Below the pieces are notes generated by a model, which did no database searches, was not told where the DNA came from, and worked only from the letters and a program-made list of their open reading frames with translations. DNA of 64,000 bases, from the NCBI GenBank assembly GCA_963758525.1, contig CAVWVQ010000003.1, positions 1,792,001-1,856,000 on the forward strand. Direction: 5' to 3'. Made by a program: the position numbers and the translations under genes. This DNA comes from an uncultured Phycisphaerales bacterium. GTDB lineage: Bacteria > Planctomycetota > Phycisphaerae > Tepidisphaerales > Tepidisphaeraceae. Positions within the stretch are counted from its first letter, which is position 1, and each line of letters starts with the position of its first letter. Positions 1 through 64,000 of the stretch are shown here, in pieces.

Positions 1-420
1 CTTCCATCAATGCGTGATCATTTTCGTGATGTCGTGAAAACGCATCCGAACGACTGGCTGAGGCAGACGATCGCCACGGATTCGCCGATGCCCTACTGCT
101 ACGACAGTCGTCTCTCGCGTAAGGCGCTACTCGACGCTGGCCACTACCGGTTCGGATTGCTGGCCTTTTCTCCGGCCGTTGACGTGCTTGTGCATGTCGC
201 ATTTCAACGATTCCGGCCTTTGATGATCGAGCAATGGAATCGAAATCTGTATTGCACATGGTCAGTGCCCTTAACTGTTGAAATTGCATCGGTCGCGGCG
301 CTGGGCATTATTCCTAGCCTCATCGATTTAAGTTTCGAGTTCCCAATCAAACCGTGTGACGCGGCGGGCCGGTACAAGCTCTTCGGTCATGCTCAACCTG
401 TAAGGAAGGCACATGTCTGA
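1..420 (+). CDS. cas8u2: C-terminal part of type I-G (I-U) large subunit Cas8 (Csb3/Cas8u2-like); 5' end lies outside the window
   Basis: Frame open from base 1; motifs ...DAG..PAVDVLVHVAFQRFRP...YCTWSVPL resemble the I-U Cas8c/Csb3 C-terminus; overlaps csb1 start, matching the order cas3-cas8u2-cas7-cas5/6-cas4/1-cas2. Confidence 0.65.
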   Translation, partial: LPSMRDHFRDVVKTHPNDWLRQTIATDSPMPYCYDSRLSRKALLDAGHYRFGLLAFSPAVDVLVHVAFQRFRPLMIEQWNRNLYCTWSVPLTVEIASVAALGIIPSLIDLSFEFPIKPCDAAGRYKLFGHAQPVRKAHV

Positions 421-1507
421 TTTATTGCACAAGCACGACGACCTCCTCAAGGACACCGGCCCGGCGGCCGTAGTCTTGAAGCATTGGCTCCAAGCCGTGG
501 GCGGAGCCATATTCTTTCCTCCAACGTACGCAAACCCGTCACAGAAGAAGGGCGATCCCCCTGTATATAACATTGACCGCTTCGAAGACCCCAAGCGCTC
601 CGTGGGTGTTGTCGATAGCATTCCCGCGCAGGCAAACCGAATCGAGCCATCACTGGGGCGAATTACCAACAACAAAGGCAAAACCGTGCGATTGGTTCCG
701 CAAATCGTCGTTACCGCCAAGGTGAAGGATGACGACGGGAAGGATGTCTTTCAGCAAGTCAATCTTCTTGACGCCGGACATCGCGCAGCGGACGCGGTCG
801 TGCAACTTTCCTCGCTCCGCGACGATATCACAAAGGCGATCAGGGCGAGGAGATCGGGCGATTCAAAGCCGCTTGCGAAACTCGCGCCGACCTCGCTGGT
901 CTTCGGAATGTGGGACTCGCGGGAAAGCGGCATCAAGGTGTCGCGAATTCTGAACTCCATTATTCGGGCGTACGACGTTCTCGAATATCGCCGATCATCA
1001 CAGTTCAACGCTGCGCTCGATTATGAATCGGCGGGAGTAGCGCCGGGCAAGGGCGAAAAGAAACTTTCCGAAGTCGGCATGGACGGCGCGCCAGCCACGT
1101 TCCAGCACGGCGGGATCGAGGCACGGGGCGGAATCTGCAGAGAGGCGTCCCTTAATCTTTGCACGCTTCGAGACATCGTTACGTCAGACACCAAGGAAAC
1201 GCTCAAGCTTCAGCGCTATATCCTCGGTCTGGCTCTAGTGGCGATTACCCACTTCGACGGCAAGGCGCTGAATCTTCGCCAGGGCTGCCAGCTCGTTGGT
1301 ATTCCCGACAAGCCCATGTCGCGGCACCTCATCAAATCCGATGGCACAATCGATCCATTTGATGTCGATCGAGATGCTGCAATTGCTTATGCCAGTGCAA
1401 CAGCCGACGACTTTGGGGTCGGTGAGGATCGTCTTAATGAAACATTCGATGCCAAAGCCGCAAAAGCGGCCCTGAAGAAGAAGGAAAAAGAGGAGGCATC
1501 CACGTGA
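413..1507 (+). CDS. csb1: Type I-G CRISPR RAMP Csb1/Cas7u (GSU0053 family)
   Basis: FPPTYA, DSIPAQANRIE, HRAADA and PTSLVFGMWDSR motifs of Csb1. Confidence 0.92.
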   Translation: MSDLLHKHDDLLKDTGPAAVVLKHWLQAVGGAIFFPPTYANPSQKKGDPPVYNIDRFEDPKRSVGVVDSIPAQANRIEPSLGRITNNKGKTVRLVPQIVVTAKVKDDDGKDVFQQVNLLDAGHRAADAVVQLSSLRDDITKAIRARRSGDSKPLAKLAPTSLVFGMWDSRESGIKVSRILNSIIRAYDVLEYRRSSQFNAALDYESAGVAPGKGEKKLSEVGMDGAPATFQHGGIEARGGICREASLNLCTLRDIVTSDTKETLKLQRYILGLALVAITHFDGKALNLRQGCQLVGIPDKPMSRHLIKSDGTIDPFDVDRDAAIAYASATADDFGVGEDRLNETFDAKAAKAALKKKEKEEAST

Positions 1508-2942
1508 TCTTCCTCCTCTCCATCCGCTTCCTCGACGATCGGTACCACGGGACCACCGACAACGGCGAGAGTACCGAATGGCCGCCCTCGCCGCTTCGGG
1601 TTTTCCAGGCAATGGTCGCGGGCAACGCGCGCGGCGATCGGTTGCCCGACGTGGTACGGGACGCATTGCTCTGGCTCGAAAAGCTCGACCCGCCTGACAT
1701 CATCGCGCCGGGCGGCTGGGACGGAATGCCACTCCTGACGTATGTGCTCAACAATGTGTCGGATTCAAATTTTAATAGCCGCGCGCCTAAGACGATTCGA
1801 CCAACGATTCTGAATGGGGACCGGCTCGTTGAATACGCTTGGACATTCGATCCGTCGGCAGAGTCAGATCGCCAGATTGAGACCTTAATCGGCGCGTCGC
1901 GACATATCCGGGCGCTGGGATGGGGAATTGACCTTGCAATCGGTCATGGCGAAAGGAAGGAAGCTTCAACGCAGACTCCGCCCCACCGAAATCGTTATGT
2001 GCCGGCGCGCACCTTGACAATCGCCGGCAAGGATCGGCGGGTGCCGCGCGATGGGAGCCTCGTCTCGCTCGAGGAAACTTACCGACAATTCCTGGCGCGG
2101 TACGAAACTCCTGGAGTGACTGCGTTCGAGTCCGCTGGTGCGATTTACGACACCGTGCAATATGGAGTCGGCGCGGCGCGCCCTTGCGTCGCGTTCAAGC
2201 TGGTGAACGAGGACGGCGATACTGTCACGATCCGCCAACAGCTCATTAAACCGCTCGTTGGCATGATCCGAAATCTGGCGAATGACCCGCGCCTCGTTGC
2301 TCGATTCGGACAAGAAACGATCGACCGAGACGTCATGGGCCATCCGAAGAGCGGAACAGAAAATCGCGTCTCAATTCTCCCGCTTCCGACGATTCGCGAA
2401 GGTCCAACCGACGGTCGCATCAGAAGGGTGATGTTCGCTCAACCGGCTTCATCGGACGGTGCGCTCTGCCGCGCATTTGACACTTTATTGGATGGCGCGG
2501 CGCTGCATCCGGAAATGAATGAGACGCGTTTGCAGGGTATCCAGCTTGAACGAATCCACCGCAGAGATTCAGTGCTACGTGCGTACACCGATGAATCCGA
2601 AGTTTGGGCTTCGGTTACCCCGGTCCTGTTGCCTGGATATGACGACCGCAAGCAGCATCGTGGCAATCATGTTAAGCGGCTTGCGCGGCGGAAGAGTTAT
2701 GCCAAAAGGCTTTGGCGCAAAGCGGTCTCCCGAGAGCTAAAGATATTCAATTGTCCCGCGTTCCTTATTTCTCGGGGTCACAACACGTCCGTGACTACCA
2801 CCCGCGCGCGAAATTGAGCAACTATCCGCGCTATCACGTGCGGCTGGAATTCGAGCAGTCAATGAGCGGGCCAGTTGCGATCGGCGCGGGACAGCACACC
2901 GGCTTTGGAACTCTTGCTGTTTACGACAAGAAGGGGAGATGA
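1504..2942 (+). CDS. csb2: Type I-G Csb2 (Cas5-Cas6 fusion); 1-nt frameshift near 2687
   Basis: N-terminal RYHG..EWPPSPLRVFQAMVAG, LGWGIDLA and WASVTPVLLPG; C-terminal Cas6 G-loop GPVAIGAGQHTGFG lies in the 2712..2942 frame; one added G at ~2687 joins the frames (RLARAEELCQKALAQ). Confidence 0.88.
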
Positions 2943-2946
2943 TGCC

Positions 2947-3873
2947 ATGCCCTCCAACGTCTCCATCACCGGTGATGACGCCCTGACGCTCGACATGGTC
3001 GGGCAATACACCTACTGCCCGCGGCGGTTCCACCTGATGTACGTGGAAGGACGCTGGGACGACAACGCCTACACGATCGAGGGACGGCACATTCATCGCC
3101 GCGTGGATCGGGTCGATCGGTTCTTGCCGGAGGCGGACGCAGAGAAGAAATCGGCCGATGATGCGGTGCGGGCGGCGGCTGCGGGTGACGAGCCGCCTGT
3201 GGTTTCGCGGTCGGTGCCGCTGGCTTCCTCGGCACTGGGACTGTCAGCGAAGCTGGACCTGGCTTCCAGCGACGGGGACGAACTCATTGCGCGGATCGCC
3301 GTCGTCGAGTCGGTGGATTCGCTGCTCGGGCTGGAGGGGAACGTCGCGCGGCAATACTTCGAAAACTTCTCCGCGATGCTCAAGCCGCGTGACTTCGACG
3401 CGGATTGGGATTTCAACTCGCGCAACCGCAGGCCACCGAAAGATCCGGTCAACGCGATGCTGTCGTTCGCGTATGCGCTGCTGGCCAAGGAATGCACCGT
3501 CGCGCTGCTGGCTGAGGGGCTGGACCCTTACTGGGGTCTTTACCGCAAGCCGCGTCATGGGAGGCCGGCGATGGCGCTGGACCTGATGGAACCGTTCCGG
3601 CCGGTCGTCGCGGATTCGGCGGTGATCACGGCCATCAACACCGGCATGGTGCGCGGCAACCATTTCACCCGCGCAGCATCCGGCTGCGCCATGAATGACA
3701 CCGGCCGCAAAGGCCTGCTCCGTGCCTATGAAGCCCGGCTCGACCAACTCGTGACCCATCCGGAATTTGACTACCGATGCTCCTGGCGATCGGTCATCCG
3801 ACTTCAGGCCCGGCTGCTCTCCCGCTGGTTGCGCGGAGACGTGCCCGAATATTCCAACCTTGTTACGCGATGA
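2947..3873 (+). CDS. cas1: Cas4-Cas1 fusion with large in-frame internal deletion (308 aa); probably non-functional
   Basis: Cas4 N-terminus (YTYCPRRFHLMYVEG, SAKLDL) joins directly to Cas1 C-terminal domain (LLGLEG, RNRRPPKDPVNAMLSFAY, LALDLMEPFRP-like) at ~3280. Confidence 0.88.
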   Translation: MPSNVSITGDDALTLDMVGQYTYCPRRFHLMYVEGRWDDNAYTIEGRHIHRRVDRVDRFLPEADAEKKSADDAVRAAAAGDEPPVVSRSVPLASSALGLSAKLDLASSDGDELIARIAVVESVDSLLGLEGNVARQYFENFSAMLKPRDFDADWDFNSRNRRPPKDPVNAMLSFAYALLAKECTVALLAEGLDPYWGLYRKPRHGRPAMALDLMEPFRPVVADSAVITAINTGMVRGNHFTRAASGCAMNDTGRKGLLRAYEARLDQLVTHPEFDYRCSWRSVIRLQARLLSRWLRGDVPEYSNLVTR

Positions 3874-3879
3874 TCACCT

Positions 3880-4170
3880 ATGAACCGCCGACATCTTCTG
3901 GTTACCTACGACATCAGCGACGACAAACGCCGAACCTCCGTCTTCAACCTCCTCCAGGCGAATGGAGATCACGCCCAATACTCCGTCTTCCTCTGCCAGC
4001 TCAACAACGCGGGACTTGCGCGTCTGCAGGCGGCGCTACAGCCGATGATCCACGCGACCGAAGATCAGATTCTGATTCTGGACCTTGGCAGGGTAGAATA
4101 TTCGGAGGCGCTGGCGATGGTCACCCTCGGCCGCGCATATGCCCCGCCGATCCGAACAATGATCGTCTAG
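3880..4170 (+). CDS. cas2: CRISPR-associated endonuclease Cas2
   Basis: LVTYDISDDKR and QYSVFLCQL motifs; 96 aa; between cas1 and the array. Confidence 0.95.
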   Translation: MNRRHLLVTYDISDDKRRTSVFNLLQANGDHAQYSVFLCQLNNAGLARLQAALQPMIHATEDQILILDLGRVEYSEALAMVTLGRAYAPPIRTMIV

Positions 4171-4346
4171 ACGGTCGCGAGCGGCGACGTTGTAAAGAGT
4201 TTGCCGTAGCCGCTCGAACTCTTTGGCAATTGAATAGTTGTATTGATATCCGAATGCTCGCCATGTCTCCTGCCGAGCCAGTTGGAGGTGACCACTCGCG
4301 ATGGCCGTTACAAGTCATTGCGAATTCGCCAACAACACCCGGCAGG
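4171..4346 (+). promoter_or_regulatory. CRISPR leader
   Basis: Non-coding, relatively AT-rich segment between cas2 and the first repeat; repeat 3' end ATTGAAGC implies + strand transcription. Confidence 0.65.
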
Positions 4347-7300
4347 CCTTCCGCGCTCATCAGAGCGCGGCACCATTGAAGCACCGTGCCACCGATCGCG
4401 TTCAGCGTGGTGACCAGCCTTCCGCGCTCATCAGAGCGCGGCACCATTGAAGCGCAATGTGTTCTATTTTTAGTTCGTCAGCGTTCATCCTTCCGCGCTC
4501 ATCAGAGCGCGGCACCATTGAAGCAATACCGCGCAGTGCCGGTTCGACTCCGGCCAGCGACCCTTCCGCGCTCATCAGAGCGCGGCACCATTGAAGCCGG
4601 TATCGCCGATCCTCCAGGCAGTTGGCGCCCGGTCCGCCTTCCGCGCTCATCAGAGCGCGGCACCATTGAAGCCTGCCCCATCTACGTCGCTCGCGTTCTG
4701 GAAGCCTTCCTTCCGCGCTCATCAGAGCGCGGCACCATTGAAGCCCGATGCGCCTGTCACGGGCATGAGGTCCGGCGTGGCCTTCCGCGCTCATCAGAGC
4801 GCGGCACCATTGAAGCCTGGAGGTAAAGGTGTCCTGCGCTCCAAGCGTTGCCGCCTTCCGCGCTCATCAGAGCGCGGCACCATTGAAGCAAGTCAACTTC
4901 TCGTTGGCCTTACGCTCAGCTTCGACCTTCCGCGCTCATCAGAGCGCGGCACCATTGAAGCGACTTCGGCCGCGCTCTTCACTGCCGACTGCTGGAGCCT
5001 TCCGCGCTCATCAGAGCGCGGCACCATTGAAGCTTGCCGGCGTTGTTGGCGCGACGAACAACGGTAAGGCCCTTCCGCGCTCATCAGAGCGCGGCACCAT
5101 TGAAGCACTTGGAACAGCCTTCATCAGCTTGTCCTGCCACGGCCCTTCCGCGCTCATCAGAGCGCGGCACCATTGAAGCCGTCGCGTTCGCGAAGTCGTG
5201 GGGATACGGCTCGCCCCCTTCCGCGCTCATCAGAGCGCGGCACCATTGAAGCACGTTTATTCTTTTGATTGACGGGCAAACTTATTCACCCTTCCGCGCT
5301 CATCAGAGCGCGGCACCATTGAAGCAATTCCCGAATCGTCCAGTCAATCGCCATCCATGCGCCTTCCGCGCTCATCAGAGCGCGGCACCATTGAAGCACA
5401 CTGATGAGCACCGGCAAGTCCACGCGCGGAGGAACCTTCCGCGCTCATCAGAGCGCGGCACCATTGAAGCTAGGGGTAGGTTGCAATGATCCGATCGGCC
5501 GCTGCGCGCCTTCCGCGCTCATCAGAGCGCGGCACCATTGAAGCAGCTGGACACCCGCGCCACCGCGGCCGAGTCGGCTGCCCTTCCGCGCTCATCAGAG
5601 CGCGGCACCATTGAAGCAGCGCGATTCTGCACCTTCGCTTCGGATGCGCCGACCTTCCGCGCTCATCAGAGCGCGGCACCATTGAAGCAAACGATGTCAG
5701 CATGTATCGTGAGGTGATGGCATTCCTTCCGCGCTCATCAGAGCGCGGCACCATTGAAGCAGCGAGATATTGCCACTGATCGAACGTTTGACGCCACCTT
5801 CCGCGCTCATCAGAGCGCGGCACCATTGAAGCCAGTCGGCCGCGTTCGATTTCGCAACCCTACCTGCCCTTCCGCGCTCATCAGAGCGCGGCACCATTGA
5901 AGCCTTGCAACAGCATCGGGAACGGTTGACGACACTTTCACGCCTTCCGCGCTCATCAGAGCGCGGCACCATTGAAGCCTGTCATCCCCCGAGCCCGACG
6001 AAGACCCCGACGTCCTTCCGCGCTCATCAGAGCGCGGCACCATTGAAGCATGCAACGAAGTTTCGGGCAGCAACTCCTCTGTCAGCCTTCCGCGCTCATC
6101 AGAGCGCGGCACCATTGAAGCCTTCCCGACGGCACCCAGTTCAGCGCGTTCCCTTCCGCGCTCATCAGAGCGCGGCACCATTGAAGCGATGCCGCGGGGC
6201 TGGGAACCCGCCGCGAGCGGCGGCCCTTCCGCGCTCATCAGAGCGCGGCACCATTGAAGCGGGATGAACAATCCGTTGCGCGAACCGGGAACGCACCCTT
6301 CCGCGCTCATCAGAGCGCGGCACCATTGAAGCATTGCCATTGGGCGTAAGGGCAAAGAGGCGACGATTACGCCTTCCGCGCTCATCAGAGCGCGGCACCA
6401 TTGAAGCACCTTCCCAAGCGTTCCATACGTTTTGCGTGCCAGCCTTCCGCGCTCATCAGAGCGCGGCACCATTGAAGCTTGACGGATTGTGACTCGTTCG
6501 TGCGTCGGCTTGGCGCCCTTCCGCGCTCATCAGAGCGCGGCACCATTGAAGCGAGACGATCGAAGGCAGGCAGTGGTGCAACGGCGTACCTTCCGCGCTC
6601 ATCAGAGCGCGGCACCATTGAAGCATTTATGGCTGAAGGACGTTGGGTTGAAATTCATGGACGCTTCCGCGCTCATCAGAGCGCGGCACCATTGAAGCTC
6701 ACGGCAGTCACTGGCCTCGGCGGTGAGTTCATCACCCCTTCCGCGCTCATCAGAGCGCGGCACCATTGAAGCATCCCGGAGTGGGCTTGGGCCACATCCG
6801 ACTTCATTGCCTTCCGCGCTCATCAGAGCGCGGCACCATTGAAGCTTGCTGTCCTCCCACACTGCGAACGCGCTTGCCAGCCTTCCGCGCTCATCAGAGC
6901 GCGGCACCATTGAAGCACGACCTGGCCGACGCGATTCTCGGCCGGGACCACGGCCTTCCGCGCTCATCAGAGCGCGGCACCATTGAAGCATCGGCGCGTC
7001 CCCGCTCGTCGTCATGGCCGTCGTTCCTTCCGCGCTCATCAGAGCGCGGCACCATTGAAGCTCGGTTCGGATCGACCCGCGCGACGCCGATATGGCTCCT
7101 TCCGCGCTCATCAGAGCGCGGCACCATTGAAGCGTGTGCCTGCCGCTGGCGTGGCCGGTGCTGTTGGCGGCCTTCCGCGCTCATCAGAGCGCGGCACCAT
7201 TGAAGTATGCCGCTTCCGTCGATGCCAACGGAGTTGACCTGCCTTCCGCGCTCATCAGAGCGCGGCACCATTGAAGCACGCTCGACGGCAACGGACTGCT

Positions 7301-7349
7301 GGAAGTGAACGTCCCTTCCGCGCTCATCAGAGCGCGGCACCATTGAAGC
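4347..7349 (+). CRISPR. CRISPR array: 42 repeats of CCTTCCGCGCTCATCAGAGCGCGGCACCATTGAAGC (36 nt) and 41 spacers (mostly 35-39 nt, one 30 nt)
   Basis: Repeats counted by hand; 8-bp stem CCGCGCTC/GAGCGCGG with ATCA loop; variants at repeat 33 (GCTTCC start) and repeat 40 (TGAAGT end). Confidence 0.98.
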
Positions 7350-8200
7350 CGATCATGACAAACGAAGCGCCGCGAAGGCATGCATTGTGCCAAATCGTGC
7401 CAAATCGTGCCATATGGAGCATTGTTGATTTAATTACGCGTGTCCCTTGGTGCTGGCTGCGGGGCCCCCTGTTTCTTGGACCGCTTGCTGCTCCGTCGTC
7501 ACAATAACACTTTTTTCCAGACGCTGATTCGTGGTAGAAGCGCTGCTGTGATGGTCTACAGAATGCACGCGACCGGCGGCACGCGAAAAAGAGGCAGATT
7601 CTGTCGCGAGGCCGAAAGCCGACATCCGCACAGCGCGGCGCCGGCAGATCGAGAGAAACGCGCCCAAAAACGGGCGAAAAACATTATCAAAACCTATCAA
7701 GCTGATGCTCGTTTTTTAAGCCAGAAGCGGGAAGCCGGGAGTCGGAAGAGAAGCGATTGAGTGATCGGAGTTCACAATGGATGGCAGTCCGTTGGCGTTG
7801 GGGGATTTGCAGTAAAGCGGAATTCCGCGGGGAGCCCTGTTAGAGGAGGAGCGCGTCGATGGATCTCAGCGTGCGCAGCTCCGAAATCGTTAGCCGCGTC
7901 GCTTGCGAGGCGTGTCCAGCGGTGCAATCGTTCCGACGGCGCCCCCGTCGGCTGCGACCCAAACAGGAGACCGCGCCCCGCAAGCGGGGCGGCCCGACGG
8001 AAAGGAAAGAAATTGCTGTCAACATTGACTGCTCCAACTCCCCTCCCCCCTGATGTCAGGGAATGTAAGGTAATGCAAGCCGACAGCGGTTTTCAGGGGA
8101 TCGTGGGGGATGTGAACCTGAGAGTTTTTTTTATCGAGCACGCTCGCGGTAAACCGCGGCGGCGAGGGAGCGTAGAAGGGGCGGCGGACGAAAGATTGTC

Positions 8201-10708
8201 ATGCGGCTGATTCGTACTATTTCCATGGCCGGGGTGATGCTGGGCATCGGCTTCGGTCTGGCGGCGCGGGGCGGCGCTGGCGATGCGCCCGTCGCGGCGA
8301 GGTCCGGGGCAACCGCCGGGGGTGCAAGCCCGGCGCCGGCGGATTCCGTGGGTGTCAATGGGGCGGGGCAGAGTGATTTTGACAAGAGCGTCTGGCCGAT
8401 TCTGCAAGCGCGGTGCGGCAAGTGTCATTTGGACGGCAATCGAAAGGGCGGGCTGCGGCTGGATTCGCGTGACCTGATTCTGCAGGGGGGCGACACCGGG
8501 CCGGCGGCGGTGGCGCATCAGAGCGGGAGGAGCCTGCTGATCGACCGGCTGACGACGACGGATCGCGATGACCTGATGCCCAAGAAGGGCCCGCCGCTGC
8601 CGAAGGGGGAGATTGACGTTTTGCGCGGGTGGATTGACCGGGGGATGCCGTGGGGCAAGGCATCGGCGTCGACGAAGCCGAGTTATGTTGCTCCGCTGCA
8701 GCCGCGCCGGCCGGCGATTCCCGCGCCGCTGGCGGCGGGCGGGAGCGGGAATCCGATCGATCGGTTTGTGGATGTTTATTTTCACGCCCACCAGATCGTG
8801 CCGCACGCGGTGGTGGACGACCGGATGTACGCGCGGCGGGTTTATATGGATGTGCTGGGGCTGCTGCCGACTCCGGGGCAACTGGCGGACTTTGAACGCG
8901 ATGCATCGGCAGAAAAGCGATCGCGACTGGTGGCGGGCCTGCTGAGCGAGGGGCAGGCCTACGCGGAAAACTGGATGAGCTTCTGGGACGATGCGCTGCG
9001 CAATGATTACCAGGGGACCGGCTACATCGACGGCGGGCGCAAGCAGATCACGGAATGGCTCTACCACGCGCTGAGCACGAACATGCCATACGACCAGTTC
9101 GTGCGCGAGTTGGTGGCTGCCGCGCCCGGGGCGGAAGGATATACCGACGGCATCATCTGGCGCGGCGCGGTGAGCGCAAGCCAGCGCCGCGAGCTGCAGG
9201 CGGCGCAGGGCATTTCGCAGGTGTTTCTCGGCATCAACATGAAATGCGCCTCGTGCCACGACAGCTTCATCAATGACTGGAAGCTTGCCGACGCGTATGG
9301 GCTGGCCAGCATCTATTCCGATACGGGGTCGATCGACATTTTCCGGTGCGAAAAGCCGACGGGCAAAACCGCGACGGCGCGGTTCATCTATCCGCAGCTT
9401 GGGTCGATCAACGCATCTGATCCGAAGCCGGCGCGGATGAAGCGGCTGGCGGATCTGATCACATCGCCGCAAGACGGACGGCTTGCCCGCACCATCGTGA
9501 ATCGGTTGTGGCAGCGCTTCATGGGGCGCGGCATCGTGGAGCCGGCTGACGACATGGACAAGGAACCGTGGAGCGTCGACCTGCTGGATTTTCTCGCATC
9601 GGACCTGGCGGACCATCACTACGACCTCAAGCAGACGATCGCGCTGATCCTGACGTCGCGGGCGTATCAGTTGCCGGCCGTTGGAGAGAGCGACGTGGCA
9701 GAGAGTTCGTTTGTGTTTCACGGGCCGACGGTCCGCCGGATGTCGGCCGAGCAGTTTCGCGATGCCGTCGCGATGGCGACGGGCATCTGGCCTTCGCAGG
9801 CAGCGACACCGGTGTTTCCGCAGAGCCCGGACCGGTCGCTGCTGCCGGGAGCGCGGTGGATCTGGAGCGATGCGAAAGCCGCTGTCGCTGCCGAGCCGGG
9901 CACGATTTACTTTCGCAAGACGATCACGCTTGCGAACAAGCCGACGGCCGCAGTGGCGATCGCCGCGTGTGACAATCGCTTCGTCCTGTATGTGAACGGG
10001 AAAAAAGTCGCGGCCGGCGACACTTGGAAGACGCCGGTGCGCGTCGATCTTCGCGGGTATTTCAAGGCGGGTCAGAATCTGATCGCGGTCGCCGCCACCA
10101 ATGACGACACTGGCAAGCCCAATCCGGCCGGGTTTCTGCTGTCGGGAGACATATTCGTTTCCGGACAATCGCCGCAACCGCTTGTGAGCGATGCTTCGTG
10201 GAGCTGCTCGAAAGAGCTGGTGCCCGGCTGGAACGAAAAGAAGGCGGACCCGGGTGACTGGCAGGCAGCGGACGTGCTGGGGGACAGCTCCATCGATCCC
10301 TGGCGAATCAATACGATTCTGAAAACAGTTTCGGGCGACACCGCGGCACTGAAGATTCGCGCTGTCTGGACGACGCGCGACTCGCTCATGAATGCGATGG
10401 GACGCCCGACGCGGGAGCAGGTTGTCACCTCGCGCATCACGCAGGCGACGATGCTGCAGGCGCTGGAATTCACCAACGGACCGGAGCTTGCCGACATCAT
10501 CTCGCGCGGAGCGGCGGGCTCACTGACGGTCAGCAGCGATCCGGAGAAGACCGCGCGCGATCTCTTCGAGCGGGCGCTGGGACGCGATCCGCTTCCCAGT
10601 GAGATGGAGCAATGCCGTCAGCTTCTGGGCGATCCAGCGAGCCAAAGCGGGGTGGAGGATTTGTATTGGGCGGTTTTCATGCTGCCGGAGTTTCAGTTGA
10701 TTTATTGA
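8201..10708 (+). CDS. Planctomycete cytochrome c / DUF1549 (PSCyt2) / DUF1553 (PSD1) domain protein
   Basis: Signal peptide; CGKCH..GGLRLD; RRVYMDVLGLLPT; CASCHD; ARTIVNRLWQRFMGRGIVEP; C-terminal PEFQLIY. Confidence 0.9.
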   Translation: MRLIRTISMAGVMLGIGFGLAARGGAGDAPVAARSGATAGGASPAPADSVGVNGAGQSDFDKSVWPILQARCGKCHLDGNRKGGLRLDSRDLILQGGDTGPAAVAHQSGRSLLIDRLTTTDRDDLMPKKGPPLPKGEIDVLRGWIDRGMPWGKASASTKPSYVAPLQPRRPAIPAPLAAGGSGNPIDRFVDVYFHAHQIVPHAVVDDRMYARRVYMDVLGLLPTPGQLADFERDASAEKRSRLVAGLLSEGQAYAENWMSFWDDALRNDYQGTGYIDGGRKQITEWLYHALSTNMPYDQFVRELVAAAPGAEGYTDGIIWRGAVSASQRRELQAAQGISQVFLGINMKCASCHDSFINDWKLADAYGLASIYSDTGSIDIFRCEKPTGKTATARFIYPQLGSINASDPKPARMKRLADLITSPQDGRLARTIVNRLWQRFMGRGIVEPADDMDKEPWSVDLLDFLASDLADHHYDLKQTIALILTSRAYQLPAVGESDVAESSFVFHGPTVRRMSAEQFRDAVAMATGIWPSQAATPVFPQSPDRSLLPGARWIWSDAKAAVAAEPGTIYFRKTITLANKPTAAVAIAACDNRFVLYVNGKKVAAGDTWKTPVRVDLRGYFKAGQNLIAVAATNDDTGKPNPAGFLLSGDIFVSGQSPQPLVSDASWSCSKELVPGWNEKKADPGDWQAADVLGDSSIDPWRINTILKTVSGDTAALKIRAVWTTRDSLMNAMGRPTREQVVTSRITQATMLQALEFTNGPELADIISRGAAGSLTVSSDPEKTARDLFERALGRDPLPSEMEQCRQLLGDPASQSGVEDLYWAVFMLPEFQLIY

Positions 10709-10812
10709 AGGGGAAAGGGGGGAAGGCACGGAGGGGGGAAGGCACGCAGGGGGGAAGGCACGGAGGCACGAAGGGGGGAAGGCACGAAGGCACGGAGGCA
10801 CGAAGGGGAGGA
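10709..10812. repeat. Short-period (G)AAGGCACG/GAGGCACG tandem repeat tract
   Basis: About 7 copies of AGGCACG directly after the stop of the PSD1 gene. Confidence 0.8.
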
Positions 10813-11066
10813 AGGGGATGTTTGTGGCGGGCACTTGGTTCGACATAGTTGTTCCGCCGATCGCGCGGATCGTTTCAGTTGGTTGATTGAACGGCGTGCG
10901 GCTTGCGGCGTATGGAAGAGTAGGTACGAAGGCATCCGCCACGTCGGATAAACTGCGGCACGAAGGGAGGAAGTAGGATGTTTGTGCTTTAGTTGGTCCG
11001 TTGAACGGCGTGCGGCTCGGGGCGTATGGAAGAGTGGGATCAGCGGATGAAAAGGAAAGAGCGCGC

Positions 11067-12503
11067 ATGAATTCTCACCGTCGGGATTTTTTGAAGGGGC
11101 TTGGGGCGGCGACGTTGTCGGCGATGACCGCGGGAGCGCCGCGGTTGTTCGCGGAGGCTTCGGCAAGCGGTCCTGCGCGGCTGGAGAAGATCGCGCCCAC
11201 CGCTGATACGCTGATCGTGCTGTGGATGGCCGGGGGCATGGCGCATACGGAGACGTTTGATCCGAAGCGTTACACGCCTTTTGAAAAGGGGACGCCGTCG
11301 AACCGCGTGCTGAGTACATTTCCGAGCATCGATACGGCGGTCGACGGGATCAAATTTTCGCAGGGGCTGGAGCGCATCGCGTCGGTGATGGATCGCGGGG
11401 CGCTGATTCGGACGTACAACGCGGCGGATCTGGGCGCGATCTTGCACTCGCGGCATCAATTTGCATGGCACACGGGTTATGCGCCGCCACAGACGGTTGC
11501 CGCCCCGCACATTGGGGCGTGGGTGGCCAAGGCGCTGGGTCCGGTCAATCCGGCGATCCCGTCGTTCATTGACATCGGGCAACGGCTCGATCTGGGCGAA
11601 GGGGAGGAACTGAAGGCGTTTCACACCGGCGGATTCTTCGGCAGCGAGTTCGGGCCGTTCCTGATTCCCGAGCCGGCGGAGGCGATGAACGGCGTGCGCC
11701 CGCCCAAGGGAATGAGTCCCGCGCGATTTCAAAACCGGGAGCGGTTCTACAAGCAGCTCGTTGCGGAAAGCCCGATCGGCCGGTCGGGATCGGATTATCA
11801 GAAGGAGTCGCTCCTGCGGGCGATGGACAACGCGGATCGGCTCCTCAATTCGCCGTCAGCGTCCGCGTTCGACTTGTCGCGGGAGCCGAAGGAAAGCTAC
11901 GACGCGTACAACACCGGGCGTTTTGGGCTCGGCTGTTTGCTTGCCAGGCGCCTTACGCAGGCGGGCGCCCGGTTCATCGAAGTCACGACCGAGTACATTC
12001 CGTTCCTGAATTGGGACACTCACGCGAAGGGACACGAGATCGCGGTGACGATGAAGAAGCAGATCGATGCGCCGGTGGCCCAGTTGGTGCTGGATCTGGA
12101 GAAGAGCGGGCACCTCGACCGCACGCTGATTGTTTTAGCCAGCGAGTTCAGCCGGGACATGATGCTCGAAGGGAGCCCCGGGAAGAAGGTGAAAGACCAG
12201 GTGCAGGTGCCCGATCTGATGGAGAAGCCGGAGAACTACGGCATGCACCGGCATTTCACTGGGGCGGGCTCGGTCCTGCTGTTCGGCGGGGGAATCAAGA
12301 AGGGCTTTTTGTATGGGAAAACCGCGGATGAGCGGCCTTGCACGACGCTTGAACATCCGGTGGTGATCGAGGATCTGCATGCGACGATCTATCGTGCGAT
12401 GGGGATCTCGCCGAAGCTGGCGTATGAGATCGAGCGACGGCCGTTTTACTCAACGCGCGACGGGTCGGGGAAAGCGATCATGGAACTGTTCGCCAGGGGG
12501 TGA
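11067..12503 (+). CDS. DUF1501 domain protein (Tat signal)
   Basis: MNSHRRDFL Tat motif; LWMAGGMAHTETFDPK; GCLLARRL; WDTH; usual partner of PSD1 proteins. Confidence 0.9.
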   Translation: MNSHRRDFLKGLGAATLSAMTAGAPRLFAEASASGPARLEKIAPTADTLIVLWMAGGMAHTETFDPKRYTPFEKGTPSNRVLSTFPSIDTAVDGIKFSQGLERIASVMDRGALIRTYNAADLGAILHSRHQFAWHTGYAPPQTVAAPHIGAWVAKALGPVNPAIPSFIDIGQRLDLGEGEELKAFHTGGFFGSEFGPFLIPEPAEAMNGVRPPKGMSPARFQNRERFYKQLVAESPIGRSGSDYQKESLLRAMDNADRLLNSPSASAFDLSREPKESYDAYNTGRFGLGCLLARRLTQAGARFIEVTTEYIPFLNWDTHAKGHEIAVTMKKQIDAPVAQLVLDLEKSGHLDRTLIVLASEFSRDMMLEGSPGKKVKDQVQVPDLMEKPENYGMHRHFTGAGSVLLFGGGIKKGFLYGKTADERPCTTLEHPVVIEDLHATIYRAMGISPKLAYEIERRPFYSTRDGSGKAIMELFARG

Positions 12504-12520
12504 TGGGATCGCGTGGGAGC

Positions 12521-12913
12521 CTATTTGCGTTTCGGCTCGTCCCATTCAACGATCGTCGCGTCGCCCCACAGATTATCGAGATCGTAGAAACTGCGGGCAT
12601 CGGAGCTGAAGACATGGGCGACGACGTCGACAAAATCGACGACGATCCACTGGCCGCTGTCGTCGCCGACCCGAGAGAGGGCATGATTCCGCTGCGATTC
12701 GCCCAGTTCCTGGAGATCGTCGGCAACGCTTTTCATCTGACGCGGGGAAGTCCCGGTGGCCAGGATCATGTAGTCGGTGATGGGAGAAATGCCGGTGGCG
12801 TCGAGGACGCGGACATTGGAGCAGCGCGTGTTGGCAAGCAGGCGCGCGGCTTCCACTGCAAATTTGCGGGCGGCGGGCACCTTGGCGGCTTTGGTGGCGA
12901 TCGATTTGCGGAT
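12521..12913 (-). CDS. rsfS: Ribosome silencing factor RsfS (Iojap); start at GTG 12880 or possibly ATC 12913
   Basis: TDYMILATGTS.RQ, WIVVDFVDVVAHVF..DARSFYDLDNLWGDA. Confidence 0.92.
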   Translation of the reverse strand: MRKSIATKAAKVPAARKFAVEAARLLANTRCSNVRVLDATGISPITDYMILATGTSPRQMKSVADDLQELGESQRNHALSRVGDDSGQWIVVDFVDVVAHVFSSDARSFYDLDNLWGDATIVEWDEPKRK

Positions 12914-12939
12914 GATTCACCTCCTGAATCGCATTGGCT

Positions 12940-14458
12940 TTAATGGCCTGCCTGCAGAATATTCAATCGGGTAATCGCGTGTTTGACGTTGCGGAGGTAA
13001 GAGATGCGCTCGTCGTCATACTGGGGCTGGCGATCCCTCGCGGCCAGCGCCACGACATGCGGGAAAATTTGAAGAACTTCCTGATCGGAAAACCCCGCGA
13101 CGGACTGCCTGCCGCTGTGAGTGGGAAACGCCGCTGCCATCACCTCGTCTTCGGTGTAATAGGTGAGAACGATGCGTTCGCTAATGATCATGGCGCGTTG
13201 GTACTCGGCGATTGCGCCTGGCGCGGAGCTTGCGGGCTTCGTCGCCGGACGCCTGGCGCAGCCGCAGGTAATCGCGATCGGCATCACTCATCGAGCGATA
13301 CTCGTCGGCGTCGGCGAGCATCGAGGCATAGATCTGGAACCGCTGGGCATAAGCAGGGTTTCGGAGATGGCGCGAGATTTCCTCGCTGGTCTCCGACGCG
13401 AGCACACCCGCGCGGGCGAATTCCTGCTCCGCCAGTTGCGCCAGCCTCGGGTCGCGCGGCTCGCTGGCAAGCGGGATCGCGTCGATCGCGGCATCGCTCT
13501 CGGCGGTTGGATTTTCCAGCGTCTGGATGGCAAAAGCGCGAGCCTCGGAGGCGCGGGCTTCGGTTATTTCCTGCTGGGTCCAGGCTTGCAGCTCCAGGCC
13601 CGGGCGGCTGTCGATCACCATCGGGCTGACCTGCAGCGGCTTTTGTCCATCGACCGATTGGGCGACCTGCGCCCGCTTCGCGTAGTTGTAGGCCAGCGCC
13701 GCTGGCGGCACGCCATAAGGATAAGGGTCAAACTTCGCGAGGTATTGCAGTCGCGATCCGTCATTCCACTCTCCCTTCACGTCGGCGGGGCGCGGCCGGG
13801 TTGGAGCGAGAAGTTCCGGCAGAATGTTGTTGTTTTCATCCAGCGCGAGCGTGTTCTGCCAGAGCCGGTGAAAGTGCGTGTCGTCGGGATAGGCGACCTG
13901 CCGGTTGGTGTCGGTCATCGATTCTTCGCGCAACTGGCGGTTGTAAAACTTCTCCTCGGGCCGCGTGGGATGTCCGCCGAGCTTATTGGAGTAGATGGTC
14001 GCGATCGACTGGAGGATGTTGATATCGCCCGGCTTTTCCTTGAGCACGCTGTCGGCGTATTCCAGCGCCTGCATGATCGTCACATATTTATTGGCGGGGC
14101 TGGCCATCAGCACGCTGATGTTGTAGGCCTTGTTCCAGATCTGGAAGAGGTGAACCGTATCGAACTCCGGCTGGAGAAGCCGGATCCACTCGACCTTGGT
14201 GTCGAAATCCTCGAGATCGCGATCGGATTTTTGCGTCTCGCTGCTGGACCAGAGGAACATCACCAGCGGCCCGCGCAACCCGCCGAGCACCAGCGCCAGT
14301 GCGAAGCTGTTCATTCCGCCCACTCCGGCCAGCGGGGACGAGCCGCCCTGTCCCGCCGATTCGGCAAGCTGCCAGTCCACGCTTTCCACGCGCAACAGCG
14401 ACGCCGCCACCAGCGACACGAGCATCACGGCGATAATTCCGAACCTGCCGCGGCTCAT
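12940..14458 (-). CDS. Conserved hypothetical membrane-anchored protein of the ABC operon; frameshift near 13200
   Basis: Start overlaps permease stop; N-terminal TM with LGGLRG and Q.WNKAYNISV; C-terminus continues in the 12940..13287 frame. Confidence 0.6.
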
Positions 14459-16644
14459 GGCGCGACCTCTTTGTATCGCAGGATGATGTATCCCGCGATG
14501 GTCACGCTCAAGCCGTATATCAGCAGCGCCTCTCCCGCGTCACCGAGAACCGAAAGCGGCATGCTGATGCCGCGCTCCAGGTTGTCAGTGGCGGGGAATC
14601 GTGAAACGTCCGGCAGGATGACCGCGAGCACGCGCAAGGTCTTGGCCAATGCCTCGACCGTGCTGCTGACGACCTTCGACTCCGTTGGATCGCGCACCAG
14701 GAAGTCGGATGAAACCGTGCGTCCAACCCCGGGATTCAACGCATCGCCCAATTGCGCCACGCCCCAGTTTCCCAGCAGCAGCAGAAGCGAGAGGACGATC
14801 GCGATCGGCCAGGACAAAAACGTGCTGCAGAAGACGGCGATGGAGACAACGAGAATCGAAAGCATCCACAAGATCAGAAAGCTCTTCAGCACGTTGCCGG
14901 AGAAGCTGCGATCGGCGGTGATCAGGGCCACAGAATCGTGCTGAACGTCAATCCACTGCTCATCGGTCCGTCCGCGCAGCTGCACGTCAAAGTCGCCGCC
15001 CTGCACGTCCTCGGCAGGCACGTCGAAGAATGTCATGCGATTAATCTCCGGCGTCACGCGAACCGCGCCGGAGCTCTTTCCCGTGCGCGTGTTGACAACC
15101 GTCAGTTCGACAACCGACTGCGAGGTGCCATTGTCAGCAAAATCCCCGGTCCGCTCCATCTTGACGGCAAGCTGAAATGCCGCTTTTCCCCCGGCGGGAG
15201 GCGTGTAGGACGCGCCGCGGAACGAGAAGACCGCAACACTTTGCACCTCGCCGGAGGTCCCGTTCACGATCATGCCGGCCCTTCCGGGCCGGCTCAAAAA
15301 TTTCGGCTGCTCTGGCTCACCGTTGATCTGGGCGGGACGGATCGTCATCCCCTTTCCGTTGTTGGCGGCCGGGATGAAGATCAGCACCGGCAGGGGTCCC
15401 ACGCCGTATTCGACTCCCGGCGTTCCCGCGCTGACATCCACGAAAAATTCGGGAAGCTCGGCCAACGAACCGACGGCCTTGTCGGAAATCGCGAAACTCC
15501 CGCTGGGCCGGCCGTTGATCCCATCCACCATGTGCACCCCGCTGGCGCTGGCGCCGAGATCTTCGGGCTTCACCAGATCGCGGTCTCCCGCATTCACGAA
15601 ACGGAAGTTGAGAACGGGTGTGTACTTGGTCGGCTTGGTCTTGGGCGTCGGATTCAGCGACGGGCCGAACGGCTCCTGGGGCAACGCGTTGAGGGGCGGG
15701 ATGCCCATCCGCTCGGCGTCGGTCTGCTCCGCGGCGGACAGCGGCAGCCAGTTCACCCGCAGCGTCGTGACCAGGTCCACTTCGGCCCCTTGCGCCGCGG
15801 CGGCGGCCAGCACGCTTCGCTCTTCCTCGGTCGGCGCAGAATGCACGAGAAAGTATTGCGGCTTGCCGCCGCGCATCCAGCGCAATCCATCGGACGGCGG
15901 CCGGGAGTAGATATTGAGGTCGGTTGCAAAGTCGAAGCTTCGCGTCTCGAGAAAGCCGTGGTCGGCGTAGTGCGCCAGCGTCGCGCGGTCCGCGGAGTCG
16001 GCGGGCAGGTTCGCCAGCTGCGCCCGGACGCCTTGGACGCGGAAATAATTGCGCGCTTCGAGATACGCGTAAGTGAACAGGCCCATGATCAGGAGAATTG
16101 CCGCGGAAACGCGGGCGAATCCGATCACCTTTCCGAAGACGATTTCGAGCCGTGTGGTCGGCTTGGTGACGATGGTGAAGATGACGCGATTCTCGATCTC
16201 GCGCGGAAGATTGGTGGATGCGAGAATCAGCGCCGTGATGACAACGATCAGTCCGCTGGCAAAGACGCAGAATTTTGCGGTCTGGCGGATGGCGTCCTGA
16301 TCGTCGGAGGCCTGCTGCAACTGCGACACCACGACGAGCCCGGCGATGGCAAGGGGCGTCACGAGCAGCACCCGGCGGCGCATCGACTCGGTGAAGCAAA
16401 CTCCCGAAAGCGCCCAAATCCGCCGCCACTGCAACCGGCGCACGTCGCTGAAGCCGACGATGAACCCGGCGACCAAAATGATGATCAGCGTGATCCACCC
16501 GGCCGCATGGCCAGCGGCGGGCGGAAGATCGGCTAACGGGAACCAGAGACAAGACACAAGAAAGACTCCAATGGCGACGTGCAGCTCAGGCTCAAGAATC
16601 CCGCATGCTGCGCGCGTTTCCAATCTCTCATTCAGCGACTGCAC
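14455..16644 (-). CDS. ABC transporter permease subunit with large extracytoplasmic insert
   Basis: Multiple TM segments; LPREIENRVIFTIVTKP..RLEIVFGK motif; follows the ATPase gene. Confidence 0.8.
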   Translation of the reverse strand: MQSLNERLETRAACGILEPELHVAIGVFLVSCLWFPLADLPPAAGHAAGWITLIIILVAGFIVGFSDVRRLQWRRIWALSGVCFTESMRRRVLLVTPLAIAGLVVVSQLQQASDDQDAIRQTAKFCVFASGLIVVITALILASTNLPREIENRVIFTIVTKPTTRLEIVFGKVIGFARVSAAILLIMGLFTYAYLEARNYFRVQGVRAQLANLPADSADRATLAHYADHGFLETRSFDFATDLNIYSRPPSDGLRWMRGGKPQYFLVHSAPTEEERSVLAAAAAQGAEVDLVTTLRVNWLPLSAAEQTDAERMGIPPLNALPQEPFGPSLNPTPKTKPTKYTPVLNFRFVNAGDRDLVKPEDLGASASGVHMVDGINGRPSGSFAISDKAVGSLAELPEFFVDVSAGTPGVEYGVGPLPVLIFIPAANNGKGMTIRPAQINGEPEQPKFLSRPGRAGMIVNGTSGEVQSVAVFSFRGASYTPPAGGKAAFQLAVKMERTGDFADNGTSQSVVELTVVNTRTGKSSGAVRVTPEINRMTFFDVPAEDVQGGDFDVQLRGRTDEQWIDVQHDSVALITADRSFSGNVLKSFLILWMLSILVVSIAVFCSTFLSWPIAIVLSLLLLLGNWGVAQLGDALNPGVGRTVSSDFLVRDPTESKVVSSTVEALAKTLRVLAVILPDVSRFPATDNLERGISMPLSVLGDAGEALLIYGLSVTIAGYIILRYKEVAP

Positions 16645-16708
16645 GGGCAGCGATCACCCGCGCGGGCAGCGACCCATCAGCACGGGCGCTTCCTCGCGCC
16701 CGATCATT

Positions 16709-17589
16709 TCAAACCCGCGTCGCCGCACCGTTTCCGCTGTTTTCGCGCACCACCCGCATGAAGAGGTCTTCCAGCGTGGTGGTCGGATGCGTGATGGTCG
16801 ACTCGCCGACTCCGATCCGCGTGAGGAATTCCTGAATCTCCCGAACCTTCTCCGCGTCGAGCCCGCGCGCCTGAATCTGCGTGATGTCCTTCACCTGAAT
16901 CAGATCTTTCACCTGACCCAGCGTCTGCATTTTGCCGGCATACAGGATTGTGATGCGATCGCAAACGTCCTGCACGTCCGCCAGCAGATGACTGCAGAGA
17001 AGCACCGTCTTCCCCTGCGCTTTGAGCGAAAGAATCAGATCCTTCATCTCGCGCGTGCCGATGGGATCGAGCCCGGTGGTGGGTTCGTCCAGCAGAATCA
17101 GGTCGGGATTATTGATCAGCGCTGCGCCAGCCCAATGCGGCGGGCCATCCCTTTGGAATATTCGCGAAGCTTGCGCTTGCGGCTCTTGGCGTCGAGCCCG
17201 ACGGTGTCGAGCAGCGCCGGGACCCGGCGATTCAATTCCTTGCGGGGGATTTTGAACAGCCGGCCGTAGAAGCGGAGCGTCTCTTCGCCATTGAGGAAGC
17301 GATAGAGATACGACTCTTCAGGAAGGAACCCGATGCGCTCATTGATGGAGGTGTTGCCGGCCGGCTGACCGAGGATCGACGCCCGCCCTGCGGTGGGGAA
17401 AATAAGCCCCAGCAGCAGCTTGATGGTCGTGCTCTTTCCCGATCCGTTGGGCCCGAGCAGTCCGAACACCTCGCCGCGCGGGATCGAGAGATTCAGCCCG
17501 TCGAGCGCGCGGACTTTGTCCCGGCCCCAGAAGTCCTTGTACACCTTTGTCAGATTCTCGATCTGAACGGCGTGGTCGGCTGTGGACAT
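16709..17589 (-). CDS. ABC transporter ATP-binding protein; 1-nt frameshift near 17121
   Basis: Walker [10 protein letters not shown], signature YSKGM, Walker [12 protein letters not shown] in the shifted frame, H-loop CSHLL. Confidence 0.9.
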
Positions 17590-17606
17590 AATTCTCGAAA
17601 GTGTTG

Positions 17607-17786
17607 CTACCGCATCGGCTTGAGACGTGGCTTGCTGCGAGCGCGGCGGCGGCGCTTCTCGCTGGGCTTTTCGTAATAGGCAATGCGCTTGATGTCTTTG
17701 GTGAGACCCTCTTTTTCACACGCCTTCTTGAATCGGCGCAGCATCTGCTCGGCGGTTTCACTCCCGCGCGACTTAACCCTGATCAT
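17607..17786 (-). CDS. rpsU: 30S ribosomal protein S21 (59 aa, absent from ORF track)
   Basis: Manual translation [59 protein letters not shown]. Confidence 0.93.
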
Positions 17787-17958
17787 TCAGTCCGGTCCTT
17801 TCTCGTTTCACTCGGCCGGCAACGCCACGACAGGCTTTGCCCGGCAATGGCAATTGCGATAGTGTACCCGGGCAGCCCGCGCGATCAAGCGGCGGAGCAG
17901 AATGAGGGTTCAGGTGCCAGGGTTTTGGCCCAAATTTGGTGAGTGGCTGCCTGCCCAC

Positions 17959-18062
17959 TTTTCATTTTAGCTTTTTCATTTTTCATTTTTCATTTTGTGC
18001 CTTCCGATGGGGCTCCGAGGGGATTGAATGAAAAATGCCAAGTGAAAAATGAAAAATGAAAA
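17959..18062. repeat. 7-bp-periodic inverted repeat (TTTTCAT)n ... (ATGAAAA)n
   Basis: AT-rich arms at 17959-17996 and 18027-18062 around a ~30 nt spacer. Confidence 0.8.
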
Positions 18063-18112
18063 GGTTATGCTCGTATTTCCTGACCCCTGACACCCTGAAC
18101 CGACTCCTGACC

Positions 18113-18505
18113 ATGATACAGCAGCACACCATCACCCTGCGAGTTCGCTATCCCGAGGCCGATGCGATGGGATATTTGCATCACAGCCGCTTTTTCCAGT
18201 ACTTCGAAATGGGGCGGATCGAGCTGCTCCGCGCCGCCGGACACAATTATACCGACGTCGAGAAGCAGGGGATTTTCTTTGCCGTCGTGAAAGCAGAGTG
18301 CCGCTACAAGGCCCCCGCCCGCTTTGATGATGAACTGACCCTGCTGACTCGCATCACCCGCCAGACCCTGGTGCGGATCGACCACTCGTACGAACTCCGC
18401 CGCGGGAACATGCTGCTGGCCGAGGGGGAAACGACCATCGCGTGCGTGGATCGCCAGGGGAAGCTGGTCCAGATTCCCACCACGCTTGCTGCTCCCGAAG
18501 CATAG
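18113..18505 (+). CDS. Acyl-CoA thioesterase (YbgC/FadM family)
   Basis: RVRYPEADAMGYLHHSRFFQYFEMGR and YKAPARFDD motifs. Confidence 0.9.
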   Translation: MIQQHTITLRVRYPEADAMGYLHHSRFFQYFEMGRIELLRAAGHNYTDVEKQGIFFAVVKAECRYKAPARFDDELTLLTRITRQTLVRIDHSYELRRGNMLLAEGETTIACVDRQGKLVQIPTTLAAPEA

Positions 18506-18617
18506 ATTTCCGCGGATTTCCAAGAGCTTTGCAATATTTCAATCGGTCGGGCGTATAGAAGAGCATTCGGTGCTCATGTCGGGCGTCGATTCACACTCAA
18601 ATGTTTTGGAGGCTTCC

Positions 18618-19088
18618 ATGTTTGGTATTTCGCGGAGAGTTTTCGGCGTTATGGCGGTAGCGGCATTCGGTTGCCTGATCAGCGGCAGCCTGGTTCGCGG
18701 CGATGACACGCCGACCGGCACGGGAACGATCACCGGCACCGTCACCACCAAGTCTTCGACCGGCGACACGACCCCCGTTGCGGGCGCAAAGGTCATGCTG
18801 ATGGCCCCCCGTGGCGAAGGCGCCGGCCCCACAACCAAGCCCGTACCGCAGGAGGCGCCCGCTGAAGGCGAGAAGCATCATCACGCCAAGCCGATCGCTG
18901 AAACCACCACCGGCTCCGACGGCACCTACTCTTTCACGAACATTGCCGCCGGCACCTACAACGTTGTCGCGGTGCTTAAGGGCACGGGCATGGGTCACGC
19001 CGAAGCAACTGTCGCCGCCGGCGGCTCCGTGAAGGTGGACATCACCCTCGCACCGCACGGAAAGAAGAAAGCTGCGTCGACGAACTAA
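18618..19088 (+). CDS. Secreted carboxypeptidase-regulatory-like domain protein
   Basis: GGAGG RBS; signal peptide; GTITGTV..PVAGAKV..TTTGSDGTYSFTNIAAGTY. Confidence 0.75.
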   Translation: MFGISRRVFGVMAVAAFGCLISGSLVRGDDTPTGTGTITGTVTTKSSTGDTTPVAGAKVMLMAPRGEGAGPTTKPVPQEAPAEGEKHHHAKPIAETTTGSDGTYSFTNIAAGTYNVVAVLKGTGMGHAEATVAAGGSVKVDITLAPHGKKKAASTN

Positions 19089-19147
19089 GGGAAGTTATGA
19101 GACGGGGGAAGCGGTCGCGAGCGACCGGGCTAAAAAATAGAGGATCT

Positions 19148-19181
19148 CTGGGCCGGACCACTTGGTGGTCCGGCCCAGTTT
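19148..19181 (+). terminator. Probable intrinsic terminator
   Basis: 14-bp perfect stem CTGGGCCGGACCAC/GTGGTCCGGCCCAG followed by TTT. Confidence 0.55.
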
Positions 19182-19239
19182 CGTTTGACGCACGCTGGCA
19201 ATCTGTAATCGCCGTCATCCTTTGGAAAACTGCGTCGCC

Positions 19240-19366
19240 GCGGTAAGTTGTCGGCGCCGAATCCGGCCTGTGCGAGGTAACCACTCTTGTCGTTGGTGCG
19301 CCGCCAAGCCAGAAGATAATGAGTGAGCTTTGACGGCGCGATGATGGCGTCGGGGGGTATGATCAA
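19240..19366 (-). pseudogene. 5' remnant of a DUF6883-like small protein
   Basis: AIIAPSKLTHYLL..RRTNDKSGYLAQAGF resembles a DUF6883 N-terminus; similarity ends after ~40 codons. Confidence 0.45.
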
Positions 19367-19662
19367 GCGGGCATTGCCTCTCCGACTTGATCGGAAGGTA
19401 AATCTGTGCGGCGGAGCGCAATCTCACCAATAGCAGTCTTTGAGTCAAGGAAAAGGCGTTGCCGCACCGCGTAAAGTTGCCGCTGTGATTGAGCCCAAAG
19501 TAGCCGGCGGCGCTGACGCCAATCCGGGTTCAGCGAACCCGGCTGCAGTGTGTCCGAATGTGCAATGTGCCTTCAATGACCCAATCAATTTGACCGGCGA
19601 TCTCCTTTTAAAAAAAGTGATCGGCCGATCGCGGGACGTCGCGCGATCCGTTGCAGATGGAG

Positions 19663-20655
19663 TCAAAGAACCTTCTTGTACCAATCAAGTGTTGCCTCCA
19701 GCCCTGTGGCGAAGTCCACGAGGGGCGCATATCCCAACACGCTGCTCGCACGCTCCAGCGACGCGAACGAATGCTTTAAGTCGCCGGCACGTTCCGGCTC
19801 GTGCGTGGGCGTTAGATCCGGGCGATTGAACATTTCGCACATTTTTGCGGCCAGGGTGTTGACGGAGATGCTGCTGCCGCAGCCGACGTTGATCACTTCG
19901 CCGGCGATGGTGTGCGGCTTTCGCGCGGCCAGCAGATTGGCGTGTACGGCGTTGGCGACGAAGGTGAAGTCGCGGGATTGCTCGCCATCGCCGTGAATGA
20001 TCGGGCGCTTGCCGGCGTGCAGCGCCTTGGCGAAGGCGGCGATCACCGCGGCGTAGGCGCTGTTGGCGTTTTGCCGGGGGCCGAAGATATTGAAGTAACG
20101 GAGGGAAACTGTGTCCAGGGCGTAAGACCGGCTGAAGGCGCGGAGGAGGGCCTCGCCGGCGACTTTGGTCGCGGCGTAGGGGCTGCACGCGAGGGTCGGC
20201 ATCGTCTCGATCCAGGGGACGGGATTTTCGCCATAGGCGCTGGAACTGGCAGAGAACATGACGCGGCGCACGGACCGCGCATCGCGCGCGGCTTCGAGCA
20301 CGTTGAGCGTTCCGGTGGCGTTGGCCTCGTGAAACTTGCGCGGCTCAGCCACGCTGTGCGGCACGGAACCCAGGGCGGCCAGATGGAACACCACCTCACA
20401 ATTCCGCGTGCATTCGGCCAGCAATTCGCGATCGAGGATGGAGCCCCTGACGAACTCGACGGGGCCAAACGATGCGAGATTCCCGGTGTCTCCCCCGCTC
20501 AGGTCGTCGAGGACGACCACGGACGCGCCCAGCGCGCACAGTGCCTCGGCCAGGTGTGAGCCAATAAATCCGGCTCCTCCGGTGACCAGAGCGCGGCGTC
20601 CCGCAAAATCGTTTCCGTGCAATCGCCGCCAATCAATGGGGAGAATCTGCTGCAT
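19663..20655 (-). CDS. NAD-dependent epimerase/dehydratase (extended SDR)
   Basis: VTGGAGFIGSHL, SSSAYG, YAATK, LRYFNIFGPRQ. Confidence 0.93.
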   Translation of the reverse strand: MQQILPIDWRRLHGNDFAGRRALVTGGAGFIGSHLAEALCALGASVVVLDDLSGGDTGNLASFGPVEFVRGSILDRELLAECTRNCEVVFHLAALGSVPHSVAEPRKFHEANATGTLNVLEAARDARSVRRVMFSASSSAYGENPVPWIETMPTLACSPYAATKVAGEALLRAFSRSYALDTVSLRYFNIFGPRQNANSAYAAVIAAFAKALHAGKRPIIHGDGEQSRDFTFVANAVHANLLAARKPHTIAGEVINVGCGSSISVNTLAAKMCEMFNRPDLTPTHEPERAGDLKHSFASLERASSVLGYAPLVDFATGLEATLDWYKKVL

Positions 20656-20738
20656 CTCTTTCAAACTCCAGACCGCCCCGCTGCAATCCCTTTCATAAAG
20701 CGTCGATGGGGATTGTAATAGCTGATCGAGGCTTTGGC

Positions 20739-22808
20739 ATGATCCCGCCACTCCCAGCCGATGAATCGCAGCGCTTGGCCGCATTGCGCGAATACCAGGT
20801 TCTCGACACGCCGCCCGAGGAGGCGTTTGATGATTTGGTGAAGGTTGCCGCGGAAGTGTGCCGCTCCCCCGTAGCGCTGATGACGCTGCTCGACGAGAGC
20901 CGGCAATGGTTCAAGGCATGTGTCGGAACGAGCGCGACACATACTGCCCGCGACATTTCCTTTTGCGGGCACGCGATCCTCAGCCACGAAGTCATGATTG
21001 TTCCCGACACGACGCTGGACGCGCGGCTGAAGGACAATCCTGACGTGATCGCGGGGGCCCGCTACCGCTTTTATGCGGGGGCGCCGCTGGTTACGCGCGA
21101 CGGGCATGCCCTGGGGACGTTGTGCGTGCTGGATTATGTCGCGCGAGAGTTGTCCGCCTCGCAGATCGGCGCGCTGCAGGCGCTGAGCCGGCAGGTCATC
21201 TCGCAACTGGAATTGCGTCGGTTGCTGACGGTGTCGCGCAGGGTGGAGTCGGAGATGATTGCCGCCAACGAGGCGGCCGAGCGTGAGCGGCAGGTGTCGG
21301 AGGAGGCCAGCCGTGCAAAGAGCCGGTTTCTGGCGAACATGAGCCACGAGCTGCGGACGCCGTTGAATTCGATCATCGGCTACAGCGAGATGATCGAAGA
21401 GGAGGCGGCGGAGCTGGGGCAGGAGCAGACCGTTTCCGATCTGAAGAAGATTCAGCAGGCCGGTCGGCATCTGCTGCGATTGATCAACGACGTTCTGGAT
21501 TTCTCCAAGATCGAGGCCGGGAAGGCAAGCGTCTTCGTCGAGCCGATTGACGTGCGCCTGATGGTGCGCGATGCGGTTGAAACGATCCGGCCCATGGTCC
21601 AACAGCAACGCAATACCCTCGAGGTTGTCTGCGAGGATCGGATTGGATTGATGGATTCGGATCTGACGAAAATTCGCCAGTGCCTGTTTAACGTGCTGGG
21701 CAACGCGGCGAAGTTCACGGAGGACGGGGTGATTCGTCTCCATGCCGCGCGCGTCCAGCGCGACCACCGCGAATGGATCGAATTTCGGATCAGCGACACC
21801 GGCATCGGGATCAGCGACGAGCAGTGCTCGCGGCTCTTTGCCCCCTTCACGCAGGCCGACCCGGACATGCAGCGCAAGTACGGCGGCACGGGACTGGGCC
21901 TGGCGATCATGCGCCAGTTCTGCTGGCTGATGGGCGGCGACATTGCCGTTGAGAGCGAGCAGGGAAAAGGCGCGACGTTCACGATCCGGCTGCCCGTCCA
22001 CTGTCCGCGGGATGAGCCCGCGCCGGCGCTGGCGGCGCTGACGGCTGCCCTTCCCGCGCCGGGCTCTGCCAAGACCGTGCTGGTGATCGATGATGACGAC
22101 GCGGCGCGCGAGTTGATGGTTCGCCATCTGCAGCGAGAGGGATTCACGGCCGTGGCGGCGTCGTCGGGTCCCGAGGGACTGCGGATTGCCCGGGAGATAC
22201 ATCCCGCGGCGATCACGCTCGATGTGGTGATGCCTCAGATGGACGGATGGGCGGTGCTGGCCGCGCTGAAGGCGGACGCCGAGCTGGCCGCGATTCCGGT
22301 GATCATGCTGAGCATGGTGGATGACAAGCAGATGGGCTACGCGCTGGGAGCGGCCGACTACCTGGTCAAGCCGGTGGGGCGCGGGCAATTGGCCGAGCTG
22401 CTGGACCAATACAAGACGGAGAAGGCCGATCGCCCGGTGCTGGTGGTGGAGGACGACGTCGACACGCGCAACATGCTTTGCCGGACCCTGCAGTTGGAAG
22501 GATGGACGGTGACGTCGGCGGAGGACGGGCAGGACGCGTTGCGGTGCGTCGCCGAGCGCCGGCCCGCGCTGATTTTGCTGGACCTCATGATGCCGCGCAT
22601 GAACGGCTTTGAGTTCATCGCCGAGATGCGCAAAGTGGACAGCTATCGGTCGATTCCGATCGTTGTCGTCACCGCCCGGCACCTCACCGCCGACGATCGC
22701 AACCAACTGGACGGAGCCGTCTACAAAGTGCTTCGCAAAGTGGCTTCAACCCGCGAAGAACTGATGCAGTCGGTCAGCGAGTTGATGAACCGGAGGATTA
22801 AGCGCTGA
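20739..22808 (+). CDS. Hybrid sensor kinase GAF-HisKA-HATPase-REC-REC
   Basis: GAF (RLAALREYQVLDTPPEE, RFYAGAPL); SHELRTPLN; GGTGLGL; two receiver domains. Confidence 0.93.
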   Translation: MIPPLPADESQRLAALREYQVLDTPPEEAFDDLVKVAAEVCRSPVALMTLLDESRQWFKACVGTSATHTARDISFCGHAILSHEVMIVPDTTLDARLKDNPDVIAGARYRFYAGAPLVTRDGHALGTLCVLDYVARELSASQIGALQALSRQVISQLELRRLLTVSRRVESEMIAANEAAERERQVSEEASRAKSRFLANMSHELRTPLNSIIGYSEMIEEEAAELGQEQTVSDLKKIQQAGRHLLRLINDVLDFSKIEAGKASVFVEPIDVRLMVRDAVETIRPMVQQQRNTLEVVCEDRIGLMDSDLTKIRQCLFNVLGNAAKFTEDGVIRLHAARVQRDHREWIEFRISDTGIGISDEQCSRLFAPFTQADPDMQRKYGGTGLGLAIMRQFCWLMGGDIAVESEQGKGATFTIRLPVHCPRDEPAPALAALTAALPAPGSAKTVLVIDDDDAARELMVRHLQREGFTAVAASSGPEGLRIAREIHPAAITLDVVMPQMDGWAVLAALKADAELAAIPVIMLSMVDDKQMGYALGAADYLVKPVGRGQLAELLDQYKTEKADRPVLVVEDDVDTRNMLCRTLQLEGWTVTSAEDGQDALRCVAERRPALILLDLMMPRMNGFEFIAEMRKVDSYRSIPIVVVTARHLTADDRNQLDGAVYKVLRKVASTREELMQSVSELMNRRIKR

Positions 22809-22904
22809 GCGGAACATCGGGCTGAAGCTTGTGGCGGGTGTCTGGCCGCCGGTATCATTTTCATCGATTCAGGGGCGCCAGCCGTTCGACAACGAGTAGG
22901 GAGC

Positions 22905-23348
22905 ATGGTCCATCCAGCCGTTAACCCATCTCCCGACTATTTTCGGCGCGATCAGCTGGCGGGCGTCACGGGGCCGGATCTTCATAAAAGCTGCACCTTC
23001 GCGGAGCACATCGTTCGCGCGCGCGGCAAACGGACCCAGTTCACAAGCGTGACTCTTGCACCCGACAAATGCCACGATTTCGGGGAAAGCATCTATCGTC
23101 TGCTGCGGCCACAAGTCGATAACGCCGGGCATGCCGTCGTGGAACATTCGGCGCTCCTGGCAGCACTCCTGCAGGCGGCGCGGAATGAGGAAAGGGCGGA
23201 GCGAGCGAGGGCCTTACAAGCGATCCGGTACGCAAGAAGGCGATTAGAAGGGCTCGTGAGATGGAGATTCGACGTGTCGCGGATCGAGCGTAAGGATATC
23301 ATCAGTTTTGCCACGACCCAGATTGCCGGGTTCTTTGTGAAAGTGTAG
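22905..23348 (+). CDS. Hypothetical protein with ADP-ribosyltransferase-like (R-S-E) motif pattern
   Basis: GGAG RBS; YFRRD...AEHI...QFTSVT...DFG...RRLEGLV; assignment is inference. Confidence 0.45.
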   Translation: MVHPAVNPSPDYFRRDQLAGVTGPDLHKSCTFAEHIVRARGKRTQFTSVTLAPDKCHDFGESIYRLLRPQVDNAGHAVVEHSALLAALLQAARNEERAERARALQAIRYARRRLEGLVRWRFDVSRIERKDIISFATTQIAGFFVKV

Positions 23349-23350
23349 TC

Positions 23351-24154
23351 ATGGATTCCCTGTTCAGTTGCCGAAACTGCATCCAGAATTGCGGCCAGAG
23401 CCTGAACCTGGGGCGGGGCGCCGGCTACTGCTTGCATCATAATTCGCTGATCCAGGATCCGGAAGACACGACGTGCAAGTACCTGCACCGGCAGGATCTT
23501 CCTCGGTTCGTGGTGGAAGAAGGGCTTGAGGAGCACGCAGTCGAGTTTCTGCAATTCCCGGCAATGGTTACGCTCAGCACGAAGCAACCGCTTCGCAAGC
23601 AGTGGTACAGCGAGCGTGTGGACTGGGAGCGGGGTGAATTTGACCCGCTCGTATTGCTTAGCGCTCGTTACCATCGGGAGAGTCATGCCTGGGTCATGAT
23701 TCAGACGTTGTCGGGGCGGGTAGACGGTCGCGTCTCAATGGCGCACGCGGCGCTGATACGTCGGTACATGCACCAATGCGGCACTTGGACAAGTTCATAC
23801 CGCCTCGTACTTTCTTTGCTCCGTGAACTCGATGCGAAACCGCAGTTTGACCCAGCGGACCTGGTCATTCGGGACGGTGACGACGAGCAATCGGTTGCCG
23901 ATGACGCCGTCTGGGACGTTGTCTTCAGCAGACTTGCGGCGATTCAGGAGTACGGCTGGCATTCGGGGCTCCAAGAGCTGCTCTGGGCCACCGACGGTTT
24001 CAATGGCGCCTTAACTGACTTCGATTGGGATCTGTTGCAGCCCGAACTCGCGGCCAAGAGAAGGACTTGGACAGAGCAAGTCATCGACCATGCAAAGCAA
24101 CAGGGAGAGTTCTTCCCGCCGGTTGTGGTTGAATCACCGGAGGAAAATCGGTGA
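23351..24154 (+). CDS. Hypothetical protein with Cys/His-rich N-terminus
   Basis: 267-aa ORF 2 nt after the previous stop; CRNCIQNC..GYCLHH..TCKYLH. Confidence 0.7.
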   Translation: MDSLFSCRNCIQNCGQSLNLGRGAGYCLHHNSLIQDPEDTTCKYLHRQDLPRFVVEEGLEEHAVEFLQFPAMVTLSTKQPLRKQWYSERVDWERGEFDPLVLLSARYHRESHAWVMIQTLSGRVDGRVSMAHAALIRRYMHQCGTWTSSYRLVLSLLRELDAKPQFDPADLVIRDGDDEQSVADDAVWDVVFSRLAAIQEYGWHSGLQELLWATDGFNGALTDFDWDLLQPELAAKRRTWTEQVIDHAKQQGEFFPPVVVESPEENR

Positions 24155-24167
24155 CTCGCCGACAGTA

Positions 24168-25193
24168 TTACCCTGGAATGGGAAACGTCACTTCAATCCA
24201 CGCGCAGTCGCTTCTGGCCTTGATGATCGGATTCTTCATTGCCGCGGGCAGCAGAACCGTCTCTCCACGTTTGAGAGGCGTGGGTTCCGCGACGCCGTCG
24301 ACGCGAATTTCCGCTTCCCCTTCCAGCATCATCCAGACGACCGGATCGTCGTACGGCACCGGCTGCTCGACGCCATTGCTGAGCTTCACCTTGTCCATGT
24401 TGAAATAGGGACAGGCCACGAGATGCGTTACCGTTGTCGAAGCGGTTGCGAGATGGGTCTGCTCCGGCTGCGGCGCGGGCTTGCCGGAGAAGTCGATGCA
24501 CTGCAGGGCCTGGTCGACGTGCAGCGTTCGGAGCTTGCCGGTCGAGGGATCGACGCGGTTGAAGTCGAACACGCGGAATGTCGTGTCACTGGGGGTCTGG
24601 ACCTCGGCGGCGAGAATCCCGGCGCCCAGCGCGTGAACGGTGCCGCTGGGAAGGTAATAGCATTCGCCTTCCTTGACGGGGATGGATTTGAGAAAGCGTT
24701 CGCTCGTGCCATCGCTTAGGGACGCGCGGTATTGATCTTTGCTGACGCCCGGGGCGAGGCCCTTGAAGATGCGCGCGCCGGGATCATTTTCGAGAACGTA
24801 CCAGGCCTCGCTCTTCAAATGCGCTTTGGGATGCGCGTCGGCATATTCCTGCGGAGGATGCACCTGCACGGACAGATCCTCGCGCGCATCGAGAAACTTG
24901 ATGAGAATGGGAAACTGGCCCGCGCCGGCGAGTGGGACGTTGCCTGTCAAATCGCGGCCGAACTCCGCGACTGCCCAATGGAGCGACTTGCCGGCGAGCG
25001 GGCCGTTAGCGATCCGGGCACTGACCCAATCGCTGGTTTTCTCCACCACGCCGGGCGGGAAATCAAACAACTCCCAGCTTTCGCCGATCGGCTTGTTGGG
25101 CGGGAGAGGCTTGCCGAGCACCGTTTCAATTTTCCGTCCGCCCCACATCTTCTCAACCAGACGGGGGTGAAACTTCAGAGGGTATAACGCCAT
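24168..25193 (-). CDS. manA: Type I mannose-6-phosphate isomerase
   Basis: WGGR, IGESWEL, FPILIKFLDAREDLSVQVHP, KSEAWY, PSGTVHA, EVQ..SDTTFRVFDFNR. Confidence 0.9.
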   Translation of the reverse strand: MALYPLKFHPRLVEKMWGGRKIETVLGKPLPPNKPIGESWELFDFPPGVVEKTSDWVSARIANGPLAGKSLHWAVAEFGRDLTGNVPLAGAGQFPILIKFLDAREDLSVQVHPPQEYADAHPKAHLKSEAWYVLENDPGARIFKGLAPGVSKDQYRASLSDGTSERFLKSIPVKEGECYYLPSGTVHALGAGILAAEVQTPSDTTFRVFDFNRVDPSTGKLRTLHVDQALQCIDFSGKPAPQPEQTHLATASTTVTHLVACPYFNMDKVKLSNGVEQPVPYDDPVVWMMLEGEAEIRVDGVAEPTPLKRGETVLLPAAMKNPIIKARSDCAWIEVTFPIPG

Positions 25194-25235
25194 GCCCCGT
25201 GTTGTAGCGGAAAAAGTCGAGAGGGGAAGCCTTGA

Positions 25236-25311
25236 GGGTATCAGGGTGTCAGGGTTCAGGGTGTCAGGGTTCAGCGGGAACACGACGACTGAACCCTGCG
25301 CCCTGACACCC
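25236..25311. repeat. Periodic inverted repeat of the CAGGGTGT/CAGGGTT family
   Basis: TCAGGGTGTCAGGGTTCAGGGTGTCAGGGTTCAG ... CTGAACCCTG..CCCTGACACC; related half-site at 18079-18101. Confidence 0.7.
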
Positions 25312-25381
25312 TCGCGTCGAATGCAAATCCAATACGTGCTCCGCTGCGCGTCGCGGCTAACCTCGGGGGCCTCGCTGCAAC

Positions 25382-25585
25382 TCATTGATTGTCGGTCGTC
25401 TTGGATTTTTCCGTGACTACGTCGCCGTTGGGGGCAACCTTTTTCACGGTCTCTTCATGGGTCGTGGTGCCGTCGGAATGTTGGACGGTTGTCTCATCGC
25501 GCTTGACCTCGCGATCACATCCGACCACCATCGGGAGAGCGACCAACATGGACACGGACAACGCGGTTGACACGAGCTTACGCAT
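25382..25585 (-). CDS. Small predicted lipoprotein
   Basis: GAGGAG RBS; MRKLVSTALSVSMLVALPMVVGC lipobox-like signal. Confidence 0.7.
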   Translation of the reverse strand: MRKLVSTALSVSMLVALPMVVGCDREVKRDETTVQHSDGTTTHEETVKKVAPNGDVVTEKSKTTDNQ

Positions 25586-25724
25586 ACACTGCTCCTCTTG
25601 TGTTAGGTTCCACCACATAAGGCTGAGCAAAGGTGGGGCCAGCATGCGGATGACTCCGCCCACGCGTCAGCGTCCTGAAATCGCTACTGTCGAGTCCGTT
25701 TATTCCGATTAGCTGGAGATTCCC

Positions 25725-26081
25725 ATGGCAGATACGACACAAGAGACGCCGACGACAATCAACTACGACGATTTCGCAAAACTGGATCTACGCGTGGCAA
25801 CGGTCGTCGAATGCGTGGCGCATCCGAATGCGGACAAGCTGCTGCTGCTGAAAGTGGATATTGCCGGCGAGCGCCGGCAGATTTGCGCCGGGCTTCGCGC
25901 GCACTATCAGCCGGAGCAGCTTGTCGGGAAGCAGATCATTGTTGTGGCGAATCTCGCTCCGCGGCAGATGCGCGGCGAGATCAGCCAGGGGATGCTCCTG
26001 GCCGCGACGGATCCGGCGACGTCGCGCGTGGTATTTATCGCGCCGAGCGAGGCCGTGGCATCGGGGGCGAAGGTGAGCTGA
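25725..26081 (+). CDS. Stand-alone MetG C-terminal / Trbp111-like tRNA-binding OB-fold protein
   Basis: DDFAKLDLRVA, HPNADKLL, VANLAPRQMRGEISQGMLLAA. Confidence 0.9.
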   Translation: MADTTQETPTTINYDDFAKLDLRVATVVECVAHPNADKLLLLKVDIAGERRQICAGLRAHYQPEQLVGKQIIVVANLAPRQMRGEISQGMLLAATDPATSRVVFIAPSEAVASGAKVS

Positions 26082-26142
26082 ACGGCGCTTCGCTTCGAAA
26101 CCCGAATTCCGGAACCAGAATGTCGAATCAACCAGGCATCCT

Positions 26143-26439
26143 TCACATTTTCGCGGCGAGAACGTCCACCTTCTCAATCACTGGCGGCTTTGCGAGCAAC
26201 TCTCCCGCCTTGGCCATCAGGGCAGCTGCAATCGGCCCGGTGAGGTGAGCGGTTCGCCCGGCTTCGTCATCGAACGTGTCGAAGATGCCGAACGTCGACG
26301 GACCGATCTTGATCGCGAACCACGTTGTGGTTCCCTTCTCCTGCTGAGCCAGCGGCAGTGCCCCGGCGAGAAAGTGTTCGACCTCGGCCTCTTTGCCTTT
26401 TTTAGCTTCCACGCGCGCGAGAATTCCATACTTCGCCAT
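26143..26439 (-). CDS. Antibiotic biosynthesis monooxygenase (ABM) family protein
   Basis: ALPLAQQEKGTTTWFA..FGIFDTFDDEAGR.AHL.G. Confidence 0.85.
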   Translation of the reverse strand: MAKYGILARVEAKKGKEAEVEHFLAGALPLAQQEKGTTTWFAIKIGPSTFGIFDTFDDEAGRTAHLTGPIAAALMAKAGELLAKPPVIEKVDVLAAKM

Positions 26440-26479
26440 GACGATCTCCTTTGGTTACTGCGGATTCTAGGCCCGCGTC

Positions 26480-26581
26480 GTACCACGGGTTTCCAACCCG
26501 TGCCTGCATCTTTTTTTAGGCGGGCAATCTGCCATTTCTTCACTGCTGTTATGATTCGCACCGGTTGGAAACCCGTGATAC
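26480..26581. repeat. REP-like inverted pair
   Basis: GTACCACGGGTTTCCAACCCGTG ... CACCGGTTGGAAACCCGTGATAC. Confidence 0.7.
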
Positions 26582-26791
26582 ATGAAAAAACGTAAACGCC
26601 GCCGACCGGCTGACGACGCCTCGTATGTCTGCCCGACGTGCGGCGAGCAGATCGTCGTTCCCATCGACGTCTCGGGCGGACGCGACCAGCAATACGTTGA
26701 AGACTGCCCGGTCTGCTGCAATCCGAATGTGATTCACGTCGAATTCTTCGGCGAGGGCGAGCCGCCAAGGATCTGGGCGGATGCGGAATGA
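26582..26791 (+). CDS. CPXCG motif cysteine-rich protein
   Basis: CPTCGE...QQYVEDCPVCCNPN. Confidence 0.88.
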   Translation: MKKRKRRRPADDASYVCPTCGEQIVVPIDVSGGRDQQYVEDCPVCCNPNVIHVEFFGEGEPPRIWADAE

Positions 26792-26798
26792 ATGATCG

Positions 26799-27854
26799 TT
26801 ACTCCGCCCAGCCGTGGGCATCTCTCACTTTGAGCATCGCCGCGAGGATGTCATTCCACGTCTTCGGCTGTTTCATGACGGCGTTGGGAAACATGCAGCC
26901 GTCCCAGCAGATGTGGCGGAAGGCCTTGGTGACCTGGCCCATTTCATCGCGGAGCCAGTAGCCGGCCTCGCGGGGGATGTTGAGTTTGCCGTTCGGATCG
27001 CTGGCGAGGCAGTGCCGGCCGGTCTTGTCGTGGGAGCCGGAGCCTTTGACGGTGGCGTCGTTTTGGGCGACGTGAAAGTCGATTGTCCAGGGGCGCAGGG
27101 CGGCGGTGAGCTGTCGGTACGCCTGATCGAACTGCTTGTCGTTTTTCCAATCAAAGCTGGCGGGAAGCAGCGCGTCTTCGGGGGCGTTGTAGCCGAGCAC
27201 GTAGAGAAGCGTGTGCGCCATGTCGGCCTGGAATCCGATCACGCCGGGGCGGTCCACGAGCTCGAGCAACTCGACCATGCTTCTCCAACTGTGCATGCCG
27301 CCCCAGCAGATTTCTCCCTCGGCGGCGAGGCGCTCGCCGAACTCCGCCGCCACATCGCAGGCTTCGCGGAAGGTCTGGGCGATCAACTTCTGATTGGCTG
27401 GCGGGTCGCTGTACCAGGCATCGGGACTGGCCGCCGAGTCAATGCGGATGACGCCGTGCGGACGTACGCCAAGCTCGCGCAGCCTGCGGGCGATGCGGGC
27501 GGCTTTACGCACCTGGTCGACGAATTTTTTGCGTTCTTCGGGTCCGCCCATCGCGGAGCCGCCGCCGGTCGGCGGCCAGACCGGCGCGACGACGGAGCCG
27601 ACCATCAGATTGCGCGACTGCACTTTTTCGGCCAGGCGTTTGAGCTCGTCTTCGGACGCATCGATATTGACGTGCGGATCGAAGAGGAACAGATCGACGC
27701 CATCGAAGTGCACGCCATCCACTTCCGCGGCGGCGGTGAAATCGAGCATGGTGTCGAGGTCGAACGCCGGCTCGGAGTCGGGGCCCTTGCCGACGAGTCC
27801 AGGCCAGGCGGCGTTGTGGAGCTTGGGGAAGTTGTTCACGTGCGATGATGGCAT
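26799..27854 (-). CDS. Xylose isomerase-like TIM barrel protein
   Basis: [27 protein letters not shown] metal-ligand pattern. Confidence 0.8.
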
Positions 27855-28075
27855 GAAATCTCCTGATCAACTTGATGATGGGAACATCGGGGCGCTCCGC
27901 GAAGGGGCGAGCCACGGCGGTGTGGTTTGGCGAAGTTGGCTCGACGCGACGTTCGAACGTTGGCTCTCAATGACAATCCGAAATTTGAGATTTGAAATAT
28001 TGCAATCCTCAATTGCAACGCCTCTTTCGTCCCCGCTTCGCGTCTTCCTTCGCGTCTTCGCGCCCTCGCGGTTCT

Positions 28076-29329
28076 TCAAGTATGGTGTCCAATATTTGGC
28101 GCATCCGGATTCACCTCCGGTCCGAAGTACCGCAGGCAGACCAGCGGCTCGGTTGCGGAAGTATTCTCAAACTCCACTCCGGCGTTGGCCGCGCTCTCCG
28201 TGCAGAACACTTCGTCTTCGGTCAGTTCGTGGAAGCGAATCATCTTGGGGCAGTTGAGCCGAAGCTTGTTCATTCGGCCTTCGCCGGCGACGACGATAAG
28301 GCCGTATGCGCCCTTGTCCTTCACGGTGCATTTTACGCCGGGTTCGATGGTCAGTTCCTTGGCGGTGAACACCTGCTCGCCATGCACTTTCCCGTAGACG
28401 ATCCAGCGATCGACGTAGCCCTGGAATGCTGTGTCCCCCACGGCGATCGGCTCGAGATAATGGTTCTTCTTGAAATCCGGATCGACGTTGGCCTCCCAGT
28501 CGAGCTGCTCCACGATGAAGTCCAGATCGCGATGTTTCTCCTTCGGCATGTCCTTCACGAGCAGCCCCCAGGGAACTTCGCGCCCCTCGACCAGAGACTG
28601 ATACATCCCGAAGACATCCGAGCCCCACTGCGGCTCGTAGGTGCAGAGCGATCCGGGCGCGTGCAGGATGCACGGGCCCACGAGCCAGCCGGTGCCGGGC
28701 TGGAGACGATAGGCCGCCGAGAGATCGAGAATTCCGTTGTCCCCTTTATTCCAGTCTTCCAGGCACTTGCGCACCTGGGCCTTGGTCGTGCCGGGGCTGA
28801 GGCCGAAGAACGTGTAGGGAAAATTGTTGCCGACGTTGTTGTGCTGCGGCGGATAGTAATAGCTCTCCGGCTTCCCCTCCTGCCCCACGAGCGCTGCCTG
28901 CGCCTTCGATTGGTGCATGTGATGCGGAATGGGCCCCATGTTGTCGAAGAACTTCGAGTAGACTGGCCATTTCTTGTACTTCTCCCAGATGGCACGGCCG
29001 ATCAGTTGATCGCCCAATTCCGATACCGCGTCGGCGAGCGTGAATCGCTTGCCCGATGACACGACGTAACTCAAGCCCTCGTCTGGCGTCCGATTTTCGT
29101 TGGCACAGGGAGTGGTCGAGGCAAACCAGCGTTCGTCAATTCCGCCACGATTGAGGCCAAACGCATAGAGATCCTGCGGCGCGAGCTTGAGCCGTTTTCC
29201 CGGCTGCAGAAAAGATCGCGGCACCCAGCACGGCGCGAGACGGAGCAGGCCGCCGCCGTCGTCGAGGGCGGCTTCGGTCAGGGATTTGACGTTGGACGAT
29301 ACGGTCGTGAGATCTTTGACACTCTTCAT
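28076..29329 (-). CDS. PMI-like cupin protein of unknown substrate
   Basis: KFFDNMGPIPHHMHQ, GKPESYY, LHAPGSLCTYEPQWGSDV. Confidence 0.65.
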   Translation of the reverse strand: MKSVKDLTTVSSNVKSLTEAALDDGGGLLRLAPCWVPRSFLQPGKRLKLAPQDLYAFGLNRGGIDERWFASTTPCANENRTPDEGLSYVVSSGKRFTLADAVSELGDQLIGRAIWEKYKKWPVYSKFFDNMGPIPHHMHQSKAQAALVGQEGKPESYYYPPQHNNVGNNFPYTFFGLSPGTTKAQVRKCLEDWNKGDNGILDLSAAYRLQPGTGWLVGPCILHAPGSLCTYEPQWGSDVFGMYQSLVEGREVPWGLLVKDMPKEKHRDLDFIVEQLDWEANVDPDFKKNHYLEPIAVGDTAFQGYVDRWIVYGKVHGEQVFTAKELTIEPGVKCTVKDKGAYGLIVVAGEGRMNKLRLNCPKMIRFHELTEDEVFCTESAANAGVEFENTSATEPLVCLRYFGPEVNPDAPNIGHHT

Positions 29330-29449
29330 GAACTAACTCCTCGCTTCGCCATGCTGGCAGCATTTCTTGGGGGACGCAAAATGTAACTCATGCCGCCGTA
29401 AAGACAATCCGAGGCGGAGAAGCGACGGCGTGCATATCAGATTCGGCAT

Positions 29450-29517
29450 GTAGGGCGGGATTCATTCCGCCGTTGTCGTTTGGCGTCCGAGGAGCGGCGG
29501 GATGAATCCCGCCCTAC
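29450..29517. repeat. GTAG-type REP inverted pair
   Basis: GTAGGGCGGGATTCATTCCGCC ... GGCGGGATGAATCCCGCCCTAC; near-identical arms at 61355-61422. Confidence 0.85.
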
Positions 29518-29650
29518 TCAGATCACGCTGAGGCATAGAGGTTTCCTCCTCACAGTGCTTCTCTCCTCCGCGGCACCGAGCGAGCCCCAGTCGCGCTGGC
29601 GGAGGCTGCCGGTGCTTGACGCGGATCGGCGGCGGGTCTATCAGACCGCG

Positions 29651-31030
29651 ATGCACAAGACCGTCGTGATCAACGCGGTGGGACTCACGCCGGGGTTGAT
29701 CGGGGAGTACACGCCACGATTGCGCGCCTTTGTCGCTGCCGGCGCAATGGCGCCGATCGGCTCGGTCCTCCCGGCGGTGACGACTACGGTTCAATCCACC
29801 TATCTCACCGGAACCTGGCCAAACGAGCATGGAATCGTCGGAAACGGCTGGTATTTCCGCGACGAGTGCGAGATCAAGTTCTGGAAGCAGTCCAACAAGC
29901 TGGTGCAGAAGCCGAAGATCTGGGACGCGGCCCGGGCGATCGATCCGTCGTTCACCTGCGCGAATCTCTTCTGGTGGTACAACATGTATTCGTCGGCGGA
30001 TTACGCGGTGACGCCGCGTCCGATGTATCCGGCGGACGGACGCAAGCTGCCGGATGTCTGGACCCATCCGACGGAACTCCGCGCATCGCTGCAGAATCAG
30101 CTCGGGCGATTTCCGCTCTTCAAATTCTGGGGGCCGGCGACGTCCATCGATGTCAGCCGATGGATCGCCCAGAGCGCTTTGCGGCTCGACCAACAATTCG
30201 ATCCGACGCTCACGTTGACCTACCTCCCGCACCTCGATTACTCCATGCAACGATTGGGTCCCGACGCGCACGCGAATGCACAGGATCTGCGCGACCTCGA
30301 CGCAGTCTGCGGCATGCTCATCGACCATTACAGCGAACGAGGCGCGAGCGTGGTGGTGCTGTCGGAGTATGGAATCACGCCGGTTTCCCGGCCCATTCAT
30401 CTCAACCGGGTGCTCCGGGAAAATGGATACCTTGCGATCCGCGAGGAGATGGGCGGGGAGCTGCTCGACCCCGGAGCCAGCGCCGCATTCGCGGTGGCCG
30501 ATCATCAGATCGCCCACGTGTACGTCAACGATCGCTCTCGTCTCGCGGAAGTTCGGCGGCTCGTGGAGAAGACCGATGGGATCGAGCGCGTTCTCGACGA
30601 GGGGGGAAAGCGGACCGCGCATCTCGATCATGAGCGGAGCGGAGAGCTCGTGGCGATTGCCGCGCCGGATGCTTGGTTCAGTTATTACTACTGGCTCGAT
30701 GAAGCGCGCATGCCGGATTTTGCGCGGACGGTGGATATCCACCGCAAGCCGGGATACGACCCGGTGGAATTGTTTTACGATCAGCGCCTCAAATCCCCGC
30801 AGGCCAAGGCCGCCTGGATTCTATTGCGGCGGAAGCTCGGGTTTCGTGGGCTGATGAACGTGATTTCGACTGACGCCAACCTGGTCCGCGGCTCGCACGG
30901 CCGCGAGTCCGCATCGGCGGACGCCGGACCACTCTTTGCAACCAATCGGCGGGACCTACTGATGACTCCGGTGATACCGCCGCCCCAGGTTTTTTCGCTG
31001 CTTCTTTCCCATCTTACCGACAAACTATAG
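29651..31030 (+). CDS. Alkaline phosphatase superfamily nucleotide pyrophosphatase (EboF-like)
   Basis: VVINAVGLT, LPAVT, HGIVGNGWYFRD, YLPHLDY, SEYGI, DIHRKPGYDP, GSHG. Confidence 0.85.
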   Translation: MHKTVVINAVGLTPGLIGEYTPRLRAFVAAGAMAPIGSVLPAVTTTVQSTYLTGTWPNEHGIVGNGWYFRDECEIKFWKQSNKLVQKPKIWDAARAIDPSFTCANLFWWYNMYSSADYAVTPRPMYPADGRKLPDVWTHPTELRASLQNQLGRFPLFKFWGPATSIDVSRWIAQSALRLDQQFDPTLTLTYLPHLDYSMQRLGPDAHANAQDLRDLDAVCGMLIDHYSERGASVVVLSEYGITPVSRPIHLNRVLRENGYLAIREEMGGELLDPGASAAFAVADHQIAHVYVNDRSRLAEVRRLVEKTDGIERVLDEGGKRTAHLDHERSGELVAIAAPDAWFSYYYWLDEARMPDFARTVDIHRKPGYDPVELFYDQRLKSPQAKAAWILLRRKLGFRGLMNVISTDANLVRGSHGRESASADAGPLFATNRRDLLMTPVIPPPQVFSLLLSHLTDKL

Positions 31031-31142
31031 ACTTTCTAAAAAATTGGGTGTACAAGCTGAACAGCTTATTGGACGCGCAGAATTTTCTTCCTCCCCGCGC
31101 TGAGATTCGATATAATTCGTTGCGTTCTGGAGGTCGAGTTGT

Positions 31143-32054
31143 ATGCGAAAGTCGGTGTTGTACTTTGCGTCGCCATTTGTCGTTGGGATGCTGTGGGCGA
31201 CGACCCCCGCGTGTCTCGCCGACGATGCAGCCACATCCAACCCCGCCGGGGGCGGAGAGTGGTTTCGTCAGCCGGCTCCCTCCTCAGCTCCGGCCGGCGG
31301 CAGTGCGCCGCAAGGCAACATTGGGGATGACCGCCGCGTCTTCCCTCCGTACAACGACAACGGAGATTATCCGAGCCGCGATTTGCGCGACTGGGTCTTC
31401 GCCAATGCTCACGCCGCCACTGCCCGCGCGATTTTCAGCAGAGCGGAGAATGATCTGGCGGCGGCCTATCGTCGATCGCAACATCAATTTGAACGTTCCA
31501 AAGCCTTTCTCGAAGCATCCGCCGACGAAAAGGATGCCTACGACTCCTACAACGCAGCCCGACAAAAAGCGATGCGGGAGCTGAACGAAGATCCCAAGTA
31601 TCGCGAATTGCTCCGCTTGCGCGATGAACTGGCGGATCAGATCGCAATCAAGCGCGCCAACAAAGAAACGCCCAAGGAAGAGATCCTCGCCCTGGCGACG
31701 CTGAAGATGGAATACGCCTCGGATGCCCGGTCGATGGAAGCCACAGTGCTCAGCGCGGACGCGAATCTCGCTGACGCGCAGAAGCGCATGATGGCCGCGA
31801 GTCGCAAGACCGTGCAGATGCGCGCCGACTACGATGACTCGCTGCGTGATAATCCGCAGATTGCCGCAGCCCGGGAGAATCTTGAGGACGCTCGCATCGC
31901 CCTGATCACCTCGCAGGCATATGTCAGTGGCTCATCCGCGGTTGGCGCCGCGGCCCTCGACTACGCGTACTACCTGCATCGCAACGATGTCGGCCGATAC
32001 GACCCGTACTCCAACGGCTACGGTGCCTCCTCCCCGTATTGGATTCGCTACTAA
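31143..32054 (+). CDS. Secreted helical/coiled-coil hypothetical protein
   Basis: Signal peptide; Ala/Glu/Arg-rich helical body; GAGG RBS. Confidence 0.65.
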   Translation: MRKSVLYFASPFVVGMLWATTPACLADDAATSNPAGGGEWFRQPAPSSAPAGGSAPQGNIGDDRRVFPPYNDNGDYPSRDLRDWVFANAHAATARAIFSRAENDLAAAYRRSQHQFERSKAFLEASADEKDAYDSYNAARQKAMRELNEDPKYRELLRLRDELADQIAIKRANKETPKEEILALATLKMEYASDARSMEATVLSADANLADAQKRMMAASRKTVQMRADYDDSLRDNPQIAAARENLEDARIALITSQAYVSGSSAVGAAALDYAYYLHRNDVGRYDPYSNGYGASSPYWIRY

Positions 32055-32159
32055 ATCGATCGCAGGCGCGTACACTTCCCAGCAGTCACGAGGATTTGCC
32101 GGCCCGTTCCCGAAACGGACGGGCGGGCAAATGGTATTAACTTCAACTGTGGAGGTGTT

Positions 32160-33266
32160 ATGCCGCGACGTGGACCATCCGCCGATTCGTCATTTATTTC
32201 CCGCAGAGGTTTTGTGAAACGCTCCGCAGCAGGGCTCGCGGCCGGCATGGTCTTACCGACCATTCTCCGCGCCCAGGACAAGGCCGGCGCAAAGCCGCTG
32301 ATCGTCGGGCAGGAAGACCACACGTATGAAGTGCTCGACGGCTGGGCAAAGCTCCCGCCGAATATGTCGTTTGGCAACACGCACTCGGTCCTCGAAACCG
32401 CCGACGGCAGGATCGTGATCCATCACACCGGCCACGACTCGACCTGCTTCTTCGATCCGGACGGCAAATTCATCGAAGCGTGGGGCGGCAAGACGTACAT
32501 TGGCAACGCCCACGGGATGGACCTGCGCCAGGAGAACGGCGAGGAATTTCTCTACCTCGCGACCACCGGCATGCACAAGGAGATCAAGACCGATCTCAAG
32601 GGCGAGGTGGTATTCTCCCTCGATTATCCGAAGGACGCCAAGGACGCGGAGGGGAAGCCGTGCTACCCCGATGCCAAGCCGTACAAGCCAACATTCACGG
32701 CCTTTGCTCCCAACGGCGACTTCTACGTCACCGACGGTTACGGCTTAGGCTTCATTCATCACTACAGCATCAAGGGCGATTACATCAGCACCTTTGCCGG
32801 CAAGGGCAACGCCCCGGATCAGACGCAATGCCCTCATGGCATCTTCTGTGACACGCGGACTCCCGATCGTCCGATGCTGCTCGTCGCCGACCGCGAGCAT
32901 CATCGGCTCCAGTATTTCACGCTCGACGGCAAGCTCGATCATCTTGTCACCAATGAGAATCCCCAGCAGGACAAGGACGATTCCGGCAAGCTGCGCCGCC
33001 CCTGCCAGTTCAGCCAGCGCGGCTCCGAGATCCTGATCCCTGATTTGCGCGGACGCGTGACGATTCTCGACAAAGACAATAACGCTGTCGCACAACTCGG
33101 CGACAATCCCGATGTCAAACAACGCGCCAACAACGGGGTGAAGAAAGACAAGACCGTCCCCGGCGCATTCTGCTGTCCGCACGGAGCCACCTGGGACCGC
33201 GCCGGCAATATTTACGTCGTGGAATGGCTGCCGTATGGAAGGGTGACGAAACTTCGGAAGGTGTGA
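32160..33266 (+). CDS. Tat-exported NHL-repeat (PAL-like) beta-propeller protein
   Basis: SRRGFVK Tat motif; FYVTDGYG, PHGI, VADREHHRLQYF, CPHG. Confidence 0.8.
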   Translation: MPRRGPSADSSFISRRGFVKRSAAGLAAGMVLPTILRAQDKAGAKPLIVGQEDHTYEVLDGWAKLPPNMSFGNTHSVLETADGRIVIHHTGHDSTCFFDPDGKFIEAWGGKTYIGNAHGMDLRQENGEEFLYLATTGMHKEIKTDLKGEVVFSLDYPKDAKDAEGKPCYPDAKPYKPTFTAFAPNGDFYVTDGYGLGFIHHYSIKGDYISTFAGKGNAPDQTQCPHGIFCDTRTPDRPMLLVADREHHRLQYFTLDGKLDHLVTNENPQQDKDDSGKLRRPCQFSQRGSEILIPDLRGRVTILDKDNNAVAQLGDNPDVKQRANNGVKKDKTVPGAFCCPHGATWDRAGNIYVVEWLPYGRVTKLRKV

Positions 33267-33273
33267 GTGAAAG

Positions 33274-34173
33274 ATGTTTCCATTCCCTTCGTATGAACAG
33301 CTGCGCGATCTGATTCAACTCGCCCGCCGCGAGGACCTCGGTGACGGCGACGTGACCAGCCGCCTTCTCGTGCCGGAGGAGACCATCGGCGTTGGCACGC
33401 TCATTCAGCAGGAAGTGGGGATCGCCTGCGGATTGCCAATCGTCGAGATGGTCTGCCGGACCTATGACGAACGCCTGCGCGTCGAGCAGATTCCCGGGTT
33501 TCACATGGAAATCATCGAGGGCCGCCTCAGCGATGCGCGGCGGACGCCGCTGCTGCGGATTCGCGGCCCGAAACGATCGCTCCTCTCGGCGGAGCGCGTC
33601 ATCCTGAACTTTCTGCAGCGCATGTCCGGGGTGGCGACGCAGACGCAGCGCTTCGTCCGCCGAGCCACCGGCACGCGCGCGAGAATTTACGACACGCGCA
33701 AAACCATTCCCGGATTCCGCCTGCTGGACAAATACGCGGTGCTCTGCGGCGGCGGACACAACCATCGGATGGGACTGTTCGACGGCCTGCTGATCAAAGA
33801 CAACCACGTGGCATCCATCCCCGTCAAGAACCTCACGACCGAACTGTCGCGCGTCGTCCGGCTGAGCCGCGCGGAAGACGCGAAACGGTTTGTCGAGATC
33901 GAAGTCGACACGCTGGAGCAATTCCGCGAAGTGATCAAAGTGGACGGCGTCGATGCGATCCTGCTGGACAACATGGATTGCCCCACGATGGAAACAGCCG
34001 TGCATCTGCGCGACGGCGCGGCCCGGCGCGGCACACTCGAGCTCGAAGCCTCGGGGGGCGTCACGCTTGAAACGATTCGCCCGATCGCTTCGACCGGCGT
34101 CGAACGCATCGCTGTCGGGGCGCTGACGCACTCGGCAATTTCCCTGAATATCGGCTTGGAAGTCGAGGAATGA
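33274..34173 (+). CDS. nadC: Nicotinate-nucleotide diphosphorylase (carboxylating)
   Basis: EDLGDGDVTS, DTRKTIPGFR, NHRMGLFD, IKDNH, LLDNM, EASGGV. Confidence 0.95.
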   Translation: MFPFPSYEQLRDLIQLARREDLGDGDVTSRLLVPEETIGVGTLIQQEVGIACGLPIVEMVCRTYDERLRVEQIPGFHMEIIEGRLSDARRTPLLRIRGPKRSLLSAERVILNFLQRMSGVATQTQRFVRRATGTRARIYDTRKTIPGFRLLDKYAVLCGGGHNHRMGLFDGLLIKDNHVASIPVKNLTTELSRVVRLSRAEDAKRFVEIEVDTLEQFREVIKVDGVDAILLDNMDCPTMETAVHLRDGAARRGTLELEASGGVTLETIRPIASTGVERIAVGALTHSAISLNIGLEVEE

Positions 34174-34277
34174 GCTTGCACGAGATGCACGACCATCTCT
34201 GCGCGCTACTAGCCGCTCTCCCGGTATTCCGGGAGAGGGCAGGGGTGAGGGTGATTTCGAGCGTGAGAAATCATGGG

Positions 34278-35477
34278 ATGCTCGAAAGAGGTTCATGCGG
34301 AGCCGCTATCCTGCTTTTGTTCGCCGTGGCGGCGCCGGCAATCGCCGCTGCAGCCCAGCCCTTCGGCGATAACGTTGAAATGCGCGGAAGCCTCGACAAC
34401 TCCCGCCTTATGTTTCTGAAAGAGAAGAAAGGGACGGTGGCTTTCCTCGGCGGCTCGATCACGGAGATGAATGGGTATCGCCCGATGGTCTGCGACATCC
34501 TCCAGAAACGTTTTCCTGATACCAGCTTCAAATTCATCAACGCGGGCATCGCCTCGACCACTTCCGCAACCGGCGCATTCCGCCTCGCCAGCGACGTGTT
34601 CGGAGGCGGTCGTGTCGATCTGCTCTTCGTGGAGTTTGCCGTCAACGATGATCAGGACGGTCATTACACGCGGCAGGAATGCATTCGCGCAATGGAGGGA
34701 ATCATCCGCCAGGCGCGGAAAGAGAATCCGAACATCGACATCGTCATGACCTTCTTCGTCAACGAGGGAATGCTCACCACGTTGCAGGCAGGCAAGACGC
34801 CGCTCACGATCGAAGCACACGAAGCGGTCGCGCAGCATTACGGCATTCCGACGATCAACCTGGCAAGAGAAGCGGCGCAGGAAATCACCGCCGGGACGCT
34901 CACCTGGAAAAAGTATGGCGGCGTTCACCCCGCGCCGTTCGGAAACGCCATCTGCGCGAAAATGATCGACGAGCTGCTCAACCGCGCCTGGACGGCGCCG
35001 CTGGCGAACGATGCCGCATTCGTCGCACACGCGATGCCTCCCGCACCGCTCGATCCGCTCAACTATGAGCGCGGCCGGTTCGTCGAACTCGAAAGCGCGA
35101 AGATCGCCCATGGCTGGATGCTGGCCGTGCCGGACTGGGCAAACATTCCCGGCGGCAAGCGCGATCGCTTCCTGAAGATTCCGATGTTGTCAGCGACCGA
35201 TCCCGGCGCGGAGCTGTCTTTGGATTTCGAGGGAACAGCCGTCGGCGCTTACGTCGTCGCCGGCCCGGATGCGGGAATCATTGATTCCAGCGTCGACGGC
35301 GGCCCGTTCGCTCCCGTGAATCTATTTCACAACTACAGCAAGGGCCTTCATTACCCTCGCACCGTCATGTTCGCGACGGACCTCAAGCCGGGAAAACACT
35401 CCGTCGTGCTCCGCGTCGCGAGTGACACCAATAGCACTGGCCACGCAGCACGGATCATGCGCTTTGTCGCGAATTGA
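34278..35477 (+). CDS. SGNH/GDSL hydrolase family protein
   Basis: FLGGSITE, NAGI, EFAVND, GVHP blocks; signal peptide. Confidence 0.85.
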   Translation: MLERGSCGAAILLLFAVAAPAIAAAAQPFGDNVEMRGSLDNSRLMFLKEKKGTVAFLGGSITEMNGYRPMVCDILQKRFPDTSFKFINAGIASTTSATGAFRLASDVFGGGRVDLLFVEFAVNDDQDGHYTRQECIRAMEGIIRQARKENPNIDIVMTFFVNEGMLTTLQAGKTPLTIEAHEAVAQHYGIPTINLAREAAQEITAGTLTWKKYGGVHPAPFGNAICAKMIDELLNRAWTAPLANDAAFVAHAMPPAPLDPLNYERGRFVELESAKIAHGWMLAVPDWANIPGGKRDRFLKIPMLSATDPGAELSLDFEGTAVGAYVVAGPDAGIIDSSVDGGPFAPVNLFHNYSKGLHYPRTVMFATDLKPGKHSVVLRVASDTNSTGHAARIMRFVAN

Positions 35478-35690
35478 GGCAGGCGTGCGCGAATTTCCGG
35501 GCAATGACTTCTTGCCTCCTCCCCTCGTACCCGGGGGAATCGTTCATTTGACGCGGCCCGTCGGAACGGACGAACCCCCACCCCAGCCCTCCGCCAGAGT
35601 ACTAGGGGAGGAGGCAAGATCGGGATATCGTCGCGAACAGGCTCCGGAAGTCCGCGCACGCTCGTTGGGCCGCACGAAGAAGCCCTCAAT

Positions 35691-36301
35691 TCAGCGCCGC
35701 CGCTTTGCGCCAGATAAATTCCGACAAACCCGCCGCTGGTGCTGGGGATATGTGCGAGCGCAACTTTTTTGAGACGATCCGCCTGGTCGGTGACCCAGGC
35801 GCTGGCGGTCTTGTACTCGGTGCTCGCCGCGGCGGTCAGATCGACGTTGGCGATGTGGAAATAGGAAAGCGCGCCCAGTGCCGTCGCGAAGAGAGCCGCG
35901 ATCAACGCCGTCAACTTTACAAACAGGCGGGTGATCCAGCCGAGGATGAAACCCAGGACGATGCTGATGCCGACGCGCCCGTACCAAGGCGCCGATTTGG
36001 CCGGGGCTGATGGCGGCGGTGCGATGTCAGGCTCGACTGGCGTGTTGGAATTCGTATCAAACGCGCCAGAGTGAGGCGCCGACCGGAGCGGAGCCGCGGA
36101 CGACGAAGGTGATGTCGTCACGGCGGGCTGGGGCGAGGTGGCCCGTACGACCAGACCAGCGCCGCCCGCGAATGCGGCCAGCGCAAGCAACGTCTTCTGC
36201 CAGCGTGGCAGCGACAATAGATGGCCGAAGAAGAGCGCGAGCAGATGCGCGAGGTGCGCCTTGGGAGCGGGTTGTTGCTCGTTGGGCAATGGCTGGTTCA
36301 C
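35691..36301 (-). CDS. FUN14-like membrane protein; frameshift near 35710
   Basis: GISIVLGFILGWITR..K TM pattern; one added base gives the C-terminus GFVGIYLGAKRRR*. Confidence 0.6.
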
Positions 36302-36414
36302 GGCTGACCGCAGTCCTTCTCTTCAGCGGACGTCCTGCCGCTCACCACCCACTCTGAGGCACAGGTTCGCTTCCTTTGACATCAACTTCCCGGCGTCCCA
36401 CTTGTCAGCGTTTC

Positions 36415-39400
36415 CTATCTGGCCGATGCGCTGGCGCTGGCCGGCGTCGCGTCAGCGCTCAGATCGCCCAGGGCGTACTGGATTCCCGCGAGATAGAACC
36501 TTAAGACAACAGAGTTGGCATAGATTTCCTCGCGGTGGCCCAGCGAGCAATAGAAGACACGGCCTTTGCCGGCCTTGCGAATCCAGGCTACGGCAAAGTC
36601 ATTGTCCGGGCTGCTGCCCTTCTGCTTTGTGCGGCCGGGCATGGTCCAATCCAGGCTCAGCAAGACGTGCTCGCGGGAGCGTGAATAGGGCTGATAGTTC
36701 TGATGTTGCCCGTTGAACATTGGCGTGAACTGGTAGATCTCGTCGGCAACGTCCAGGCCGTTCTTGTCGAACATTTGCGTGAGGGGGCTTGACGGATCGT
36801 CTAGCTTGATGCCGACCTTCTCGTTCCATGGATGGCCGTTGAAGTAGCCGCCGATCAGGTCGCCGTAGGCGGGAAGATTCTTGTATGCATCGGTGGCGGC
36901 GTGAATCCCCGCCAGGCCTTTTCCTTGCGTCTGCACAAATCCCAGGAGGTTTTGCATGCGCTGTGATTCGGCTTGCTTGAACGGCATCAGCCTCTCGTCT
37001 GATGCTGTTCGCTCATCGGGCGTCGCGTTTTTGGGGAGGTTGGCGTTCGGAATCAGGAATTGGCCGGTCGTGCTGACCAAGACGACGGCGTCATACTTCC
37101 CCAGTTCATCGAAGACCGCCGGATCATTGCTGATGGTCGCCGACCACGCACCCGTTTTGGCGCCCGGCGCTGCCACCGTCTGTTCCCCCAGTGGAATCGA
37201 GCTGTGTACAAAGCCGTTGGCGTTGCCATAAACGAGAACGTTGCGCGGGTGAGCGGGCTTCGCCAACGCCTCCTCGGGAAGCGCCGCGTTCATTTTCCGA
37301 AGGTCTTCCGGCTTGGCTTGCGAGACTGCGCTCAGGGCGGTGGTTTGTGCAAGAGCAGCCTGCGCTGGTGGGTGACTTGCCTGGCCCGGGCCGGCTGGCT
37401 GCAACAGTTCCAGTTCGTGAATGGACCAGTACACGCCCTTCTCCGGCGCAAGCGTGCCGGTCTGCGTCAGACGGACGAATCTCGCCTCCGACGGAGCGAA
37501 CATGATCTCCATTACCCCGGGCAGCCCTTTGCCCTGCGACACGGACTTCCATGACTCCTGATCATCCGACAGTTCTATTTTGTACGCGCGGGTGTAGTCG
37601 TTGGGAGATTTGGCCGAGTCGATCGAGACGCCGCCGATCCGCGTTTTCCTTGGCAGCTCGATTTGCACCCACATTCCCGCAGCGAGCTCGCTGCCCGAGG
37701 TCCAGCGCGAATCGCGGTCCCCGTCTGCGAGGAGCCGCGCCGACGAGGAATTGACGCTTGCCGCCACCTTCCAGTCCTTGTTGCCGCCGATCGGCTGGGG
37801 GAACGTGGCGCGGAGTTCGTCGATCGTCCAGGGTTTGCCGCGGGTCTTTGCCTGCGGGCGCAGGGCCGCGACATCGGCGGCGGAGATCATCGTTCCGTGA
37901 TTCCCGAAGCTGTTGCGCACGTAGGAGCTGACCTGGGCGATCCACTTGTCGGCGTTGGTATCCATGGGCACCATTTGCGCCGCGTACTGCGTGCCGCCCA
38001 CCGGACCGCTCAACCCATTGAGCAGGATTTTGACAATTGCATCGCGATGCTCGAGCACTTCGCGCGCCCCCGCCAGCGGCGGAGCCTGCGTTGCGCCGGG
38101 CGCGCCGCCACTCATCGGCATGCCCTTGCCGTCATACCCGTGGCAGGCATAGCAGAGTTCCTGATAGATTTTTTCGCCCTTTTGAAGCTCCACGACTTCG
38201 ACCTTGCTGAAGTGCTTTTCGTCGATGCCCTGCCCTGCGTTGAGTGCCATGGCGCCAATCTCCTTGACGCCGTCGAAGGAAGAACTCGCCAGAACCAGCG
38301 AGGCGAATTGACGGTAATCAGGCCAGTTCAGCAGTTTGCCGGTCATCAAGACCTGCAGGACGACGCCAGGGTCCTTGTCCTTTGCCATGGCCTTGAGATC
38401 GGCGTTGAGCGACGTGTCGCCCTTCTGGACCAGCGATTCGCTGGTGCGCATCGCCGCGATGCGGACCTGGGCCTCGGGGGCCTTGAGCACTGCGCGAACA
38501 AGTGTTGCGTCGAGCGCGCCGAGTCCTTCCAGCGTCCAGAGGGCATGAATGCGCCCAAGCGGGCTTTTGTCGGCACGTGCCATCTGCATGAGCGCGGGAA
38601 CCACGGACTTGTCCCCCTTGAGCACCAGGAGCATCTGCGCCTGATCGCGCCACCATCCATTGGGATGATCAAGATGCGTTACGAGCTGCGCCGCAGTTTC
38701 GTCGAGCATGTGCGGCATCGGGCCGGGTTTCATGCCGTCGTACACCAGCCGCCAGATGCGGCCATGATCCATCACGTTCTGGAAGCCGTATTTCTTCACG
38801 ACTTTCCGCAGGTAGCTTCCCTCATTCACCCAGGCGGCCTGTTGAATAATGCCGCGATACATGTCGGTGATGTAGAGGCAGCCATCGGGGCCGGTGGTGA
38901 TGTTGACGGGACGGAAGTAGGGATCGGTCGAGCGGAGGAACTCCGATTTGTCATAAGCGTTGCGGAGAAATGTCAAACCGTCTTTATTCTCCACCTTCGC
39001 GCGGCGGATGAGCCGGCCGACGGGTTCGTTGATGAAAACATCGCCCTCCATGTCGGCGGGCAGTCGGTCGCCGCGATAGACGGCGATGCCCGCGGTGGCG
39101 GTCAGATGATTCAATGTTTTGTCTTCGGGCCTGAATCGGCTGACGCCTCCCTGCACATCCGCCAGTCCAACGAGCGGCCAGACTTCCTGAAAATCCGCCG
39201 AGCGGTCGTTGGGCAGGTCGAATCCGCCGTAGATGATCGGCGTCTGGTACCGCAGCGGTCCATGTTCGCTGCCGGCGTTGGTAACCCACATCTTTCCGTA
39301 ATCATCCTGCGAGAGGCCCCACTGGCCGCCATTGCTGGGCGTGTGGCCTTCCTGAAGCACTCCTCCGATGTAGCGAAGACGCAGGTCGCTGACGGCCTGA

Positions 39401-39979
39401 TACATCCAATTGTCCAGCCCCCAAATGAGTCCGCTGGGCTGATGCTCGAGATTCCCGCCGCGCGGGCCGCCCTTGTAGAATAGCTCTTTCTTGTCCGCCA
39501 CACCCGCGTGCTTCGTATCGTAGTACGCAAAGATGTCGCTCGTGTTGGTCTCGTTGATCAACACGCGATCGGCAAGAGGCAGCACCTCCCGCGGAGGCAG
39601 GAGTCCCTCGGCGAAGACAGTGTGCTTGTCGTAGACGCCGTCCCCTTTGGTGCTTTCATGCAGCGACACCCGGTTGACGGGGTTCATTTCACCCGTGGCA
39701 TCAATGTCCTGCATGTAGGTGCGCATCTCGCCGACATACATCCTCCCGTTTCCGTCGAAGACGGTGACCACCGGCTCCTTAATCACCGGATCGCTGAGAA
39801 CCAGTTCCATGTGGTAGCCGAGGGGGAGCTGGAATGTTTTGGCTTCCTCAGCCGGAGAAAGAATCGGAGGGGGTTGGGCGGGCGCAGTCGGAATCCGGCG
39901 GATTCCGATCGGCCGCGAATAGCGATGCGCATGCCGTGAAAAGCCCGCCCCACACGGTACAAATGACAATCTTCCTCAT
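36415..39979 (-). CDS. PVC-type heme-binding (CxxCH) dehydrogenase-like protein with HEAT repeats, cytochrome c, discoidin and C-terminal ThuA domains; frameshift near 39893
   Basis: Signal MRKIVICTVWGGLFTACASLFAA in the adjacent frame; LSPAEEAKTFQLP; CYACHG; ThuA GFVHSSI..GIHAATD..FYCSLGH. Confidence 0.85.
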
Positions 39980-40154
39980 TAACCACCTCGAAAAGCCAAC
40001 CTGCGATTTTTTCCAAATTTCGCGAGCGACTCCGAACATTTCACCATTTCCCTGATTCGCGTTGCATGGAAACTGATCGCGCCGCGCGACGGTGTGATCC
40101 GCAGTTGATCGCATTGATGACCGCGCTCATCATCCATGCGATCACAGGCGGTCA

Positions 40155-41259
40155 TCAGCGGAAATCGATATCCATCGAGATACGCAGCAGATCGCCACTG
40201 GCTTAGAATTCAGCTGATTGTGAGCTCGCCGATCGCGCAACTGAGCCGTTGCTCAGAATCGGCTGAGTATCGACATGACCATCGACATACAGAATATTCA
40301 TCTTTCCGTGGTGTCGAGCGAGATCAAAGACACCGGTGCCGCCGTTCTTTCCAGCGGTCGGGTTGCTTGCGGATCCTTACCGTTGTACACGTCGCCCAGA
40401 TGGTTACCTGGGCCGGTCACCCAGAACGCCAGACTCAGCCGCTGCCGCCCGGCTCGGCGACCCACGTGTTTACGTTGCCGTCAGCCATCAGCATGGTGTC
40501 CGAAGGGTTAGGGATGATCGCAACATTGCCGCGGGCGCGGCTGTAGCCGGTAACACTGTTATATCCGTTATCGTTCCACCCCAGTATCTCGTCATTGAAG
40601 CCATAGCTGGAGTACCCGTTGGTGTAATTGCCGCCGAAGGTGCAGTTCCACCACCGCGCGCCGTTGCCATATGGATTATGCACCGTCGGATCCCCGTTAT
40701 CCGCAGCCATCACGGCATCCTCAGGTTCCCATTTGGCTGCAATAAGCTCCTCATTTGCAGGACAAGTGAAATAAGCCCGGAGCGGCAGCGTGTTGGCATA
40801 TGCATCTTCCCATTTATATCCCTGGCCCGGCATCGAGCTGCTGGGAAGCCCCAGGTAAACCGATAGCGCGCACGGAAGCGCGTCCAACACCAGAGTGGTG
40901 GGCGTGGTCGTGCTGTTATTAAAGTAATCGTATCGCTGCATCGTCCCGTCCCCCAAACCCTTGGGAGAGGCGGTATTCGTGGCTCCGTTATAGATCAAGC
41001 CCGAGAGCGGGAAAAAACCGCGGTGCTCATTGGAATGCATCATCATCGCCTGACCGAGTGTGCGAAGATTCGCCTGGCACTTGATCGTCTGAGCCGATCG
41101 CCTGGCGGCCGCGAGGGCCGGCATGAGAATTCCAATCAGCACGGCGATAATGCCGATGACGACCAGCAATTCCAAAAGGGTAAAACCATAACGAGGTGCA
41201 GGTTTGAAAAAGCAGCCGCGCGGAGCGGAGTCGAACCTGATTGGGCGTGCTGTGCTCAT
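40155..41259 (-). CDS. DUF1559 prepilin-type N-terminal cleavage/methylation + H-X9-DG protein; ~3 frameshifts in the 3' part
   Basis: GFTLLELLVVIGIIAVLIGILMPAL; shifted frames give RHHGKMNILYVDGHV and the terminal ISMDIDFR*. Confidence 0.85.
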
Positions 41260-41333
41260 ATGACGTCACCCTTTCTCTAACCGCCGCCCAAGGGGCCGGC
41301 GACCGACCGATTAGGGGATTCACCGTATGATGT

Positions 41334-41361
41334 ATTTGCAGTTCGCCTGAAAAACATTACA
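41334..41361 (-). promoter_or_regulatory. Putative ECF-sigma promoter TGTAATGTT-N13-GCAAAT
   Basis: Exact motif ~75 nt upstream of the 41259 start. Confidence 0.7.
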
Positions 41362-41479
41362 TCGTAAATGCTTTTTTTTCGTGCCAAAAGCCGCGTGGGC
41401 GAACGATTTGGCTGAGCCCAGTTTAGCGATCTCATCCTTTATCTGGTCCCAGGAGCAACTTCGCGGACCGCAGGCCGCG

Positions 41480-42079
41480 TCAGCGGCGTGCACCTGTTTC
41501 CTCATCGGTCGGCATGACATGGGTGATTCCACTGATTCCTTCCGGGCACACGGGGATCTGCGTTTTGAGGTAATTTTTCATCTCAGCTGAACCACCTGGT
41601 GCGTCCGGTAAGAGCCACGTCGAGTCGCCCGGCTTCTTGACCAGCATTGGCGCCTGCAGCAAACCAGCTAATTGTTCGGGATGCCTGGCTGCGGTCGACT
41701 CAATTTCGTTCCGCTGCTTGTCTGCGTATTTCTGAAGGTAAGCGACAAATATCTTCCCGGTTCCGCAGCGATACACTTCGGCCTCGCAGGCAGATTTTCC
41801 GTCGTGATCGAATGGCGGAATCTGAGTGCTGCTATCGATGAACCACGTGCGACCGTCGTCATCAGAATAAAATCGCGAGTTCTGCAGACGCCGGCTGGGT
41901 CCTCGCGGAATGACTTCGTTGAAAACTAGAAATACTGCCAGCCCCAGGATCAAAATCGCGGCCCACATAAAGACTGACTGCCTCTGGCGGATGCTCGAAT
42001 GCCCATGCGTTCTGCCGCGCACGATTACTGCGAATCGGTTAGAGAAGAAGCCGGTCCCCGACGGCAGCCCCCGGGTCAT
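41480..42079 (-). CDS. Single-TM hypothetical protein coupled to the DUF1559 gene
   Basis: TGATG overlap with the upstream stop; TM followed by FYSDDDGRTWF..IPPFD and two Cys. Confidence 0.7.
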   Translation of the reverse strand: MTRGLPSGTGFFSNRFAVIVRGRTHGHSSIRQRQSVFMWAAILILGLAVFLVFNEVIPRGPSRRLQNSRFYSDDDGRTWFIDSSTQIPPFDHDGKSACEAEVYRCGTGKIFVAYLQKYADKQRNEIESTAARHPEQLAGLLQAPMLVKKPGDSTWLLPDAPGGSAEMKNYLKTQIPVCPEGISGITHVMPTDEETGARR

Positions 42080-43186
42080 CAGCGAAAATCGATATCCATC
42101 GAAATATGCTGCAACTCACCACTGGGGGAATTTCCCGGAGTGAGAATAGCTCCCGAAGTCGTGAAACTGCCGTTGCTCAGAATCGTGACGGTCTCTACAT
42201 GACCATCAACAATAGAATATTCATCTTTCCGCGGTGACGCTGCAGGTCGAACAGTCCCGAACCGGCGGTCGTGTGGCTGCCGTCCGTGCCGACATACACT
42301 TGCCCCAGAGAATTATTCGGGCCGGTCACCCATGCACCCAACGTGTTCCCGCTGCCTCCGGGCTCCGCAGTCCAACCCTTGCAGTTGGCATCGCACATCA
42401 GCATGGTGTTATCAGCGTGAGGAATGCTGGCAAGGTTCCCGCGGGCGCGGGAGTGGCCGGTCACCGAATTGAAGCCAATCGTTCATCCAGCCAAAAATTT
42501 CCTCGTTAAAGCCGTAGTCCGACCAACCGTTGAGATAAGTCCCGCCTTGGTGGCAGTAGAGCCATTTTGGGCCGGCTCCATATGGATTCGAACTCAGGCC
42601 CGAGCTGGCGAATGTCGGCGTCGGCCTGGGTGAAATTGGTGAGGATTGTTTCGTCTGATGGGCAGATGAAGTGATCGCGCAATGGGGAGGAATTTGTGAG
42701 TTGATTCGCCGATTGGTACCCCATTGTTAAGGAGCTGGTGCTCGGCAGGCCCAGATACGTTGCGATCGATGCGGGCAATGCGTTAACGCAGAGATAACCT
42801 CCGCCCGCGGCATTGGCGTAGTAGTCATACCGTTGCATGCTCCCGTCTCCCAAGGGAGTTGGATTATCCGGGATCGTGCCGCTTCCGCTGACATCAATCA
42901 CGCCCGCGAGCGGCATATAACCTCTATGGTCGTTTGCGTGCATCATCAATGCCTGGCCGAGTGTTCGCAGGTTCGAGGCGCACTTGATCTGCTGGGCGCT
43001 GCGCCGGGCAGAAGCCAGGGCCGGCAGAAGAATTGATATGAGCAACGCGATGATACCAATGACAATTAATAGCTCGACAAGTGTAAATCCGCTGTTCCGG
43101 CCGCGAGCCGCAGAGAGATTAGCCGGCTCGGACGAGAAAGCCGCACCCGGCGGCGGTGATCGTCTCTCTGAAGGATTCATATCCAC
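42079..43186 (-). CDS. DUF1559 prepilin-type + H-X9-DG protein; several frameshifts
   Basis: [48 protein letters not shown]; ends ISMDIDFR*. Confidence 0.85.
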
Positions 43187-43259
43187 ACCTCCACCAGTTT
43201 AGTGCCGGCGTTTATTCACCAATTGAACCTCCCTCTCAGCGCCGGTAACGACTGTAATC

Positions 43260-46200
43260 TTATGCGACCGGTCGGCCTGGACCATCGTTAAAAGTCTCCT
43301 TCCAACGGTTTGTCGGTCGGGGGGTGGAACTGCGTCGCCGGCGCCTGGCTCCAAGCATAGGGACGGCCCCCCACAGAAGGAGCACCGCCGCGCCTGGTTC
43401 TGGAGTCGACGAATAATAGACAATGTCCAGCCCGCTGGGCGTGCCACCGGAACTGACGAGTTCCAAGGCGAACTCACCGGCCGAACTGCCGGTATTGGCC
43501 CCGGTAAAAGATGATGTATCCAGGACGAAATACTGCGAGTCGGTGGCGTTCGCGGCAGGGGCAAATGGGGCACTGCCCCTGGTAGCCAGCACCACCGTCG
43601 GAGTGCCCGCGCTCGTGGATACGAAGCCTGACGGTCCGGTAAAGCTGCTGAAAGTGGCGAGATGGAAGGTGTAGTAACTGGTTGCGGAAAAGCTGTTTGA
43701 CGCGGAACCGCCCGAAAGAACTTGCACATCCAATGGAAGGGCGCTGGTTAAAGCCGATGCCGTGACTGCGCCGGTGATCTGGAGTTGATCGTAATCGGTT
43801 CCCGCCGCTGGCGTCGCGTCGCCGTGGGAGTCGTTGATCTTCAACGCCAGGTTACTCGCTTGACTCCAGGTTTCGGCGCCGGTTGCGAGAACGCCGGTCG
43901 CGGTGGTTGATGCACCGGCGGTGATGGTGCCGCCGTCGGCGAGGGTGGTCCCTGCCACAGCCTTGATGGTGCCGGCAGTGAGCATCACCGTGCCGGTGAC
44001 GGCTCCATTGCCGCCGAAAATCGCCCCCTTGGCTACGGTAATGTTGCCGGATCCGGTCGCCGACCCATTGCTTGCGCCATTGTTGGCGCGGAGCGTTCCA
44101 GCAGTAATTGTTGTTGCGCCACCATACGTGCTTGAGCCGGCCAGAGTGACCGTGCCGCTTGTCGTCTTCGTAAGGCCCACGCTTCCCGCCAGAATCGCGG
44201 TGGATGAGCCGCTGCGGGCGCTGATGGTGCTGCTGCTGGTCAGGACGCCGGTGGTTCCGGTGATGCTGCCGTTGTTGGTTCCATCGCCGATCTGCAAGCC
44301 GCCAACGCTTTCCGACAGGGAGTTGACGTCGAACGTGCCGCCGATGGCAAGGATGCTGGCTCCGCTGAAGATTTGATCGCCCCCGGTGCCTCCAAGCTGC
44401 AGCGTGCCTCCATTGATCGTGGAGGTGCTGCCCAGCGCGTGAACGCTACCTGTGCTGGTCTTTCCAAGGATGACGGTGCCGGCGTTGACCGTGAGCGCTA
44501 AGTAGCCGTTGTCGCCGGTTCCGCCGAGAGTCAGCGTGTTGTTCCCGTTCTTGATGACACCAGTTCCGCTGGCGCCACCTACGCTCCCGTTCAATGTGAT
44601 GTTTCCGGTGCCATCCACGGTAAAGCTGCCGTTGTTGGAGATGCTGACGGGGACGTTGCCGCTGAGCGAGGCTGCCCCGCCTGTGTTGGTCAGCGTGCCC
44701 AGGGTTGCGTTTGACGTGAACGCGTTGGCAATCGAATTGCCATCCACATCCAGTGTGCCGCTCAGCAGACTCACGGCACCCGTTCCCAATGCAAACGCAT
44801 TGCCAAGTTGCAACGTCCCGGCACTGATCGTGCTGACCCCCGAATAAGTGCTCGATCCTGAGAATATCTGCGTGCCGCCGCCGATCTTCGTCACGCCTCC
44901 GCTGCCCGCAATTGCTCCCGCATAGGCTGCCGGGCTGGTGCCGTCGCCACCGACAGTCAGCGTGGCGGCGCCGAGAGTGACATTTCCGCCGGTGGTCCCG
45001 CCGCCGGTGATCGAGCCGATCTGTGTGCTGAACCCCGTGATGTTGATGCCGGTGGAGGCCGCGTTGGCGAGCGTCAGCGCGGAGTTATTGCCGAAGGCGC
45101 CGCTGGTGTTGGCTATTGATGCCACGCCCGCCGCCAGCGTTCCGCCGCTGACCGCTGTGGCGCCCGTATAAGTATTTGCGCCGGAGAGTGTCTGCGTGCC
45201 GGTTCCAATCTTGGTTATCCCGCCGGTGCCAGAGATCACCCCGGCATAGGCCGCGGGTGTCGTGTTATCCCCGCCGGTGGTGAGCGTGGCCGCGCCGAGC
45301 GTGACATTTCCGCCGGTGGTCCCGCCGCCGGTGATCGAACCGATCTGCGTGTTGAAACCGGTGATATTGATACCGGTCGAGGCCACGTTGGCGAGTGTCA
45401 GTGCCGAGTTGTTGCCGAAAGCGCCGCTGGTGCTCGCGACCGATGCGACGCCCGCCGTCAGCGTTCCGCCGCTGACCGTCGTGGCGCCTGTATAAACATT
45501 TGTGCCGGAAAACGTCTGCGTCCCGGTTCCAATCTTCGTTACCCCGCCGGTCCCCGAGATCACCCCTGCGTACGCCGCGGGACTGGTGTTATCCCCGCCG
45601 GTGGTGAGTTTGGCAGCACCGAGGGTCACATTCCCGCCGCTGATTCCCCCGCCGGTAATCGAACCAACCTGCGTGTTGAAGCCAGTGATATCGATGCCGC
45701 TCCCGGCGACATTGGCGAGCGTCAGCGCCGAGTTATTGCCGAACGCGCCGCTCACGCCCGCGACAGAGGCGACGCCCGCTTTGAGGATTCCGGCGCTGAC
45801 CGTTGTCCCGGAAGAATAGGTGTTACTGCCTGAGAGTGTCAGCGTCGAGGCAGCGCTGTTTTGAACCACGCCGATGACGCTGCCGCCGATATTCCCTGAA
45901 ATCGTATCAGCGCCGGGGTTATTGCCGGTATTGGTAATGGTGCCCGAATTGTTCACCGAATTGGTAATTTTGATGGACGCGTTGGTGGATCCATTCCCGG
46001 CTGTGATCTGCTCCAGAAGCGTCAGGTTCCCACTGCCGCCGATGGCGCCGGAAATCGTTAGATTCGAATACTGCCCGCCGCCCGGATTCCCATTTTGGCC
46101 GTAGGCATTGAGGACGAGGTCGGTGCCGAGAGTGATGGGGCCGGAAAAGGTCGGAGCGTTATTGGAGCCGTAGATTGTGTTCGTTCCGTTACCGGCCGTG

Positions 46201-48359
46201 GTGATCGGATTGCTCATCGTAACGCTCGTATTACTGGCCAACGTGGCGGCCAAGCCGGTATTCGCGCTGTCGCCGAGCGTAATGGTTCCACTGCCAAATG
46301 CATTGGCATTCGCAGAGGTTACGGTGCCCGCCTTGATGATGAGCCCGCCGCTGAACGAACTGCTGCCCGAAAGAGTTTGATTGGCGTTTCCGATCTTGAT
46401 CAGCCCGCCGTTTCCTGAAATTGATCCCGAATAGGCAGGCGATGTGTTGTTGGTCCCGATCGTGAGCGTATTGCTTCCAAGCGCGACGTTGCCGCCGGTG
46501 GTTCCGCCGCCTGCCAACGATCCGATGGTCGCATTAAAGCCATTCAGGCTGAGGGCGGCCGTCGCGTTATTCGCGAGAGTCACCGCCGAGTTCACGCCGA
46601 AGGCGCCGCTGGTCTGCGTTGAGCCGCTGAATGCCGCGGCAGCACCAGCGTTGACCGTGCCCTGCGTAATGACTGTTGCGCCAGTGTACGTATTTGCGCC
46701 GCTGAGGGTGGTGATGCCGGTGCCTGCGAGGGTCAGCGCGCTTGCGCTGGAGTTGTTCTGGATGGCCGATCCGATGTTCAACGCGCCGTTGTCGATGATG
46801 ACCAGTTCCTTGCCACCACCGGCCTGGAGGTTGCCGCCTGAGAGGGCGTCCGTTGTTCCCGCGCTGGTCACCAGGATCCCGCCGGTGCTGACCGTGTTGG
46901 TGCCAGACGCATTCAGCGTCAGATTAGCGGCGTTGAACCGAAGAGTATTGACCGTAAATCCGGACGACGGGGTATCGGTGGCGCTCGCCGTGCCGTTTCC
47001 TACATTAACGTTGCTGGTGCTGGCGTAGTTGGTCTGGTAGCTGCTCAACGCGGTAATTGCTCCGCTTGTGTTTGCAGCCCAATTCGCTCCGCCGACCGTG
47101 GCAAACGCGATTCCGTTGGAAGCCGCGCTCACCAGGACGCTGTTGCTCACAAACGTCGTCGAAGCGGTTGAGACATTCCCTGTCCCCGGCAATGTGAAGT
47201 CAACTGTACTGCCGCTATTGCGCGTCAGCGCGCCCAAGGCCAGCGAGACGCCGCTGGCATTGTTCTGATTGACGACGATTCCCGACGCGCCGTTCGACTG
47301 AAATGTGGTGCCGTTGAATGTCTGCGAGTTGCTCGAGCCGGTGCCGCCGCCGGTGATGGTGAGGCTCGGCAAACCTGCGCCGCCGCCCAACTTCAAGGCT
47401 GAACTGGTGCTGATGATGTTGGTCGCAGTCGTTGGCGTTGTCGCGGCCGAGAAATCGAGGGTCAGCCCGCCGCCATTGACCGTTGTAGCACCCGTATAGC
47501 TGTTACTTCCCGAAAGTGTGGCGGTGCCGCCATTGAGCGTGAACGCGCCGCTGGAGGTTCCAATGATTCCAGAGGCGCTCTCGGCGAAAGTGCCGCCGTT
47601 GACCGTAATGCTATTTCCAGAACCCGTAAATGAGCCGTTGAGCGTCAGAGTGCCGGAAGTCAGGGTTGTTCCGCCGGTTTCCGCATTCACACCGCCGAGC
47701 GTAACAGTGCCTGCGTCGCTGAAAGCCAGCGCGCCGGAGGTGGCGGCGATGCCGCCAGTGATCGTTGTCGCCCCCGCGCCTGTGAATGTCATGGTGACGC
47801 CAGTGCTGATACTGAGCGGCGCGGCGATATTCAGCGTGCCCGCGTCATCAATGTTACCGCTGTTTGTGGTAATGACTGTGAGGGTGCTGGCCCCGCTTTG
47901 GATGGTGAGATTCCCGCTGGCCGCAACAAAGAGATGATCGTTGGCAGCGCCGACGCCCGGGGACACGTTCGGCCCGGCCGCGCTGAGGCTGATGCTGCCC
48001 GATCCGGTGCTATTGCTGATGACGATCGATTGTGTACTGGAATCATCGAGCGTTCCGTAGATCAGGGCGGCGCCTTTGATGTCGAAGCCACCCGGTACCG
48101 TATAGGTGCCGCTGAGAGTCACATCGCTGCTCGACGTAGGCAGTGAGCCGCCATAGGTCGCCGCGGCAGCGAGATTTGTAGAATCGCCAACCGTCACCAA
48201 GGTATCGTTCGCTCTTGCCGACTGTCCGATAAAGGCTGAAAATGGGAGCAGCGCAACCGCTGATGCCAGAGCCAGTTGCCGCTTATGGCGTCGCGCAGCC
48301 TGCATTACAGGGGAGTGGGATTTGAAGCCTTGGGTCGCTAGTTCAAAAGGTTTCGTCAC
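43260..48359 (-). CDS. Large PEP-CTERM surface protein with autotransporter-associated beta-strand repeats
   Basis: Many K.G.GT.TLSG.NTYTG.T repeats; C-terminal TPEPG + TM + RRRRR sorting signal. Confidence 0.9.
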   Translation of the reverse strand: MTKPFELATQGFKSHSPVMQAARRHKRQLALASAVALLPFSAFIGQSARANDTLVTVGDSTNLAAAATYGGSLPTSSSDVTLSGTYTVPGGFDIKGAALIYGTLDDSSTQSIVISNSTGSGSISLSAAGPNVSPGVGAANDHLFVAASGNLTIQSGASTLTVITTNSGNIDDAGTLNIAAPLSISTGVTMTFTGAGATTITGGIAATSGALAFSDAGTVTLGGVNAETGGTTLTSGTLTLNGSFTGSGNSITVNGGTFAESASGIIGTSSGAFTLNGGTATLSGSNSYTGATTVNGGGLTLDFSAATTPTTATNIISTSSALKLGGGAGLPSLTITGGGTGSSNSQTFNGTTFQSNGASGIVVNQNNASGVSLALGALTRNSGSTVDFTLPGTGNVSTASTTFVSNSVLVSAASNGIAFATVGGANWAANTSGAITALSSYQTNYASTSNVNVGNGTASATDTPSSGFTVNTLRFNAANLTLNASGTNTVSTGGILVTSAGTTDALSGGNLQAGGGKELVIIDNGALNIGSAIQNNSSASALTLAGTGITTLSGANTYTGATVITQGTVNAGAAAAFSGSTQTSGAFGVNSAVTLANNATAALSLNGFNATIGSLAGGGTTGGNVALGSNTLTIGTNNTSPAYSGSISGNGGLIKIGNANQTLSGSSSFSGGLIIKAGTVTSANANAFGSGTITLGDSANTGLAATLASNTSVTMSNPITTAGNGTNTIYGSNNAPTFSGPITLGTDLVLNAYGQNGNPGGGQYSNLTISGAIGGSGNLTLLEQITAGNGSTNASIKITNSVNNSGTITNTGNNPGADTISGNIGGSVIGVVQNSAASTLTLSGSNTYSSGTTVSAGILKAGVASVAGVSGAFGNNSALTLANVAGSGIDITGFNTQVGSITGGGISGGNVTLGAAKLTTGGDNTSPAAYAGVISGTGGVTKIGTGTQTFSGTNVYTGATTVSGGTLTAGVASVASTSGAFGNNSALTLANVASTGINITGFNTQIGSITGGGTTGGNVTLGAATLTTGGDNTTPAAYAGVISGTGGITKIGTGTQTLSGANTYTGATAVSGGTLAAGVASIANTSGAFGNNSALTLANAASTGINITGFSTQIGSITGGGTTGGNVTLGAATLTVGGDGTSPAAYAGAIAGSGGVTKIGGGTQIFSGSSTYSGVSTISAGTLQLGNAFALGTGAVSLLSGTLDVDGNSIANAFTSNATLGTLTNTGGAASLSGNVPVSISNNGSFTVDGTGNITLNGSVGGASGTGVIKNGNNTLTLGGTGDNGYLALTVNAGTVILGKTSTGSVHALGSTSTINGGTLQLGGTGGDQIFSGASILAIGGTFDVNSLSESVGGLQIGDGTNNGSITGTTGVLTSSSTISARSGSSTAILAGSVGLTKTTSGTVTLAGSSTYGGATTITAGTLRANNGASNGSATGSGNITVAKGAIFGGNGAVTGTVMLTAGTIKAVAGTTLADGGTITAGASTTATGVLATGAETWSQASNLALKINDSHGDATPAAGTDYDQLQITGAVTASALTSALPLDVQVLSGGSASNSFSATSYYTFHLATFSSFTGPSGFVSTSAGTPTVVLATRGSAPFAPAANATDSQYFVLDTSSFTGANTGSSAGEFALELVSSGGTPSGLDIVYYSSTPEPGAAVLLLWGAVPMLGARRRRRSSTPRPTNRWKETFNDGPGRPVA

Positions 48360-48415
48360 TCTTCCGCCTCCAGATTGGGTCGAGAATTCGCCTGAGGAAG
48401 TCCACCCAACCCTTT

Positions 48416-48443
48416 ATTTGCGCGGGAAGCACAGAACATTACA
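48416..48443 (-). promoter_or_regulatory. Putative ECF-sigma promoter TGTAATGTT-N13-GCAAAT for the PEP-CTERM operon
   Basis: Exact motif on the minus strand 57 nt upstream of the 48359 start. Confidence 0.7.
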
Positions 48444-48462
48444 TAATCTTCACTTTTTTTTG

Positions 48463-48490
48463 TGTAATGTTTCCGGCAAGTTGCGCAAAT
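48463..48490 (+). promoter_or_regulatory. Putative ECF-sigma promoter TGTAATGTT-N13-GCAAAT
   Basis: Exact motif, back-to-back with the 48416-48443 copy, upstream of 48655. Confidence 0.7.
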
Positions 48491-48654
48491 TCAGTTTGAT
48501 TCATTGACCATGACGGGGCATGCCCTCCGCCCAGTCGGAAGGGCCCCATGTGCGCGAGGTGGAGCAGCAGCAACATCGGATGGCAGTAACAGATGGAAAC
48601 GAGACTTGCGCGATTGCCGGCGCGGCCTGATTTTCCAGTTCACTGGAGAGGATC

Positions 48655-49650
48655 ATGATCCGAAAGCGATCGCACCCACGTCGCGGCTCCGCGGTTCAAA
48701 TGCGCCACGGTTTTACGCTCGTTGAGCTTCTGGTGGTAATGGGGATTATCGCGGTGCTCATCGCCGTATTGTTGCCCGCGCTGGCCGGCGCTCGGCACTC
48801 CGCGCAGCAGATCAAATGTGGCGCCAATCTGCGAACGCTCGGGCAGGCAATGCTGATGAATGCCAATGAGCATCGGGGATACTTCCCGCTGGCGGGATAT
48901 ATCTATGTGAACGGGAATCCAGGGATTCCGCCAACTCCGAAGAATCTCGGCGATAGCTCCAGGCAGCGATATGCCTACTACTTCGACAATGGCGGAAACC
49001 CCGATCATGACTACTATCCGACCTCCGTTCCCGCTGCATTATCTCCTTACATTTCCACGCAAGTGCGCGGCGACAGTTGGCAGGATGTGGATGCCGACGT
49101 GACGGCGCCGGGTCCTCTTTCAGATGCTTTTGTCTGCCCCTCGGATCAACAGACAATTGAACGCTCGTATGCGCAGACAACATGGCTGCATAATGCGGCC
49201 GAAAACATCACCCGCCGTGGATACTCCAGCTACGGGTTTAACGCCGAAATCCTCGGCTGGTGCGACATGGGGGTTTCGAGCCTCAGCGGACACATGCGGC
49301 TCCGCGGCAACAGTGGGAGGATCCCGCACGTCAGCGACACCATGCTGTTCTGTGATTCTCCCCCCAACAGCCAAGGCTCGTATGAAATTTGGGTTCACGG
49401 TCCCCTGGCGTCGCTCGGGGACGCGTACATGGGCACTTCAGGCGGAGCCATCGGAACCAGCGCTTTCGATCTGGTCCGACATCACGGCAACCTGAATGTT
49501 CTGTACGCTGACGGCCATGTGGACAGCCAGCCGATTCTCAGCAATGGCGCCACAACGTCGTCGGGCACGGCGGCGCTTACCAACCCGTCCAATTGCCCCA
49601 GCGGAGCGTTGACGAAAGTTTCGATGGACGTGGATTTCCCAACCCACTGA
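48655..49650 (+). CDS. DUF1559 prepilin-type + H-X9-DG protein (intact)
   Basis: [57 protein letters not shown]. Confidence 0.92.
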   Translation: MIRKRSHPRRGSAVQMRHGFTLVELLVVMGIIAVLIAVLLPALAGARHSAQQIKCGANLRTLGQAMLMNANEHRGYFPLAGYIYVNGNPGIPPTPKNLGDSSRQRYAYYFDNGGNPDHDYYPTSVPAALSPYISTQVRGDSWQDVDADVTAPGPLSDAFVCPSDQQTIERSYAQTTWLHNAAENITRRGYSSYGFNAEILGWCDMGVSSLSGHMRLRGNSGRIPHVSDTMLFCDSPPNSQGSYEIWVHGPLASLGDAYMGTSGGAIGTSAFDLVRHHGNLNVLYADGHVDSQPILSNGATTSSGTAALTNPSNCPSGALTKVSMDVDFPTH

Positions 49651-49815
49651 AGCGCCGTCTCATTCAATGGCGGGCTTGGAATGGGGCTTCGAGATCAGAT
49701 CAACAGAACCCCGCCGTTATCGCCAGCGCCGCGGTTGCCGCCCTGATCTGCGCGTCGATATTGATTTGCGCAGCGGTGCGAAACGTTACGGAACATTTCG
49801 CGAATCCCGTTTTCC

Positions 49816-49843
49816 TGTAATGTTTGTGGCGCAGTGCGCAAAT
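49816..49843 (+). promoter_or_regulatory. Putative autoregulatory ECF-sigma promoter TGTAATGTT-N13-GCAAAT
   Basis: Exact motif upstream of the sigma gene. Confidence 0.7.
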
Positions 49844-49926
49844 GAGATGTTGAAAACAGTCACGGAGCCCCTCGCGAGCGGCGGCAAGGCTTGGCGTCGG
49901 GCTGCTGATAGCGCTCAGAGTGCAGC

Positions 49927-50457
49927 TTGGACAACTTGCATCCCACCAAGGAGTTAACGAGATACTGGACGACGGCCATGCCGATCGTGGCAGCGTTCGT
50001 CCGCGCACGGACAAACCGCTTCCATGACGCGGAGGATCTGCTTCAGGAGGTCGCCTCAGACGTCGTAGCGCAATTTGAGCAGTATGATCCGGCCCGGTCC
50101 TTCACGGACTGGGCGCTGGGCATCGCGCGAAACAAGCTCAAGCTCTATTACCGGCAGACCGCTACCAGCAAACGCGTGATGGGCAACCTGGCGATGGCAA
50201 AGATCGCCGAGGCGATGGAGAAGGTCGGCGGTGATTCCAGCGAAATTGCCGAGGCCTTGGGAAGATGTCTCAAGGCCGTCGACTCGCGCTCCCGCGATCT
50301 GCTGAATCTGCGCTACGTTGACGACCTGAGCTGCTCGGAGATCGCGGCGCACAAATCCGCAACGACCAACGCGGTCAGGGTTGCGCTGCACCGGCTTCGC
50401 AGCGCCCTGCATCGCTGCATCGAAGAGCGCCTGGTCGCGGAACGGAGGATGGCATGA
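49927..50457 (+). CDS. ECF sigma-70 factor (Rhodopirellula/Verrucomicrobium type)
   Basis: DAEDLLQEV, YDPARSFTDWALGIARN, region 4 AVRVALHRLRSAL..CI. Confidence 0.92.
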   Translation: MDNLHPTKELTRYWTTAMPIVAAFVRARTNRFHDAEDLLQEVASDVVAQFEQYDPARSFTDWALGIARNKLKLYYRQTATSKRVMGNLAMAKIAEAMEKVGGDSSEIAEALGRCLKAVDSRSRDLLNLRYVDDLSCSEIAAHKSATTNAVRVALHRLRSALHRCIEERLVAERRMA

Positions 50458-51920
50458 GCGACCCACTTGAACTGGTCAGCGGATACCTTGACCACGATCT
50501 GAGCGACGCCGAGCTGGCGGAGCTTGAGGAATGGATATTAGCCGATCCGGAGCATGCCGCCATTTTTGCGCGACGGGCGACGATTCACAGCCAGATTCGC
50601 GATGCGCTGGCGGGCGAGGTGTCGCTGCGGCTCTCACAAATTCGCTCGCCGGAGCTTTTCGAGCCGATCGAGGGCTCGAACCTCGACGTCAATCCGCACG
50701 ACATGCTGAACGACGCGATCATCATGAAGGCGCTGATCGAATCGGATGAGAGCGACGAGCCAGCCCCGATCGAGCTTCAGCCCCTGCAGCCGCCCACGGA
50801 GCCGGCCGCTGCCCGACACCGGTTGTTCCCTCGCCGCCGCGCCCTGCTCGGCGGCGGGTCGCTGGCGGCGATGATCCTGCTGAGCCTGGGCATGTTCCTC
50901 TGGCATCTCTCCTCCCGCGATGCCGTGAAGCTGACTGCGCGAATCGACGCCGCCTGGGAAGACAGTGACGACGCGCCCGCTTTGGGAAAATCGGTGCCGA
51001 TGGGAAAGACGTTGGCACTCACTCATGGCTACACGGAACTCACCTCCGACAACGGCGCGAAGATTGTGATTCAAGCTCCGGCCAAGTTTATCGTGGACGC
51101 GCGCGATCACCTCACGCTCCTCCGCGGGAGATTGACCGCTCAGATTCCAGGCCCCGCGCACGGATTTACCGTGACGACGCCGGCGGGAGAAATAGTCGAC
51201 CTTGGCACGGAATTCGGCGTGAACGTCGGCCTGGATAATGTCGTCGAGACGCAAGTATTCGTTGGGCGAATACAGGTAACATCGACCGCAACGGCAACCG
51301 GAAGCACGGTGATGCTTTCTGCCGGACAGGCGGCGCAACTTGCCGATTCGGGGGTCTCGGTCAACTCGACTCCGGCGGAACCCGGACGCTATGTGCGCAA
51401 CATCGACCAGGTCGTGACACCGTTCCCAACCCACAGTACGGGCGAGGGCCTCAGCGAAGGGAGCCAGGATCCCAACTGGCGAATCACCAGCGTGCCAAAC
51501 CAACCGAAATGGCAGCCGAAGCGCGCGGCAGTGTCCGACGGCCTGAAGTTCTACGTTCCCAATGACGCGCGATCAGCCTGGATCTCGATCGCTCCCAGGC
51601 TGATTGACGTAGACGCAGGCCTTTACACCTTCGCAACAACGTTCGAGCTGACCGGGTTTGACCCGTCATCAGCTCACCTGCATCTGAAGATTGCTGCCGA
51701 TGACAATGTGGCTGAGGCTCGACTGAACGGACACGCGATCGACACGCGAAAAGTCGGACCGAGCCAATGGTATCGCGCGATGTATCCACTGGATTTCGAC
51801 AGCGGTTTTGTCGCGGGCGTCAACCGGCTGGAAATCGTTGTGAAAAATGCGACATTGTCCAAGGTCGCACTAAACGCTCAGTTGGAGGGATATGCCCTGC
51901 GCAACGCGGAGCATCGATAG
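50454..51920 (+). CDS. FecR-like anti-sigma factor with C-terminal beta-sandwich domain
   Basis: ATGA overlap with sigma; single TM; GFTVTTPAGEIVDLGTEFGVNV. Confidence 0.88.
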   Translation: MSDPLELVSGYLDHDLSDAELAELEEWILADPEHAAIFARRATIHSQIRDALAGEVSLRLSQIRSPELFEPIEGSNLDVNPHDMLNDAIIMKALIESDESDEPAPIELQPLQPPTEPAAARHRLFPRRRALLGGGSLAAMILLSLGMFLWHLSSRDAVKLTARIDAAWEDSDDAPALGKSVPMGKTLALTHGYTELTSDNGAKIVIQAPAKFIVDARDHLTLLRGRLTAQIPGPAHGFTVTTPAGEIVDLGTEFGVNVGLDNVVETQVFVGRIQVTSTATATGSTVMLSAGQAAQLADSGVSVNSTPAEPGRYVRNIDQVVTPFPTHSTGEGLSEGSQDPNWRITSVPNQPKWQPKRAAVSDGLKFYVPNDARSAWISIAPRLIDVDAGLYTFATTFELTGFDPSSAHLHLKIAADDNVAEARLNGHAIDTRKVGPSQWYRAMYPLDFDSGFVAGVNRLEIVVKNATLSKVALNAQLEGYALRNAEHR

Positions 51921-51959
51921 CCCCAACACGAACGCGCCAGTTATCAGGTCGAGCCCGGC

Positions 51960-52176
51960 CCCGCGCTGCTGCGCCGGATAACGCGAACGTCTGGATAGAT
52001 CGATCGCGCCTGCTCGGCGCAAGTTCAACCATCAACCGCTCGTCCACGCGAGCAAGCATCCCGCCGCTGAGTTGTCCCTGGATGTCATCGCAGGCGTACG
52101 TGCAGAGTTTGTGATGCACGTCCCGCCACGACTGCTCCATGTATGGATCCATTCCTGGAAAGGGGCTTGTGCTCAT
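51960..52176 (-). pseudogene. 5' remnant of a DUF4058 family gene
   Basis: MSTSPFPGMDPYME..WRDVHH is the DUF4058 N-terminus; recognisable coding ends after ~65 codons. Confidence 0.7.
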
Positions 52177-52421
52177 GATTCTCTCCACATCGATCGGCAA
52201 TATGATAACACAGGAGGCGCATAGCGCCCCTGCCCGACGTGTAGCTGCCGAACTCGCTCGTCGTTTCTGCAAAGGCGAACCGCGAGCAAGCTCGGCGGGT
52301 GTCCGGTGGAAATCTTCCCGGTGAATGACACATGAAATCGCGTTCGATCAATTGCTGCAACTGAGTCGCGCCTGTCGGCGCAGTCGATTTCGTGCGCCGA
52401 TGCTAAAATGCGTTCAGCGTC

Positions 52422-52730
52422 ATGGCGGTTCTGCAGCCCCTTGCCAATCTCGACAGCACCCAGTCGATCATCGTCTGGTCGCTGGTGCTCATCTGCCTGA
52501 TCATCGTGGGGATGGCGGTGACGCTGCAGGTGAAGAAAAAGGTCACGGAGACTGGATCGACCACCGGGTCCGGGGGCGGCTTCACGTTGTCGGACCTGCG
52601 GGAGATGGTCAGGCAGGGAACGCTGACGCAGGAGGAATTTGAAAAGGCCAGGGCGAAGATCGTGGAGGCGGCAAAACGGGCGTCGGAACGCCAGAACCGG
52701 CCTCAGGGGAAGGACTTGCCGCGTATTTAG
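52422..52730 (+). CDS. Small membrane protein with SHOCT-like domain
   Basis: TM followed by FTLSDLREMVRQGTLTQEEFEKAR. Confidence 0.75.
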   Translation: MAVLQPLANLDSTQSIIVWSLVLICLIIVGMAVTLQVKKKVTETGSTTGSGGGFTLSDLREMVRQGTLTQEEFEKARAKIVEAAKRASERQNRPQGKDLPRI

Positions 52731-52965
52731 GGACGTTGATAAGCTGGGGTCCGGCTGTTTTACACTTGCGGTCGCGAGAAGACTAAGATAGGAACAAGAA
52801 GGCACGGAATCGCGTATCAAGTCTGTGCCCGTGGTTGTTCGATAACCTACGGTGCAGCAAGCGCTGCGCGACCGTGCGCAGAGCAGACTGCGGACCGTCG
52901 GCGGACGGGAAGTCTGTCACACCCAAGGATGGGGCGGTTCCACGCCCCTGCAGGAAGGCGAGTCG

Positions 52966-54321
52966 ATGGCGAACACTAATCGTCCGGGTAATGGCGCCGG
53001 CGGCGGGCAAAACCCGCCAACCGGGGGCGGCGGAAACAATCCGCCGGGTGGATTCCGAGGCCGAAGGGTCACCACTTGCAGCTTTTGCGGCAAGTCATCG
53101 CGTGACGTCGGGCCGATGGTGGAAGGACCCAGCGATGTTTACATTTGCGCGAATTGCGTCGACCTGGCTCATAACATTATCCGCCAGGAGAAACGCAAGC
53201 TCAGCGCGGGCCAGCCGCTGTTCACGTCAATCCCGACGCCGCGTCAGATCAAAGAATTCCTCGATCAGTACGTGGTCGGCCAGCAGTACGCGAAGAAAGG
53301 CCTGGCCGTCGCGGTTCACAATCACTACAAGCGATTGATGAGCAGCGAGAAGGAAGGCGAGGAAGCAAATCCCAACGACATCGAGATCGACAAGAGCAAC
53401 GTGCTGCTGATCGGTCCGACCGGCAGCGGCAAAACGCTGATGGCCAAGACGCTGGCGCACATTCTGAATGTGCCGTTCGCGATTGGCGACGCCACCACGC
53501 TCACCGAAGCCGGGTACGTGGGCGAGGACGTTGAAAACATTCTTCTCAAGCTGCTGCAGAACGCGGATTATGATCTCGAATCCGCCCAGCGCGGAATCGT
53601 CTATATCGACGAAATCGACAAGATCGGGAAAACGTCCGGCAACGTCAGCATCACGCGCGACGTCAGCGGCGAAGGCGTCCAGCAGGCGCTGCTGAAGATG
53701 CTCGAAGGCACGATCTCGAATATCCCCCCGCAAGGCGGCCGAAAGCATCCCGAGCAGCAGTACATTCAGATGGACACGAGCCAGATCCTGTTCATCTGCG
53801 GCGGGACGTTTGTCGGGCTGGAAGACATCATCCGCAAACGCCTCGGCAAGCGCCAGATCGGCTTCAACGCCGAGACCGGCGACGGCGAATCGGCGCGCGA
53901 TCGCGCGGCAGTGCTGGCGCAGGTGCAGCCGGAAGATCTCGTCGAATTTGGAATGATTCCCGAATTTGTCGGTCGTCTGCCGGCCGTGGCAACGCTCGAG
54001 CCGCTGGACGTGAAGACGCTGATCTCCATTCTGACCGAGCCCAAGAACGCCCTGGTCAAGCAATACCAGAAGTTCTTCCGGCTGGAGAACAGCGAAGTCG
54101 AGTTCACGCCCGGTGCGCTGGAATTGATTGCCGAGCGTGCCTTGAAGCGCGACACCGGCGCCCGCGCGTTGCGGGCAGTGTGCGAGGAAGTGATGCTCGA
54201 CCTCATGTACAAGCTCCCCGACGCGGGTCAGGGCGGCAAATACATCATCACCGAAGACATCGTCGAAGGCCGCGAGAATCTCTTCGAGCTCAAGCCGGAG
54301 CGACGGAAAGAGTCGGCGTAG
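52966..54321 (+). CDS. clpX: ATP-dependent Clp protease ATP-binding subunit ClpX
   Basis: CSFCGK zinc finger; [23 protein letters not shown] loop; TGARALR. Confidence 0.97.
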
Positions 54322-54347
54322 TCTTTCGCGATCACGATGATTTTCCC

Positions 54348-54377
54348 AAGAGCGGCCGCGACGGCCGCTCTTTTTTT
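54348..54377 (+). terminator. Intrinsic terminator after clpX
   Basis: AAGAGCGGCCG-CGA-CGGCCGCTC followed by T7. Confidence 0.85.
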
Positions 54378-54437
54378 GCGCTGGCGCGGATCGTGAATGG
54401 GGTCGCGCGCCTCGACTTGAGAGTCGGTTTCAGAACT

Positions 54438-54552
54438 TGTTTAGTAGCCGCGCCGCGCAGCGAAGCGTGTCCGAGAGCGCGTTTCGACACATTGCGCCAA
54501 ACATGCGGAAAACGCCGCTGGACGCGCTTCGCTGCGCGGCGCGGCTAAAACA
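54438..54552. repeat. REP-like inverted pair (TAGCCGCG family)
   Basis: TAGCCGCGCCGCGCAGCGAAGCG ... CGCTTCGCTGCGCGGCGCGGCTAA; related halves near 7889 and 25341. Confidence 0.7.
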
Positions 54553-54744
54553 GGCAACGAAACACCTTAAGGTTCCCAAGCGGCTCTTACCGGCGATGCC
54601 AAGCGGCGGCCGCGGACTGCGCTCGATTGCGCCGCTCGCGGCTTCGCAACGTCATCCCTCAACACGCCCTGATGTCGCGAATAACTTCTGGTTCGATTCT
54701 CAGCGACTGGAATTCGCAGTCTTCAGCGATGAAAATTACCTTCC

Positions 54745-57326
54745 GTGAGATTCGCCGCCGCTTGCTCCTGGGGGATGATCGCCGTGCTGGCGGCGCTTCC
54801 GCATGTTTCCCTCGCGGACGATGCGCAGACAGCCGCCCTCATCGCGGCGCTGGGAGATCCGACGCCCGCGAAGCGGGAAGCGGCGTCGGACGCGCTGTTC
54901 GCGATGGGAAGAGCGGCCGAGTCGGCGTTGGAAGCGGCCGCCAACAGCGAGGATCCGGAGATCGCCGAGCGGGCGACGGCAATTCTGGAGCGACTGCGAT
55001 TTGGGATTTCAGCATCAAGTCCGCCGGAGCTGGCGAAAATGCTGGCGCAGTATCGCGGAGGCAGTGACGCCCAACGCCGCGCCGCACTGGGTGAACTTTC
55101 CAAGCAAGGCGTCCCGGGAATGCGCGTGCTGGCGGCACTGATCCGCGTCACACACGATGCCGCTTGGCGCGATCTGATTCTGGAGGTCATGGAAACCCTT
55201 CCCCGCCCTGCTGCCGCCCTGCTGATCGGGAACGGCGATTGCCGCACAGCGCGGAAACTTCTCACGGACGCCGCGGCGGCGGCAAGGGACGGCTCAACCC
55301 GGGATCTGGTCGCGATGGAAGCAAGCAGCGACGGTCTGGTCGCAACGATTGCCGAATGCAAAGGCCGCCTTGCGGTGAAAGAAGTGCCGGGCGACGAGGC
55401 GCTGCTGGCGCTGTTCGAGCGGGCGGCCGGAAACCTGCCGGCGGCGCGCGAGGCTGCGTACCGTTCCGGGGACGCCCGACTCATCAATGACGTTCTGATC
55501 GAACAACACGACTGGGCCACGGCGGCGCATGTCATGGAGGGAAAGAGCGATGCTGGCTCATCGATCGGGCCCCTCGGTTCCCTGGCATATTGCCAACATC
55601 TTTCCGGCAACGCGGAAGGGCTGGCTAAAACGCTTCAAGCGATTGTCGCATTTGCCGATGCGCATCCTGACAGCGGCTCGGTCAAAGCCGCCGCCCGCAT
55701 ATTGTGTCTCAACGACGCTCCGGACGCCGCGATCGATCTGCTGGCGCGGCATGACGAACTTGTTCTGGCGGCCACGTATCAGACGCGCCGCCTGAAGTTG
55801 CGCGAGGCGATGAAACTGATCGCACTGGACCCAGCGCCCGCGCTGGAGAAGCAGGTGGGCCTGCGGCTCTGCGAAATGGACATTCATGAGGACGAGGGAA
55901 ATAAAGACCTTGCGCGCGCGAGCTTCGCACAGGCTGTGAAGTCGGCTCAGGTGATCAATGACGCCGATTCATGGGGATCGATCGCCCGCGCTGCGCGGGC
56001 AGGGATGGATCTAGCGAACGCCGATGAATATCTCGCGCGGCGCTTGCGGTTGTTCCCCGCGGGCACGGCGCGGCGATGATCCTGGCGGGGGCGGGACGCG
56101 CCGCGCGTCGAGGATGCGGAAGAGTGGTGGTGGTTCCTGCGGCCGCGGGCCCAAGGGGATGATGTGTTGCCCGCGGCGCGACGTCTGGTGGGTCTGCTCC
56201 GCGAAACCGCGCCGTCGCCGGCGCTCAACGCGCTGGCACGCGAGATTCAACAGGCCGCCGAGCAGTTTCCCAACCGTGGGCCGCTGTCAGCATTAGGCGC
56301 GAAGACGCTCGTGGCGGCAGGGAGCATCGCCGATGCCGAGTCATATCTGTCGGTCAAAGCGGTGGAGCTTCAGACGCCGGAATTGTTGATGCAACTCGGC
56401 GAAGTGCAGGAGTTATTGAAGAAATGGCCCGCAGCCGCGACGAGCTACGATCGCGCCTGGGATCTCGACCGAACGCAGCCGGCGCCGTTGCTCCTGGAGG
56501 GGCTGGCGCTGCGTCAGGCTGGTGATCCGGCGGGCGGGCAGAGGCTGATCGATCTGGCGCATCAGTTGCCGCTGGGGAATGACGGCCTGCGTTTGCAGAT
56601 GCTTTTGCTGTGCGAGATCCGTCACGCGGATGCCGACGCGGCGATCGAGCGCGATCTGCTGATGAAGGTCGGCGATCCCCATGGGCCCGGCGCGTCGAAA
56701 TGCTGGGGGCCGAGGGCGCCGCCGCGGCCGGTAAAAATGACGATGCCGCGGTGGGTCTGCTGGAGTCGGCGATGATCGAGCACTCCAGCGGGCGATTTGC
56801 ATTCAGGGAAGAGCTGCAAACCCTTCACTTTGCCGCCGTGCTCGACGCCGTTCGCGCAAAGGCCGCGCTGCACGCCGGAGATGTGAAGTCGGCGGTGGCG
56901 TTGGCGCGGGACAGCGAGCGGCTGGAGCCGCCGGAAAGCGATGAGTTCTTCGATCTGGTCAACGCGTTTGGTCGCAGCGGCCATCCCGTGGAAGGAGATG
57001 CGATGCGCAGCGAAGCGACCGGCCGTTTCGAGGAATTGCTGAAGGAGTTTCCGCAAAGCGCACTGCTGGAAAATGATCTGGCGTGGCTGATGGCGCATAC
57101 CGGCGCCAACCTCGATCAAACGCTGGCGCACGCCAGTCGAGCCGCGCAACTGGATCCACAGAGCGCCGCGATCGCAGACACGCTGGCGGAGGTTTATTTC
57201 CGTCGCGGCGAGCTGCAAAAGGCGGTCGACGCAATGAAAAAATGCATCGCTTTGGCTCCGAATCTGGCGATGGAGCAGAAGAAACTGGAAGAGTATCAGG
57301 CCGCGCTGGCGCGACAGCCGCATTGA
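54745..57326 (+). CDS. Secreted HEAT/TPR-repeat protein; frameshifts near 56050 and 56700
   Basis: Signal peptide; LIAALGD..PAKRE; three consecutive ORFs; C-terminal TPR NDLAW...DTLAEVYFRRG. Confidence 0.7.
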
Positions 57327-57343
57327 CATCGCGCGCATGAGAC

Positions 57344-58420
57344 ATGGGCGTGCTGAGAATCTACAATTCGCAACAGATGATCTCTGTCGGCATCATCGGC
57401 TTCGGCCGCATCGGCGCGGAACATTTCGGCTGGCTGAGCCGCACGAAGGCCATCCGCGCGGTTGCTGTTGCGGACGCCACATCTGCGCGGCGAACCATGG
57501 CCGAGCAGCGCGGGCTGCGTGCGTTCGAACAGATCGAGCCTTTGCTCGAAGACCGTCAGATCGATGCGGTTCTCGTGGCGACACCGACGGCGATGCATTT
57601 TGAACACGTTTCGATGGCGCTGTCGGCCGGCAAGCATGTGATGGTCGAGAAGCCGATGGCGATGGACTTCGCGCAGGCGCGCGAGCTTGCGGCACGCGCC
57701 GTCAGTACGCGCCGCGTGCTGAGCGTCTTTCACAATCGGCGATGGGACGCGGATTATCTTGCTGTCCGCGCGGCGGTCGCGTCGGGAGTGCTCGGCAAAC
57801 TCATTAACGTCGAAAGCCGGCTCGGTCAGTTCGCCAGTTGTGTCGGCCCAGCCGCGAAAGAATATCGCCCTGGCTGGCGCAACGAGGGCGCCTTCGGCGG
57901 CGGCGGACTGTACGACTGGGGCAGCCATTTCGTCGACCAGCTCTGGCGGCTGCTTTGGCCCGCCCGTCCCATGCGCGTTTTCGCCCAGCTCCGCGGGAAT
58001 GTCTGGTCGAGCGACTGCGACGACTTCGCGCGGGTGCTGATCGATTTCGATCATGGTGTCGCTGGTCTTGTCGAAATCAACACGACCACGGCCGCCCCCC
58101 TGCCGCGCTGGCACATCGACGCCGCCAACGGCTCGGCGACCAGCCCGCACAGTCCGGAGTTCGACACGAGAGTCTGGGCGGCATTGCAATTCGTGCCGGG
58201 GAACGGCGGCAAAAATGTCTCTCGTTCATTTCCCGCCGCCGAACCCGGATTGTCGGAGGAAGACATTTGGGAACAGTTCGCTTCCGCAGTTGCTGGAGAA
58301 GCGGCGCCGGCTGTCAGTGCGCTGAGCGTGCTGCCGACAATGCAACTGCTGGACGCGGCGCGGCGAAGCAGCCATGAAGGTGTCGCGGTCCTGGTCGATT
58401 CACGCGATTGGGAATATTAA
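57344..58420 (+). CDS. Gfo/Idh/MocA family oxidoreductase
   Basis: GIIGFGRIG, AGKHVMVEKP, HNRRWD, GGGGLYDWGSH. Confidence 0.92.
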   Translation: MGVLRIYNSQQMISVGIIGFGRIGAEHFGWLSRTKAIRAVAVADATSARRTMAEQRGLRAFEQIEPLLEDRQIDAVLVATPTAMHFEHVSMALSAGKHVMVEKPMAMDFAQARELAARAVSTRRVLSVFHNRRWDADYLAVRAAVASGVLGKLINVESRLGQFASCVGPAAKEYRPGWRNEGAFGGGGLYDWGSHFVDQLWRLLWPARPMRVFAQLRGNVWSSDCDDFARVLIDFDHGVAGLVEINTTTAAPLPRWHIDAANGSATSPHSPEFDTRVWAALQFVPGNGGKNVSRSFPAAEPGLSEEDIWEQFASAVAGEAAPAVSALSVLPTMQLLDAARRSSHEGVAVLVDSRDWEY

Positions 58421-58444
58421 AGACCGCGTGCGCAAAGCCAAGCC

Positions 58445-59567
58445 TCAACTCCGGGCCAGCGCGTCGCTCTGTTTGACGAACGCATCCCCCTGCCAATCGG
58501 CGTCCTTCGTCACCAGCCCGGCTTTCGCCGCGGCCAGGGCCTTGGATTCGGCCTGACGATGAACCAGATCGGCGTGGGTTGTGAAATACTGCAGGCTGCG
58601 GCCTTTGAAGTCGGCGATCGTTTCGAAGTTATGCTTTGCCATGAAGGAAAGCACTTCGTCTTTCATCCGCCCAACACAACCGTAGCCCATCTTCATGACG
58701 CCGGTGCAGACTTGCACGGTGTCGGCGCCGAGCAGAATGAACTGGGCGGCGTCTTTGCCGGACTCGATCCCGCCGATGCCGCTGAGGCTTCGGCCGGGGA
58801 ACTTGTCGCGGATCATTTCGGCGCATTCTTTGACCATCCGCAGCGCGATCGGTCGGACCGCGGTGCATGAGTAACCGCCGGGGACGGTGTATCCTTCGAC
58901 GGTCGGCTCCGGGCGAAGCGTCTCCAGGTCGACGCCCATCACGCACAGGATGGTGTTGATCGCGCTGACTCCCTGACAGCCGGCCGACAGCGCCGCTTCA
59001 GCGCCCGCGGCGATGCTCGTCACGTTCGGCGTGAGCTTCGCCCAGACGGGGACTTTGGCAGCGCTCATCACCCAGCCGCACACCTCGTGCATGATGCTCA
59101 CGTCCTGGCCCATCGCCGCGCCCATCTTGCGCTCGGGCAGGCCGTGCGGACAGGAAAAATTCAGCTCGAACCCGGCGACGCCGGTCTCCTGGACGCGCTC
59201 GATGATCTCGATCCACCGGTCCTTGTTGTACTCCTCCATCACTGAGGCGATCACCGCGCCGTTCGGATATTTGTCCTTGAGCATCTTCAGCTCGTCGAGC
59301 CAGACGGAGAAGGGCCGGTCGGAAATCAGTTCGATGTTCTGCCAGCCGATGATTTCCTTGCTCTTTTCCGTCCGGAGGCGCGGCGTAGCGCGGTGCGACG
59401 TTGACGACCTTCGACGCGTCGAGGCTGATCGTCTTGATGATGACCGCGCCCCACCCTTCGTCGAAAGCCTTGCCGCAGACGTTGGCATTGGTGCCGGGTG
59501 GGCCCGAGCCGATGACGAAGGGGTTTGGAAGTTTGATACCGTCGACGATGGTGGCGAGTGTGGGCAT
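58445..59567 (-). CDS. preA: Dihydropyrimidine dehydrogenase PreA/PYD1-like subunit; frameshift near 59383
   Basis: NPFVIGSGPPGTN, GWQNIELISDR, ELNFSCPHG, AINT, TVQVCTGVM. Confidence 0.9.
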
Positions 59568-59628
59568 ATCAGCACATCTCAAGTGAACAATTCCGCGGTT
59601 CGAGAGCGGTGCTCGCCGCCGTGAAGAA

Positions 59629-59745
59629 GAACACGAATGAGCACGAATTTACACGAATCCGCACGAATAAATGCATTTGACTTTTTTTATTCAGTATTGA
59701 ATTTCTTTCGTGTCCATTCGTGTTTATTCGTGCTCATTCGTGTTC
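59629..59745. repeat. Gene-less 10-bp-periodic palindrome (CACGAAT family)
   Basis: GAACACGAATGAGCACGAATTTACACGAATCCGCACGAAT ... TTCGTGTCCATTCGTGTTTATTCGTGCTCATTCGTGTTC. Confidence 0.85.
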
Positions 59746-59802
59746 CGCATTTCAACGACCCGCTTATCGCGTGATTCTCAAACAGACGCCACGCGAGATC
59801 GC

Positions 59803-61311
59803 TCAGCCGCTTCGCAAATTCGGATGGCCGCGCATCAACAGCGCATAGAGGCCAAAGCCGATGCCGAAGGTAACGAACCAGGCATAGGTGTAAATTGTGT
59901 CAAACACATGCGGTGCGTTGAGCCGGCCGGCGGTGGCGACGTTGAGGAAGCCGGGCGCGCATGGCGCGATCGCGACGATTAGCGCGATCACCGCGCGCCA
60001 GTTGGTTCCATTGCCGTAGCGATATCGGCCGTCGGGATCGTACAGCTCGTCCAGCGCAAGTTGAGCGCGGCGAAGAAGCCAATAGTCGCAGACGAGAATT
60101 CCGCCAACTGCTCCGAGCAACGCCGAGTAGGCTACCAGCCAGGTAAAGATATAGCCGTGGCTGCTCTCGATCAGCTTCCAGGGCATGATCAACATGCCGA
60201 GGACGGCGGTCAGAAGTCCGCCGGCGCGGAAGCTGATTCGGCGCGGGGCGAGATGGCTGAAATCGTTGGCGGGGCTGACGACATTGGCGGCGATGTTCGT
60301 CGCCAGCGTTGCGATGCACAGCGCGACCATCGCGATCACCAGCGCCGTCTTGCTCTGGATTTTGGTCAGCACGTCAACAGGATCCCAGATCGCTTTGCCA
60401 TAGATCACGATCGTCGCCGAGGTGACAGCGACGCCGATGAATGAGTAGAGCGCCATCGTCGCCGGGAGTCCGATCGCCTGGCCGACGATCTGGTCGCGCT
60501 GGGTGCGGGCGTAGCGGGAAAAATCGGGGATGTTGAGCGAGAGGGTCGCCCAGAACCCGACCATGCCGGTCAGCGCTGGGACGAAGAATGCGAAGAATTG
60601 CCCTTCCTTCGGCCCGCCCGGCGCAAACGCGGAAGGCTGGCTGAGCATCGGGCCAAAGCCGTTGGCTTTCTGATATGCCCAGGCGAGCAGCAGCAAGCCG
60701 AGAGCGATCAGCAGGGGAGCTTTGATGTTCAGCAGGATGCGGATCGACTCGATCCCGCGCCAGATCACGACGACATTGAGAAGCCAGAAGAAAAGGAAGC
60801 AAATGAGCTGCGGCATGGTGATGCCGAGCAACTGCGCATGCGAGGCGTCCGCCAGGGACGGCCAGAACACAGCCGCGATTTTGTAGATCGCGGCGCCGCC
60901 GATCCACGCCTGGATTCCGAACCAGCCGCAGGCGACCAGGGCGCGGAGAAGGGCCGGGATATTGGCCCCCCATGTCCCAAAGCTGGCGCGACAATAGACG
61001 GGAAAGGGGATGCCGTATTTCGTCCCGGCGTGCGCGTTGAGGATCATCGGCACGAGCACGATGAGGTTGCCGAGGAAGACAGTGAGCACCGCGCGCCACC
61101 AGTTCATTCCGCCATCGATCAGGCTCGACGCGAGCATGTATGTCGGTATGCACGCCGACATGCTGATCCAGAGCGCGGCAATGGACCAGACGGACCATGT
61201 CCGCTGCGCGAGCGTCGTCGGCGCCAGATCGGCGTTGGAGAGCGCGGAATCGGCGGAGCGCGCGAAGCCGTCGCCAGGTCGATCGGAAGTTGAAAAGGCA
61301 GTTGCCGTCAA
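59803..61311 (-). CDS. NCS1 family nucleobase:cation symporter
   Basis: ALWISMSACIPTY, KYGIPFPV, FWATLSLNIPDFSRY, NIAANVVSPANDF. Confidence 0.93.
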   Translation of the reverse strand: MTATAFSTSDRPGDGFARSADSALSNADLAPTTLAQRTWSVWSIAALWISMSACIPTYMLASSLIDGGMNWWRAVLTVFLGNLIVLVPMILNAHAGTKYGIPFPVYCRASFGTWGANIPALLRALVACGWFGIQAWIGGAAIYKIAAVFWPSLADASHAQLLGITMPQLICFLFFWLLNVVVIWRGIESIRILLNIKAPLLIALGLLLLAWAYQKANGFGPMLSQPSAFAPGGPKEGQFFAFFVPALTGMVGFWATLSLNIPDFSRYARTQRDQIVGQAIGLPATMALYSFIGVAVTSATIVIYGKAIWDPVDVLTKIQSKTALVIAMVALCIATLATNIAANVVSPANDFSHLAPRRISFRAGGLLTAVLGMLIMPWKLIESSHGYIFTWLVAYSALLGAVGGILVCDYWLLRRAQLALDELYDPDGRYRYGNGTNWRAVIALIVAIAPCAPGFLNVATAGRLNAPHVFDTIYTYAWFVTFGIGFGLYALLMRGHPNLRSG

Positions 61312-61354
61312 TTTGTTTGGCCTCGCTCCAACCGCCGAGCCTCCGGGGGTCAGT

Positions 61355-61422
61355 GTAGGGCGGGATTCATCCCGCCGCTCTTTCGCATCATGGCAACCGC
61401 GGCGGGATGAATCCCGCCCTAC
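61355..61422. repeat. GTAG-type REP inverted pair
   Basis: Same arms as 29450-29517 with a different spacer. Confidence 0.85.
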
Positions 61423-61428
61423 GGACCC

Positions 61429-62811
61429 TCACATCGCCGCGCATCGGCCTCTCTTGAGGAATTTCCCGTCGCCGCGTTGGCCCATGTATCGGTCATTCTC
61501 CACTACGACCTTTCCTCGCGACAGAACGGTCGTTGGTTTGCCCTTGATCTTCCAGCCTTCAAAAAGGCTGTAGTCGCAATTCATGTGGTGCGACTTCGCG
61601 CTGATTGTCCGTTCGATCGCCGGATCAAAAATCACGATGTCAGCATCGGAGCCGACGGCAATCGTTCCCTTCCTGGGAAACATGCCGAACATCTTCGCGC
61701 TGGCGGTGGAGCAAAGGTCGACCCACTTGTTCAGGCTGAACCCGCGCTGCATTACGCCGCCGTGGTAGACCATCGACAGGCGATCTTCCACGCCCGGGCC
61801 GCCGTTGGGAATCTTCGTGAAGTCCCCCCGCCCAAGCTCTTTCTGTCCCTTGAAAAAAAAGGGACAGTGATCCGTGCTCACCTCCTGCAGATAGCCCAGC
61901 TTCAGCCCCTTCCACAGCGGCTCGATGTTTTCCTTCCCCACCAGCGGCGGGGTGAAAACGTATTTGGCCCCTTCAAAGTCAGGCTTGTCGTAATAGCTGT
62001 CGTCGAGAAAGAGATACTGCGTGCAGGTCTCGCCGAACGCGGGGTTCCCGGCATCGCGGGAGCGCTGCAGTTCCATCATGGCCGCCTCACAGGAGACGTG
62101 AACGATGAAGACCGGCGCTCTGGCGACTTCCGCGACGCGCACAGCGCGGGCGACGCCGTCCGCCTGCATGACGGGCGGGCGCAACTGCGCGTGATACTTC
62201 GGCTCAACCTTCCCCTGCGCCAGCAAATTCTTCACCAGCTCGGAAATGGCGATGCCATTTTCGGCGTGCACCAGCGTGAGCCCGCCGGCCTCGCCGGCCG
62301 ACTGCATGACGCGGAACATGGTCTGATCGTCCACCATGAACACGTTCGGGTAGGCGAGAAACAGCTTGAAAGTGGGAACGCCGCTGTCGATCACCTGCGC
62401 AAACTCGCTGGCATGCCGCGCCTCGTATTCCGTCACCGCAAGGTGAAAGCCGTAATCGATCGCGCACTTCCCCTCAGCCTTGGCGTGCCAGTCGTCGAGC
62501 GTCTGTCTGAAGGTTTTGCCGTGGTATTGGATGGCGAAGTCAATGATGGAGGTCGTGCCTCCGAATGCCGCCGCGCGCGTGCCGGACTCGAAATCGTCGC
62601 TGCTCACGGTGCCGCCGAACGGCAGTTCCATATGGACATGCGGGTCGATCGCCCCGGGAATGACCAGCTTGCCGGCGGCGTCGATCACTTTGTCGGCTTT
62701 CATTGGCAGCGCGGCGCCGATCGTCTTGATTACTTCACCATCGATGAAAACATCGGCGACATAGTCGTCGCTGGCGGTGATGACTCGGCCGTTTTTGATC
62801 AGGGTCGTCAT
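61429..62811 (-). CDS. hydA: Dihydropyrimidinase
   Basis: PGAIDPHVHME, FKLFLAY, VHAENG, STDHCPF, IPNGGPGVEDR. Confidence 0.95.
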   Translation of the reverse strand: MTTLIKNGRVITASDDYVADVFIDGEVIKTIGAALPMKADKVIDAAGKLVIPGAIDPHVHMELPFGGTVSSDDFESGTRAAAFGGTTSIIDFAIQYHGKTFRQTLDDWHAKAEGKCAIDYGFHLAVTEYEARHASEFAQVIDSGVPTFKLFLAYPNVFMVDDQTMFRVMQSAGEAGGLTLVHAENGIAISELVKNLLAQGKVEPKYHAQLRPPVMQADGVARAVRVAEVARAPVFIVHVSCEAAMMELQRSRDAGNPAFGETCTQYLFLDDSYYDKPDFEGAKYVFTPPLVGKENIEPLWKGLKLGYLQEVSTDHCPFFFKGQKELGRGDFTKIPNGGPGVEDRLSMVYHGGVMQRGFSLNKWVDLCSTASAKMFGMFPRKGTIAVGSDADIVIFDPAIERTISAKSHHMNCDYSLFEGWKIKGKPTTVLSRGKVVVENDRYMGQRGDGKFLKRGRCAAM

Positions 62812-62879
62812 AAGTGTGTCTCTAGGGCGTTTTTGATCAGGGTCGTCATAAATAATGTCTCGGGAAGAGGAACACGAAT

Positions 62880-63545
62880 GAGCACGAAATCGCACGAATC
62901 TTCACGAATGGATTAGTGACTGTTCTTTCTTCTTCGTGAAGATTCGTGCAAATTGGTGCTCATTCGTGTTCCTCTTCATTTGTCTTTGAAGACGCTCACC
63001 GATTGCTATCGAACATCTCCATCAGAGGACGAAGCGATGCCACTCCAGTCGGCCCGCGTCGCCAAAGTTAATCAAAACGCCGACCCGCAGGCCGGTCGCG
63101 CGAGCACGAATTCGCACGAATCTTCACGAATGGATTAGTGACTGTTCTTTCTTCTTCGTGAAGATTCGTGCAAATTGGTGCTCATTCGTGTTCCTCTTCA
63201 TTTGTCTTTGAAGACGCTCACCAATTGCTATCGAACATCTCCATCAGAGGACGAAGCGATGCCACTCCAGTCGGCCCGCGTCGCCAAAGTTAATCAAAAC
63301 GCCGACCCGCAGGCCGGTCGCGCGAGCACGAATTCGCACGAATCTTCACGAATGGATTAGTGACTGTTCTTTCTTCTTCGTGAAGATTCGTGCAAATTGG
63401 TGCTCATTCGTGTTCCTCTTCATTTGTCTTTGAAGACGCTCACCGATTGCTATCGAACATTTCCATCAGAGGACGAAGCGATGCCACTCCAGTCGGCCCG
63501 CGTCGCCAAAGCTAATCAAAACGCCGACCCGCAGGCCGGTCGCGC
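62880..63545. repeat. Three tandem copies of a 222-bp unit (GxxExxY 3' end plus palindrome)
   Basis: Unit starts at 62881, 63103 and 63325; only a few substitutions between copies. Confidence 0.92.
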
Positions 63546-63841
63546 AGGTAGTTAAGCACTTGGGCTTCGTCGGCATCCGTCGTTCGCTCCGCTGCTTTCA
63601 GCTCGACAAGCACCGCACTGCCACACACGAAATCAGCAACGAACATCTTCTTGAGAATTCGATCCTTATACTTGATCCGCAAGGGCACTTGCGGCAAGAA
63701 CGAAATGCCTCGGTCGGCCAACTCGTATTCCATCGCCTCTTGATACACGCTCTCCAGGAACCCGGCGCCGAGTTCGTTGTACACTTCCATCGCAGCACCG
63801 ACGATCTGATACACTTCTTCCTTTAAAAGCAGCTCGCTCAT
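63466..63841 (-). CDS. GxxExxY family protein (PD-(D/E)XK-like); 2-nt deletion near 63543
   Basis: GAAMEVYNELGAGFLESVYQEA, ADF..VELKA, AQVLNYL; restoring 2 nt gives RATGLRVGVLISFG...RFVL*. Confidence 0.9.
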
Positions 63842-63941
63842 AGAAATTGTCCTTTGCACAGCCAAGTCTTCATGTTTTGCACTGAACCCCGCTTTTTGTT
63901 CGTGAAGATTCGTGAAAATTCGTGCTCATTCGTGTTCCTCT

Positions 63942-64000
63942 TCACGGAGCCAAGGCCACGGTTAATCCCGCATCGATCGCCTCGACCAGTTCATCCACCT
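63942..64000 (-). CDS. 3' end of an upstream gene (possibly class III aminotransferase)
   Basis: Reads VDELVEAIDAGLTVALAP*; identity guessed only from operon context. Confidence 0.35.
   Translation of the reverse strand, partial: VDELVEAIDAGLTVALAP

Follow-up and report, generated by a model that had tools for sequence, protein, structure and literature searches.

A GxxExxY gene between heptamer-array arms in a pyrimidine operon of a Phycisphaerales bacterium: apparently a broken copy of an undescribed mobile family

Introduction

Why should a gene without any metabolic role lie inside an operon for pyrimidine degradation, and why should it be enclosed by palindromic repeats? The window analysed here, a stretch of 64,000 nt from an uncultured Phycisphaerales bacterium, raises this question with a gene of the GxxExxY family (PF13366, TIGR04256) placed between arrays of CACGAA(T) heptamers. 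A first-pass annotation, made from the letters of the window, had proposed a selfish cassette whose protein recognises its own repeats. The feature is real, and it is apparently a broken local copy of an undescribed mobile family. The reading that we consider somewhat probable is that of a decayed and partly amplified cassette, in which the protein likely binds its own heptamers on duplex DNA and likely cuts at these sites or close by; repair by the host would then carry copies of the cassette into further operon junctions. Such a cassette would explain the position of PF13366 genes in operons where they have no metabolic role, as well as a large class of intergenic palindromes. Since the copy in the window is broken, its value is that of an entry point to the family.

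The cassette in the window and its decay

The operon neighbours of the cassette are a dihydropyrimidinase, an NCS1 permease and a PreA-like gene, in agreement with the setting first described; the upstream ORF is, judging from its sequence, presumably aminotransferase-like. The start of the left arm at the stop codon of this ORF and the four units of 10-bp spacing were also confirmed (Table 1). Over the whole genome, pairs of CACGAA at 10 bp number 134, with about 1.2 expected per spacing, which places the repeat far above chance. The layout initially given, namely the gene followed by one direct and one inverted copy of the arm, is correct for the direct copy and for the full inverted arm, which is 92% complementary to the left arm over 48 nt; it lacked the frameshift in the gene and a threefold 222-nt tandem (62880-63545), whose copies each join the 3' end of the gene to one direct and one inverted arm and differ at 2-3 positions per pair. 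The locus thus holds four direct and three inverted arms, two of the latter truncated, and one unit of the direct arm copies reads CACCAAT. The 30-nt duplication next to the right arm is possibly a repair scar. In the same operon, a gene-less palindrome with units like those of the cassette arms, also missing from the first-pass annotation, is found without the MITE shell described below.

Table 1. Features of the cassette and its surroundings in the window
Feature	Positions	Strand	Remarks
Upstream host gene, 3' end	63942-64000	-	460-aa ORF, extends past the window
Left arm	63893-63944	-	opens within the stop codon (TGA) of the preceding aminotransferase-like ORF
Left arm core	63899-63934	-	four CACGAA(T) units, 10-bp spacing
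GxxExxY gene (PF13366/TIGR04256)	63466-63841	-	codons 1-100 in frame; frameshift near 63542-63545
Tandem copy 1, 222 nt	63324-63545	-	gene 3' end, 43-nt spacer, direct arm, 24-nt loop, truncated inverted arm
Tandem copy 1, arms	direct 63371-63422; truncated inverted 63324-63352	-	
Tandem copy 2, 222 nt	63102-63323	-	direct arm 63149-63200; truncated inverted arm 63102-63130
Tandem copy 3, 222 nt	62880-63101	-	direct arm 62927-62978
Full right (inverted) arm	62864-62908	+	45-bp stem with the adjacent direct arm
30-nt direct duplication of dihydropyrimidinase start, 38-nt period	62784-62851	-	adjoins the right arm; possibly a repair scar
Dihydropyrimidinase, downstream host gene	61429-62811	-	TIGR02033 above cut-off
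Gene-less CACGAAT palindrome	59632-59742	.	same operon, between NCS1 permease and preA

The reading frame of the gene is intact through codon 100 and shifts at the tandem border, and the attached 3' piece carries the change Asn111Ser at a position that is Asn in 93 of 93 aligned relatives. About four genes are frameshifted in 47.5 kb of conserved coding DNA (five sites, two of them adjacent, including the GxxExxY gene and preA), and for this reason an assembly error is possible; real decay is favoured because of the place of the frameshift at the tandem border and the additional Asn111Ser. None of the contigs from one DNA sequencing run (a 0.06 share) bridged the cassette. The frameshift of the preA-like gene (58445-59570, minus strand) is located near its 5' end in the assembly. 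The triplication is plausible as biology, since the genome has other tandem arrays in which a palindrome is repeated together with its flank. Duplicated arms, extra hairpins or runs of 7-12 units were also seen in the cassettes L060, L099, L102, L119, L217, L223 and L226, which makes local amplification a trait of the family. The broken gene retains E30, D70, E80, K82, Q94 and Y98, and its K7, V10 and N22 fit the CACGAAT arm type.

The GxxExxY protein

The identity of the gene, first recognised by eye, is supported by both curated models: the protein scores 110.8 bits (cut-off 22; E 6e-32) for PF13366 (PDDEXK_3) and 109.7 bits (cut-off 35; E 1e-31) for TIGR04256. PF13366 is its sole Pfam match, and no DDE, HUH or serine transposase domain was detected in it. 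Among 93 aligned proteins, the predicted catalytic residues E30, D70 and K82 are invariant and E80 is present in at least 90%. A structure model of an intact orthologue (pLDDT 94.8) has top fold matches that are all of the PD-(D/E)XK type, in the RecB/Cas4/lambda-exonuclease group. The best one is SSO0001 (PDB 4IC1), which we take to be a Cas4 protein, with a Foldseek E of 1.2e-4 and a VIA Z of 8.0 (the limit stated by this tool for a common arrangement) at an rmsd of 4.1 over 100 residues and 15-17% identity; a sequence search of solved structures returned nothing below E 0.69. The model therefore predicts a PD-(D/E)XK nuclease fold, and nuclease activity is predicted with it. In the accessible part of a 2012 survey, PDDEXK_3 is entered as 'Unknown' (PMC3424549).

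The D-ExK and QxxxY residues are shared with RecB/Cas4/lambda-exonuclease nucleases, from which the GxxExxY protein differs in its low identity and in a length of only 125 residues. A Cas4 context is equally lacking: no cas family occurs among the 32 neighbour proteins scanned, and no conserved cysteines, such as those of an Fe-S cluster, are found in the 93 aligned proteins.

Architecture and distribution of the family

PF13366 was found in 121 of 141 family genomes (341 matches), with 1-8 divergent genes per genome, and in 65 of 151 genomes sampled across the phylum. The architecture was studied in 101 genes, mainly the best-scoring matches listed and those at the junction of the window, of which 100 had enough flanking sequence. 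An inverted-repeat score of at least 14 across the gene was obtained for 93 of these 100, as compared with 20/300 for swapped flanks and 2/300 for random ORFs, and 87 genes have at least two units on both sides (0/300 in the controls). The family unit can be written CRCNRAD. Its spacing is mostly 8-11 bp (range 8-12), with 8 bp as the commonest (148 times, followed by 9 bp, 119; 10 bp, 75; 11 bp, 12; and 12 bp, 7); phasing at one helical turn, which had been suggested from the 10-bp period, does not hold as a family property and 10 bp is the spacing of this clade. The median distance of the cassettes is 13 nt from the preceding same-strand stop and 16 nt to the start that follows, and an upstream stop lies within 30 nt on the same strand in 66/87 cassettes versus 24/87 on the other strand.

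A cross-phylum scan of a genome collection gave 543 matches, of which the best 80 were taken and 76 scored (a few of them repeat the family loci). Within these best 80 of 543, two arms were present in 66/76 and a CRCGAAD unit in 67/76, over 17 named phyla, with a spacing of 9-10 bp in 273/289 steps; the motif persists at 52-63% protein identity. The arms are not universal, given that 97 of 158 held-out genes have two arms of the family pattern and 61 do not. PF13366 matches were also observed inside open frames of 555-2397 codons (G179:C7:20123-20473, G260:C15:27424-27762, G236:C138:63-401 and G237:C34:243857-244207), which are possible in-frame insertions or fusions.

The proposal that the protein is tied to its own repeat is supported at the level of the tree. 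The arm motif requires 33 changes on the protein tree versus at least 64 in 300 shuffles, and its last three bases 10 versus at least 37. The insertion site also tracks the tree, more weakly (23 changes versus at least 37 shuffled), which indicates that much of the pattern is inheritance in place. On the other hand, the clade of the window has 11 different downstream genes among 24 family loci, and certain junctions are hot, such as the motA-type (14/101 genes) and the MoxR-DUF58 junction (12/101), the latter with cassettes of four protein clades and four arm types. Triplets of CACGAAT are found in 21/24 genomes with a gene of this clade versus 33/117 without, a comparison in which related genomes are not independent and many are incomplete. 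The three clade genomes lacking such triplets have Arg or Ser at position 22 and arms ending in G, and at least 10 CACGAAT matches are found in 20/117 genomes with no detected clade gene.

Covariation of residues and repeat bases

In 154 cassettes, the best protein column for each variable base of the heptamer was residue 22 for base 7, residue 10 for base 5, residue 7 for base 4 and residue 105 for base 2. These pairs are a candidate code, and in the structure model helix 1 (residues 7, 10 and 22) and the loop at 105 form the predicted reading surface. The rules were fixed beforehand and then applied to 170 new loci, of which 12 were too short and 158 were scored, 99 of them with a consensus. 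Thr10 went with G at base 5 in 45/45 cases and Val/Ala10 with A in 21/21; the rule for Ser10 failed (6 G, 16 A). Asn22 went with T at base 7 in 17/19, and Arg/Lys22 with G in only 31/56. Residue 7 predicted correctly in 43/53 and residue 105 in 59/80. Out of 116 columns in the held-out loci alone, residues 10, 22, 7 and 105 ranked 1, 3, 3 and 1 (tied) for bases 5, 7, 4 and 2, respectively. Counted as independent pairs under the pre-fixed rules, the held-out results are not significant (p 0.06-0.5).

The combined set of 253 proteins, analysed on a tree without the tested columns, gave for residue 10 and base 5 about 5.6 same-way versus 0 opposite independent pairs (p 0.03), and for residue 105 and base 2 12 versus 1 (p 0.003). 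Residue 22 gave p 0.06 and residue 7 p 0.5, and for all four residues pairs in the opposite direction were almost absent. It is important to note that these p values include the discovery set and that the class of residue 10 was revised after the held-out result. One junction is shared by the cassettes L429, with Asn22 and arms ending in T, and L431, with Arg22 and arms ending in G; L430 is a counter-example to the rules. Particular residues and repeat bases thus change together, and for this reason the protein likely recognises its own repeats. As evidence of direct recognition the covariation is good but unproven, and it is strongest for residue 10.

The same junction in relatives

A close dihydropyrimidinase is encoded in 33 of 141 family genomes; 31 loci were read, and in 21 the aminotransferase lies upstream. 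Of these 21 junctions, 7 contain a full cassette, 9 a palindrome without the gene (nine unit types by eye) and 5 no heptamers. The latter comprise three with nothing, one with a different REP-like repeat and one with a small ORF. Hence a repeat-armed cassette with patchy distribution and gene-less relatives, as originally proposed, is what was found, and the gene is not stably syntenic in this operon. The closest relative, with host proteins 87% and 94% identical, has an empty junction, and full, gene-less and empty states are interleaved on the host tree. A single old insertion with many losses nevertheless also fits: all 7 genes at the junction fall in one protein clade, and in the AU test neither the monophyly of these genes (p-AU 0.30) nor a host-like grouping (p 0.20) was rejected. 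An old insertion with repeated loss and replacement fits the history of the junction as well as repeated arrival. Tree tests at this junction singled out neither a donor nor an order of insertion. For full cassettes, neither a target duplication nor a clean empty site in a close relative was found, the empty relatives being too diverged between the genes; the search at locus L132 recovered one flank only per relative.

PD-(D/E)XK homing endonucleases exist, and a free-standing enzyme of this kind could cut the empty junction in a sister allele and be copied by homologous recombination of the flanks, the arms being secondary. The repeated occupation of the same junctions, the single clade at this one, the coexistence of full, decayed and empty states, and a weak fold match of the model to the I-Bth0305I domain are all consistent with it. 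Against it, one clade is present at 11 unrelated junctions, which makes a junction-specific target unlikely, and the protein co-varies with its own arms. Taken together, homing of this type is very unlikely, and a cassette directed by its own heptamers is preferred.

Palindromes and composites in the source genome

The source genome has four PF13366 genes, each with its own arm type: CACGAAT, CGCGAAG, CGCAGAT and CACAAAA. It also contains 98 paired CRCNRAD palindromes that form five families (27, 24, 24, 12 and 7 copies) plus 4 others, and four of the five families match one GxxExxY gene each. No cognate gene for the family of 8-bp-spaced CACGAAG (24 paired copies, for example G000:C3:344660-344777) was found in the 91%-complete assembly. 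The positions of the gene-less palindromes rest on gene calls from a crude hexamer model (78% coding), and distances are rough.

Some gene-less copies appear to be internal deletions, as indicated by gene remnants in the loops. In the CGCAGAT family these score 10-17 bits, and a reversed control gave none of at least 3 bits. Between pyrB and pyrC, the source genome has a full cassette, whereas the palindromes of the two genomes of its genus lack the gene, the one in G002 apart from a short C-terminal remnant that is weak (4 bits). No gene remnants were found in the CACGAAT loops.

The genome-wide copies of CACGAAT, which had been put forward as a means to follow the element, are not proof of spread driven by GxxExxY. 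Most dispersed CACGAAT palindromes sit within a shell of about 205 bp with 10-bp terminal inverted repeats. An arm-free MITE of 102-103 bp has the CTA(A/T)ATGACC-type ends common to this shell (G000:C3:874846-874948 and at least 11 other places). One shelled unit is missing at the orthologous site in both same-genus genomes, which indicates a recent insertion, possibly by another enzyme. At G000:C3:1736280-1736490 (L131), the shell appears to supply the upstream stop codon, shortening the C-terminus in comparison with G001.

Two other families are part of longer units. Palindromes of the CGCGAAG type belong to a near-identical composite of about 270 bp (G000:C3:229669-229908, 2087675-2087905 and 1362939-1363200; C4:65386-65650; and others), and those of the CACAAAA type are embedded in a repeated element of about 740 bp (G000:C1:163517-164260 and about 15 related places). 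About a dozen insertions of the CGCGAAG composite lie right after Y-N-G-Y (the heptamer on the reverse strand), often in the right arms of other families; they have a duplication of at most 1 bp and form tandem arrays of 4-5 copies. These insertions at heptamer-like positions are a candidate cut-site marker and a hint for the mechanism proposed below, although another enzyme may have moved them. No autonomous element with the ends of the MITE shell or of the CGCGAAG composite was found in the 91%-complete assembly.

Shell and composites are what one would expect if GxxExxY were a passenger, with arms and gene either carried along by foreign transposases, as in MITE hitch-hiking, or just inherited jointly, and with the covariation due to shared descent; the lack of significance in the strict held-out tests points the same way. 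Nevertheless, the shell ends are not evident outside the arms in full cassettes read by eye, and the arms stand at the short median distances from stop and start given above. For each variable base, a single residue stands out from more than 100 columns when all loci are combined, and its changes coincide with those of the base on a tree from which the tested columns had been removed; the motif is kept across the 17 phyla of the cross-phylum scan (best 80 of 543) at the protein identities reported. We therefore regard the passenger explanation as unlikely, and a GxxExxY protein acting on its own arms as the better account.

DNA or RNA as the target

The arms can fold as a stem (z -15 and z -5 in two tests), and the first-pass annotation had proposed that they could pair in the mRNA and loop out the insert. 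Selection for such a hairpin found no support: on the transcribed strand, the mismatches between arms are 97 of the G·U type versus 101 of the A·C type in 117 full cassettes, and 43 versus 47 in 46 gene-less palindromes. This lack of a G·U bias fits recognition of duplex DNA; judging from these sequences, DNA rather than RNA would be the target.

A broader possibility is a domesticated regulator at the RNA level, in which hairpins kept at certain operon junctions would set the balance of expression between the genes on either side, with GxxExxY as the protein that binds the RNA stem or processes it. The stable stems, the preference for same-strand upstream stops and the filling of this junction in 16 of 21 relatives, against a background in the source genome of 50 palindromes for about 3,820 gene pairs of the same direction, all speak for it. 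In the opposite sense, G·U mismatches are not in excess on the strand of the mRNA, no heptamer array is present at this junction in the closest relative, a single junction can have different arm types from unrelated clades, and of the 98 palindromes of the source genome gene-less ones lie also between divergent (30) and convergent (18) genes. Such a regulator seems improbable, and the binding of heptamer DNA remains the reading that we follow.

Proposed mechanism

The observed basis for a mobile cassette is its architecture, the patchy orthologous junctions, the many sites per clade and several clades per site, the gene-less copies and the covariation. In the mechanism that we propose, the protein would be made from the transcript or promoter of the host operon, and it would bind heptamer arrays in double-stranded DNA and cut at or near them. 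Host repair would then copy the cassette into new operon junctions, with tandem copies and internal deletions as by-products. Junctions with a pre-existing array would often be the ones entered, which would account for the hot spots, for nested arms such as those of L008 and for the turnover of arm types. To our knowledge, a lone PD-(D/E)XK domain has no known strand-transfer activity.

A more ambitious claim, possible in our opinion although short of an even chance, is that GxxExxY drives a new class of selfish DNA in many phyla: a nuclease of 125 residues that would read a degenerate heptamer by a simple code, with arrays that serve both as ends and as landing sites, and that could be retargeted by single substitutions. 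If the code is true, these proteins would be among the smallest sequence-reading nucleases, and the cassette would be a mobile element with no recognised transposase. The residue-base pairs make 'function unknown' directly testable.

Comparison with known systems

Insertion sequences and their MITE derivatives share with the cassette a gene between inverted ends and the existence of gene-less forms, some with remnants of internal deletion; they differ in that GxxExxY has no recognised transposase domain and occurs as a few divergent genes per genome instead of identical copies. Free-standing PD-(D/E)XK homing endonucleases are likewise small, intergenic, nuclease-only genes with full, decayed and empty alleles. 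Unlike them, the cassette has repeat arms of its own, co-varies with these and is not bound to one target gene.

The system that the cassette works most like is the REPtron, i.e., REP/REPIN sequences with their RAYT. According to the accessible parts of two reports, both have one enzyme gene per repeat flavour and many gene-less inverted doublets (with the caveat of the MITE shell here), clusters in which flanking DNA is repeated in tandem as well, insertion of repeats into older ones, and a repeat type that tracks the enzyme tree (PMC3116915, PMC3733652). As described in those same parts, RAYT belongs to the HUH tyrosine transposases (IS200/IS605 group), REPs are hairpins tagged with GTAG/CGTC, and RAYTs are not self-mobile (PMC3116915, PMC3733652). 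GxxExxY is instead a PD-(D/E)XK protein, its repeats are CRCNRAD arrays of 3-4 heptamers, and its gene has an arm on either side, exactly enclosing it, and moves from site to site and across phyla. The cassette lacks the defining features of REPtrons as well as those of insertion sequences, Cas4 and site-fixed homing endonucleases.

The TAACTGA repeats of Beggiatoaceae are, in the accessible part of their description, also intergenic heptamer arrays inside operons, and their author suggested, as a speculation, that what moves could be a protein able to bind the repeat (PMC4679880). They are direct repeats of another sequence, and that part of the text contains neither 'GxxExxY' nor 'nuclease' (PMC4679880). 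No description of a GxxExxY repeat-armed element was found in the literature, in a search conducted mostly at the level of abstracts in an accessible collection.

The window itself contains a GTAG-ended, REP-like inverted doublet at 61355-61422, between the dihydropyrimidinase and the NCS1 permease, with 24-nt arms that are 100% complementary. A similar, unrelated repeat fills the aminotransferase junction of L022.
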